DNA of 64,000 nucleotides, counting the filler, from Lenisia limosa (Eukaryota > Protista > Breviatea), in the NCBI GenBank assembly GCA_001655205.1. It is 11 parts of 11 records of this genome, joined end to end, with 100 filler letters (N's around TTAATTAATTAA, not from the genome) between each part and the next. Parts side by side here need not be neighbours in the genome. Positions count along the whole stretch, not along the records: positions 44,366 to 46,073 come from LPNZ01005017.1; 10 more parts are not named here. One strand, written 5' to 3'. The position numbers were made by a program, and so were the translations under genes. Below are positions 1 to 64,000 of this stretch, piece after piece. How positions within the stretch are numbered: the first letter of the stretch is position 1; each line of letters starts with the position of its first letter. Under the pieces are notes generated by a model. The model did not search any database. It was not told the origin of the DNA and saw only the letters and a program-made list of their open reading frames with translations.

Positions 1-35
1 TGCAGAGACCCGATAGTGATTCGATCCCCCCATAC

Positions 36-3000
36 CTGCAGAGACCCGATAGTGATTCGATCTCGGCGGATAATGTCCTCAAGCTCGTCACAGCGCTGCT
101 CGGCCTGGGATGCGGCCTCCATCATTTCGTCGCTTCTTCTCTTCCACTCCTGTTCGCTCGCCCATCTAAGGGGCGTGAAAGAAGCAAAAACGGAAGGGGG
201 GAGGGAAGGGAAGGTAGGTGAAAATGGACATTTGATAATTGATCAAAGAAGCAAAAAAATAAAATAATGGAAAATAGGGGGGGTAAGTATCACCAAATTC
301 CCACCTCACAAAAAAAACTTGTTTTTGTTTCGTATCATAACCAAAATAAAAAGACAACTGACAATTTTTTCTTAAAAAAAAAAAAACAACAAACAAAACA
401 AAAAAGAAAAANNNNNNNNNNNNNNNNNNNNNNNNNNNNNNNNNNNNNNNNNNNNNNNNNNNNNNNNNNNNNNNNNNNNNNNNNNNNNNNNNNNNNNNNN
501 NNNNNNNNNNNNNNNNNNNNNNNNNNNNNNNNNNNNNNNNNNCGTTGTTGATTTCTGGAGGTGGAGGGGTGGTTTTTAGCTGATTTCTGGGGAGGGGGGT
601 GGAAAGAGGTCGATTGTAATTAGGGCTTCCCTGCGGTCCCAAAAAAAGACTGAATTTCCCCGATAAATCCTCGATAAATCTCGATATTTTGACGGTCTTT
701 TTCGGACCGCAGGGAAGCCCTAATTGTAATACTACATATGATATAGTGTAGCAATAATCAATAAAAAAATTTGGTTGTATCTGGCCGANNNNNNNNNNNN
801 NNNNNNNNNNNNNNNNNNNNNNNNNNNNNNNNNNNNNNNNNNNNNNNNNNNNNNNNNNNNNNNNNNNNNNNNNNNNNNNNNNNNNNNNNNNNNNNNNNNN
901 NNNNNNNNNNNNNNNNNNNNNNNNNNNNNNNNNNNNNNNAGTAAAATTGGAAAATTATAAAATGAAAAAAAGTCCAAAATCAACAAGAAGGAAGAGGGGT
1001 ATATCATATAATTTCTGAAGGGTTCTTGATTAATATGGTTGCTGGGGGGTACGTGGTCCCAGTATATAAATATATCATATTTGTCCCTGTATAGTATTCA
1101 TGTTATACATGTGTATTATTCCATCTCTCAAAAAATCCCCTCCATACTAGCATTGTCGACAAGCATTGCACCGTCCTCCTGTTGTTCCTCCGGGTTTGTC
1201 ATGACGAACTTGCTCCAAACATCAGCTAACTCGGCCTTAAGGTCCACAATAGTCTGCAGGCATGAAATATAGTTTTTTTTTTATAGGATGAACCCAAAAG
1301 AATTATTCATCGAGAAATTCAGTAATTGTAAGACTTGGGAAGCGCTGATCATAATCTAATAAAAAAAAAAGATACAGTATAAAATCTACTAAAATATGAC
1401 ATGTAAATAGATTCTATCATATACATAATACATAATATGATATAATACTATATGATATTGCAATAAGAAATACAAAAACAAGGTTGCATCTGGCCGAAGC
1501 CGTCCACGCCATCACGCTTATCAGAGATATTGAATTTTAGTAAAATACTATTTCACCCAATCATTTGCCTTACTCTGTGAACACAGCTTTCTGCGTGCCT
1601 CCCCAGCAAATACACATTTTGCCCACCTTCTGCGCCTGGTGCTCGGCTTCGGCTAGTTCAGACAGGCGGTAATGAGCCTTTTTGAGCGCCTCTGTTTGAT
1701 CGTCTTCGTGAAGCTGGGGGGAGGGGTAAAATAGGAAAATTTATGAAATAAAAAAGCCCAAATCAATTCTGTTGCCTTACAACTCTGCTCACACAGCTTT
1801 CTGCGTGCCTCCCCAACATACCACCTACTTAGGTATAGCACAGCCTTCCCCCCTCACCTGCACTTTCTCAGCATCATTTCGAGCCTCCTTCAGCTTTGTT
1901 TCCAAATCTGCAACCTGCTCGACCAAAGTAGCAGTCTTCGCCTTGGCCTCCTGAGAGGGGAATGATAAAAACATACAATATACGAAATTAGATATACTAT
2001 ACATAATTATATCAATTACTAGCAAAGTCAAAATAGCGGGATGATTCCTTCATTTTGTTTTGCGGTCTGCTTTAAGAATTCTACTCCTATTTAATTCTTG
2101 CCTTGATACAGTTAGAGCACTGACACATATGACACAGTTAACTCATATGACACAGTTAGGGCATTGATTGATTAATTAGGTCATTTTTTTGATGAATTTT
2201 AATTTTGAGTCTTAAAGCCAGAAAAACCAAATATTGGCCCAGTTTTCATCCCACATTCAATTTCTGGTTGTTTTGAGTTTTTCAAAAGTTTATAGTAGTA
2301 TATATAGAGAGAGGGGGGGGGGGGNNNNNNNNNNNNNNNNNNNNNNNNNNNNNNNNNNNNNNNNNNNNNNNNNNNNNNNNNNNNNNNNNNNNNNNNNNNN
2401 NNNNNNNNNNAACATTGGCGTCGGAAGATGACGCTTCCGATATATCATCAGATCTCTTTGGCGATGATGATGGTTCGGAAGTGATCGGAACCTCGGAAGC
2501 TTCGGAAGTGGTCGGAGAAGATGAGGGTTCCGAAGTCGATGATGATGCTGTTGGGAGAGATGAGTGGTAATTGAGGGGGGAATGAACATATTATGAAACA
2601 AAAAACTCCCTCTGTTGACTAAACAACTGAGAAACACACGAGGGTTGAAAACAACAAAACAAAGCCCAGGCAAGTCGCTTTTAGCACCACATCCCATCAG
2701 TGATAAATGAGTGAATTAATATGATAATAAACATAAAACAGAAGGGGAGGGGGGGGCAACATCTGCAAGATATGTGCATACCTGCAACAGATCTCCAATA
2801 AAAAATCAGTCATCCCGATATCCCATCCATAAACCCACCTGAGGGCTCTTCTTCGTTGTTCAGAATTTGGTATCTTGGAGTTTTCTAAAAGGTGAACATA
2901 ATCACTTATAACATGATTTTATTAAACCCGTGTAAATATAATTTTGGTATTTTATAAAAAGTGACAGAAGATCTTATCCCCTTGGGGCCTAAGCCCCCTT

Positions 3001-6000
3001 TTTTTGGAAATGCTACTTTGCAGTAAAACATGGAAAATCTAACCGCCAATTTGGTTGTTTAAAATTCTAAGATTTAAAATTCTAAAGGCAGATTTACGCA
3101 GCATTTGGGTTCCTCAATAACATGATGTTTATTATATTGTACCAAGGGCTTCACTTAGGTCTGAAAACAACCGGCAAAATATCGGTAGTTTTCGAGGAAT
3201 TATCGAGTAATTCAGTCTTTTTTTTTTGAACCAAAGCGACGCCATCATTGCACCCCCCACGTTGTGAGTTTTGAGGTTCTCAATAGCCTCCTCCAAAGCA
3301 GGGATGCACAGGGTTTGCTGGGGGGGTGGAGTTAAATTTGGAAAATTTATGAAAAAAAAAGCCCAAAATAAACTCTGTTGTCTGACAACACACGAGGGTT
3401 GAGAACAACAAAACAAACAAAGNNNNNNNNNNNNNNNNNNNNNNNNNNNNNNNNNNNNNNNNNNNNNNNNNNNNNNNNNNNNNNNNNNNNNNNNNNNNNN
3501 NNNNNNNNNNNNNNATTTCTAATGTATATTATTTCTCTTGTTATCCGCCGCCCCTCCAACAGATCTGAGATCGTCATTTTCGATACGCAATTCAGCTATT
3601 TCGTTCTGAAGAGTCAAAGCAAATTTCATGACATGTGGTGTGTGTGTGGGGGGGGGGCGGGGACAATTGAACATTTAAGAATAATAGTAAACAATACTAA
3701 TAAAAACAAAAATATCTAAAAAATTACCACTAATAAAGAAACACTCCTAAGCCGTCTAAAACACACCTTGTACGTCTCTTTCAAATCCCTGTGCTTTGTC
3801 TCAGTAATTGCAGCAGCTGCCTGCATCTCTTCAATGGAACACAGTAATATCCGCCCCTCCTCCCTCTGCTCCTGGAGTTGGCCAGACGTTTCTGTCAAGT
3901 TCTTGATAGAAATGTCCAGTTTTTCTTCGATTTCTGCCAGTTTTCTTTCCTTTTCTACCAGGTTTCTTTCCTTTTCTGCCAATTTCGCCTCATTTTCGGT
4001 CATTTTACTATGGGCCTTGGCAAGGTCCGCAGAAGATTCAGCCGTCTGCCCCTCAAAAGCGGACAATATCTCGGAAACATCTGATAATTCTGCCGACACT
4101 TCGACAATAGTGGCGCTTTTTTCCTCCATTTCCCGAGCCAGGTTTTCGTTTTCCTTCTTCAGCGCCTCGGATTCTTCGGAAGTGGAAGCTGCAGTCTTCC
4201 GAAGTTCCGACATTTCGGCGGTTAACGCTGTGATTTCGGCATCTTTGTTAGTTATTTCGTTGCGGAGATCTGAGAGATCTGAAGTTGAGGTTTGCGTGGT
4301 GGCGCGCATTGTTTGTATGGTTTCACGGGCAATTTCAAGGTCAGCGTTGGCAGAGGATAGAAGCTCCTAAATTGTATAAATACTGGTCTGGATTGAAATA
4401 TTTTAAAATTAAAACAATTGAAATACCCACCTCCAGTCTTTCCACCTTTGCCGTCACGGCGGAATTCTGGGTTTGTGCTTCGGAGAGCTGAGCTTCTAGA
4501 ATCTTGTTGTTGCTTTTGACCTGGAACATGAGGATGGACTTGATACATATTTGGATTCATTCCCAATTTTTATCAATAATTGAGTTATACAGCAATGAGA
4601 AATAAAAAAAACAAGGATGTATCTGGCCGANNNNNNNNNNNNNNNNNNNNNNNNNNNNNNNNNNNNNNNNNNNNNNNNNNNNNNNNNNNNCATTTGGCTT
4701 ACAACTCTATACACACAGCTTTCTGCGTGCCTCCCTAGCATACAATATTGAGATAATCATTTCTAGTTAGTATACCAATTGATTGATACCTATTTGAAGT
4801 AATTTCTTCAAAAATGAACTAAAGGGATTTCAAGGAAATAGCTAATGCTACAATGTGAAAAGGACAACTAGGTCGCAGTAATTTTTTTGCACCAATTAGA
4901 GCTTCACTTCGGTTCGAAAAAGATCGGTGAAGCCCTTGCACCAATTAATTTATGTAAACCCCCCCCCCCCTGACCTTGGAAAACGCGGTGGCGTGGCCTG
5001 ACATTTCAGCGATCTGAGATCTGGCCGCCTCCAGCGCCGCGTCCATCAGCAGGGACCGGTTCTGGGGGGGGGGGAGTAAACGAAAGGAAATCNNNNNNNN
5101 NNNNNNNNNNNNNNNNNNNNNNNNNNNNNACACTATTTCACTTTCTGTTATAAATATACGTCACCAGAATTGATGCTGCAAATTTAGAAGAAAGGATCAA
5201 TGAGTTGTTGGTTATAAATGAGCCCGAAGAAGTCGCTGCGCAGAGATTTCAGGATTTAGCTGATCGTGAAATATTTATTGAAGCAAATACTAAAGTCGAA
5301 TCCGAATCTGACTATTTCACTTTTTGTTATAAATATACATCACCAGAATTGGTTGCCTCTTTTAAATAGAGTTCTAAACTTGCTTCAAGTGTCATTTCAG
5401 TTATCGAGGATTCATGGATTAGTTTGAGAGAAAGTGACAAGAAAGTCTATTTTGAATTAACACTAGGGTTTCTCCGATAGACAACGAACGAATATCTCCA
5501 TTCTCTCGGTATATCTTGATACTCTCGGCATATTTTGATTGTTACAGGAATGGTACTCCCTCCATACTTCGGCCTCCATGAGTTTGTCCTTATGTTCTTT
5601 GAGGAGGGCCATGTGCTCATCTTCAAGCCTGGGGGGAGAGGGGGTTAAATGAAGGAAAGTTATTAAACGAAAAAAGCCAAATCAACTCTGTTGGCTGACA
5701 ACACACGAATAACAAAACAAGGCCCAGGCCGGTTGCTTCTGCAACACCGCATCCCATCACTCCAATAAACAAAGCCCAGGCCAGTCGCTTATGCACCACC
5801 GCATCCCATCACACCTCCAGGTGAGATAAAAAAAAAGAGCCCAAATTCAACTCTGTTAGCTTAGTATTTGGGAAACACGAGGGTTTAAAACGACAAACAA
5901 AAAAAGCCCAGTTCAGTCACAATAACATGAGGTAGACAGCCTACCCTGCCATTCTATTAATGTATTATCTTGCATTCCACAACATATATAAAAAAAAAGA

Positions 6001-9000
6001 GGGGCTGGAAAGATATGAAACAAAATAAAAGTCCAAAATCAGTTAGCAACACAATGGCAAATTTGGAGATCAATCTAAATCAGAAAACAANNNNNNNNNN
6101 NNNNNNNNNNNNNNNNNNNNNNNNNNNNNNNNNNNNNNNNNNNNNNNNNNNNNNNNNNNNNNNNNNNNNNNNNNNNNNNNNNNNNNNNNNNNNNNNNNNN
6201 NNNNAATTCGGACTGGAGAGCCGACTCCCGCGAAACAGATGCGCGTAAGTGCGCAGTCAACTGTTTTGCCGCTACTACCAAGGTGAAACAAAAAAAAAAG
6301 GGGGGGAATATATACATTTTCCTAAGGTACTTTTTCCACGGTATTGTATAACATATCCTATCCCATGTATGCAATGCCCGTCACGTTGCCACCCAATGAC
6401 GGGCTTCAGGTGGAAAACAATGATTGAAGCATTTAAAGAAATACAATTAATAGGTTNNNNNNNNNNNNNNNNNNNNNNNNNNNNNNNNNNNNNNNNNNNN
6501 NNNNNNNNNNNNNNNNNNNNNNNNNNNNNNNNNNNNNNNNNNNNNNNNTGGAATATAAATTTTGAAATAGTAAAATAATAATATCCTCAAAATTTAATTG
6601 CAGTCTGACGGAGTGATTTTTATTGATATTATTGAGTCAATTTTAAGATGATATAAAATGGGAAAAAAATTTCTGTGTACATTTAATCATTGATAACATT
6701 TCGATATTTTTGAATTTTTCGGTTAACCAATTCAATATCCAGAACCGAGTGGGCTTGTGAAGGCTCTAAATTAGGGTATAGACTACTTATTCAGTAAATT
6801 ATATCAAATTTAATTGAAATCAAACCGAGTGGGTTTGACTAGGGTCGTTCTGAGCGTCGCTTCTACGAACAATTAGAATGTGGTTATTTCAGCAAAATGT
6901 CAAATAAGTAGAATGAGACTTGGATTTTGGAAAAATGTCCAAAAATAATGTCGCTTTTACAAAATAATTAGAAATTTTGAATGGGCTGTTTATTTTAGAT
7001 CTGTTAAATAAAATAGTGATTTAAATTTTTAAGTACACATTTTGATATTACTAAATGCCGAACAGTTAGAATGGGCGTTATTTCAGCAGTTAGACCGTTA
7101 TTAAAGTTATAGTAAAACACCATGTGTCAAATAAGTAAAATACGGTGTTATATTATAGATGATATGAATTATCCAAACTAGTACCTATTATTTACATGAT
7201 ATATCCAAGCAATGTTGCTCCGTACCGGAGAGAACTGCGTAAAACATCACCCGACGCGCGATCCTGCGGCGACGCAAATAACGCCGCCCTTGTAATCGGC
7301 GAAAAGGCAGGCATACGCGGCCGCGGTTGGGGCGTGAACTGGATGATGTAAAATTATATAAATAAATTGAGAGAAATATCATATGACACGGAAATTGAAC
7401 TTTATCAATCGTGTCAGAGCTTATCGCGGCAGTATATTATATCATATTCAAGAATTTGGCCAAAGGAGAGCCACCAATCCAATAACAGCGCCAATTTTCT
7501 TATTTGAGAACCTGTTTAAATGGATCGAGGTCACTGATACTTTGTATGACATGGAGGAAGTAAATAAACCAATATATGAAACGAAGAGAGGAGAAAAAAA
7601 AATAAGGGACTGAATAAGGGACTGCACACCATCATAGAGACACTGGATTAGAGTATAACATTGACTTACACAATCATTGCTAAAATCAATAATGGAGTGC
7701 TTTTCGATTCCAAAAAGGTGACAGAATACCGAAATTTATTGAGGAAATGATTGATATTTATCAAAGAGTGTGTCGAATACAAGCCAGAAGAGAAGTTCCA
7801 AGAAAACGCACAGGGGAGTAAGTTGAGTCAGCACATCGGGCCTCCAGTTCCTTCACATATTCCTGCGATAATAAGAAAACACAAGGGGAATTCTGTTTTT
7901 GCAGTAACGTTCCTATAGAAACTAGAATAATGCAGTAAAGTCTCTATTGCAGCTAGGGTCATAAAGAGTCAAGTCTATTGAAACTAGGATCGTAAAGATA
8001 AAGTCTCTATTTCTATTGAAACTAGTATCATAATTCAGTTAAGGCTCTATTCATACTAGGATTATAAAGAGTAAAGTTTCTTGTCAGTGTATATTGGAAG
8101 TTTTATAATACATACACACAGGCTAAAATACTAACAGAAACTTCTGAATATGGGTACATAGTGATATTGAAAAATTTGACACCACAACAGAGCCCACCTT
8201 TAAATCAGAAATAGCGCTTTGTTTGGGATGTGGCGATTGGGGAGGCTTGGACGAGGAGGCTGTACTGGTCTGGGGTTTTGAGAGAAGAATAGTTAACTAT
8301 GACCACGGATATTGAGCTTTATCTTTGGTCAACTTATCGTAGTCTGTGACATATTGTAAATGGAACTCCATTTCAGACACTTTATTGTCAAATCAGAAAT
8401 AATTAATTGCACTGAGTCATAGTATAGATAAAGTAGAATAGATGCAAAACGAAGAACGCTTCCTAACTGGAATATTTTTCATATTTTACAGACTAGGATG
8501 AAAAAACCTCAGGCCAACATAGTAACCCAATAATTAACTGTGATAGAAATTTCTCCATAAATAAAGACAATTTCAAAGCCGTTCACAACCCCCACCTTGA
8601 AGTGATCACTCGAGCTGGGTGTAACTGCCCTACAACAGTGTGAGTGATCAGTGAGGAAAGGTCCTCATTAAAAGCCATTTACGTACATATCACTTCCGAT
8701 TTGACCTTGGAGGCTCTCGATGGCGCTCTGGTTGAGCGTAGAGGGATATTGAGAGAGGTCATCAGCGAAACTGGCTAAGCTTCCATTTAGATCCGATTCA
8801 TCAGCAAATTTAACCCCTTTTGAGGAGGCAGCACCCTTGTTGGATTCCTCAGATGACATCTTCTTCATCACCTAGGGAAGTTGCTCCATTATTCACCTTT
8901 CTAGAATATATTTTTCTTTATATATGCAAATAATTGAGCGAGAATAATTGTCAAAAGGCAAAATAATGAAATTTGCAAATTAAATACTTAGTGTACCTAG

Positions 9001-9020
9001 GACTACCTTCGTCCTCAGAC
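36..9020 (-). CDS. Multi-exon long coiled-coil protein, 3' end outside window
   Basis: GT-AG bounded exons include 36-165 (WASEQEWKRRSDEMMEAASQAEQRCDELEDII), 1627-1713, 1858-1950, 3769-4366 (heptad-rich, KLAEKERNLVEKERKLAEIEEKL), 4431-4521, 4975-5061, ~5570-5628, ~7770-7852, ~8200-8277 and ~8690-8873. 5' end approximate. Confidence 0.7.
621..722. mobile_element. hAT-like MITE, family H1, intact copy
   Basis: TIRs TAGGGCTTCCCTGCGGTCC / GGACCGCAGGGAAGCCCTA with an exact 8-bp TSD ATTGTAAT (613-620, 723-730). Confidence 0.88.
4897..4937. mobile_element. H1 MITE, 41-bp internally deleted copy
   Basis: TAGAGCTTCACTTCGG...GGTGAAGCCCTT with an exact 8-bp TSD GCACCAAT (4889-4896, 4938-4945). Confidence 0.85.
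7919..8072. repeat. 33-bp minisatellite (AAACTAGGATCATAAAGAGTAAAGTCTCTATTG)
   Basis: About four degenerate units here and about three at 45552-45660. Confidence 0.8.
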
Positions 9021-9145
9021 CGCAATTTAACCAAAATTGCCGAAAAAATCGGAAAAAAGTTTTGAATAATAAGGAAAGTGTAGGAACAAAGAATAATCAT
9101 CGGATTAAAGCTCTTTTTAGAACCGGAATTTCAGACCAGTAGAAA

Positions 9146-9869
9146 ATGGCGCCTCAAGCGATCGTTGACGGCCTCCGTACAAGTACAGATGAGCTGAGCT
9201 CCTACATTAAGGACATTAACGCGGGAATGAAGGTTCTCTTTGACCTTGGCGAGGCTTACGCTGATGATGGTCTCTATGGATTCCCAGATCAAGCTGAAAA
9301 GGTGTCTGGGGTTCTCCCGGGTTATGTTGGGTTTTATAGTGGGTAGTCAGCGGAATTGAGGCGCCTATTTAGCTTTTAAAATGACTGTGAATTACGCCAA
9401 ATTTATGAATTATTTTTCGAGCACGAACTTGTTCTGATATAAAATTACCAACTTATTTTGACTTCGTATTTCTTGTATTAGCAAAACACAAACCTATTTT
9501 CCAACATAGTACGAATTTGTTTTTGTTACAAAGTACGACTCGGATTACTTCTGAGGACTCCACGCAATTAATTAATCACCAGTCCTGAAATGTAGAGATA
9601 AGAAATATACAGTGACCAGTATAAGTCTTAACCGTTTGCAATGTGATTTCCCTAGCACAAGACATATCCCGGTCACAGTATAGGCAAAAATTGTATAACG
9701 CAGAGTCCAAGATAATATTGACTTTCAGATATCCCTCTCGATTCCTTCAATCTTTTCCCTTCACCTCTTATTTCCCCGAGGATTTTAACTCGAAATTTGC
9801 AGGTCAATGACATTGTAACGCAGTATTCGAAGCTACTGAAGGTCCGACTGATGGCTGAGGTCGAAATTA
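9146..9869 (+). CDS. 5' exons of an unknown gene, divergent from the coiled-coil gene
   Basis: ATG 9146 (MAPQAIVDGLRTSTDELSSYIKDINAGMKVLFDLGEAYADDGLYGFPDQAEK|gt), then an exon after tttgcag at ~9804 (VNDIVTQYSKLLKVRLMAEVEIK|gtagggagggggg). No family recognised. Confidence 0.45.
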
Positions 9870-10335
9870 AGTAGGGAGGGGGGTATAAGGTGAATGGCTT
9901 ATAATACCATCATATCATAATTCCTTTGACATAAACTACCATATCATGCTTGGGAGAGTGCCGTTGTATCATGCCTGGGAGAGTGCCGTTGTAAATATTG
10001 TATTGATAAATCCTGGAATGGGAGACGCAACAGATTATTTGCCGAAATAGTGACGGTAGTTTATGGCTCCCATTCCATAGATATATAGCTATATATAATA
10101 TAAGCAAGCTTACTCTCCCAAGGGTGATATTGCACCCCTGATTTCAGCATACACTTCCCTATGGTCCGAAAAAGACCGGTAAAATATCGATAGTTTTCGA
10201 GGATTCATCGTCTGAAAAAGACCGGTAAAATATCGATAGTTTTCGAGGATTTATCGAGAGTCAGTTTTGTTTTAGGGCTGGGAAGCCCTAGATTGCTTAC
10301 AGTATATAATACTAGTTTCTTTTTATAAAAATTGT

Positions 10336-10435
10336 NNNNNNNNNNNNNNNNNNNNNNNNNNNNNNNNNNNNNNNNNNNNTTAATTAATTAANNNNNNNNN
10401 NNNNNNNNNNNNNNNNNNNNNNNNNNNNNNNNNNN
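10336..10435. other. Artificial contig linker (first of ten): N44-TTAATTAATTAA-N44
   Basis: Identical 100-nt structure at 10336-10435, 15630-15729, 20236-20335, 29085-29184, 30437-30536, 32518-32617, 44266-44365, 46074-46173, 55080-55179 and 62597-62696. TTAATTAATTAA gives stops in all six frames. Confidence 0.97.
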
Positions 10436-10537
10436 ACCCCTCTGAGGGACCCCCTCTATCACTTAAAAAAAAGGTATATGCTAGTTGATTCTGGGTTTTT
10501 TCTTTGATAAATTTAAATTTTACTCTCCCCTCGTCAG

Positions 10538-13500
10538 CTGGCTTAACTCTGGGTATATCACGTGCATCTCTGATGGCCATGTCGAACGTCTTTAAGAAAC
10601 TCGAGGGAGAAGACCTGCTTACTGACTGGGTTCGGGGGATCAAGTTATTTAGCTTTATTGAAGGTGTGTGGGAACGTTTTTAAAGAAATAAATAGAGCAA
10701 AGGAAAAATGGAATGAGTACCAATGTATATTATTCTTTTATAAAGCCGAGTCATTATTCGACGCTGTATGCCTTCACTCAGCTCGTATTTTGAAGTATCC
10801 TTTGTTTCACTACATAGGGAATCACGCCTCCCTCCATCGAGGACGTTTTTATTCGCCTGGCTTCCACTCCTCTTGAGGATGCCAATGACCTGGGTTGGTG
10901 GAATGATTTTTTGTTTTGTTTTGTTATATTTTTTGATTAAAAATAACCATTTTGTGTTTTGTTTTTTTCAACCAGAGTCTGTTATTAGTTTTATTTCACC
11001 ATTAATATGATAATTACTATTATTAGTTTTATTATTATTTATTTATGTTTTGGTGATTTTGATTACCACTATTTTGATTTTGAAGCATTGGGTAACCGCA
11101 TTTATACAAAATAAGGATGTATCTGGCCGAAGCCGTCCATATCATCACGCTTATAAGAGATATTGAATTGTAGTGTAATATTAATTCATACAGGTATTGA
11201 AGCCGTGGTCTGCCAACGATGCCATATGAGAGCACCCACCCGCGTGACCGTCTATCTTGCCAAGGGTTTTTGGGGAAAATATCGAGGGACGTACACCGGG
11301 TTGCAGAAGCGACTGACCTGGGCTTTGTATGTTTTGTTGTTATCAACACTTGAATGCTGTGAATCAGCAGAGTTTATTTGGGCTTTTTGTTTCATAAATT
11401 TTCCAATTTTACCCCGATCAGGCCGTGCTGTAGAAATCGATAACACGGTGTGCGCCATGTGCGCAGGCGTGGAGGATAAATCCGAAGAGGCGTCCGCAGC
11501 CGCTCCAAAAGCCCAATCACTGTACCCCTCAGGTTTGGAGTTTAATACGATTGATTTAATAATGCAATAAAATCATAATAATTTTTAGGCTCAGTGCAAT
11601 TATTTGGAAAAAATAATTGCAAAATTTGAAATGAGACCTACTGTAACGGGAATCCAATTTGAGACACTTGAANNNNNNNNNNNNNNNNNNNNNNNNNNNN
11701 NNNNNNNNNNNNNNNNNNNNNNNNNNNNNNNNNNNNNNNNNNNNNNNNNNNNNNNNNNNNNNNNNNNNNNNNNNNNNNNNNNNNNNNNNNNNNNNNNNNN
11801 NNNNNNNNNNNNNNNNNNNNNNNNNNNNNNNNNNNNTACTGGCCTTCAGACAAGGCCCTCCCAGAAGGCCAAGTTCCTATGGTGGTGGGTGAAACGAATA
11901 TGACATTTAACGAGGATATTTCTATAACCACATGTATATATCGATATGTATTAATCGATATTTACTAAGGATTTATCTAGGCTTTCAAAGATGATATCTA
12001 GACTGTCCAACAACTGGTATTTGTTTGTTTTGTTGTTTTCAACCCTTGTAGGTTGTTTTTGTTTGGAGTTTCAGATTATTTGGTTCGTGATCAGTACCTT
12101 TACGCCAATATTTTTCATCGAAATTTCCTTCGTTTTACCCCCCTCCCAGGAATTGAACGAAATCGGCTCTCCTGGTACAGCAAGCCCTGAACCGAATATC
12201 GAAGAGAGCTCTCTCCTTGCTGAATCGGCGGGNNNNNNNNNNNNNNNNNNNNNNNNNNNNNNNNNNNNNNNNNNNNNNNNNNNNNNNNNNNNNNNNNNNN
12301 NNNNNNNNNNNNNNNNNNNNNNNNNNNNNNNNNNNNNNNNNNNNNNNNNNNNNNNNNNNNNNNNNNNNNNNNNNNNNNNNNNNNNNNNNNNNNNNNNNNN
12401 NNNNNNNNNNNNNNNNNNNNNNNNNNNNNNNNNNNNNNNNNNNNNNNNNNNNNNNNNNNCGCAATCTTATTGGAGCAAAGGCTAACGTGAGGGGGATAAG
12501 GGTTTAGCTAATGTGTGTATTACCCAAATTGAGACTTCGTACCCGCAATATTAATTTCTGAGCCGATTTTTAATTCTGTAGCTCATATCAAGACTCATTC
12601 TGATTAGTATTGACCTTTTTAGCTGATCTGCATGCTGATCCTGCTTTTCTTCCTTTCGACCATGCTTCTCAGAATCAATGAAACAAAGGATATTCAGTTG
12701 GGNNNNNNNNNNNNNNNNNNNNNNNNNNNNNNNNNNNNNNNNNNNNNNNNNNNNNNNNNNNNNNNNNNNNNNNNNNNNNNNNNNNNNNNNNNNNNNNNNN
12801 NNNNNNNNNNNNNNNNNAAACTCCAAACAAATAACAAGCAAAAACACATGTACCATTTCTTTTTCAAAAAAGGGAGAGATATTCATTTATGATGCTCAAA
12901 TAATTAAATATCAGCACAGATGATTTTTTTCCCCATTTGCTCTAAGTAACTCCATAGATGCTTCACCACTTCCACCAAGAAAGACGGATGCACCACCACC
13001 AATTGGATTTTCCTCTACAAGAAACAGGCGCAATTCACCCCTAACGCCAACTACACCAGTCCTACTGTAAGCTGGTGGATATCTAGTCTTTTTTTGTTGT
13101 GCGTTTCAATTATTTCCATCTTACCTCACTCACCCGCGCAGACGTATTACCCAGTCTTGACCGATCCTAGTATCGCAAGAACATCCTTTACCGGACCTAG
13201 TATGTTTGGAAGAATTAATAATTTCTATTTACATATTATTTTTTATTTCTCATTGCTATCGATATATACATATATTACATATAAAAATGACCATACACAC
13301 ACACAATTCACACACATTCATTCAAATCACCCCCCCCCTCCTTGGGCTTCACTTCGGTTCTAAAAAAGACTGAATTTCTCGAAAAACTGTCGATATTTTT
13401 CTGGACTTTCGAACCGAAGTGAATCTCTACCTTGTACTCCCCTCCCCTTTTTAATTTTTCAGTCGACATCTTCGTTTCTGAAGACTCTGCTGGTGGGGGG

Positions 13501-15576
13501 GGGGGGGGAATNNNNNNNNNNNNNNNNNNNNNNNNNNNNNNNNNNNNNNNNNNNNNNNNNNNNNNNNNNNNNNNNNNNNNNNNNNNNNNNNNNNNNNNNN
13601 NNNNNNNNNGATCCTTATGAAGAAAAATTGCGACTCCTAAGTCATTATTTATATGAAAATTCGAAGAACTTTATGGGTTCTGCAAATACTCAGAATCCTG
13701 TTCAGGGTGGTCTACTTTTTCTTGGAATTCCCTAATTCTTTCCAGCAACCCCCACAATCCAAAATGACCCTGCTGTTATGCCACCTTTCTCTGAGGACGC
13801 GGTGCTGATTGAGAAGTACCTAGGAAGTCCCATGTTCAACTTTGTTGACAAAGACGTATGGGGGGGGGGGGATTAAAAATGAAACAAAAAGAAACGCAAA
13901 TCAACTCTAATTATATTGTATGTAGAGGGACTTCTCAACTACCCTTCCCGTCATAATTTTTAAACTTTTACTCCCTGTAGCCTATATGAGAAACATCACA
14001 TACAAATACACACACTCATACAGGGCTCATCTAAAAATGAGGTTCTTTAAAAAGTAGTCAGTAGTTGTAAAAAATAGCAAAGACGTCCCNNNNNNNNNNN
14101 NNNNNNNNNNNNNNNNNNNNNNNNNNNNNNNNNNNNNNNNNNNNNNNNNNNNNNNNNNNNNNNNNNNNNNNNNNNNNNNNNNNNNNNNNNNNNNNNNNNN
14201 NNNNNNNNNNNNNNNNNNNNNNNNNNNNNNNNNNNNNNNNNNNNNNNNNNNNNNNNNNNNNNNNNNNNNNNNNNNNNNNNNNNNNNNNNNNNNNNNNNNN
14301 NNNNNNNNNNNNNNNNNNNNNNNNNNNNNNNNNNNNNNNNNNNNNNNNNNNNNNNNNNNNNNNNNNNNNNNNNNNNNNNNNTATCGGCCCGGTTGCTAAC
14401 AACGATGCCGGATGGAGTTCTGATGAATCACTTTTTAACAGCACCTGGGGTTATGGTGTTAAGGTTGGAAGGGGGCCCTTTTTCATTTCTGGCTGCCCTT
14501 TTTTCCAGCTGGTTGATATAGTTAATCCACTATCTCTGATATGCGTGATTGGTGTGGACGGCTTCGGCCTGATATAACTTTATTTTTTTATTGTATTGCT
14601 GTACATATTATTAGGGCTTCCCTATGGTCCGAAAATGACTGTCAAAATATCAATATTTATCAAAGATATGTCGGAAAATTCAGTCTCTTTTTTTTTTGGG
14701 GGGGGGGGGNNNNNNNNNNNNNNNNNNNNNNNNNNNNNNNNNNNNNNNNNNNNNNNNNNNNNNNNNNNNNNNNNNNNNNNNNNNNNNNNNNNNNNNNNNN
14801 NNNNNNNNNNNNNNNNNNNNNNNNNNNNNNNNNNNNNNNNNNNNNNNNNNNNNNNNNNNNNNNNNNNNNNNNNNNNNNNNNNNNNNNNNNNNNNNNNNNN
14901 NNNNNNNNNNNNNNNNNNNNNNNNNNNNNNNNNNNNNNNNNNNNAGTTTTTGAAAATTATGGTAAATTGACAATATTTGACCAAATTTTAATGTTGAGAG
15001 AACTAAGCAATAATTTGTTTTCTCATCTCTAAACAAAATCGTTAACATTCAAAAATAATCGAAAGTCAAAAAATATTCAATTTAAAAAATATCATCAGTA
15101 ATAAATATCTATTACCCTAATCAACAGAAACGTGGCACGTGCCGGGCTTAACGTTCACACCTTCACTGCGGAGCACTTCAACTTCCACAGCTTCGTATGT
15201 GGGGTGCTTATAATACAGGGATTCCCTATGGTCCGAAAAAGACCTTTGAAATATCGATAGTTATCGATCATTTATCAAATTCAGTCTTTTTTAGGACCGT
15301 AGGGAATCCCTAATAATATACTTTTGGAGCTCAAATATGCTTTTAAAATGAAAAATGATTAAAATGGCGAAAAGCTATGGTCAAAACACTTTGTCAGCAC
15401 TGTACATACATATATGAGTACCTTTACTCCAATATTTTTCATCGAAATTTCCGTCGTTTTACTCACTCCTAGATGTACAACACATCCCTGATGTTCAGTC
15501 AGTCCATGTCCTTTGGCACTTTAGAGGAAAAATCCTCGGCTGCTGTCGCTCTCAGCTCCGCTTATTCCAGTAGGGG
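10538..15576 (+). CDS. ABC transporter subfamily A, internal fragment (end of NBD1, linker, start of second TMD/ECD)
   Basis: Exons 10538-10629 and 10818 onward splice to VFKKLEGEDLLTDW|GITPPSIEDVFIRL, matching the ABCA post-NBD motif (G-I-S/T-x-x-T/S-L-E-E/D-V-F-L). Later exons give RNLIGAKAN and a TM segment LICMLILLFFLSTMLL. Confidence 0.7.
12061..12149 (+). repeat. Family E intron-3'-end repeat
   Basis: TTCAGATTATTTGGTTCGTGATCAGTA..TACGCCAATATTTTTCATCGAAATTTCCTTCGTTTTACCCCCCTCCCAG. Copies at 15421-15472 (+), 18738-18775 (+), 19752-19812 (-), 47338-47410 (+) and 55673-55713 (-). Confidence 0.78.
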
Positions 15577-15779
15577 GTTACATTATTTGATTTTTTTTTT
15601 GTGTTTGTTTGTCGCCCGCAGTTCCGCGTNNNNNNNNNNNNNNNNNNNNNNNNNNNNNNNNNNNNNNNNNNNNTTAATTAATTAANNNNNNNNNNNNNNN
15701 NNNNNNNNNNNNNNNNNNNNNNNNNNNNNACACACACACAACCATCTTTATTCTTATTCTATCACCTCATCCCCCCAAC

Positions 15780-18700
15780 CATCATCGTCATCTTGATGAA
15801 CGGAAATAGGGACGGGAACGCTATTATGCCGTTTTTGCTCCAAAGGCGCCAATTCTTCAACGTCGCGGGGTGCTGTGCCGGCTGATAGAAGCCCGACAAC
15901 TGCCTAATATGGTAAGTAGGAAAGAGACAATATGGTAAGTGTGAAAGAGATAATTGCCTAATATGGTAAGTGTGAAAGAGACAAGTGCCTAAATATGGTA
16001 AGGACAGAAACTGAATAAATTAAAAGGAGATTTAATGCCACCCCCATCATAATCATACGCCCTTCAGGGTACCTTCAAAGTTCGGTCGTCGACGCACACG
16101 TCCATTTCCTGAAGAAGGAACGTAGCGTATGGGATGATGACAACAGACTGTCCGACATTGGACTTGAGAATTGAAACCTGGGGTGTGAAACGGGCAATAT
16201 TTTCAGCTATACAGTGACGGGGATAAGTCTTGACCGATTTTCCTTGGGAAATCAGATAGCAAATTGGTCAGGACTTATCCTGGTCACTGAATGTATAAAA
16301 CTAAATTGGAAGGGCGATATTAAAATTGAAAAGAAGCATGAAACAATTGAATACCCCCCCCCCTCTTCCTACAAAAATAGCTACCAATTTTCCCCACCTC
16401 CAATGTCGGTTTAGCCCTGGACTTGGCCACTTGCGAGATCATAAGCGGACTAAAGGCCAAAGGCATAGCGTTGTCAACCTGGCTGATTAATGCTACAAAG
16501 ACAGGTGATTAATATGTTTAAAGTAAGGCTTCCCTACGTCCAAAAAAAGATTGAATTTTCGATAAATCCTCGAAAAATATCGATATTTTACCGGTCTTTA
16601 TCGGACTGCGGCCTATTAAAACAACGTGGTGATTAATGCTTTAAGGGGCGCGTGGGTAAAATTGGGAAATTATTAAAAAAAAACCCTCCAAATCAACTCT
16701 GTTGGTATACCGTACTCCCCCCAACCTGGAAGTTTTCTACAACCATATGGAACTGTAAATCCTGGGGGGTAAGAGTAGTTTAAATAACACAAAGATACAG
16801 AAGACATCCCCAGATTATATTTCTGAAACCTCTTCCTCTCAAAAACAAACAAAAAAAACAAAAACAAAACACACAACAAACCAACCACACAACAAAATCG
16901 CACCTTGATGGAGTTTGAAAGGTCAATAGTCAGCTCCTCAAATCCGATATATGCTAGCTCCCGCGCGGAGTAATTTCCTGGGGGGGGGGGNNNNNNNNNN
17001 NNNNNNNNNNNNNNNNNNNNNNNNNNNNNNNNNNNNNNNNNNNNNNNNNNNNNNNNNNNNNNNNNNNNNNNNNNNNNNNNNNNNNNNNNNNNAAAGGAAA
17101 AGTAGTTTCCTGGGGGTGTGGGGTTTGTGAAAGGCCAGTTTCGAATACATTTCGCTAATCTTGAAGAATTAAATCGTGGATAGAGGCTCGATATTTGCTC
17201 GATATTTGCTCGATCAGTTCTTAAAGAATATTCTCACACATCCCTCCCAACCAGTCATGCCTATCTTGGATTCAACCAGGGAAATGCCTATTCGTGGGAA
17301 CTTAAAGCTTGTCCTAAAAGAGGGGGGGGGGGTGAAATTGGAAAATTTATGAAAAAAATAAATAAAATAAAGCCCAAAATCAACTTTAACGGCTGACAAC
17401 ATACGAGAGTTGATAACAACAAAAACACAAACAAAGNNNNNNNNNNNNNNNNNNNNNNNNNNNNNNNNNNNNNNNNNNNNNNNNNNNNNNNNNNNNNNNN
17501 NNNNNNNNNNNNNNNNNNNNNNNNNAAAATTTTGATGAAGAGCAATAGCGTAAAGGTACTCATGCCCACCAAACAATAAAATCACTTTCAAATCCTCAGC
17601 AAAATAACACAAACAACTGCAATAATGACACAAAGAACAACAATAACAACACCATCAACATACCATCACCACCACCACCATCATCACCGCTAAAAGTAAC
17701 AAAAAAAAACAACTTACACGAGGAATGGCGACGCTGCGATAGTGCCTATTTCTACGCAATTGGCATCACCCAGGGGCACGGCCGAAGCTACATTAATTAA
17801 AGGTTGTTAGATGGTATGTATGTTGATATTAGATATAGATGTGGTAGATGTTGATTATCTCATCGGTAAGGGTTTTTACGCATTTTATTGCACATAAATA
17901 TTCTATCTAACTTCATAGAGTTATTGGTTGGATTTTGGATGTTGTTCTTTTTGACCCTTCTCATTAAAGCTTGGCCTTCATTTTCCAAAAGCCTGACCAA
18001 ATATCGATATTCATCGAGGATTTATCGAGAATTCAATCTTTTTTGGACCGAAAGTGAACCCAACTATGTTTTCACTCTGGTCCGAAAAAGACCTGTAAAA
18101 TATCGGAAATCAGTATTTTTTGGAACCCAAGCGAAGCTCTTAAAAGCCCTGCTCACTGGAGACTAAGCTAGCGTTACTGGCAGTGTCACTAGGTGGCGTT
18201 CCAGGCACGGGGGGTGCAGCGGCCTTCACTTTTGTAGCCTAAGGCGTTGGGAAATGTCATTTTTATTTAAGATATTACTTGCTATCCCAGATAACATTGT
18301 TAGTTCAGATATCATTTTATTTGAATTATCATTTTCATTTAAATTTTCATTTTTATTTAGTGTGTACGTACCCATCCCACCTGTCCATATTGGCCTCTTT
18401 TTCGGGTGTAGTAGATGTGCAGAGCCTATAGTTGGTAAGGGAGGAGCGGGGGAGAGGGGGGAGAGAAGTAAATGGGAGAATTTATATATAACAAAAAAAC
18501 AAAACAAAAATAAAACTCAATTGGCGAGCTAGTAACATACGAGGGTTGATAACAACGCAACAGCCAAAGCCCAGGCCANNNNNNNNNNNNNNNNNNNNNN
18601 NNNNNNNNNNNNNNNNNNNNNNNNNNNNNNNNNNNNNNNNNNNNNNNNNNNNNNNNNNNNNNNNNNNNNNNNNNNNNNNNNNNNNNNNNNNNNNNNNNNN

Positions 18701-20146
18701 NNNNNNNNNNNNNNNNNNGGAGAGGGCTGCGCCACCATTACGCCAATATTCTTCATCTAAATTTCCTCCTCACTACTTCTTTATCATCAATAGTACATAT
18801 ATATAATGTCAGATATGTGACCACAATAGTCAGAAAATAGTACCAGTTCTATTCCTTACCCACCTTAGTCGGCCCCTCGGGTCGGACTTCGATCCACACA
18901 CCAGGGATGGTGCTGTACCCCATGTTCTTCAAGCTCTTCTGGGGAGAGGGAATAGTAAAATAGCAGGTTCTTACATAGGAAGTATTACAAGGGCGTGTAG
19001 TTGAGGTGCGGGGGAGGGAGGTAAAAGAGATTTTATAAAGCAGAACAGCCTGGAATCAACTCTGTTGGACCCCAAAACCATCATCAACTGCACCACTTAA
19101 AGTTTGTTATCCTCTTCTCACCACTTGCAGTTTCTTGTACTTCCGCACGCAGTCCAGTGAGAAGTTACCGTCGATAATGGAGTCCATTACCCTCAGGCGG
19201 ATTGATAGGTTATCATCTAGGACGTCCCACGTGTACGCCTCCGATGACTGGGGGGTGGGGTGGGTAAAACTGTGTGTGTTTTGTGTGTGTGTTTGTTAGA
19301 ATATGAAGTATAAGTGGATGAACCCCCACCTGGGCCGGCACGACAGTGACATAGGGACAATGGACTTGGTGGAAAGTTACGATTTTAGGAGTGTGATTGA
19401 CAATCTGGATGGTGATGATCGACTACTATTTTTACCTGAAATGGGGGGAAACAAACAAAAAAAAAAAAAGGATTACTTTATGGAAAAAAGACTTACTTTA
19501 TACGGAGGGAAGCCTGNNNNNNNNNNNNNNNNNNNNNNNNNNNNNNNNNNNNNNNNNNNNNNNNNNNNNNNNNNNNNNNNNNNNNNNNNNNNNNNNNNNN
19601 NNNNNNNNNNNNNNNNNNNNNNNNNNNNNNNNNNNNNNNNNNNNNNNNNNNNNNNNNNNNNNNNNNNNNNNNNNNNNNNNNNNNNNNNNNNNNNNNNNNN
19701 NNNNGGACAACTTATGAAACAAAAGATCCTAAAATCAACTCTGTTGGCCTGGGGTAGGACGATGAAGAATATTGGTGTAATATTAATCACGAACCGAATA
19801 ATCTGAAACTTCAATGTTGGAGGTGGGAGTGAATATGAATGATGTACCTTGGCCATCTATGTATATGTGACTATACAGTATATACACATGATGATATTAG
19901 ACTATTTATGAAATAGAATTATCCACTATTGATGTATAATACACATTATTTGATAAGACCACCACCTCCTCCCACTCTTTATACACCATATCCACTATTG
20001 ATGTATAATACACATTATTTGATAAGACCACCACCTCCTCCCACTCTTTATACACCATATCCACAATCTTTCCCGCCCACCCTTGGAGCTTTCAGGGCCT
20101 TGGAGCCTGCCTTCAGCGGCTGTGGCACTTCTCCCGCTAATGGCAA
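15780..20146 (-). CDS. VPS13: VPS13-family lipid transfer protein, internal fragment
   Basis: Exons encode IGISLVES, RELAYIGFEELTIDL, VDNAMPLAFSPLM and YATFLLQEMDVCVDD, in the order of the VPS13 motifs IGISLVD, ELLYI, QIDNQL and VLLQEMD. Confidence 0.8.
15885..16005. repeat. Family F degenerate tandem repeat (TGCCTAATATGGTAAGTG..AAAGAGAC), about four units
   Basis: A related, more decayed array lies at ~57955-58150 on another contig. Confidence 0.6.
19920..20064. repeat. 69-bp tandem duplication near a VPS13 donor
   Basis: Two near-identical consecutive copies. Confidence 0.9.
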
Positions 20147-20337
20147 CTAAGGGGTAAGGTGAGAGAGAGAGAGAGCGAAAGAGAGACCGACTTAACTAAA
20201 ACACTTAACTTTAACTGGATATCCCCCCCCCCCCCNNNNNNNNNNNNNNNNNNNNNNNNNNNNNNNNNNNNNNNNNNNNTTAATTAATTAANNNNNNNNN
20301 NNNNNNNNNNNNNNNNNNNNNNNNNNNNNNNNNNNAG

Positions 20338-23300
20338 CCCCGACAACAACAGGAGTTTCGGTGAAGTAATCATGGAAGGCCTTGAGCACTCTGTTTTGAT
20401 TTGCCTGGACATGTCAGAGCAGCGCTTCACTTCGGTTCAAATAATAATTGAATTCTAGATAAATCCTCGATAAATATCTTTATTTTGATCGGTTGAAAAT
20501 AATGTTACTACAATTCAATATCACCTATAAGCGTGACGGTGTGGACGGCTTCGCCAGATACGATTCTCATAAAAAGAACTGCACTGAGTCGCATAACACA
20601 TTACACATTGCCAACCATTGTGGGGAAGTACTGGAGCTTGCCGGAAGAGCCGTTATAGGGGTAGGTGTGCCTGGGTTGGTAATCAATTGGGTTTCGGTGA
20701 AAAACAAGACAGTTTCTAGATCATCCTCATTAACAATCAATTATAAAGAACAATATATAATAGTATCGGTCATCAATATCTGGTCAAAGCCGTCCACACC
20801 ATACCGCCATCCTACCACTCTCCCCAGAAGCCCAATAAGCCGACTTGAGCCGATCCAAGGCGGCTGTCACCGTCATACTTCTCTCCAATATTTTTAATGA
20901 GTGTCTGAATGGTGATACAGACATTATGTTGAGGGGAAGTATTGGGAAATGTTTGAAAAAAGCCCCAAATCAACTCTGTTGGGGTGTGAAAAACAAAAAA
21001 ATCAACTCTGTTGTCTGAACAGTTGATACAGCATGCCCCCCCCCCCANNNNNNNNNNNNNNNNNNNNNNNNNNNNNNNNNNNNNNNNNNNNNNNNNNNNN
21101 NNNNNNNNNNNNNNNNNNNNNNNNNNNNNNNNNNNNNNNNNNNNNNNNNNNNNNNNNNNNNNGAAGGTGAGAGCATATTCATGATTGTATACAGATGAAA
21201 TACTCAAATATCACTATTTCCGCCTTTTGTCTCTTTGGGATAGGAAAACTATATAATTAATAAAGCTCCCCTTTTTGAATAGGAAAGCCCGCAATACCTT
21301 TGACCCCCATCGTGTTCAGTATATGTGCGAAGCTCAACAGGATTTTCTCCAGATAGAAGAAATTCAGGGATTGCTGAAGGGANNNNNNNNNNNNNNNNNN
21401 NNNNNNNNNNNNNNNNNNNNNNNNNNNNNNNNNNNNNNNNNNNNNNNNNNNNNNNNNNNNNNNNNNNNNNNNNNNNNNNNNNNNNNNNNNNNNNNNNNNN
21501 NNNNNNNNNNNNNNNNNNNNNNNNNNNNNNNNNNNNNNNNNNNNNNNNNNNNNNNNNNNNNNNNNNNNNNNNNNNNNTCTCTTTTTCTCAAAACCACGTG
21601 TTGCTCTGATTGTCTCATTATTCCTAACCTACCAATTGGTTTGCCGGGGTAGTCAATGCAGACTCTGAAGAGCAGTTGGATATCCTTCTCAGCTACCTAA
21701 TGCGTGTAATGAAGGAAGGGAGCGTCGCGGTTTATCGAGGTGACGAAGAAAGAAAATTGTTTTATGGTAGTGATAAAGGAAAGGATCGTGCTTATAGGAT
21801 TGATGAATGCGGTATCTCTATGAATTATTTTGCATCTCTTTGTTTTATTGATTTAGTGTATCTTCCTTATCTTCTTGCAACCAAAAAAAAAAAGCCTACT
21901 CCTTCCAAAATTTCCTCGAACACCGTACTATTGAAAACGCCAGGGGAAGGAACCAGTTCTGATTGTTAGTGGAATGTCAAGAAATGAGTAATGAAAAGGG
22001 GGTATTTTCTCAGAATAATATGTCAGCTGTGCATGGTACAATAAATTTCCCCACATTATGCAGAAATGAGAATAAGAAAAGGAGGATCTGGCCGAAGTCG
22101 TCCATAGAATTATCAGAGATATTGAATTATTGTAATGTTAAAGTACTGCCTTGCGCCACGGATTCGGATGTGGTTATTTATCAATAATTATCGAAAATTC
22201 AATCTAGGGCTAGTCCTTAAAGTGAACCTTATTCAAATAGGGCTGAAGTAAAGCCAACCCCATACCTTTCATGTAGAACATTTTGAACTCCATTGCGTGT
22301 GGAAATGTCGATTTAGTTGACCTCCCATCTGAAAAGCAATTAGGGAAATAGTGTGAAATTGAAACCGAAATACCTCTTCATTTATTGGGATACAGCTAAA
22401 TTGATCCTCCCTCCCCCATCACCCACAAAATGGAACAAACTTCCTTTCCCCCTTTAAAAAAAAAAATTCCCCTCCCCTCCCCCCCACAAAATGGCACAAA
22501 GCCCCTCATGGGATTCCATTCGCCGGCAGAGGGGTCGGCAGTCAGATCAGCTGTGTAGGATATTGAGGCAACAACTAGCGACACCAGCATGAGCGAGAAG
22601 ATGAGTCTGGGGGGGGGGAGGGTAACATTGGAAAATTTATGAGACAAAAAGCCCATATCAACTCTGTTGGCTGACAACACACGAGGATTGACAACAACAA
22701 AACACAAAATAGCCAAGGGGGGGGGGGNNNNNNNNNNNNNNNNNNNNNNNNNNNNNNNNNNNNNNNNNNNNNNNNNNNNNNNNNNNNNNNNNNNNNNNNN
22801 NNNNNNNNNNNNNNNNNNNNNNNNNNNNNNNNNNNNNNNNNNNNNNNNNNNNNNNNNNNNNNNNNTCCATCACGTATATAATCATATTATTTCACGGCTT
22901 CGCCCATATTACCATGTTTTATCTCATTTTGGCAAAATATATTACACTGCGTGCCATCAGGCAATCATGGTTGTGAGTGGAGCTATGGTGCAAAGAGTAG
23001 CCGATGGTAACCAAAATCTGTCATTATACCCATCCAACGATATAAAATAATACATCTAAAAGGTGTCTGAACGTAACACCTCATTCCATCTGCTTAAAAA
23101 TGATAGACTATTGTTAATTTGCTTCATTTGTTTATGATTGAACCTCCCACTTGATCATTGTTGCTCTTGACACTTCGGGAGTTCAGTGCTCTGGCTCGTT
23201 TTTACACCAAACAATATCAATTACTGTTAACACTCAGGGGTGAATTTGGGGTGAATAATTTGGTTTGGTGTCTTACAACCGATTGCGGTTGCTCAGTGAC

Positions 23301-24390
23301 TTTTCGGTTAGTTGAGGTTCCTTCTTCCTGCGCTGATATTTACTAACAACAGGAAATTAATGATAACTTCAACCGGAGGAGGCGCAGGGAGGCGAAAGTC
23401 AGCGAAAGCTTCCCTGTTCGCCGGCGGGGCTAACTCCGCTTGCACCTTCAAGAACCAGAGAGGAGAACCCGGCGGCGGATCGGGAAGAAAATATATCCTG
23501 GGGATGATATCAACAAATTAGGTTATATAAAATTAAGGTTTCAAAGCCTCTGTTTGATTGTCTTTTAGAAGTAAAGAACCTTACTACTGTATTGTTAACA
23601 AGATAATACCAGAATATCACTCAAGAATTCAACTGGTAAGCTCTTGATTGTTTCCATTTCTCCAAATAAGATAACCTTCATTTCTCCAGGCTATTCTAAC
23701 CTTTTAATTGAATTTCATAACGCAAAATGACCTCCTCAGGTATTCCGCACCCCAGTAGTCCAAAACCATGCACGCTTCACAGATCCCCTCAGGTTGGTCA
23801 TGCTCCTTCACCCCCTACACTTATCCAGCTCTTCTTTCTCTTCATAATCATAATAAATCACAATAGAACCGTGTTTTGGGGTGTGTTGGTGAATGTGGTG
23901 TTCCGAAGGCAGGTTGTCAAGATCACAGCCGTCGGCTTCCGAGCCAGCTGAATTCCTTGCAATAAGCCCCGCTTCCTCCCAGCAGGCCTTCAGGCATTGC
24001 TGGGGGGTCCCAGGAGTTGTTAAAACGTGTTAATATGGATGGAAAGATGACATAATCTTTCTCTTACCTGGATTTTGGCCTCTCCGAGCCGGCGGAGTCA
24101 ATTTTACCGACGGAATGTTCCGACACCGTCCACGTGTTAATGGCTCTAGGCTTCTGTATACCATATTTATTGTGCTTTCATGCTTTCTTAGAAAGCTGTG
24201 TGCACGGAGTGGCAAAGTAAATGATTGGGTGACTTGGGTCATTTTCGCACGTGTGAACCACCATTTTCCACGCATTGAAATGACACCTCATCTCGTATGG
24301 TAATTGACCGGCAGGTCTTAGTGATATCCCAATACACTCGGAATAGTATAATTCATTTGCCATTTCGACTCGACAGTCGAGCACCTGATC
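20338..24390 (-). CDS. Multi-exon protein of unknown function with a hydrophobic segment
   Basis: GT-AG exons at ~24290-24387 (VLDCRVEMANELYYSECIG), ~24070-24147, ~23880-23997, ~23345-23498, ~22488-22606 (LIFSLMLVSLVVASISYT), ~21635-21700 (VAEKDIQLLFRVCIDYPGKP), ~21297-21372 and ~20338-20405. Confidence 0.5.
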
Positions 24391-24472
24391 ATATAATTAG
24401 TGAAAATAGGATAGAAAAACATATAACTTTCTTATTGTTCAGATTACTCGCAGCACTTCTTTGAAACACCCA

Positions 24473-27400
24473 ATGGCGATATGTCCTACTTTCGAAAAGG
24501 TTAGCAAAGTACAAATATGATGTTGTTGCGTTCTCATCATTATTCTTCTTCAATAATGGACTTGTTTCTCTACTTTTGTTCTGGTGAGACTCAAGTAATA
24601 TTCACCAAGACTATTTTTCGATGAACGTAACCCCTTTTTTGACGTGTACTACAGGGGCTGGCCCGAATCCAACCGTTTTGATCCACGGTATTACCGCAAG
24701 TGCTGCCTCTTTCGCCGTGTAGGTGGGGCCTTACTTTGGTCCGAAAAAACGGAATTTCTAGTCATGATAAACACCAATATTTTCCTGGTCTTTTTCCAAA
24801 TCCGATGTATTGGTTCTGGGTTTATCATCATATCATATCATATAGTATGATATGAGATAGTGATCATGTCGATATCGTACAATGTATAATTATCATATGA
24901 TATATATATATATATACTATTGGGGGTTTCTTGTGACATTTCACTATATTTATTAAATACTACGTAGTTCAGAGTTAATCAATGTAATTTTGAAAATTCA
25001 GAAGAGACTTCTTGAACCAGGTCATTTCCCGGAGTGCCTCTTTTCACTTTTCAGACTTGGGAGGGAGCTCGACAACCCGTCAGGGGTGGCGGCTATAGAT
25101 TTGAGGGGTCGCGGCGACTCCTTCAAAACGGACACGTATGGACTCGAGAATCACGTGAAAGATGTTATCTTGGTGAGGTGCTGTCTTGGGGGGGGGGGGG
25201 TCCCNNNNNNNNNNNNNNNNNNNNNNNNNNNNNNNNNNNNNNNNNNNNNNNNNNNNNNNNNNNNNNNNNNNNNNNNNNNTTAATTACTCTTTATCAAGTA
25301 CATTTTGCTGTTTTGTGTAAAAGTAATACTTTTTATAATATTTCGAGAAATTCAATCTTTTTTGTTAAAAGTAAACCTCAAAAATTGCCCATCCCAGCCA
25401 TCAATATCAGTTTAAGCCGTAATAACCCCGAACAGTTTTTGGACCACCTTGGTATCTCAAAAGCCAAACTTGTCGGACATTCTCTCGGAGCTTTCATTTC
25501 GCTTTTGGTATGCAACTGGGTTAGACCCTGCAATTGAGTTCAAAGTTTTGGTTCCTTCAAACTCGCTGTCAAGGTACTTACGTGTTTCAATCAATGACAG
25601 ACCAGCTCAAAATTGGACAATTTTGCCTAACTAGAAAATAGGCCCTTCCCTCATACTACGTTCTGAATATACAGTGGGAATTTTTGCTTTTAGTATAATG
25701 AGTTAAACCTTGTGGATTGGTTTTTTTTGTCTTACTCGTTGTCTTAATGGATAGATTGGACTTGGCTGTTTTTCAGCGCAAATAAATGTAAAAATATTGT
25801 TTTTGTTGACTATCTACAGACATACCTTCGACACCCCAAGCGTATCGAAAGCATCGTATTGCTAGATGGCGGGTACCCCAGGGAGCCAACATCTAAAGAC
25901 GTTTTCCCTCCTTCGGTCATGGCTGGTGGGAGGGGGGTCATGTGCGGCTTTTTTGGACTGAGAATGATAATTCTAGAAATACACATATTTGCTCATTCAT
26001 TATGTAACAACCTACATGTATATTACCCTATATGATTACATCTTTTTAATACGTATTACAATTAGGCGAAATTTCGGAAGTGAAGCCTATTCAAAACTTA
26101 CCTGTGATATTATAATATATCATATAATATGCCATACTTATGACACAATATGTGTGAAAATGTTCAAGAGAGTGTGATGTGGTATGTATTACCACGAGGT
26201 GTATTTGTTGTTTTCAAACTGTGTTTCACATTTCAGCCCTTGCGAAGGCATACAACCGCCTCACAATGACGTTTAAATCTTTTGACGACTACCTTGATTA
26301 TTGGGGAGCTGAGAACCCTCATATTGGTACGGGGCTCTTTCTAATATATTTTTGCACTCTCAAAATAGTAGTAACCATGTACACACACACCTTTTCAATT
26401 GATATTGACAAAGTCAAAAGAAATTTCTTTACTTACGTCAATAAGTCACATTCCTCAATGGTTTGTTTTTGAAAAAGTTTCCTTTTCACTACCCCACTCT
26501 CACCCTCTGTTTCCTAAATTTCCCTCTTTTACTCCTTCTCCTTTCATATTTCATAAGTGTTCCATTTTCCCTTTCCACCAAGTTGATTTTGAGTTTATTT
26601 TGTTTCTGAATTTCCCTCATCNNNNNNNNNNNNNNNNNNNNNNNNNNNNNNNNNNNNNNNNNNNNNNNNNNNNNNNNNNNNNNNNNNNNNNNNNNNNNNN
26701 NNNNNNNNNNNNNNNAAACTGACCCCTTATGTTGCAGCCAGGTGGAGTGGGGGTGAATATCTGGTCGTAATCCCCATACAAATAGAATTGCACGGAATGC
26801 TTCCAAAAAAGTTAATTCCGCATTTTTTCGAACAAATTGAAGGCTAGGAAGACAATGCTTTAATTATAATGGTCATGTTCAGGTCAATCATATATCGCCT
26901 GTACTCTTACAAATATCGCTATTTTTGATGTTAGTGTTTGGTAGATGTATATAAAATGTGTGTATGAGCTTTTAATTTCAAATTTTTTTATTTAGTGTCG
27001 CTTAATGAAGCGCACAAATTAATGCGATCAAGAAAAAACAATTCAAAGGACAAAAAATGTTTTATGGAAAAAACATTCAGTAAAACAAAGATAAAAAAGA
27101 TACATAGGAGAGTGGCGGCGGAGTGGACGGGAACGGACTGGAGGGAGGGTGATCTCTTCTGGAGCGGGGCGGTGGGCGGTCTGGGCAGCGGGTAGACAGG
27201 CTAGAGCGAGGAGGCGGGATGGTGACGCGGCGGGTGATCGGCACTTGGAGTACAAACCGTTTTATGGGTTTCACCTATCACATAAAATGTAATAGGGATG
27301 ATATTCAATTGTTGTAAATCGAATAGGTGGAGGTATGAGGGAAAGAAGGGGTAAAGTTGGTAGGGTGGTTATGGGTGAGGTTGGAAGACAAAGGTGAGGT

Positions 27401-28974
27401 TAGTGAGGTGGGAGGTGAGGTACGTCAGGTACTCCCGGAACGACGGACATGTGGAGCCATGGAAGGTCATGATCGGGTAGGTGGCGAGGTTGCCCGTGAT
27501 GACCCCCCTGGCGATGTCAAAGTCGAAGTCCGTGGGTGTCCGGGGNNNNNNNNNNNNNNNNNNNNNNNNNNNNNNNNNNNNNNNNNNNNNNNNNNNNNNN
27601 NNNNNNNNNNNNNNNNNNNNNNNNNNNNNNNNNNNNNNNNNNNNNNNNNNNNNNNNNNNNNNNNNNNNNNNTGGTTGGACAGGTGTTCTAAAACGAAATG
27701 TTGAAAAATTCAACCTACAAAACTACGATCGGATCTTAAATTGATTTACCGATTGTAACGACAATTTGGCCGAGTTGGTCTAAGGCGTCACGTTAAGGTC
27801 GTGATCTCTCCGGAGNNNNNNNNNNNNNNNNNNNNNNNNNNNNNNNNNNNNNNNNNNNNNNNNNNNNNNNNNNNNNNNNNNNNNNNNNNNNNNNNNNNNN
27901 NNNNNNNNNNNNNNNNNNNNNNNNNNNNNNNNNNNNNNNNNNNNNNNNNNCTTTCACCCCCCACCCCCACCGGTTGGATTTTCCCACTTTTGAATATTGT
28001 ACTTCACTATACAAAAACTGAATAAAAGTGGTAGAGTAGTGCAGATTATCAGGTCCTTGGCCCCATGTATGTATGGATGCTATTTTTGCGGCGCCTCAAA
28101 ATCTCAAAAGCGCGGCCGCGCCAGGCACTTTTGGAAAAAAAGGCCGAAAAAAAATGCGCTTCGCGCCAAACATACCTTATTACTTTCATAGATTTTTGTA
28201 GTTTTATATTCAGTACTTCGGCCCGCAGCACAGCAATTTTTGGTTCTGGTGCGGCCGCGTCGCATATGGACTTTATTTTCGCCTCTCACCATCTCAGGAT
28301 GCGGCGTATTTACAAGAGAAGTTCCCTACTACCGAGGAAACCCTGGAGTTGATTGGAGGGAATCATGTTAGTGGGGTTGTTTGGATGAGGTTTGTTGGTA
28401 AGTGTAGAGGGCATGTTGTTTTACGTTATCAACTACATAAGCATTATATTTTTTAAATGGATTCAAATACCTGAGCTCCCACCTCCCAAAACAAAAACCC
28501 TGCTCTGATCAATGATCCCCGTTTGCTCACTCCTCTCAGATCCCCATTCTGCTTCTGTACGCCTCGGAAGGGTTCATCCCAGGTGCTGAACTATTCTTCA
28601 ATGATAAGTGCGTGGGGATTTTAACTTCGTTTTACTCACCACTCCTCTTTCATGGTTATTTCTAACAGAAAGGTGTTTATGCCCTCTTGTGTTACTCAAA
28701 ATGCAAATGGGGTTGATTTTCGTGTTCTACAGTTGTCCCAGTGAAATCATCTTTTCTTCGTTTTACTGTGCTTTGTGTGTTGTTGTGTTCCCTTATGCAA
28801 ACCAACAAAGTCGATGGGATTCGGAGTTTTTTTTTCTTTTTAAATCCCCCCAGACGAATGCACTCCATCAAGGCAGCGCTCCCTCAACTTCAGTGCCACA
28901 AAGTACCAAGTACACACTACACAATTGTGTGGGATGCTGCCACCACCACCGCCAAATATATCAATGATTTTCAT
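24473..28974 (+). CDS. Alpha/beta hydrolase fold protein
   Basis: Spliced motifs in canonical order: TVLIHGITAS, AIDLRGRGDS, LVGHSLGAFI (GxSxG nucleophile), IESIVLLDGGY, IPILLLYASEG and STHYTIVWD (candidate catalytic His). Start codon tentative. Confidence 0.82.
27030..27545 (-). repeat. GC-rich dispersed repeat, copy 1
   Basis: Reverse complement of 27060-27250 and 27450-27535 matches 32618-32910 on another contig. Confidence 0.8.
27760..27815 (+). tRNA. tRNA-Leu, anticodon AAG; 3' part lost in an N run
   Basis: GACAATT-TG-GCCGAGTTGGTCTAAGGC (A-box/D-arm)-G-TCACG-TTAAGGT-CGTGA (perfect 5-bp anticodon stem, loop TT-AAG-GT)-TCTCTCCGGAG (long variable arm), then N. Confidence 0.82.
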
Positions 28975-29559
28975 GTGAGTAAAGGTTCTTCTTCAAATAA
29001 CAATTATGAGGCCTCCGTTGAGAAATTAATACAAAATGAGTATCTACAAAATCCTATTAGTATTATTTTTTTATCTTCTTCTTTNNNNNNNNNNNNNNNN
29101 NNNNNNNNNNNNNNNNNNNNNNNNNNNNTTAATTAATTAANNNNNNNNNNNNNNNNNNNNNNNNNNNNNNNNNNNNNNNNNNNNTAGGTCGCGTCTTGCC
29201 TGCCAAATCTTCGCAACGAGAGAAATGGACGGGATTGAGCTGACCATTCCAGAAGCAACCCGTAACATGATGGTGGACGGTCATGTCCCCACACCACATT
29301 AAATATATTCTTCAAAACAACCTTGGTCATTACGTTAAATTGGGCAAATAATGCATTGAAATGTTACCATGGATAAAATGTGAATAAAATTAATTTCTGG
29401 AGGTGCTTATTTCCGCTGTGAAGAGAAGTAGACCGGAAGAGTGTCTTGTGTGGCTGGGTCGACCTCAAACTTGTAGGCTGTTTCCTGAACCAATGACGGT
29501 TGACAAAGAATCATGGAGGTTTTTATTCATGGATATTGGAAAACCTCCCAATATCACTA

Positions 29560-29850
29560 GCTGCACAAAGGCGATGGAACCCACTTGGAAGAAGTTCTTC
29601 TGAACAAGGAATCTAAATGACTGCAACAGTACCGATTTCTCCTGTAAAACATCCTTCTTGACAAGCTACATCGTGATGTGGTAGGTATGCAGCTTCGCTG
29701 AGGTCGCGATGATAACTTCCAATCTGAGAATTGTTCGAACTGATATGACGATATTCGTAATGTGAATACAGCTTTTTGCTCACCTTCGAAAAGAGATTGG
29801 GTGTTTCGAAAAGTATTTTTTTGTTCACTTTCTTCACCTAAACAAATTAA
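29560..29850 (-). CDS. Possible exon of an unknown gene
   Basis: Acceptor tttag at ~29848 followed by an open frame GEESEQKNTFRNTQSLFEGEQKAVFTLRISSY. No homology recognised. Confidence 0.25.
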
Positions 29851-31317
29851 ATGAGGTGACACAAAAACAGATAAGATATAATATCATGATAGGGATAGGG
29901 AAATAATGACAACATAGTTGTTACAGAAAGTCAACCCATAAAAACCTTCGCTTCATGGAGGAACCGACATCTCTTTCCAAATTTACAGGAACCCCTCTTC
30001 TGAAACACAACACAAACACCTTGCTTCTCTGTATGGTGAGCACAGAAGACAGGAAATGATGGAAGTAAACTTATTCATTCATAAATGAATAGAAATAACG
30101 TTTGATTTTGTTTTCTTTGGTAGTTTAGACCCATATTTGAGAGAATGTAAAATACTGAGTAAGTCCAAGTTGAATTAAAAAGTTGGACGTATACCATTAT
30201 GTTCCTTTTTGGTCTTTTTTGCCTTAGGAGATTCCTTAGAGGGTGCTTCAGGGCCTGGCTTTGGCTCTAAAAGAATCAGATATTCTGGAACGAAAGACTA
30301 AAGGCAATACAGGTTTGTATTCGGAAGCACTAATTTTGCTGATATTGTAGGGACCCAAAAAAAAACAACCAATAATGAGAGGCGGTCTAATTTGTGCCAA
30401 CTTGGTGCAGTTTGTTGCGAAATAGATGAGGCTGATNNNNNNNNNNNNNNNNNNNNNNNNNNNNNNNNNNNNNNNNNNNNTTAATTAATTAANNNNNNNN
30501 NNNNNNNNNNNNNNNNNNNNNNNNNNNNNNNNNNNNTCATTGCTGTATTCCTAATATACTCTTGATATGTGTGCAGGGAAGCGTAAAGATACCTCAAATT
30601 GTCTATCTCATCCCATAATTTGTCCCTTTTCTTTGTCTTGAGCTTCCATAAGTGAATTGTCTCTGCTTCATAATATCACATTGTTCATGATACGTTAATA
30701 GTAAATACAATCGCTGTAACGACTAATATTGACAGAGGAAACCGGCACAATGGACCAATGGAACTCGGTACTTGATGACTACATGGTGGTGGACCCCCAC
30801 GATAATGGNNNNNNNNNNNNNNNNNNNNNNNNNNNNNNNNNNNNNNNNNNNNNNNNNNNNNNNNNNNNNNNNNNNNNNNNNNNNNNNNNNNNNNNNTGTC
30901 ATTTATCATGGTCAACCCGTATGATAGCATTAAAATCGTAAGAATGAAGAAAATTACGCGATTCCGTTGGAGAGTCAATTCTCGGATATAATATCTGATT
31001 CAACTATGTTCACAAGACGGGTCGGGTGGGAGTAGGGGATCTGAGAATGCTTATATGAGGCACTCAACTGTCAAATACCCTAGATCCCCCAATACATGTC
31101 ATATATCATATGATATTTGGTATTTGTGAAATTGACTTTATAGAAACATTTGAAAAGAAGGGGGGAAACTCCGATTTGGGAGCTTATGAAGAATAGTAGC
31201 TTATGAAGAATAGTCTTGTAAACCGTACGGTTACCAATTTTTGTTGTTAAAACAACATACTATCATATTTATTGGCAAATCATATCAGATGAGCCTACCA
31301 TTAAGTTGTTGACTGTT

Positions 31318-31506
31318 TCAGTTGAAACACCCGGTGTGGGGGACGGCCTTGGTGAAATGTCTCCTGAGCAGAGGCGGCAGCTGCACCAACTGCTCTATGC
31401 TGACTAATATCTCTGCAGTTTTGTGAGTAATCCTACCGTTTAATTCAAGGCTACTACTGGTCGTGGTGGATGGTCTTTTAAGGCTTGGCTTTGGAGGTTC
31501 AGCCAT
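31318..31506 (-). CDS. Possible exon of an unknown gene
   Basis: GC-richer open frame MAEPPKPSLKRPSTTTSSSLELNGRITHK in AT-rich context. Confidence 0.25.
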   Translation of the reverse strand: MAEPPKPSLKRPSTTTSSSLELNGRITHKTAEILVSIEQLVQLPPLLRRHFTKAVPHTGCFN

Positions 31507-32617
31507 GTTGCACCTGCTGAAATCTAATATTTGGTTGTTTTTTAGTTAACAGTGGCTATAATTCAAGACAACAAAATAAATCGCAGAAATCGAGACAAAA
31601 TTGGTTTATCAAAGGAATTACCTAATTGGGTGGCTTCTTCCTAATGAGTGACTTTACACTTACTATAACTTGTGTACTTGCTTATGGCCTGCATAACTCT
31701 GAGCCTCAGGTGGTTCAGAGTGACCTGCATAATTTAGTGATAAATGACAGGATTCATCGTGTCACATGTCAGACAGAATAAAATGAAAAAATCCATTCCA
31801 GGTTGTTATTATTTTTTTAGCAAATAAAAAGGGGTCGGGAAAGGACCGTTAAGTCACATTCCCAGAAGTAGAAATTCTAGTCAGGAGATGCCAATGAAAT
31901 GACAATCCCAACCCTTTCCGCCTCTGGAGTGCAATGAGGGTTCCGGGATTGGCCTCCTTGCCTGAGTGATCACAAGGATGGCTGACCAAGGTAAGTTTAA
32001 GGTTTGAAGAAATGGCCACACTGAAAAACCAGGGTTTGTGCCCAGGAAAAAATACAGATAAATTTAATTCTTTAATTGGAGGTTTGCTTAAACTGCCTTC
32101 CTTCTTCTTACCTTCCTCTCCAACAAATACTCAAGAACTCACAGGGAACTCAAGAACAAAGGCATCAATCCAAAAACTCAGGAGCAACCCAGCCCCACAC
32201 CAATTACCCCAAGCCCCACAGCCAGATCCACAAGTATTATACAAAAAGAAAGTGACCCCCAAGGCTGGTTTCATAATTGCGAACTATAATTGTGAACAAC
32301 CCTTTGTTTATTTTGCGAACTCCCCTTTTTTTTTCAAAAAAAAACCCTTCTGGGATGACAATGGACTGGGATGACAATCGCAGAGTGTCCCTCTGTAGTG
32401 AATAGTAGTTGACACCACAATGGTGTCAGGGATAGCGAAATCTTACATTTCATGCTGTGGATACATCAAGTTTGTGTACGGTCACTAGTGCGAAAATATC
32501 CGCCACTCAAGACTACANNNNNNNNNNNNNNNNNNNNNNNNNNNNNNNNNNNNNNNNNNNNTTAATTAATTAANNNNNNNNNNNNNNNNNNNNNNNNNNN
32601 NNNNNNNNNNNNNNNNN

Positions 32618-32910
32618 ACATCGCCAGGGGGGTCATCACGGGCAACCTCACCACCCACCCGATCATGACCTTCCATGTCCCCACATGTCTGCACTCCAAG
32701 TGCCCAGATCACCCGCCGCGTCACCACAAAAGTAATCACCATCCCGCCGCCTCGCTCTAGTCTGTTTACCCGCCGCCCAGTCCGCCCACCGCCCCGCTCC
32801 AGAAAGGATCACCCTCACTCCGTCAGTCCCCGTCCATTCCGCCGCCGCTCTCCGATGTATCTTTTTTTATCTTTGTTTTACTGAATGTTTTTACGATAAA
32901 TACATTTTTT
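32618..32910 (+). repeat. GC-rich dispersed repeat, copy 2, at a contig start
   Basis: Shares CATCGCCAGGGGG(G)TCATCACGGGCAACCTC..., the Pro-rich segment and the T-rich tail with 27030-27545. Confidence 0.8.
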
Positions 32911-33651
32911 GCCTTTCAAAATTCGCGTATTTAACGAGTGTAGCCCTGGTACAGTCCCTCATCGTTTATAATATTAGCCGAAATAATCGCAAAAATGACT
33001 CATTTTGTGACGAAATACACCAATATTTGTTATTTCCTCATTACCACCCTTACCTCATTATCCTGGACTCGTCATCCGAAAAGTCGTTGAAAGAAGAGTC
33101 GAGAATGGAGGGAGTTGACGTGAGAGTTGTGGTGACTGGGGGGGGGGGGGATCAGNNNNNNNNNNGCTCAGACCTTAGGAAAAACAATCATTATGAATAT
33201 CAAAGAACAGCATCAAAATTACCCCATTTAATATTGGCCGATGTTATCGAGCCAACCTGGGGAAACGGTTGCGGGGGCATGGGGGGCTGAGGGAATATGG
33301 ATGCTAGCGGCGGCAGGGGCTACGNNNNNNNNNNNNNNNNNNNNNNNNNNNNNNNNNNNNNNNNNNNNNNNNNNNNNNNNNNNNNNNNNNNNNNNNNNNN
33401 NGTTTCATGAAAAAAAATAAAACAAAAAAATAATATCGAGACTCTAACAGGTCTAACCAACCATGCTGGGGGTCAGGCCTGGGAATGTAGGCGTCCTTGA
33501 GACTTCCAATCAAAAGGGGGCTGGTGGTGGGCAGTGACGGACTAGTTGTAACCTAAAAAATGACAACCGTTTCCCAAAACTGCAATCCGCAAAACGTCGG
33601 CGTACATTGTCCTTGGCTGACAGCTCCTCTATTGTCATGCTTTCTGCCTTT

Positions 33652-36600
33652 TTAGGGTGCATGCTGATGCTGACGAAAGTTCGGTAGGCGGAAGGCGGCG
33701 GCGGAGGGGCTCGAGGGCGCGGGGGTTGGGGACGCTACCAGGTCAACAGAGTAATACATAATACAATAATCATGTTCAAGATAGAAGTGAAGATATTCTT
33801 GAACAATGATAGATAGGAAGAGATGTAATGCTGGGTGCATTGGGCAGATATGCTTACGAAGCGATTGGTATTGCTTTGGTCGAAGGCAGCTCTCAACTCG
33901 AGATCCTCAGGGCTGTGCAAATAAGTAAAGGACACAATGAGGCATTACGGTCATCCACAAGGTTTATGAGATGACAAAGCCGCCCACGACTGTGTTGGTG
34001 ACGGTGACGGAGGCGGGTCTTTGGGAACGTCAAAACCACGTTCCTTCGCTAGGGTCTCCTGGGCCACTCCATCAAGACGGTAGAGGATTTCTGGGGGTTG
34101 GGGGTTGGAAAATATGTAACTAAATACAATATTTGACTATGTAGATATCACTGTATGTTAGCAAACGCTGAGTTATCTGTGAATTCAACAACTTCATTTT
34201 ACACAAGAATGTGGGGGGTGATAATGGTGAACAGCATTAAATGGGAAGGAATAAAAAGTAATCTCACATAAGCAGAGCTTCCCTACGGTCCGAAAAAAGA
34301 CTGATACATCGATATTGAAGAATTCAGACAATTTTAGTCCGCAAAAAGACTTTGCAATAGGACGAAACCTACGTGCTGAGGAAGGCCGTTGTGATGGGTT
34401 TTCAGCAAGGCAAGACTGTATCAGCTGTTTCAGTCCTACAGCGTCAAGAGGTGACAGATGGAAGGCAATATGGCAGAGTAGTGAAAGGCAATATGACGTT
34501 AGTTGACAAACCTTCAGGAGCCGTTTGGATGAGGGACATGGGGGGACGAAGACTATGGTTTTGGATTCTGCAGTGTAAGGAAAGTGTGTATGGTAGTGTT
34601 TATAATTCCTTCGTATTATTCTTGTGTCCCAGATTGTATTCAAGGAATTTTCTTGTTCCCAAAGTGGACATGATAATGAATTAACAACCAAGGAATCACG
34701 GGCTATCATGTTGGCAATTAGTGTAAATAGAATTAGAGGTATGAAAATCAAAGAAACATAGGTTATGATTTCAAATGAAAATACAAATCAAATTTCATAA
34801 AACGCAAAAGGCCAGTCAAGTATCTCCGTATACCCGGCAACAGCCACAGGCACAGGCATTTCAGTGAATGGCAATGTTCCCGAAGCAATTGTCCATAGGA
34901 GAACACCAAAGGAGTAAATGTCGCCTACTTAGGTCATTGAATCTCATTGGATTGGACATACCAGCTTGAGAGAACATTTCATTTCTCAGTACTTCTGGGG
35001 GAGTCCAAGCCAGGAACGCGCTGATGGCGCGAAGGCTCCATTTGACACCATACACACAGTCTAAAGCATGAGATGTTGGTCTTCACAATATTGATATTCA
35101 TCGACAAATGCTGTATTTTGAATCCCTCCAAACGTACCGCCAAGGCCAACAGCTGAGAGCTTTGCACAGAAGTTCTCAGTAACAAACACCGACATAGGAC
35201 AAATGAGTCTAGAGGGTTATCACTGAATATGGTTCATCATTGCTGCTGACACACTCCATCCACCCCACTGGTGCACCACTGTTGGTCTCAGGGAGTGCAG
35301 GTAGTTCATGCCCTTGGCGATGTCGAGAGCCATTTTGACGCGGAGGCCCCACGATACTAACGACCATTGGGGGTTACTCAGAACTGAAATGTTACTTAAA
35401 AAATACAAATAGACAATAGTTGCCAACCACAAAACAGACCCTTTCAATTTCCGATTGAAAATGTTTCAAAGAGCCCCAACAATGAGTTATCCAATGGAGA
35501 CAACACATACCAGTGGCCAAAGTGCCTCGTTCAGGGTACTCAGCGACAGTGTAGAGGTGGGCAGAGTCGGAAGCAATGCCGTAGAGCGTGGCAATGTTCG
35601 GGTGTCGGAAGCGGCTGGGGGGTTAAGGCGAACTCGAAACAAATATCTTGGTACACTCACAGATTTGAGAAATAAAAAAAGGCAGATATTTGAATAGAGT
35701 GATAAGCGCACATAGATCTTGTGAGGTTCCTGAGAAGAGTGGCGAGAACGTCCCCGTTAGACCACTGCGGCGGCAGGCGGCGGATGAAGCATTGGGAGTT
35801 GTGNNNNNNNNNNNNNNNNNNNNNNNNNNNNNNNNNNNNNNNNNNNNNNNNNNNNNNNNNNNNNNNNNNNNNNNNNNNNNNNNNNNNNGAAAGCTCCCCC
35901 CCTCCTCCCACGAAAGCAGAGGACTGGTACAGGCCATTACTGGGGAGGCCGGAGACGAACGTCAGAGCCGCCATGCGGATGAAGATCTCATCCCCTTCAG
36001 TCTGAAAAGTCAACAGTGTCAGATGCAGTACCTTCGTTGGCGGAACTTTCGTGGTGGATGGCGAGGAATTAAGTAACTTCTGTCTGCCAACGGGAACATG
36101 ACATAAACTTGAGTAATCTGAAATTACCCGGTTCTTTTTGTGGCAAGGCTGGAATCTGGGGGGGGGGGNNNNNNNNNNNNNNNNNNNNNNNNNNNNNNNN
36201 NNNNNNNNNNNNNNNNNNNNNNNNNNNNNNNNNNNNNNNNNNNNNNNNNNNNNNNNNNNNNNNCTCTCACTTTGACTGGGGATTGTGATTAGATAAGAGG
36301 CCACGAGTTTCGGCTCTTGTCGGCTCCCAACCCAAACGGGCTCGCCAGTACCGAGAGTCCAACTGCTCTGTTAACGGGAGACTGGAGGCATGGTGCCATA
36401 AGGCGGTGACAGCATGTTATTGGAATGGAAACACCGACAAATATGTAACTATCGCTGTTATCATATGATTGTAGAGAAGAAAAGTAGTACATTACATAAT
36501 ACTGAAGGATATTAAAAGCTGCAGTTATTATATACTTGGAATTTTTAAGAAGGGCAGTATTAGTCGCTGTTAATACTGTTTAGTAACTGTATTTTTAATG

Positions 36601-38130
36601 AAAATAAAGTAACAATTATATTTTTTAGCAGTTGTGATTTGGAGACTATTATTGTTCTATTCTATCATAATTCATATTCAATTGTAGCACAATGAATATT
36701 TATTAATAGCGCTAAGTAAATTTTAATAGCAGAATATAGCAGAACTTAATCGATGGTTACCCTCATAATACACACATAGAGTACATGTAGTATATATCAT
36801 ATAGTAGATATGATAAGTAAAATACTAATATTGTATAGAGAGAAATAAAACAACTAAACAGTTCCAATGAACGAACTTTACTTCAAAAAAGCATTCCCAA
36901 GTACCTTGAGAACAGCGTAGATGAGAGGTACGTTACAGGCGTACATGAGGCAATATTCACTAAGCACCAAACTGGATGGTCAAAAGAGATATTGAACTCA
37001 GATCCTGGATTGATTGAAGGTAAGAACTTAAGGTCTATGAAACACAACGAAAATTCGCTCCTTTCCTTCACCCTCATGGAAAGAAGTCAGGCCCACCAAA
37101 GTCCCATGGAATTTTGTAAATAGAGCATGATGAATCCAATGGTTCGAATGAAGTGGAAGAACAGGGCAGCGGAGAGGAAAATGTAGACACAGTGCCGCGC
37201 TGGGTTGTGAGTTGAAGCCTTGGCAAAAAGGCCGTACCAGGACGTGAGGAGTAGAACGTCAAATTGAGTCCAAGCAGAACAAACAACGTCATAACGCAAA
37301 TGACCACCCACATCGACTGAATCTAAATCGTCATCAAAGTGTCCCAATAGCATCTTAAAAGTTCCCGGGACCTACAGTGAACGGTGCATCAGAATACTGA
37401 CTTGCTTGGGAGAGTCCAACAGTGGCCGAGGGAATCACAATTTTGGAAAGAAGCTGCAGAGTTAAAGAAGGAAAAATGTATCTCGCCAACCTTGACCAGG
37501 AATATGACGAAGGCCACGCTGGTTGTCACCCAATTGACCCGACTGTGCGCATATTAAAGTCCATAATTCGGGCATATTAGAGGCAATCATTCAGGCATAT
37601 TAGAGGCCATAATTCAGGTATGTTCATAGCACAGTTCAGTCCTTCAAGATTGACATCCTACCTGAATGTGAGGGGGTCGCAAGAGGAGTTGAAGAAGAAC
37701 CCAATCATGAAGAAGAGAGACGAGTCCGTTGCAAATGAGGAGATGATTGTGGCAACCTTGGAGGTGAGCAATTATCAATGTAAGTTGAGAAGATTGAGTA
37801 GATTTCAAGCAAATTACAATCGGGTTCATCATCCAATCCTCACAGAGTCTTCAATTTCGGTGTCTTCGAAAAGGGCACCTAATGAGATCCTACTCAACGT
37901 GGCTAGCAGATACACGACACAGAGGTTCCTGAGGAGACGGCCATAGAACGGAAGAATGGCGGAGCTCAAAGGCTTGACTCCCTTGTTGAGCTTCTTCTTC
38001 TCGAAGAACTCCCATATTGACACGAACAAGACGAAGGCCGCAGAGAAGAGGTCGAGGACCAAGGGGACAAGGAGGGTGTTCAGGCCTGTGACTCGGAACT
38101 CAAAGACTGCCACGCAGTCCTCCTCCTTGA
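33652..38130 (-). CDS. TPRA1/GPR175-like 7TM domain plus TKL-type pseudokinase (probably one gene)
   Basis: 7TM exons 36905-38130 give seven hydrophobic segments ending GLC-LVLSEYCLMYACNV-PLIYAVLK. Kinase exons 34400-36000 give RFRHPNIATLYG, LYTVAEYPERGTL, RVKMALDIAKGMNYLHSLRPTVVH, WTPPEVLRNEMFSQA, DIYSFGVLLWTIASGTLPF and LIQSCLAENPSQRPS. The junction between the two parts is not fully resolved. Confidence 0.7.
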
Positions 38131-40119
38131 ACATTGGATGGGGGGGGGGGTAATTATCCGTATAACTCAGTCTTTACTTCCGCTGTCATATTATCAATAT
38201 TGGAGCATCACTATCTTCAGCTCAATTATGGAGAGAGTGAGAATGAGGCTGGCGCGCATTTTCAGCAGATGCATGCACTTCCGCCGCCGAACACCCTCAA
38301 ATGCCAAGAGAGGAGTTAGAAAGGGCCTTTTGCTACCTCCTACAGCGGAATAAGTTACATTACAATAATTAATTTAAATACAGGAGCATACTAGCAATTC
38401 TCAACAACACTCGCAAATTCACCCTTTGACTTTATCTCTAACTGGCTGCTTTTTACTTTTTAGTCTTTTTGAATTTAAATGCTTCAGCTGTAATTAAAGC
38501 TTCTTTTAAACATGGCACCATGTCCGGCAATCGATTGGGAGCCGACTGGCGATGAACATTATGTGAGTTAGATATGTCGGTTCGGATGGTTGTGCATTAC
38601 CTCTCATCATTTTTGTGTCGCCTATTCTCACATAACATTCATATTTAATTGTTCAATAGATTAATTCCGTTTTCAAAGAAATTCTAATTCCGTGCCATCA
38701 TGCCATTCAGTTCTGTGTATTTTGATTGTAATTTTTTTCTTTTACACGTGTTGGCAACAATTGAGTTAGTGATTTTTAAACTGACAACTTGACCAATTTC
38801 TTAGAGTGACACTTTGACTGATGTTGATTCTTCTGGAATAGGTGGGGTGGCTGATTTAATATTCATTATTTGTATTATAAAGAAAATTATGCTAAAATTT
38901 CAGCATTTGGAATAATGCTGGTGGTCGGCGGTTTCTACTCAGTTGTCCCCCAGCACACAAAGATTTTCCGAAATCGAACATCCGAGGGGGTCAACGTCGC
39001 TTTTGTTCTTTTGGTTTGCTAATTGTGAACCTTAATTATTGCTGTAGTTGATAATTAATTTGTGTCTCTCCATCGCTGCGGCAGTAGCACTAAAGATGCC
39101 GCAGATCTATGCTTGTCAGGAAGTGGTAGGTTACCACATATTATTGCTGAAACTGACAATTAGGGGTGGCAGGAGTGCAGCAAGTCCGTCTTGACGGTCT
39201 ACCAGCTTGTCTCACAGTTTCTAATCACATACCCCCTCGCTATTGTTATATTCGCATTTTACCCTAAGAGAGGTTCAGAAAGGCCTTCCGGTTTGTGATA
39301 AAAAGTGCGTCACTTTTCAAGGTTCCAAAACTCTAGGGCTCTGGGTCACAATTTTCCTCTTAATTTCTGCACTCATTTTAAGCACTTTTGGTAGGGGAAA
39401 TGGCAATCTTATCATTTTGTAGCGTTAGTCTATGTTTTTGCATCCAATGACGGACCTTGTTCGGAGAGCCTTCAGATGTTGGGCAAAATCTGCGGCGTCG
39501 TTTGTGTCTTTGTCAATTTAGTTCAGGTATGTTTGTGAAGGACTGAGAATTTGGATGCCTATTGAAAAACAACCAAACAATAGAAGATTCGATTTTCAAA
39601 TTCCTTCCACTTACACAATATTAACGTGTAAACTATGTGTAGGTTCAGCCGCAGATTTGGAAGACATTTCTTTCCAAACGAGTTGGGTCGTTCAGTATTA
39701 AAATGATGTGCATCCAGACTCCAGGTACGCGACCTTTGGCTCATAATCTTCAGGGGCTTTTGCATTGCTGTACTTCCAGGCAGTTGTTCAGCAGGAGTCC
39801 ATTTTTGTTTGGATTGGAGTATTGTCCAACTGCATTCAACTTACCATCTTGCTGCTTCTCTTAGTATGCCATATACCTCCTTTCACTAAACTCAGATGAA
39901 ATACGCCAAGTTTGGCGAGGACAATGATGAAGAAGAAAAGCTGCTGGATAGTGACGACGAGAACGTAGGCTAAGGCGCTACTCATTTCTATAGGTGAATA
40001 TAAACGGCTCTCTCAATTAATGGAACTAATAATGTATGTATATTAGAACGAATAAATATGGTCAAAGAAAAGTTCAGACCTGGTAATGACATTACTTTGG
40101 AAAAGATTGTGTGGAATGA

Positions 40120-42071
40120 TCACACTGATCTGGCACGGACAATCGGGCTCATTGGTTGTTGCGGCGGCTCTTCCTTTTCAGAGAGCAATGATGAGTACAT
40201 TAAAATCAAGAGAACTGCCACCACCACCATCACCAGAAGCATCTAGAAGGTTATGAAGGGAATGTCACATCAAATTCTGTTGCGATTCCTCACATTGAAT
40301 GTCTTGTTGTTGACATTCACATTCAATTGTCGTTTCCGTGACTGTCTACAAGGTAAGGAAAAACTTGAAGTCCATTAGAGATAAAGATCNNNNNNNNNNN
40401 NNNNNNNNNNNNNNNNNNNNNNNNNNNNNNNNNNNNNNNNNNNNNNNNNNNNNNNNNNNNNNNNTCTTCAGACATTTCAATCACCCTAAAATATGTTATA
40501 TTCAGGTATCATATGTAAACCCATACACGGACTCCTGTTGAGGGGGGCATGCAGGCCTCGACGATGGTCTGTTTATCGCTTCATTATGTGGAGTGGAAGG
40601 TGCAATGTTCTAAAGTAATAATAAGAGACTTCGTCTCAATAGTAATACCATGAGGGAGACACCGTTAATGGCGAAGAAATACACACTCCAAAAAATGAAA
40701 GGGAAACAGTTGGTCCACATACATCTTGAAACGTTTCTTCGTGGCCTTCGGAAAGTAATTCGACTATGCGTGTGTACCATGGGGCATCAGCAAAAGCCTG
40801 AAGCGTCAGACCGAAGAAGTGTGATGTGAGAAGCATGTTTGTTTTATTGTTGTTGGTTGCTTCTGTGAACCCAAACAGTGGCATTTCCAGACCTCTTTCC
40901 ACGATTCGGTCAGGAAGGAGCTTTCTCGCGGGGGGTTGGAAGGAAACAACGTTTTCTATAGTAGTGAGCAGGCACTTGAATATAGAACCAACATTGCACT
41001 TCGGACAACAAAATCCGGATGGCGCCACTGTAGCCTCATAGGCTTGAAACTTATTGTTTAAACACTCCTTGTGGACAATATCTAGATTTGGTGAGAGTGA
41101 TAAAATGTCTGTGTATGGTGGGGGCATTAATTGAAGAGGAAAAAAGAGGGGGTGAGGGTAAATCGCATCTCCCATTATGGGATTAACATTCCCACAAGTT
41201 GAGGAGAGGTGAGTAAACCCATCATGAGAGATGAGGAGAGGTGAGTAAACCCATCATGAGAGATGAGGAGAGGTGAGCATGAGAGATGAGGAGAGGTGAG
41301 TAAACCCATCATGAGATGAGGAGAGGTGAGCATGAGAGATGAGGAGAGGTGAGTAAACCCATCATGAGAGATGAGGAGAGGTGAGCATGAGAGATGAGGA
41401 GAGGTGAGTAAAACACAAGTCCACATAATGTATGTATATATGAAGTCTATGATGAAATTGTGTAATAAGTAGGGCTTCACTTCGGTTCCAAAAAAGACTG
41501 AATTTCTCAACAAATCCTCGAAAGCTATCGACATTTTCCTCTCTGTAGCTGTTTGTAGCTATAAGAAAAAACACAAATAATCAGTTTAGGACTTCGTACG
41601 AGTAACATTGTGAGGCAATATGAATGCATTGGAAGAAGAATGTAGACAAATAATGTAGACCTTATCACAATTAAAATAAAAGGTGATGGTGATGAACAAA
41701 ACCCTTTGTACACTACATGGTAAATGGAAATAAAGCCTTAAGAAATGGAATATCTTAGGCCAAGAATTCAATTTTTTGCCTCAAACTAAAGTACAAATGA
41801 ACTGGTTTGAAAGGGCTGCCGTTTCAAGGAACAAAAAAGGAACAAGGTGTCTCAGCGTACCAAGGCAAGGAAGTCTTATGGTGTCATTATCAACGAGGGG
41901 AAGGTCACAGAGGGTGCATATACAAGGCCAGTCATGTTCACTGTCTTCAAGCCACTCCATATAGGTTCGTACAGTACAGTTAGGGTGGTGCTGGACACAA
42001 TTCGGGCAAATGTGCTTCAGATGGACAAAACAATAGTTTTGCGTATTTTTTTGACATTTACACAGTCCCAT
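40120..42071 (-). CDS. ZFPL1: Zinc finger protein-like 1 (Golgi)
   Basis: N-terminus MGLCKCQKNTQNYCFVHLKHICPNCV..HPNCTVRTYMEWLEDSE..CTLC..TIRLPC, later TVAPSGFCCPKC, then a C-terminal TM (LLVMVVAVLLILMY) and TGA at 40120-40122. Confidence 0.9.
41200..41412. repeat. Minisatellite of mixed 32/21-bp units (GAGATGAGGAGAGGTGAG-TAAACCCATCATGA / -CAT) in a ZFPL1 intron
   Basis: About eight contiguous units, no spacers. Confidence 0.9.
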
Positions 42072-42311
42072 AGCTACAAACAGCTACAAAGAGGCCAAAT
42101 ATGAGGCCAATAAGCGAAATATTTTGATGAAAAAGGGAATTTTATCGATATTTCGAGCGATTTCGTTTATACTTAAACTTGATGGCCCAAGGAAGATTTC
42201 TTCTTAAAACCGGTGTTAATACTCAATGATAATAGCAACAACTTAGATTTTACGATAATTACTTTCTAAAGCAGCTTGCCTGTTTTTTGTTCGCCTTTCC
42301 TTCTTTGCATA

Positions 42312-44265
42312 ATGGGGGGAACTGCCGAAGAAAGTACTGTATCGGAGAGCAGTAATGCTGTGGACTCTAAGAAATCAGGCAATAGCAAAATGGGCACCTT
42401 TTTCAAAGCTGCCTGGTTTAGAGTGGTGTTCCCGTTCATAATTGCTGCAGCCGCTGCTCTTCGCTTCACCTTGCCATCCGCAATCTATCTTTTGGGCTTT
42501 TTGTTGGTATCCACCCGAAGAAAAATAAATACCACCCAAAAAGGTTTGTCTATTTATTACTTGATCTCTCTAGACCTCAATTATCTTCGCAATGTCATGG
42601 TGTTCCTGGTGGTCTTTTCTGCCATCGCAACTTTTGGACATTTAGTGGTGAGAAGTTCAAGTGTTTCACAATGAGCATCACTACTCAAACACCAGAAGGC
42701 GGGGGGGGGGGGGNNNNNNNNNNNNNNNNNNNNNNNNNNNNNNNNNNNNNNNNNNNNNNNNNNNNNNNNNNNNNNNNNNNNNNNNNNNNNNNNNNNNNNN
42801 NNNNGTTGTTGAGCTTGCGGTTTACCTTTTGATATATCACTAATTGTTGTTTTAGGTTGGTGTTTTGACAGTTGTGAAAGAGAGTTTGATTCCTGTTGAC
42901 GGCAAAGAAGCAGACATTCTTCTTGCCTTCAACGTCAAGAGGTGGGTACCAATGAGGCTCGTGGCTGACTTCATTTAGTTTCCACGGCATGTCCCTGACA
43001 GACATTCTCAGCTGGGTCATCCCGGATATTGCAGTTCTCATCACAACCGTCTTATCACTCTCGATCAAACGGACTGTGGGCTTCGGCTGGACTTTTTGTC
43101 TCAAATCATCAGGTGTATTCAAAAACACGTTTTTTTTTGTGAGTTACTGCTCTAGGTATCTGCCCCACACAGTCCCAATTCAGGGCGAACTGAGCTCAAG
43201 TAGGAGGGGGGATACCTTAATGCTATGGCATAATATTCTGCAGTTTTATTAGGCATCCTTTGTCGCGGCGATACCATCTAAACCCTAGAGAGTCTACGGT
43301 ATTCCATTGGATGGCCACTGCAGTACTAATTGGCCCGGTTGCGTGCTACCCATCCGTTTTTGGCTTCAGTGGGGGGAGGGTCCTAAAGCTTTTGACCGCA
43401 GAGAGGGATATATTTCTTGTATATACATATATAATATCATATATGTAAGTCTTTGTTGTACCAGATGTTTTGCTGTAGGGTGTATTTCGAATAAGAACAA
43501 AGTATATAGCTACACTGACTAGGATAAATCGTCACCAATTTTCCTTGGGAATGATTGATTTAGCAAATCGGTCAAGACTTATCCCGGACACTGTATATCT
43601 TTGTTTCGGAGAGAATATTTGGACATAGATAGTTTCTCACCATTTAGTTTACCTTGTTGTGATGACTGTTTTGGTCTTCATGGGCGCCTTGCATCCGACA
43701 CACCCTTTGACTCCGTTCGGGGGATCTTCAGTCTTTTTTGCAAACACTAGAAGGGTTACTATCACCAAAATGACCAAACACAACCGCCTCATTTCAGTCA
43801 ATTACCTCTTATTTCCCAGGATGTCCGGGTTTTGGCAGATTGTACAACTCTTCACAGCCCTGCACCTGATGCTTTTCTTCTTTTTCCAGTTCGATGTTGC
43901 TCAGGATATTGCTGAGTCCAAGGTTGGTGCGAAAACTGTATTTAGAGCAAGCATCAATCCAATGACTGTTCATATATAATCCTGAACATGATGCTATAAT
44001 GTTAATCAGATATTTGATTCTTCCAGGTCGCGGTAGTTGCTGGTTTGGGACACATCAAAGACGAGAGCCTTTCGAACCTGAGTCAGTTGTCTCGCCAACT
44101 TGCCTACTACTCTCTCTACATCATCACAATTGTGGTATGCAAGTGATACGTATGGCTTTCTTATTTTCCGGAAATACGAGGAAATGGATTATGATTATGG
44201 ATGCTGTTTGAGACATTCAGTCTTTTTGGACCAACACTTCACCCCCCAGGTATCCCTTCACTTCA
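42312..44265 (+). CDS. PIEZO: Piezo mechanosensitive channel, N-terminal part
   Basis: FPFIIAAAAALRFTLPSAIYLLGFLL, WVIPDIAVLITTV, VACYPSVFG and ALHLMLFFFFQ occur in the order of the Piezo N-terminal TM repeats. Confidence 0.82.
43513..43593. mobile_element. Tc1/mariner-like MITE (family M1)
   Basis: TA-flanked on both sides; TIR consensus CAGTGACCGGGATAAGTCTTGACCGATTT. Other copies at 9610-9678, 16212-16289, 55267-55339 and ~62750-62829, plus a half copy at ~58722-58752. Confidence 0.75.
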
Positions 44266-44381
44266 NNNNNNNNNNNNNNNNNNNNNNNNNNNNNNNNNNN
44301 NNNNNNNNNTTAATTAATTAANNNNNNNNNNNNNNNNNNNNNNNNNNNNNNNNNNNNNNNNNNNNCCCCCCCCCCCCCTAG

Positions 44382-45976
44382 GCCCAATGGTATATGGTAT
44401 TGCATACTGCCCGGTTGAAAATCACGACAAAATCAAAAAGGAAGGCTTTGATGGTGGGGAGGGGTACCTGACATAAAAAGGAAGGCTTTGATGGTGGGGA
44501 GTGGTACCTGACATAAAATAATCCTTACTTACAACTATTCCAAACCTTCTACTCTTACATACAGCCGAATTCTTCTATTTAGGACTCTATGCAATTAATT
44601 GAGACTGAGACATACACATACATCCATATGTAAAATTTTGAATCGAAAAACAATAAAATGGGCACTTCATATTCTTACAACTTATATAATCCTCATACTC
44701 TTACACTCTTACAACTAATGTAATCCTTCTATTCTGACATTCTTATTACTGATTCAATCCCTATTACTACATTGTAGGGCCGAGTGCAATTAATTGTTAT
44801 CTTGTGACTCCAAGATTCATGCAACTTTTGACAAATATTAGATTCGAAGCAGGTGACAAAGGAGAAGCGTGAGGAGCTCTTTGAGATCATTGAAAAGGAA
44901 GAAGATGGGCTCAGTATCGGGTATGTGGGGGGAGGGCTGTTTGCAATTGATTTTACACCAGCATGTGAAAGAAAACCCCCATTAAAGTGTAAAATGAATG
45001 GATGATATTGCCCTTTATGCTCGGAAGTTATATTACCCTTCATAAAATCGTATTGTCACAATACACACTTGATGATGTGAACAGCTTCGGCCTGATCCTT
45101 TTCTACTCACTATACTCCCGCGGTGCTGCAGAAGCGACTGGCCTGAGCTTTGTTTGTTTTGCTATCACCCCTCGTGTGTTGTCAGCCAACAGAGTTAATT
45201 TGGGTTTTTTTATTTTCCAATTTTACCCCCCTCCCCAGATATGCCACATCATCAATGTCTGCCAGCTTTATCTCTGCAGCCATGCTGAAGGAGTGGGGGG
45301 TCACATAGATATATCGAAATTTGCTTTGTTTTACGTTAATATATCGATATTCCACAATTTTCCCATTTTACACCATAACATTCCTTGCTTACCCCCCCTC
45401 CCAGAGCCCCATACAACTTGAACGCTATGAGTCACGACACCGCCATGGGTCTGATTCAGCATTGCCTGGATTTGGGCCTGAATGTGACTGAGGTGCGGCG
45501 GGATGTATTGAATGTGACTGAGGTGCGGCGGGATGTATTGAATGTATAAATAAACTAGGATCATAGAAAGTAAAGTCTCTATTGAAACTAGGATCATAAA
45601 GAGTAAAGTCTCAATTGAAAATGGATCATAGAGAGTAAAGTCTCTCTTGAAACTAGGAACATAGTCGGTTGACTGGTACACAAAACAAAAACACACGCAC
45701 AGAAAACGACAGAAACAGAAAGATGGGGTGGACAAAAAGGCTTCAGCCAGATACCACCTTGTTTCATTCTCAACTTCACATTTATAATAATTCCCCCAAA
45801 CTTCACAAACTTCCCAGCTCTCTCTGTATTAAATTCACTCCTAATTCCCCCCATAATTCCACGCTAAGTCCATGGATAATTCCATAAACCCCCAGCTCTA
45901 TGTCGACACAGTAGGGCCTGCTGAGAAGTATGAACAGAAGCTCAAAGGCAGATTCCCCCAAATTGCTCTCATACAG
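44382..45976 (+). CDS. RNASEH2A: Ribonuclease H2 catalytic subunit A, internal fragment
   Basis: Exons 44382-44453, ~44841-44920, 45239-45292, 45405-45492 and 45896-45976 splice in frame to [58 protein letters not shown]. Confidence 0.92.
45123..45238 (+). repeat. Family C intron-3'-end repeat, representative copy
   Basis: GTGCTGCAGAAGCGACTGGCCTGAGCTTTG..CCCTCGTGTGTTGTCAGCCAACAGAGTTAATTTGGGTTTTT..TTTTCCAATTTTACCCCCCTCCCCAG ends exactly at an RNASEH2A acceptor. Copies at ~1714-1790, 2548-2700, 3318-3422, 5629-5810, 5830-5920, 11295-11421, 17314-17436, 18450-18578, 20940-21030, 22607-22712, 46490-46524, 46710-46795, 47411-47435, 48016-48049, 50998-51160, 55740-55770, 58855-58928 and 61480-61555. 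Confidence 0.85.
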
Positions 45977-46524
45977 GTGTGGGGGGGTCTAGACAGATTG
46001 AATTGCCCCGACACAGATCGGGGGTTTTGAATAGTTGATCTGGGCTTCTTTTTTTTGTTTCATAGATTTCCAANNNNNNNNNNNNNNNNNNNNNNNNNNN
46101 NNNNNNNNNNNNNNNNNTTAATTAATTAANNNNNNNNNNNNNNNNNNNNNNNNNNNNNNNNNNNNNNNNNNNNTGTATCAGATCATGTATAAATGGAATG
46201 TGGCAGCTTCCAATCAACATTACCGCCCAGCCTCCTTTATATCATGTGGTCTTTGGGGGTGCCTGCACGCATTATCTTCCACCCACCCACCCCAGTTGTA
46301 AAGGAGTTTGTAGACAGATATATCGAAATCTAGTTTATGGTCTTCTCTCACCCCCCCCCNNNNNNNNNNNNNNNNNNNNNNNNNNNNNNNNNNNNNNNNN
46401 NNNNNNNNNNNNNNNNNNNNNNNNNNNNNNNNNNNNNNNNNNNNNNNNNNNNNNNNNNNNNNNNNNNNNNNNNNNNNNNNNNNNNNNNTCATAAAATTTC
46501 CAAATTTACCCCCCCCCCCTTTAG

Positions 46525-48491
46525 GTGTGCGTATCAACTCAGAACCTTTACATCCATGAAGACATCCACGATAAGGCAGTGGAAATGCTCAAGGAACAGG
46601 TGGGATGGTTGGGTTAGAGCTTCATCATGACGATTCCAAAAAGACTGGTAAATAACATATGATTCTTTATAGTACATTGTAATATACTATATTATACTCT
46701 TAATCCAGAGTGTGTTGCTGTAGAAGCGACTAGCCTGGGCTTTTTGTTTTGTTATTTTCCACTCCTCTTGTGTTTTATGATGCGTCACCGTTCAGACTGC
46801 TGAGCTGGTGACGGGAGACCCCTTAGACAGCAACACCGACGTCGGCCCAATTGTCTCAAAATGGGAACTTCAAAGAGTGTGTTGCGTGCAGGAGAGGGGA
46901 CATTTCATGATACTGGGTCTTACTATTTGTCCTCGAAAAAGCCCTGACAGATTAGGTTGATGAGTGGGTGAAAGACTCAGTTTCTAAGGGTGCCTCTCTC
47001 GAAATGGGTGGCCATGCGGTTGAAGGTATGGCTTGTTTTGTCAGTGAATATTGAGGGGGGATGGACTGCCTTCCTTCTCAAATGGATAAAGGTTCACTTT
47101 TGGTTCCGGTTCCGGTTAAACGAAACCGGGAACCGGAACCGAGTGAAGCCTTTCAAATGGGTTCACCTTTTGATCTTCTGCTCTTTTAACACTGTAGACA
47201 AACCCTCATGCTATGCTCCCACCATCCTAACCAACTGTGACTATTCAATGGCAAGTGTCAATGATGAAGTCTTTGGTCCGGTGCTAAACGTCATGAAGGT
47301 GGCTTGGTTACATGATATAGTTTTTTTTTTGTTGGTTTGGAGTTTTAGATTATTCGGTTCGTGATTAGTATCGCCGATATTCTTCATCGAAATTTCCTTC
47401 GTTTTCCTACGCTGGAGTGATGGGATGCGGTGCTGNNNNNNNNNNNNNNNNNNNNNNNNNNNNNNNNNNNNNNNNNNNNNNNNNNNNNNNNNNNNNNNNN
47501 NNNNNNNNNNNNNNNNNNNNNNNNNNNNNNNNNNNNNNNNNNNNNNNNNNNNNNNNNNNNNNNNNNNNNNNNNNNNNNNNNNNNNNNNNNNNNNNNNNNN
47601 NNNNNNNNNNNNNNNNNNNNNNNNNNNNNNNNNNNNNNCCAAGCCGCAATGTACTCCAATAACATCAACAACGTATGAAATATGCTCTAATAACATCAAC
47701 AACATATGAAATATGCTCCAATAACATCAACAAGGTATGAAATGTGCTCCAATAACATCAACAAGGTATGAAATATGCTCCAATAACACATGAACGTATG
47801 AATCTACGAATCACATCAAAGATTCACCCCTAATACAGTATCTCTTATTAGCGTGAGGTTTGTGGGTGGCTTCTGCCAGGTACAACCTTGTTTTATCTCC
47901 TATCTCTACATGCAATCCCCCCACCCCCTAGTGTAGGATGAATTCTGGACACACTTGTTACACCAGAGCTTGATCTCACTCATATCTTTAACTCTCTTGT
48001 GGTTGCCCAAATGCTTGCCAACAGAGTTGATTGTGGTTTCATCCCCCAGGGCCTAGATGCGGCAAAGAATATCGACTGCAAGGCCTTTATGGTCAATGAC
48101 ATGACTGCTTTTAGAGTGGATTGGATGCCGTGAGGGGGGGGGGTCAATGAATATGTTTAAACACTTTAGTTCATTACAATTGGTTGCTTTTATTCATGCC
48201 ACCTGCAGTTTTCACAATCAGTTTCACCTTTATATTACATGTAATATAATCGATGAGCGATTAAATTATGTGTAAAAAAAAACTGAATCCTAGTTTTTTG
48301 GCAATTACAACAAGAAAAGAATTTCAAAAAAAACACTTGTTTATCGCACTATTAGCGACACTAACGCCATTTATTGCCTCAGATTTGGCGGCCGCGGTGA
48401 GTCCGGGTTGAACCTCGGAGGCATCCGAGACAGCATCTACGACATGACCGAGGAGAAGCTGATCGTCATCAAAACCGCGCCGCCGTCATGA
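46525..48491 (+). CDS. Aldehyde dehydrogenase, C-terminal half
   Basis: Exons 46525-46599 (VCVSTQNLYIHE, catalytic Cys), 46796-46876 (GDPLDSNTDVGPIV), 46956-47025, 47198-47298 (EVFGPVL), 48050-48129 and 48383-48491 (RVDWMP|FGGRGESG..DMTEEKLIV, TGA). Phases are consistent. Confidence 0.9.
47650..47790. repeat. 31-bp minisatellite (AAATATGCTCCAATAACATCAACAAGGTATG)
   Basis: About 4.5 tandem units in an ALDH intron. Confidence 0.9.
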
Positions 48492-48659
48492 GGCATTTCT
48501 TCGCTTTCTTTCTTTCTTGTTTCAATGTCATATGTTTCCCTCCATCTTCTCAGGGGTCGAGTTGTAGTGGCTAGTCCACATTATTGCGAACAATAAGTTC
48601 CCAATTTGATTGGTTCACATGGGAAGTTGCCATTGGGCATAATATGTTAACAACTTCAA

Positions 48660-51600
48660 ATTCTAATGGCCCTCTTGAAGATTTTCAACATGCAAGAAAA
48701 AGGGAGCTTGGGTGACCAAGGACCGACTACTTAAATATGCGTTTGGTGAACCAGCGGAGTTGCTGAAAGATTCCATGTTTGGTTCCAGTTCAAATGTAAC
48801 GTCATCTTTGAAGATTTTTGACATGTGTTTGAATAAAGGGGGATTTTGGGAGACTTAAGGTGGCCAAGCGCAGACCACCTAAATTATTGTAGCGGTTGGT
48901 GTGCCAGAGGGGCGGGGGAGAAGGGAATGAAGTCCACAAGAACTATGGTCAGGTGGTCAGTGAGGCCGTGGGATAATGTATAGTGTGGATCATGGTCATT
49001 CCAGTTTTTAAAAACTCAATCCCGACGATATACAAAAAAGATGCATCTTCCATCTTATTTTGTCAAAAAGATACATAACATAGAAAGGACCCACACTCAA
49101 GGGTAGACATGTGGGATGTATGAGGTTTCTCCCTCGTAAGTCACGCCGTCACCTTCCATTGGGAGAAACTCGTAGACTAACGAGTTCTTGTGCTCATCAG
49201 CAACCTGGATTGTAAACTTGTCGAAAACTCTAATCCAATATCTTTTTAAAGAAAAGATAATGAAGGNNNNNNNNNNNNNNNNNNNNNNNNNNNNNNNNNN
49301 NNNNNNNNNNNNNNNNNNNNNNNNNNNNNNNNNNNNNNNNNNNNNNNNNNNNNNNNNNNNNNNNNNNNNNNNNNNNNNNNNNNNNNNNNNNNNNNNNNNN
49401 NNNNNNNNNNNNNNNNNNNNNNNNNNCGGTCCAAGCCTTGCTATAGAGCCGTACCTAAGTAGGATTAGCGGAGAGGGTATAAAATATTTTGTACCAGTTG
49501 TTGGTTATATCATGATGTTCAACTACCTCCCCTCTTCTCACTATTTGTAACTATTTGATTCTTTATGCCAAATAAGGGTTCAAAAACAGTATTTTACCCC
49601 CCCCCCCCCCCCCCCCCCCNNNNNNNNNNNNNNNNNNNNNNNNNNNNNNNNNNNNNNNNNNNNNNNNNNNNNNNNNNNNNNNNNNNNNNNNNNNNNNNNN
49701 NNNNNNNNNNNNNNTCGAGTGAGGGGTAGACCTGGACAGTGATTTGAAGGAAAAGTGGAGCATATACATGAATAAATCGATATGATATACATATAGATTT
49801 CATATCTTCAAAAAATATGATACTATTTTGGTAGGTTGGGTGGAGAAAGTGTTCCTGCACTCAAAATAATTTCATTTTAACAGTACTTTATCTTGCAAAA
49901 AGAAAATGGAAAATGTGGGCTGATTCTACTTTCACATTTCAACATGGCACAAAGCAAGAGACAAAGAAATGACTCCTTGACATACCACATTAAAGTGGCT
50001 ACCCATAGCGACTCGTTTCTAAGTGGTGAAGGAAAAGGCAAAGCGAAAAGGTTAGAAAGAATAAGAGCAATCTCTAATATGATTGTATATCATACTGTAT
50101 AGTATATAATTACTACTTGGTTTCATTGAGAATACATATGTATGCATATGCCATAGTGCTATATAGTATATTACATAATATATATATGTTATACATCATA
50201 TATCCATGTATATATCATATAGTACATACATATATTATTATATCATATGTGTGTATTCATACATCTCATGTCAGTGCACACACAGTAAGTCCCTCCCCCA
50301 CCTACCACAGTATCGTTACTGTCAGGAATGGTGAAGGTGGCCTTATGCACGCCGTCAAGATAAACTTTGACCTGAGTTCCAGTGGCAGAGAAAACGAAAT
50401 GGTGCCACATGTCACGAGCTGAAGTATCAGGCATTAGGCCGTAAATAACAAGGATTAGGCCGTGAATATCAAGGATTAGCCGTGAATAACAAGGATTAGG
50501 CCGTGAATATCATGGATACCGACATTTTACTGGATTTTTAAACCCCAGATAATACACCACCCTACCCATGTCCATCGGCTGGGATTGCCCAGTACCCTGA
50601 TCATAAATATCGACTGCTTGGGAAGAGAGCTGGGGGGGGGGGGGGGNNNNNNNNNNNNNNNNNNNNNNNNNNNNNNNNNNNNNNNNNNNNNNNNNNNNNN
50701 NNNNNNNNNNNNNNNNNNNNNNNNNNNNNNNNNNNNNNNNNNNNNNNNNNNNNNNNNNNNNNNNNNNNNNNNNNNNNNNNNNNNNNNNNNNNNNNNNNNN
50801 NNNNNNNNNNNNNNNNNNNNNNNNNNTTGGCCAAAGAATGGGGTTATATCTTCAAGTTGATCCGGGAAGAATGGAAGCAATTCGAAGAGACCCACAAGAT
50901 ATCTGTAAATTCTGAAGTAGGCGTAACTTGAGGTCTGAGCGGAGAAGAAGTGAATGTAATTCGAACCAAAATGGTCTGACGCGGGGTAAGTCCAACTCTG
51001 GGGGGGGGGGGGGNNNNNNNNNNNNNNNNNNNNNNNNNNNNNNNNNNNNNNNNNNNNNNNNNNNNNNNNNNNNNNNNNNNNNNNNNNNNNNNNNNNNNNN
51101 NNNNNNNNNNNNNNNNNNNNNNNNNAAACGAGGGTTGAAAACAAAACAAACAAAGCCCACACCAGTTATATGGAGGGAAGGGTGAATGAAAAACAAATTC
51201 ATGACCAAAGCCTAGGGAAATCCCTTCGTTTGAAAAAGACCGGTAAATTATCGATAGTTTTCGAGAATTTATCGAGAAATTCTTTTTTTGAACCGAAGTG
51301 AATCCCTACCCAAAGCCACATTCCCCCACCCACCTCCACAGTGGATGCACCCGACGGCCATTCGAAGCTCACGGTTTCGTACCCGTGTACCTAGAGTCGC
51401 TAAGTTGAAAGATTGCCTCCCTCTTCCTCTTTTGGATAGCAAGACAATATATCATATAATATTTTTTTTAGAGATAACATTTGACTTTCAGTTGTTAAAT
51501 TTTTCCAGCCACTTTTTTATTATTACCTTACAACTCCAAGAATATTATTCTCTGCTATTATAACAAAATGAAAAGGCAGTGATTGGTTTAAAATCAGATT

Positions 51601-54600
51601 TTATAGAGTTGAATCTAAAAATGAGCGGAAAGCGTTGGCAACAGAATCAGATCTCAACAAGATTGTGCCAATAAGCCCCAAAAGCATTATGGTATCCTTA
51701 TGTATGTTTTTTCCTAAGAATTTTAATGTAGAATATTTAGGGCTTCACTTTGGTTCAAAAAATTACTGAGTTTCTCCATAAATCGTCGATAAATACCGAT
51801 ATTTCATCAGTCTTTTTCGAAACGAAGTGAAGCCCTACGCATATTATTCCTTGTTCACACAGCATACCGCAGTTGAGGTGCCGTCCGTTTGCCTGAAGCC
51901 ATAAGTCAGCTGCAAATCCATAGAAAAAGACAGGGTAGGGCCGCATGGAGCTGACGTCAAGTTGGAGAGACAAGCCTGGGTCGAGTGATGATTGGGATAG
52001 AGTCAACCAAGCAATGAGAAATAAAAAATAAAGTTTATGAAACGTTATATAGCAAAGAGAAGTAAAAAAATCAGGCTGTATTTGGCCGAAGCCGTAAAAC
52101 GTTATATGTCGGAGATTCTAACACCAGTAAAACGTTATATATCAGAACTCTGTAATATTGTTTTTTTATGTACAACATTCCATCCGCAACTACACTCTTC
52201 ATAAAATGGTCTTCATTTTACGCCGCGCTTCATCATTGACCCCCCCCCCCCTACCTGCACGGACCACACCGAGCCATCCAGGGGGAGGGCGACCGTGAGG
52301 AAATCTCCTACGGCGCCGTAGATATCAAAGTGCTCCTGGCGGAATTCTTGCTGGTTGGTGGCCTGGACAGTCAACATTAGACACCCGAATTGTTGAAAAA
52401 GAATGGGAAATAGCGGGGGAAATTAAGTAACAACATATTTATTCGAAATGATGAACAACAGTAAATGATGGTTCATTTTGAGTATTAGTGGATTTGAGAT
52501 ATCAGATAACGACGTGGAAAACGTTAGCTCACATATTATGACGAACAAGGACAAAACGAGGTTCTCCCCACGCACCCTAACAACATGGTCCCCGTCGCGG
52601 GGGAAAGCCGTGATATCCAGCACCACTTCGCCCACGCTCCTGTCAACAGAAACGACACCCATTCGCGAGAGGTCTTGAACTACGTAGGGTAACAATTAAG
52701 GCTTCACTTCGGTTCGGAAAAATATCGATAGTTTTCAAGGATTTATCGAGAAATTCAGTCTTTTTTTCGAACCGAAGTGAAGCCCTAACAATAAATATGC
52801 TGCGGGTGGAAATGGGTAATACAGAGAATGATACGATCTGCCAGGCCAAAACCGTCCATTACACTGATTAATGATTAACTACAACAATTCACACAACGAA
52901 TCAAGCAGTGAAATTGAGCACAATAATCGAGGTTGGATATACGTTTTTATGTTTTTATGGTTCATGGCCTGGATTGAAACACAAAGACGAACACGATGAC
53001 AAAAAAGGTGACCTTACCCAAACCATTGGGCTACTACCCCATACCCAGACCCCACCCCCCGTACTGCTGTCAACGTAAGCCTAAAGAGTCAAAGAGTTAA
53101 ATGCGGATACAAGAGGTGAAAATCAATCACTATTGACTCAGCTCGAAACACGCAGAATTATCCAATATAGTGTTGTGACTCAGCTCGAAACACGCAGAAT
53201 TATCCTATATTTTGATATTTGTTATTTATTAATCAAATAATAGTTTTTTAAATGAAGCCGAATCCTCATCAATTTGTGTTTTCTAATGAGTACAGCGATA
53301 TAACTAATGTAGCAAGAGAGAAAAGTAATTGTACGACAATAATGGAGAGGTGAATAAATCAAACCTTATTGGCAACTTGTTGTGGGAGAACAGGCTCATC
53401 CACTTCCATCAGCGTGGTTCCGCTGCTCGTCATCATGACCGATTGTGACCCAAACGCGATAGCTCTGAAAATTGATGAGTGGTGTCAAGGAATTTCTACC
53501 AAGGCGGTTGGTCCCTTTTCCATGCACTTAAAATGTCTTCCCCAACTGCCCCCAAAAACAAAACACACACATACATGAGAGAGAGGAGGAAGCCAATCGA
53601 CAAGAACATTTTGCAGAAGTTGGATGTGGGGTGTACAGTTTTAGGTATGTATGTGAGTAAATAATTGATTGAATCTTGAGACGACCAACTGCCTGTAACG
53701 GCAGAAGAACAGAACTTGAACTTTGAACTGTGAACTTTAATGCATCAATAATCTGGGGGTGTATACAACCCAGGAAACAGAAGTCTCCGATTTGCATAAG
53801 GGGAGTCCCAAAGAAACCACACACAAAAACACACAAACAGAAGCAGAAAGATAAAAAAATAGAAAAACAATGGAATGAAATGGGATGGTTCGATGGTTCG
53901 AGAACTCCGGGACAATGACTCATCCAGAACATTCTGGAACAATAATTCGTTCTAGATAATTCGATTATTCATCTTTTTCGTGAAAATTCAGAGATTTGAG
54001 CCCAGTTATCCGTCTTAATCAAGTAAATGTCCACGGAAGCCACCAATATTCCATCTACAACCGGGGGGGCTGCTGCCCCCCATGCCGAAAGGCTCTCCCC
54101 AATTGATATTTCCGACATTGCGCCCTCTTGGTGCGATAACATCCCTACAGTCTCATCACCAAACAGTGTCAACCTCGCCAATCTTTACTGTCACATCCAG
54201 GTTTGTCCAATTGAATTGTTCTGAATACAGTAACGTGTCTCGCAAGCTTGATATACTCTTGTTTATTATCAATTTAAACATTATTCACTTGTTAGACCGC
54301 CAGTCATGTCGTCAAGAAAGTTTGCCATGAGGTAAGTCGGTGCTGGTTGCCTTCTACCCTTATTTTGAGAGCAATAAAAGGCAAGGAATTATATATGACT
54401 GGGCTTCGGCAACTTACTGCTTTTAGTCTATCTGCCTCCATTCTCGATCATTCTCCAACATGTGTGGAGGAGAGCTTTTTCTCATCAACGAAAATGAGCA
54501 GAAAACCGGATCCTTCAAAGTAAGCCTGGGAACAGCAGGTGACTTTTAAACACGGGTAGAGCTTTTAACGTTTTTGTCCTGGGATAATCTCGAACCAATC

Positions 54601-54900
54601 TTGTTGAACAGATGTATCGTTCTCCCCCCTTTTTTTTTTTTGATTTTTTTTCAAAACAATACAATGCAAGCAAGGAGGTCCTAGATAGAATTAAAACAAG
54701 GAGTCATAGATACAATTGCTATGTAATATAAGAAGATTTGAAGTCATATTAATGGATAACCCAATCTTCTGTACAAATCTATGAATGCCTTGAATGATAC
54801 ATCATATATGATTCTCAAATTCACCCCCCCCCCATCAGGTAAGAGGAGCCACCTACGCTCTCTACCAGGTCCGCGATTCGGCCAAAAAAGGGTCTGGAGT
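48660..54900 (-). CDS. Large multi-exon protein with a LamG/concanavalin-A-like jellyroll segment
   Basis: Exon ~50290-50420 WHHFVFSATGTQVKVYLDGVHKATF resembles the LamG3 motif WHHV..T.DG..VKLYVDG. Other GT-AG exons at 52255-52365, ~52520-52680, ~53390-53465 and ~54060-54200. Whether this is one gene is uncertain. Confidence 0.45.
50444..50512. repeat. 21-bp tandem repeat (GATTAGGCCGTGAATAACAAG)
   Basis: Three to four units. Confidence 0.8.
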
Positions 54901-55585
54901 CATCGCTGTTTCCGCAGGTAAGGCTGGGGGGTTTATCTTGTTTACTTGGCTCGGAGGATTTTTTAAAATTGTTTTCATTTATTAGGTGGATGGACATTGC
55001 ATGTGTTATAAAAATGTTTTTTTTTTCTGGTTTATTTTTGAGTTATTCCCTGTTTCCGGGTGTGTTTTCTCAATTTTTTNNNNNNNNNNNNNNNNNNNNN
55101 NNNNNNNNNNNNNNNNNNNNNNNTTAATTAATTAANNNNNNNNNNNNNNNNNNNNNNNNNNNNNNNNNNNNNNNNNNNNGACTTTTTGGGGTATAAAACA
55201 TATCTGCTATACATTGCTTTTTTCCACCTAATTTATCAATCATAAATCTCATCATGATGATATATACAATGACCGAGATAAGTCTTAACCGACCCTGGGA
55301 AATCATAAAGCGAATCGGTCAAGACTTATCCCGTCATTTTAGATATTTCACCCCCTCCCCCAACCAATGGGAAATAAACAATAAGGTTGTATCNNNNNNN
55401 NNNNNNNNNNNNNNNNNNNNNNNNNNNNNNNNNNNNNNNNNNNNNNNNNNNNNNNNNNNNNNNNNNNNNNNNNNNNNNNNNNNNNNNNNNNNNNNNNNNN
55501 NNNNNNNNNNNNNNNNNNNNNNNNNNNNNNNNNACTCTGTGTACACAGCTTCCTGCGTGCCTCAACAATCCCCTCGCACTGCTAC

Positions 55586-58500
55586 GCCCATGACAATAGC
55601 CTGGAAGTACTCAGGAGAACACAAGGCGTTTTGCTGGGACTCGAAGTCGCTGATTGCAGGGAGCTGTGAGGCCTGGAGGGGGTCAAACGAAGGTAATTTC
55701 GATGAAGAATATTGGTGTAGGTCGTAAAAGTCAAAAAATTATGAAACAAAAAAGCCCAAATCAACTATAAAACAGAGGTAAAATGGGACAATAAATAGTG
55801 TTAGAGGTCTTGGGGGGTATAATCCATCTCTCCTATACACTTTACCCTCCCCCACTCCCAAGGTTTTTTTTTGTTTTTGGCTTTATAAATAAATTATTAC
55901 GGCTTCACTTCGGTTCGAAAAAAAGACTGAATTTCTCGATAAATCGTCGAAAACTATCGATATTTTACCAGATATTATCGAACCGAAGTGAAGCCCAATA
56001 AATAATCAATTTTCACTCTCCCCGCAATAGAGAATCCCCCCAACCTCCACCATGGAATTGGCCCATCTTAGAAGACGATCTGTGGGGGCATGGCGGGACA
56101 AACTGCCAACATCTGCGGACAATTCCGTTCTCTGTCGAGGGTTATTGGAATGAATCAAAAAGAAATTAACACTTTATCTTTAAGAAGATATGAAGGAACG
56201 GGATATATTATTTCAACATAAGAAGAGCCATCGCACAAAATAAAAACCCCCTGGTTTTCCAACCAGTATTTTTGTACGCAGAAATGAGAAATCCAAAAAG
56301 GATGTATCTGGCCTGAGCNNNNNNNNNNNNNNNNNNNNNNNNNNNNNNNNNNNNNNNNNNNNNNNNNNNNNNNNNNNNNNNNNNNNNNNNNNNNNNNNNN
56401 NNNATCAATTTCGTGATCATTTGCTCGTTTGACAGGTTCTGCAATCTCTCCTTCCACTTCTTCCTCCTCCATCTTCTCTTCCTCTTCCTCCTTCTTTTCT
56501 TCTTTCTCTTCTTCTTTTTCATCATCTTTCCTTTTTTCCTCATCTTTTCTCTTTTCCTCCTCATCTTCTTCCTTCATTTGGCTTTCAGCTTCACCGTCAC
56601 TGTTCTCTTCATTCCTAACTTCTACTTCCTTTTCACTGGAATCCTCTTTCTTCTCCATCATCATATCAACCACTTCGCTCGCGCCTTCAACAACACCCTG
56701 ACAGTTATCCGAATCTTCCTTGCTATAATCAGTTTTAAGACTCGTTTCACATATTGGCTCATCTCTTTCACTCTCTTCCTCTTCCATCACTCCATCCTTT
56801 CTATCAGTCTCTTCACGATCTTCAACACTAGTCATTTTCGCCTCTCTTGCCTCAACCTCCTTCTGACTCCTTGCCTTCTGCAACGTTTGATCCATGGCCA
56901 TTTGCGCTGAGCGTGACAACTGCGCGTGTCCGTCGAAGTTTGTCACGTGATACGCCATACAGAGAGCGTCAATGATCTGTGCTTGGACTGACGGTGGTGG
57001 CGGCGCATTTACAGATACCTGGGGGGGGGGTGAAAATAAAAGATCGATTTTGCTTGAGAAATCCAGTCATTTTCCGGGCTAAGGCAAAGCCTCAACCTAG
57101 CCTAAAGACCAACCTGGGGCAAGTCGAGGGGCAAATCAGCCAGTCTCGCAGCCTGTGCGAATATGGCCCAATGTGCGTTGTCAGAAGCTGAAATATAAAG
57201 AGCAAACTAACAGGAAATTTTTACAACGCCGTGTGACAGACCAGGAATGTGGGATTGAGAAGATATTCTTAATCTAGACGGGGATGTGGGGATTGAGAAG
57301 GTTTTCTTAATCTAGACAGCATGTAGAGAGAATAGCTAGCCGAGCCATCACGCTGATAGATAACATATTCAAGGCATATGTTAGCATGAATAAGGGATAC
57401 TTAAGAAGGACAAACTCAACTAGGATGTTAGGGTTCGAAGAGCATACTAGTATCTAGAGCTACGTGCAATAAAGTGATTTTTTTATCACGAGAACCCTAT
57501 TCCACGCAGTTTAATTTCTAATTTTGTCAATTAATTTCCTCAAAAAATTAATTGCACGGAGCCCTATTAGTTTCATATGAATAATGAGCCGCCTGATTCA
57601 GGGTGTGTGGATGGGGAGAGGGATGGGAGTATGATGAATGTGTCTGTACCTATTTGTGTATGTATGTCCATGACATATGCCTGTATCTACATATGTGAGT
57701 ATGTAATTATACATGTACATGTAATATTATGTGTGTCTGTTTGTGTATCAGTGCGTGTATCCGTAAGAGCCAGGAGTGTATCCGTAAGAGCCAGGAGTGT
57801 ATCCGTAAGAGCCAGGAGTGTATCTGTGTTTGTGTTTGTGGGGAGTCACCCCCTCCCCCCAATAAAAGACCCACATTTTGAGGGGCGATGTACGTCTTTC
57901 AGTACCCGGGAGTCTAGAGTGTCTGGGGCTACTAAAGCCAACAGCCGGCACGCAATGCTTCCTAATAGGGTAAGTAAGTAGGAAAAGTATCTAATAGGGT
58001 TAGTGAATAGAACAATTTTTTCAGGCAAGTAAGTGGAAAACTGCCTAATGGGATGACCAAGTGGGAAAACGTCATCATTGCTAATGGAGTAAGTGGGAAA
58101 ATTTCCAAATATGGAAGTAGTTATTAGCAAACCTTCCTAAAATATGGTAATTATGTAAAATGCTTATTTGATACAATCAAATAAAAAACTATTTATCAAA
58201 CAGGGCAAAATATTAAAACACAGTATTGGTGGCACCATGCACCACCCTCACCAAGACAGTCAGCAGCAAGGATGTCCGTTTGAGTCAGGCGCCATCCGAG
58301 AGTGTCTCCCAGAATAGCCTCGACCTCCGCTGCCGCAATGGATCGTTGGGGTGCCTCGTGATCCTGATAGCGTCATAGCCTTGTTTTGCGCTTCACTTTC
58401 GGTTTGCAAAAACTGTCAAAATATCGATATTTATCGAAGTTTTTTGCGAATTGAGTCTTTTTCAACTGAAGGTGAAGTCCCACTTGCTTATAAGTAGGGC

Positions 58501-61500
58501 TTCCCTACGGTCCCAAAAATTCCTCAATTTCTCGATCAATCCTCGAAAAATTATCAATAATTGACCGGTCTTTATCGAACCGTGTGAAACCCTACTGGCA
58601 AGAACATATTTTATTTTTAAAAATACAACATAGAAAAAAAAAAAAGGAAAACGTATTGGTGTACCATGAGGGCTTCACTCCGATTCAGAAAATGACAAAA
58701 TTTATCGATAAAAAAACACATAGTAAATCGGTCAAGACTTATCCCGGTCACTCTATTTCGATAGTTTAGAGATCCTTTTCATACCAGAGCGAAGCCCTTG
58801 GTAACATAAACATCACAAAACTGGTACAGACAAAGGCGTCATTTTGGCCATACTTTCAACCGTCGTGTGTTGTCAGCCTGATATGGTGGTTTTTGTTTTA
58901 AATTTTCCAATTTTACCCCCCCCCCCCCNNNNNNNNNNNNNNNNNNNNNNNNNNNNNNNNNNNNNNNNNNNNNNNNNNNNNNNNNNNNNNNNTGACATCT
59001 CTGGCGAGTGTCTACAAGCTGGTCAGGATTTTCCCATTCACAACGGCGCATTGGCTTGGAATTCTTTTACTTTCTAAGTAGGGCTTCACTTCGGTTCGAA
59101 AAAGACGGATACATTATCGATATTAATCAAGAAATTCAGTCTTTTTATGAAACAAAGTGACGCCTTATTTTTAAGACCATTATTTTTTTTTCAAAAAAAA
59201 AAGAATAAAATAGCCATGATCACATGAACATAATATCTGGAACAATCATAACTAACTCTGGAAAATAGCCAAAAATATGGGCAATATTAACTAACGTCTT
59301 CCAGTTTCTTCCAGTTTAGGATGTAAAATGGCACTGGCAGGGCTGAACAAAATACTAATATACTTGATCATATCTAATACAATCATAACTAGGATTTACC
59401 TACGGTCCCAAAAAAGATCGATAAATTTTCGATAAATATCGAGATTTTGACGGTTTTTTCGGACCGTAGCATAACTAGCAAACCTAAACAGACTAATAAC
59501 ATACTTGATACCACAATTGATTTTGGCAAAGTAAGTTTTGATTTTGCTTTGAATGGCTAATGCTAATAATTATTCTGATCAAAATATCATCTCGCAAACA
59601 AACCTAAACAGAATAGCCGTAACAGCCATGGGCCAGCGCCATCCTGAGGCAAGGTCCTGTGCCTTGAGGGGAAGAGCCTCGCCAGTGATGTGTGACGTGA
59701 TCTCCAAAACCCGAGTCTGGGAAGGGGAAAAGTTGGTGATGGATGTAGCCATTGAGGAGGTAGAGACAAGGAACTTTTCTCTCTCATTCAAACAATATAT
59801 AATGCCACCACAGGTTACTCACCTCTCCACCTCCCCCNNNNNNNNNNNNNNNNNNNNNNNNNNNNNNNNNNNNNNNNNNNNNNNNNNNNNNNNNNNNNNN
59901 NNNNNNNNNNNNNNNNNNNNNNNNNNNNNNNNNNNNNNNNNNNNNNNNNNNNNNNNNNNNNNNNNNNNNNNNNNNNNNNNNNNNNNNNNNNNNNNNNNNN
60001 NNNNNNNNNNNNNNNNNNNNNNNNNNNNNNNNNNNNTTCGAGATTGACCTCGTAATCCGACTCCAAAATCTGCAGAACGGTCAGTGGTGAAGATGATTGT
60101 GAAGACGATGAGAATGGTAAAAGTGGTGAAGATGATGAAGATGGTAAAGGTGCTGAAGATAGTGAAATGATGGTGAAGATAGTGAAATGATGGTGAAGAT
60201 AGTGAAATGATGAAGATTGTGAAATGATGGTGAAGATAGTGAAATGATGGGAGATGGGAGTAAAAATGCGAATTTTTAGCATTCATTCATATATATCTAT
60301 ATAGTAATACAGTATATAGCAGACTACTATATAGTATGGATGTAGATACATGGTTTTTTTAGAGGATATAATTATGTATAATATATGATATGGACAGTAT
60401 ATACATGTATATCTAGATATATACTATATAAAGTAGGACGCACCTTCTCTCCCGCTTCTCTGCGTTTGATTGTGAGTTGTCGAGTGGCCCGAAGTGCGTC
60501 CATCCTACAATGGTGAATTGCCTCCCCCAAACACACTTCCTCTCCTGTTAACCCATTTTTACTATACAAATCGTAAAGCTCTATGACGTAAAAGAGAGAA
60601 AGCACTATAAATAACCAAACGCACTTCCTCTCCTGGGTCTTAAGTGCAACGTCCTCATTTCGACTTGCTTCAACATCCGTTGCCGCCTCCGGTGCAACCG
60701 ACCGCGCTAATGCCTACAAATATTAAGGTTTTTGGAAATATAGGAGGTATATATTGGAAGATTTATTAGAGCTACTCGGCTTCAAAAGACCGGAAAATAT
60801 CGATATTTATCGAGGATATATCGAGGATTCAGTCTTTTTTTTGAACCGAAAGTGAAGTTTCTCGATAAATTCTCGAAAATTTTCGATATTTTACCGGTAT
60901 TTTTCGAACCAAAGTGAAGAATATATCATTTATTTTTAAAATAAAACACTATTGCAATACCCACCAAGAGTGCGACACCGTCCTGCATATCCACATGGAA
61001 GTTACTGAGGGTATGGGCAGGCAGGGAAAGACGCTTTGCCGCTACGGCCTTGTTCTGGGCTGTTTCAGCCACTGTGAGGGCCTCAGTGGCTGCTGATAGG
61101 GATTCTGAAGAATGAAATATCATGCAGCAACGTCATTATTAGGGCTTCTCTCCAATCCAGAAAATGAGAGAATTACTCGATAAATCATCGATGTAATTTG
61201 AAAGATTACCGATAATTTTCGTACCAGAGTGAAGCCCTCGTGATCATGTTTACAAGAGGTAGGGCTATTTAATGGAAAGAATGTGGGGTTTTTGTCCCAC
61301 AGCAATCCTTTTGAAAATGGCCAAAGAATAAATATAAAAAGAATACATAGATAGCTTGCTATATGATAATTAATCCCTCCCACCATAATCAGGTTGCATC
61401 TCGCGATCTAAATCGGAGTCGGAGCCATCAGCACTATGACAAACAACCTGAGAGGTGTAAAATCGGAAAGCAATACGTTGTTGAAAAGAAAAAAAAGCCC

Positions 61501-62582
61501 AAAATCAACACTGCAACACAGAGGATGAGAACAACCAAACAAAAAAAGTCCAGGAAACAACCTTGGATTGAGATGAGCATATATTTGCCCCCCCCCCCAC
61601 GCCGATTATTATAAATCTGAGAATAAGCAGGGCTTCATGCAATTAATTTTTTTGAGGAAATTAATTGACAAAATTAGAAATTAATGTGGAATAGGGTTCT
61701 CTTTATAATATGTCCGACTTCAAATTTTGCAATTAATTTTTCAATGAATTGAAAATAAGGCTTCACTGAAAAATTCAGTCTTTTTTCGAACTGAAGTGAA
61801 GCCCTGAAAATAAATAGATATTTTGCGGACATTTTCCTACCGGAGTGACGTCATACCCAAGCCAACCTCAGGAGAAGAGGGCTCGGAGGGGAGAGCGTCA
61901 GGAGATGTGTCGGCTGAGGGACTCACCTCTTCCACTTCAATAACCTGGATGGTTTATATGTATGATAAAACGCAATAATACATAGACTTCCATAACCTCC
62001 ATTGTGAATTTCATGATATAACACAATAGTATTTGTACACCCCCGTTCACAACCTGAATTGTGATATGACGTTACATTCCGACAACATATTCAAAATATT
62101 CCATAACCTGAATTGGGATATATTTATAATTATATTGTGGTAACACGCAGCAGTATTCATACATTGACTTCAACAATTTAATTGTGATATTCATGAAAAT
62201 ACCTCATATTCATTATCATTCATCCTCTTCCTCAACATATTCATAGTCCTCATTTTCCACCTGAATTGCGTGATATTCATGATAATATGCAATGTTCATA
62301 CATCAACTTCCATAACCTCCATTTCAATTTACGTCATATTGATAATACTCAGCATCATTTTCCTTGGGACTTTTGTCATTTTTGACAAAAAATGATGTTT
62401 TCTCTGGGAAGAAGATCATTTTTCAGTCACAATATCACACGCAACAAATGCTGATCGTCCCCTCACCTCCGGCAGTTTATTAGCATTGAACCAGTCATCA
62501 GCACCAGAAAAGACGGCAGTCGGGGCACAGTACAGTTTAGCATTGGCCCACTCCAGAACCATGCTGGCTGGATCGCTGGCTT
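55586..62582 (-). CDS. Multi-calponin-homology-domain protein with an acidic low-complexity insert
   Basis: CH-type motifs MVLEWANAKL, LSNFHVDMQDGVALL, LKAQDLASGWRWPMAVTAILFR, AEVEAILGDTLGWRLTQTDILA and DRLLRWANSM. Glu/Lys-rich exon at 56405-57017. Confidence 0.6.
55898..55998. mobile_element. H1 MITE copy
   Basis: TIRs GGCTTCACTTCGGTTCGA / TCGAACCGAAGTGAAGCC; flanks TAAATTAT / TAAATAAT (7 of 8). Confidence 0.85.
57455..57566. mobile_element. Second hAT-like MITE family (G)
   Basis: TIRs TAGAGCTACGTGCAAT / ATTGCACGGAGCCCTA; flanks CTAGTATC / TTAGTTTC. A reverse-orientation copy lies at ~61630-61740. Confidence 0.7.
57757..57819. repeat. 21-bp tandem repeat x3 (GTATCCGTAAGAGCCAGGAGT)
   Basis: Three identical contiguous units. 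Confidence 0.9.
59079..59167. mobile_element. H1 MITE copy; further copies listed in evidence
   Basis: Flanks TTTCTAAG / TTTTTAAG. Other copies at about 3144-3246, 10150-10290, 13342-13429, 14612-14697, 15216-15312, 16524-16615, 17965-18150 (two), 20422-20495, 24735-24810, 34274-34345, 41470-41540, 51213-51308, 51738-51837, 52697-52787, 58385-58480, 58495-58594, 58668-58799, 59390-59475, 60770-60920, 61140-61239 and 61756-61806. Confidence 0.82.
60085..60255. repeat. ~20-bp degenerate minisatellite (GAAGATAGTGAAATGATGGT)
   Basis: Several contiguous units directly upstream of an acceptor of the minus-strand CH gene. Confidence 0.8.
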
Positions 62583-62909
62583 CTGGGGGGGGGGGANNNN
62601 NNNNNNNNNNNNNNNNNNNNNNNNNNNNNNNNNNNNNNNNTTAATTAATTAANNNNNNNNNNNNNNNNNNNNNNNNNNNNNNNNNNNNNNNNNNNNTCAC
62701 CATCCTTTATTAGATTCTTCGATAAAATTCTCTAACTTCTACATTTAATTTGTGAGTCTGGGATAATTTTTGACCGATTTGTTATATGATTTCCTAAATA
62801 AAATCGGTCAAGACTTACCCCGGTCACTGTGAATGGCAGAAGGAATGGTTGAAGGTTCAGTAACTGGAACAACTTTCCCCTTCCTTACACCATCATCATT
62901 CCCCCTCAC

Positions 62910-63767
62910 CTTTCCGTTCGGATTTAGCATGTCCGTTGCATCGTTATTCGGATTGGAGGCCAACTCGCCCGAAGACGATACAAACACCTCGAATTCCTTG
63001 ACTGGTTTTAGAGCCACGCCACTGTCTGTAGGCATGAGATTTTTTTAAAACAAGAGAAATAATATACATTAGAAATCCAGGGAAAACAAATAAATGCACG
63101 AGGTGAGGGGAGGGAGTCAAATATTTAGAGACATTGTACACACAGGATATGCATATATAGCAATGAGAAATAAAAAACAAGGTTGTATCTGGCAGAAGCC
63201 GTCAACATCATCACGCTTATAAGAGACATTGAATACAGAATAATAATAATTCACCCAATCAACTCTGTGAACAGCTTTCTGCGTGCCTCCCCAGCATACC
63301 AAAAACACTCCATGCATATCTGATATGATATTAAAATACCCTAAACACAAAATATGATAATTTTAAAGAATAATCCTGGTCACTGTATCTTATTTTTTTA
63401 TACTTAATAGTCCCCCCCCCCCCCNNNNNNNNNNNNNNNNNNNNNNNNNNNNNNNNNNNNNNNNNNNNNNNNNNNNNNNNNNNNNNNNNNNNNNNNNNNN
63501 NNNNNNNNACTGCATGCACCACAATCTGTCGAAGCGAAAACTTCGTCGATACTGTTAGAGGTTAGAAGAAGTACATATCATTCCAATCATTCTCCTATTT
63601 TCCTTCACATAGTAAATCGATCAAGACCCCCCACAGTTAGACTCGACCATGACGCATTTCTTCCTTCGCGCAAACGCAAAAAGGTCATCGTGGCTGATTT
63701 CTCGCGGGGTGTCGGCGGTAACTCCCACTAGGTCCGCCACAACCAGAATTGACACGTCATCCGAATC
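62910..63767 (-). CDS. Ras-superfamily-like GTPase fragment, degenerate
   Basis: Exon ~63635-63767 DSDDVSILVVADLVGVTADTPREISHDDLFAFARRKKCVMVESN, then SIDEVF, follows the layout ILVGNKxDL..RxVS.EEA..FA....F.ETSAK..NVDE.F. Confidence 0.45.
63160..63300 (-). repeat. Family D/B dispersed intronic repeat, representative copy
   Basis: GTATGCTGGGGAGGCACGCAGAAAGCTG..CAGAGTTGATTGGGTGAA..TTCAAT(A/G)TCTCTTATAAGCGTGATG..GACGGCTTC(G/T)GCCAGATACAACCTTG..TTTCTCATTGC. Copies at 1460-1607 and 4592-4743; partial copies at 758-788, 11110-11170, 14535-14600, 20512-20585, 22083-22130, 52010-52100, 55535-55562 and 56298-56318. Confidence 0.8.
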
Positions 63768-64000
63768 CTAGAATTGTTTTAGGATTTGTTTTAAGGATTT
63801 TAATAAGATTGTTTTTGAGAAATATTGGGGAGTGTGTAGAAATAACATATCATAGAGATGACACAAAACAAGGTGTTGAGAATAATGTAATACAACCTGC
63901 TAACACAAAACCAATCAATACCCTTCGCTCAATCCAAAACACATTCACACATTATATAATCTGTACCCCACATACCCATTCACTCAACCCCCCCCCCCCC

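Follow-up and report, generated by a model that had tools for sequence, protein, structure and literature searches.

Most introns of the RNase H2A gene of the breviate Lenisia limosa open with GT followed closely by a run of G and close with a run of C followed closely by AG, and these G-run/C-run ends are real in this gene. They probably serve as a splicing signal specific to this lineage, the two halves of which are able to pair. Lenisia is an anaerobic protist. Breviates split off at the base of the group containing animals and fungi, and to our knowledge their gene structure has hardly been described. We analysed one piece, positions 44366-46073, of a 64,000-nucleotide stretch of Lenisia DNA (the window); it carries five RNase H2A exons on the + strand, as read from the sequence and its translation.

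A single 986-nt polyA RNA contig (run X2) bridges these exons and skips four GT..AG introns (44454-44841, 44921-45238, 45293-45404 and 45493-45895). Its loose ends run past acceptor 44381 into the upstream exon and past donor 45977 into the downstream exon, so that all ten splice sites of the piece are supported by RNA, the support being one assembled contig rather than many reads. Run X2 is labelled "metatranscriptomic", consistent with Lenisia being a breviate grown with bacteria. The same locus is covered by L001, a 4588-nt ENA contig that extends the piece by 2.6 kb upstream and 0.3 kb downstream (window position = L001 position + 41773) and is identical to it across all 1708 bases. On L001 the gene starts at 1393, carries at least eight introns within 588 nt of coding sequence and yields 8 donors and 7 acceptors. 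All evidence on the tracts comes from this one gene, that is, from seven complete introns (i0 to i6) and one further donor (i7).

A search of 1.8 billion representatives with one 30-residue exon matched a 189-aa protein at 100%, a Lenisia limosa Trinity ORF in EukProt that runs on exactly into the downstream exons. This match displaced Physarum as a candidate source, for which the Physarum genome paper had offered no support. The donor of i7 is backed by transcript ORF P0006: at the point where the genome enters a G run, the ORF reads ICAK-VTRD. In protein-homology searches, neither MITE-containing ORFs nor the C-terminal portion of the protein retrieved anything but the queries; the other homology searches used single exons instead of the spliced protein, which reduced their sensitivity. 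Rfam and tRNA scans of the locus gave nothing meaningful. The exons and two tandem duplications in the piece are:

44382..44453, + strand, RNase H2A exon (23 residues), by RNA contig and translation
44842..44920, + strand, RNase H2A exon, by RNA contig and translation
45239..45292, + strand, RNase H2A exon, by RNA contig and translation
45405..45492, + strand, RNase H2A exon (29 residues), by RNA contig and translation, with a 100% match to the Lenisia limosa transcript ORF
45896..45976, + strand, RNase H2A exon, by RNA contig and translation
44435..44514, + strand, tandem duplication (40 nt x 2) of an exon end and G-rich donor, with a decoy donor at 44494 that is unused in the RNA contig
45479..45545, + strand, tandem duplication (30 nt x 2.2) of an exon end and donor, in frame, creating a decoy donor

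The introns, in order along the gene, are:

i0, L001 1462-2115: donor GTTTGTTGG, without a G run; acceptor C6AG; outside the RNA contig
i1, L001 2201-2608, of which 44366..44381 lies in the piece, + strand: donor GTAGGA+G10; acceptor C15TAG; RNA loose end
i2, 44454..44841 (L001 2681-3068), + strand, 388 nt: donor GTGGGGAGGGG; acceptor TTTTGACAAATATTAG, without a C run; RNA junction
i3, 44921..45238 (L001 3148-3465), + strand, 318 nt: donor GTATGTGGGGGGAGGG, GTATGT+G6AG3; acceptor C6TC4AG; RNA junction
i4, 45293..45404 (L001 3520-3631), + strand, 112 nt: donor GT+G6; acceptor C7TC3AG; RNA junction
i5, 45493..45895 (L001 3720-4122), + strand, 403 nt: donor GTGCGGCGGG, G-rich without a run; acceptor AAACCCCCAG, C5AG; RNA junction
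i6, starting with 45977..46073 (L001 4204-4332), + strand, 129 nt in L001: donor GTGTGGGGGGG, GTGT+G7; acceptor C11TCAG, beyond the piece; RNA loose end at 45978
i7, donor at L001 4393: GT+G12; acceptor beyond the contig; transcript ORF P0006

Borders placed by RNA loose ends or by homology also read GT..AG, like the four RNA-verified junctions. The acceptor run of i1 is C13+TAG in the piece, at whose edge it lies, and C15 in L001. In i3 the tracts occupy 44927-44936 (G6AG3) and 45226-45236 (C6TC4). An earlier note on this DNA had flagged i4 as a 112-nt RNASEH2A intron of the form GTGGGGGG...TTACCCCCCCTCCCAG, and both the sequence and the RNA junction agree. Here G6 lies at 45295-45300, and a branch-like CTTAC precedes C7TC3 at 45392-45402, which is followed by AG. 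The note's general description, GT plus a G-tract at the opening and a C-tract plus AG at the close, is borne out at most introns of the piece, and the G-rich donors 44454, 44921, 45293 and 45977 as well as the C-run acceptor 44381 read as given there. It had also called the rest of these introns AT-rich, which the G+C content bears out (37% in intron interiors vs 49% in exons), and had proposed that the C-tract stands in for the usual U-rich pyrimidine tract. This, too, holds in the gene: each C run comes after a branch-like TNAC (TTTTAC, CTTAC, GTGAC, TAAAC) and spans the 7-19 nt to AG, and since the runs directly follow TNAC and fill this interval, C replaces the U tract. C makes up 44-81% and T 6-25% of the final 16 nt in six of the seven acceptors.

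The runs are strongly concentrated at splice sites. On L001, 6 of 8 donors have a run of at least four G in their first 16 nt, compared with 6 of the 121 remaining intronic GT (Fisher 4e-6). A run of at least five C lies in the last 16 nt of 6 of 7 acceptors, compared with 3 of the 114 remaining intronic AG (Fisher 1.5e-7), the background rates at these other dinucleotides being about 5% and 3%, respectively. Within the piece alone, five donor windows of 16 nt hold five of the eight G runs of at least four (binomial p 1e-5), and five acceptor windows hold five of the twelve C runs of at least four (binomial p 1e-4). The G runs begin 0-4 nt past GT and the C runs stop 0-3 nt short of AG. GGG or longer lies in the first 16 nt of seven of the eight donors, as in G-run intronic splicing enhancers, which have such runs within tens of nt downstream of the donor; donor position +5 is G in all eight and position +3 in five. 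Long G or C runs also occur off the splice sites (L001 60-71, 2027-2040, 2301-2311 and 2441-2451), and the inferred introns of a neighbouring M18 aminopeptidase gene are without tracts.

The idea of the earlier note was that G:C pairing of the two tracts brings the splice sites together, with covariation of tract lengths within introns as its test. The G-run and C-run lengths of i0 to i6 are (2,6), (10,13), (4,1), (6,6), (6,7), (3,5) and (7,11). The two lengths of an intron do correlate (rho 0.79, p 0.021 by exact permutation), in a sample of only seven introns of one gene. Both runs reach at least six in i1, i3, i4 and i6, and for these four of the seven introns the expected number of pairs that the first 20 nt form with the last 20 nt is 15.2, 9.1, 7.7 and 8.3, respectively, vs about 2 in shuffled sequences. 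Their predicted terminal helices persist when the interior alone is shuffled; in i4 a 7-bp terminal helix is present in both the MFE and the centroid structure, and predicted tract duplex energies range from -16 to -37 kcal/mol. The interruptions of the runs are mirrored (G4AG4 and G6AG3 vs C6TC4 and C7TC3), a T follows 7 of 10 G runs and an A precedes 7 of 12 C runs.

Other observations weigh against pairing. The remaining three introns are without strong end pairing (i0 has C6 without a G run, i2 has G4AG4 without a C run, and both ends of i5 are weak). Two of them, i2 and i5, are nonetheless spliced in the RNA contig. Nor is there cognate specificity, as predicted duplexes form equally well between any G run and any C run. 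A fold of the 2.3-kb pre-mRNA with several introns predicts cognate, nested pairing for i1, i3, i4 and the tract pair inside i1; in it the i6 C run is joined to the i7 G run over the exon between them. Folded as a whole, i4 has an unexceptional energy (z -0.76), since dinucleotide shuffles retain most of its GG and CC content; whole-intron stability was dropped as a statistic for this reason. Pairing is plausible but unproven, and the present data fit pairing and separate recognition of the two tracts alike.

The age of the introns was read from two animal RNase H2A genes, L003 (from a run of a vertebrate-like organism) and L004 (from NCBI assembly GCA_013332895.1). RNase H2A ORF fragments of other eukaryotes lose homology exactly at the Lenisia exon borders, and five of the eight introns (i1, i2, i4, i5 and i7) equal animal introns in both position and phase:

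i1, between G and G(C/T) ahead of P-M-V-Y, shared with L003 and L004
i2, between G and AT of the D in DSK, shared with L003 and L004
i4, in the codon two residues ahead of YNLN, at its last base, shared with L003 and L004
i5, after the codon preceding (L/V)(Y/F)VDTVG, shared with L003 and L004
i7, after ICAK, shared with L003 only

Neither of the two animal genes has an intron at the positions of i3 and i6, and i0 falls in an unconserved region. On this comparison, i4 and the extreme cases i1 and i7 are ancient introns. Tracts are found on introns at shared positions (G10/C15 in i1, G6/C7TC3 in i4, G12 in i7), the animal counterparts of which have ordinary mixed pyrimidine tracts. The sharing of i1, i2, i4, i5 and i7 with animals indicates that the Lenisia lineage acquired the tracts in place, and their presence on ancient positions suggests maintained signals rather than transposon scars. 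Since ancient and lineage-specific introns both carry them, they would have been imposed by the lineage and not simply brought in by new introns.

Miniature repeats are nevertheless closely associated with the runs. One of them, MITE-A, has the following copy in the piece:

45120..45225, + strand, MITE-A copy ending in TTTCCAATTTTA, which abuts the C run of i3, by four-copy alignment

Its core (45120-45161) reaches a word depth of about 190,000 vs a baseline of 31 in DNA run X1. Four copies or part-copies align in L001, in the 3' parts of i1, i3 and i6 and within one of the neighbouring gene's inferred introns. All of them are in sense orientation relative to the host gene. The copy in i1 has C runs on either side (C11 and C15), that in the neighbouring gene has C12 on the side lying within the contig, and those in i3 and i6 are truncated at the 5' side and end at the C run on the 3' side. 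MITE-A thus appears to insert into or beside pre-existing C runs, and such targeting would account for its location at acceptors without making it their origin. The ends of i1 form a 30-nt inverted repeat that reaches 17 nt past the runs, the 5' end of i1 being an inverted MITE-A end, which we take as a second insertion oriented on the G-run side; a unit of the form GT-G11...C11-AC is nested inside the same intron. Scans of JGI metagenome contigs, GTDB genome contigs and viral contigs with the MITE-A core gave no match, and a scan with a second repeat gave only a chance match in one bacterial contig.

High copy number is restricted to the MITE-A segments; most of the intron sequence is single copy (depth 31-41), as is i4 (34-41 vs the baseline of 31), and there was no sign of a family of introns nearly identical over their whole length. 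Among the junctions, those of i3 and i6 are spanned by the longest direct repeats (G(G/A)TATG and CAGGT), so that these two introns could be transposon-born. The repeats were found by eye and overlap the AG/GT consensus, which makes them weak evidence. A pure introner origin of i4 was rejected because its position is common to animals.

We propose that the tracts form a lineage-specific code whose halves pair co-transcriptionally and unite donor and acceptor, the C run doubling as a pyrimidine spacer; this reading is tentative, and we give it slightly less than an even chance. The signal at the 5' end would be GU with a G run within 0-4 nt, and that at the 3' end a branch-like TNAC with a C run over the 7-19 nt to AG in place of a U-rich tract. 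The G run emerges first in transcription, and the next complementary partner to appear is the C run at the other end of that intron, so that zipping of the two into a G:C helix of 6-15 bp is to be expected. Such a helix may set the donor beside the acceptor and the branch site while the AT-rich interior with its many repeats is looped out, and helicases would then open it for catalysis. That the helix forms in vivo and aids splicing we infer from the sequence and the predicted folds. A helix over +2/+3 and -3 would mask the sites of U1/U6 and U2AF, which is usually inhibitory in well-studied systems. A bolder extension seems to us doubtful: G:C zippers would define many Lenisia introns, the ends of even old introns having been remade as complementary homopolymers that pair during transcription and take over part of the role of the U-rich tract and of the factors reading it, while a family of miniature transposons homes to the runs and so confines its insertions to introns.

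The main rival, and a serious one, is that the tracts are two separate signals with incidental complementarity, the C run being a pyrimidine tract and the G run a donor-proximal enhancer, which we regard as possible though less likely than pairing. A putative reader of the C run would be U2AF65 or a PCBP-like protein accepting C; the G run may be read by an hnRNP H/F-like protein or by U1, pairing with GUGGGG through G-pseudouridine wobbles or as a variant with a C-rich 5' end. The placement of each C run between TNAC and AG and the G preference at donor positions +5 and +3 suit this explanation well, as do the one-tract introns i0 and i2, the latter spliced in the RNA contig. GGG downstream of donors assists intron definition in vertebrates (PMC1326234), and one diplonemid has an alternative U1 whose C stretch could base-pair with donors rich in G (PMC12621601). 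Any functional signal would account equally for tracts on ancient introns. Separate signals do not, however, predict the within-intron length correlation (p 0.02, n=7), the mirrored interruptions, or the T after G runs and the A before C runs.

Pairing and correlation would reflect common descent instead of function if the tracts were terminal inverted repeats or insertion scars of MITE-like introners. An intron with G(n)/C(n) ends reads alike in both orientations, the inverted repeat and the nested unit of i1 have the expected form, and i3 and i6, absent in animals, carry the 3' half of MITE-A and the longest junction repeats. With eight introns in 588 nt of coding sequence some must be gains, and a MITE origin has been proposed for diplonemid introns with inverted G-/C-rich ends (PMC12621601). 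Against this, i1, i2, i4, i5 and i7, among them the strong-tract introns i1, i4 and i7, cannot have been made by a Lenisia transposon, given that animals share them; i4 and most interiors are single copy, complementarity beyond the runs is confined to i1, and C runs flanking MITE-A fit targeting better than carriage. We consider this origin improbable. A role at the level of DNA or transcription, with runs that slow RNA polymerase (through R-loops, G-quadruplex or i-motif) or exclude nucleosomes and so mark exon borders kinetically, is more improbable still. Long homopolymer runs are known polymerase obstacles. Nothing but the strict polarity by strand and the location of the runs at exon borders speaks for such a role, whereas most runs measure 4-7 nt, separate G blocks are too few for a quadruplex, and the placement right after GT and right before AG is left unexplained. 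Chance or an assembly artefact, such as poly-G read artefacts, has next to no probability. Homopolymer length does vary slightly between assemblies at the edge of the piece (C13 vs C15), but the enrichment reaches p values of 1e-5 to 1e-7, the piece equals L001 throughout, contigs of X1 are without differences (these may be assemblies of the same sample), and the RNA contig excises exactly the tract-bounded segments.

A lineage whose ancient introns have been converted to G-run/C-run ends would offer a natural experiment on the flexibility of core splicing signals. It would test whether RNA-RNA bridging can substitute for protein-mediated intron definition, and would show how a genome flooded with MITEs maintains accurate splicing. 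MITE-A, if it targets C runs, would be a transposon for which a splicing signal serves as a safe place to land. The tracts are also a practical nuisance, as they break assemblies and gene models.

Among known systems the closest are introns with complementary repeats at both ends. In fish, AC/GT repeats bridge introns and make U2AF2 dispensable (Lin et al. 2016, PMC4691745). The zebrafish precedent invoked by the earlier note is therefore correct, and the same paper proposes that 16% of structured human introns have G triplets close to the donor and C triplets close to the acceptor, by which the pairing idea was already anticipated in kind. The (AC)m-(GT)n and (GGG)m-(CCC)n introns resemble those of Lenisia in being GT-AG introns with complementary repeats at both ends and a predicted bridging helix, and the human class has the same polarity, with the G side 5' and the C side 3'. 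The repeats of Lin et al. lie within about 40 nt, whereas those of Lenisia are uninterrupted homopolymers of up to 15 nt that overlap the core signals, and here the C run substitutes for the U-rich tract. The tracts mark most introns of this Lenisia gene, compared with 16% of structured human and about 1-2% of fish introns. Lastly, bridging is experimentally supported in teleosts, while the breviate tracts are known from sequence.

The introns of hemistasiid diplonemids have inverted G-/C-rich ends and noncanonical borders, and the nonconventional introns of euglenids are comparable (PMC12621601; PMC11282704). The likeness lies in the pairable ends and in the involvement of miniature transposons. 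These introns are without GT-AG and probably not removed with U1, in contrast to Lenisia, where all four RNA-verified junctions are GT..AG and donors have G at +5. With GT..AG borders and positions shared with animals, the Lenisia introns are ordinary spliceosomal introns. With introners and MITE-derived introns (Gozashti et al. 2022, 10.1101/2022.06.06.494994; PMC11282704) the gene has several features in common: its genome abounds in miniature repeats, its introns are very dense, MITE-A forms the 3' part of three of them, and the junction repeats of i3 and i6 resemble target-site duplications. Introners come as near-identical whole-intron copies at lineage-specific positions, unlike most tract-bearing Lenisia introns, which are single copy at ancient positions, only i3 and i6 being absent from animals. 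The introner surveys consulted make no mention of Lenisia or breviates, and neither they nor the consulted papers that mention Lenisia describe its intron ends.

In the hnRNP looping-out model, G runs downstream of the donor likewise contribute to defining the intron from both ends (Martinez-Contreras et al. 2006, PMC1326234). Inverted repeats of 20 nt near the intron ends stimulate splicing in vitro and can replace the hnRNP protein sites there (PMC1326234). That model has GGG at both ends and a protein bridge, whereas the 3' element in Lenisia is the complement, a C run, which suggests RNA-RNA pairing or a different 3' reader. What sets the Lenisia introns apart from these systems is the combination of homopolymers abutting GT and AG, C in place of the U tract, and the presence of these ends on most introns of a gene, including ancient positions, in a breviate.

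Runs of G and C in the RNase H2A gene also occur away from splice sites. On the 4588-nt ENA contig of the same locus (L001; window position = L001 position + 41773), these are as follows:

L001 2301-2311 and 2441-2451: nested G11...C11 pair within RNase H2A intron i1
L001 2027-2040: orphan C14 run in RNase H2A intron i0, 75 nt before its acceptor

The nested pair has the symmetric form GT-G11-TA...TA-C11-AC with no splice site there. It may have come in as an inserted element, or it may be what is left of earlier ends of the intron that insertions have separated. The orphan C14 run is without a G-run partner in i0 and is followed by TTTAAAAG, a possible alternative acceptor.

C runs also adjoin the very high-copy miniature repeat MITE-A, in i1 at both its sides. 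The locus carries this and further repeats:

Window 45120-45161: MITE-A core
L001 1-59 (reverse), 2452-2590, 3347-3452 and 4240-4300: MITE-A copies
Window 45552-45664: 33-nt tandem repeat, 3.5 copies
L001 1704-1730, 1906-1935, 1955-1975, 3300-3320 and 4520-4545: second short repeat family, core GGACGGCTTCGGCCAGATA
L001 1560-1590 and 3955-3985: reversed copies of the second family
Window 44435-44514: tandem duplication, 40 nt x 2, of an exon end and its donor
Window 45479-45545: tandem duplication, 30 nt x 2.2, of an exon end and its donor

In the DNA run, where the baseline word depth is 31, MITE-A reaches ~190,000, and fragments of it are also contained in the polyA RNA run; all four copies on L001 are in host-gene sense orientation. 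The 33-nt tandem repeat, too, has many genomic copies (word depth ~12,000), and the second family has 7 copies in the 4.6 kb of L001, every one of them within an intron. Since both tandem duplications copy an exon end together with its donor, they create decoy donors. According to the RNA contig the first-copy donor is used at both; the duplication at 45479-45545 is in frame and would result in 10 additional residues.

Head to head with RNase H2A lies a neighbouring gene:

L001 ~534-1234, minus strand: M18 aspartyl aminopeptidase gene, Pfam PF02127 and SPFHA motif

The Pfam match is weak (E 1e-4, under the gathering score); the SPFHA motif is recognisable. The inferred introns of this gene (e.g. 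GTGAGCC...GGTGTAG) are without G and C runs. The flagged intron (i4, window 45293-45404) has a counterpart at the same position in the RNase H2A homologue of a vertebrate-like organism (contig L003, ~495-515); this counterpart also opens G-rich (GTGAGCGGGAGGGG), but its 3' end is an ordinary mixed pyrimidine tract.
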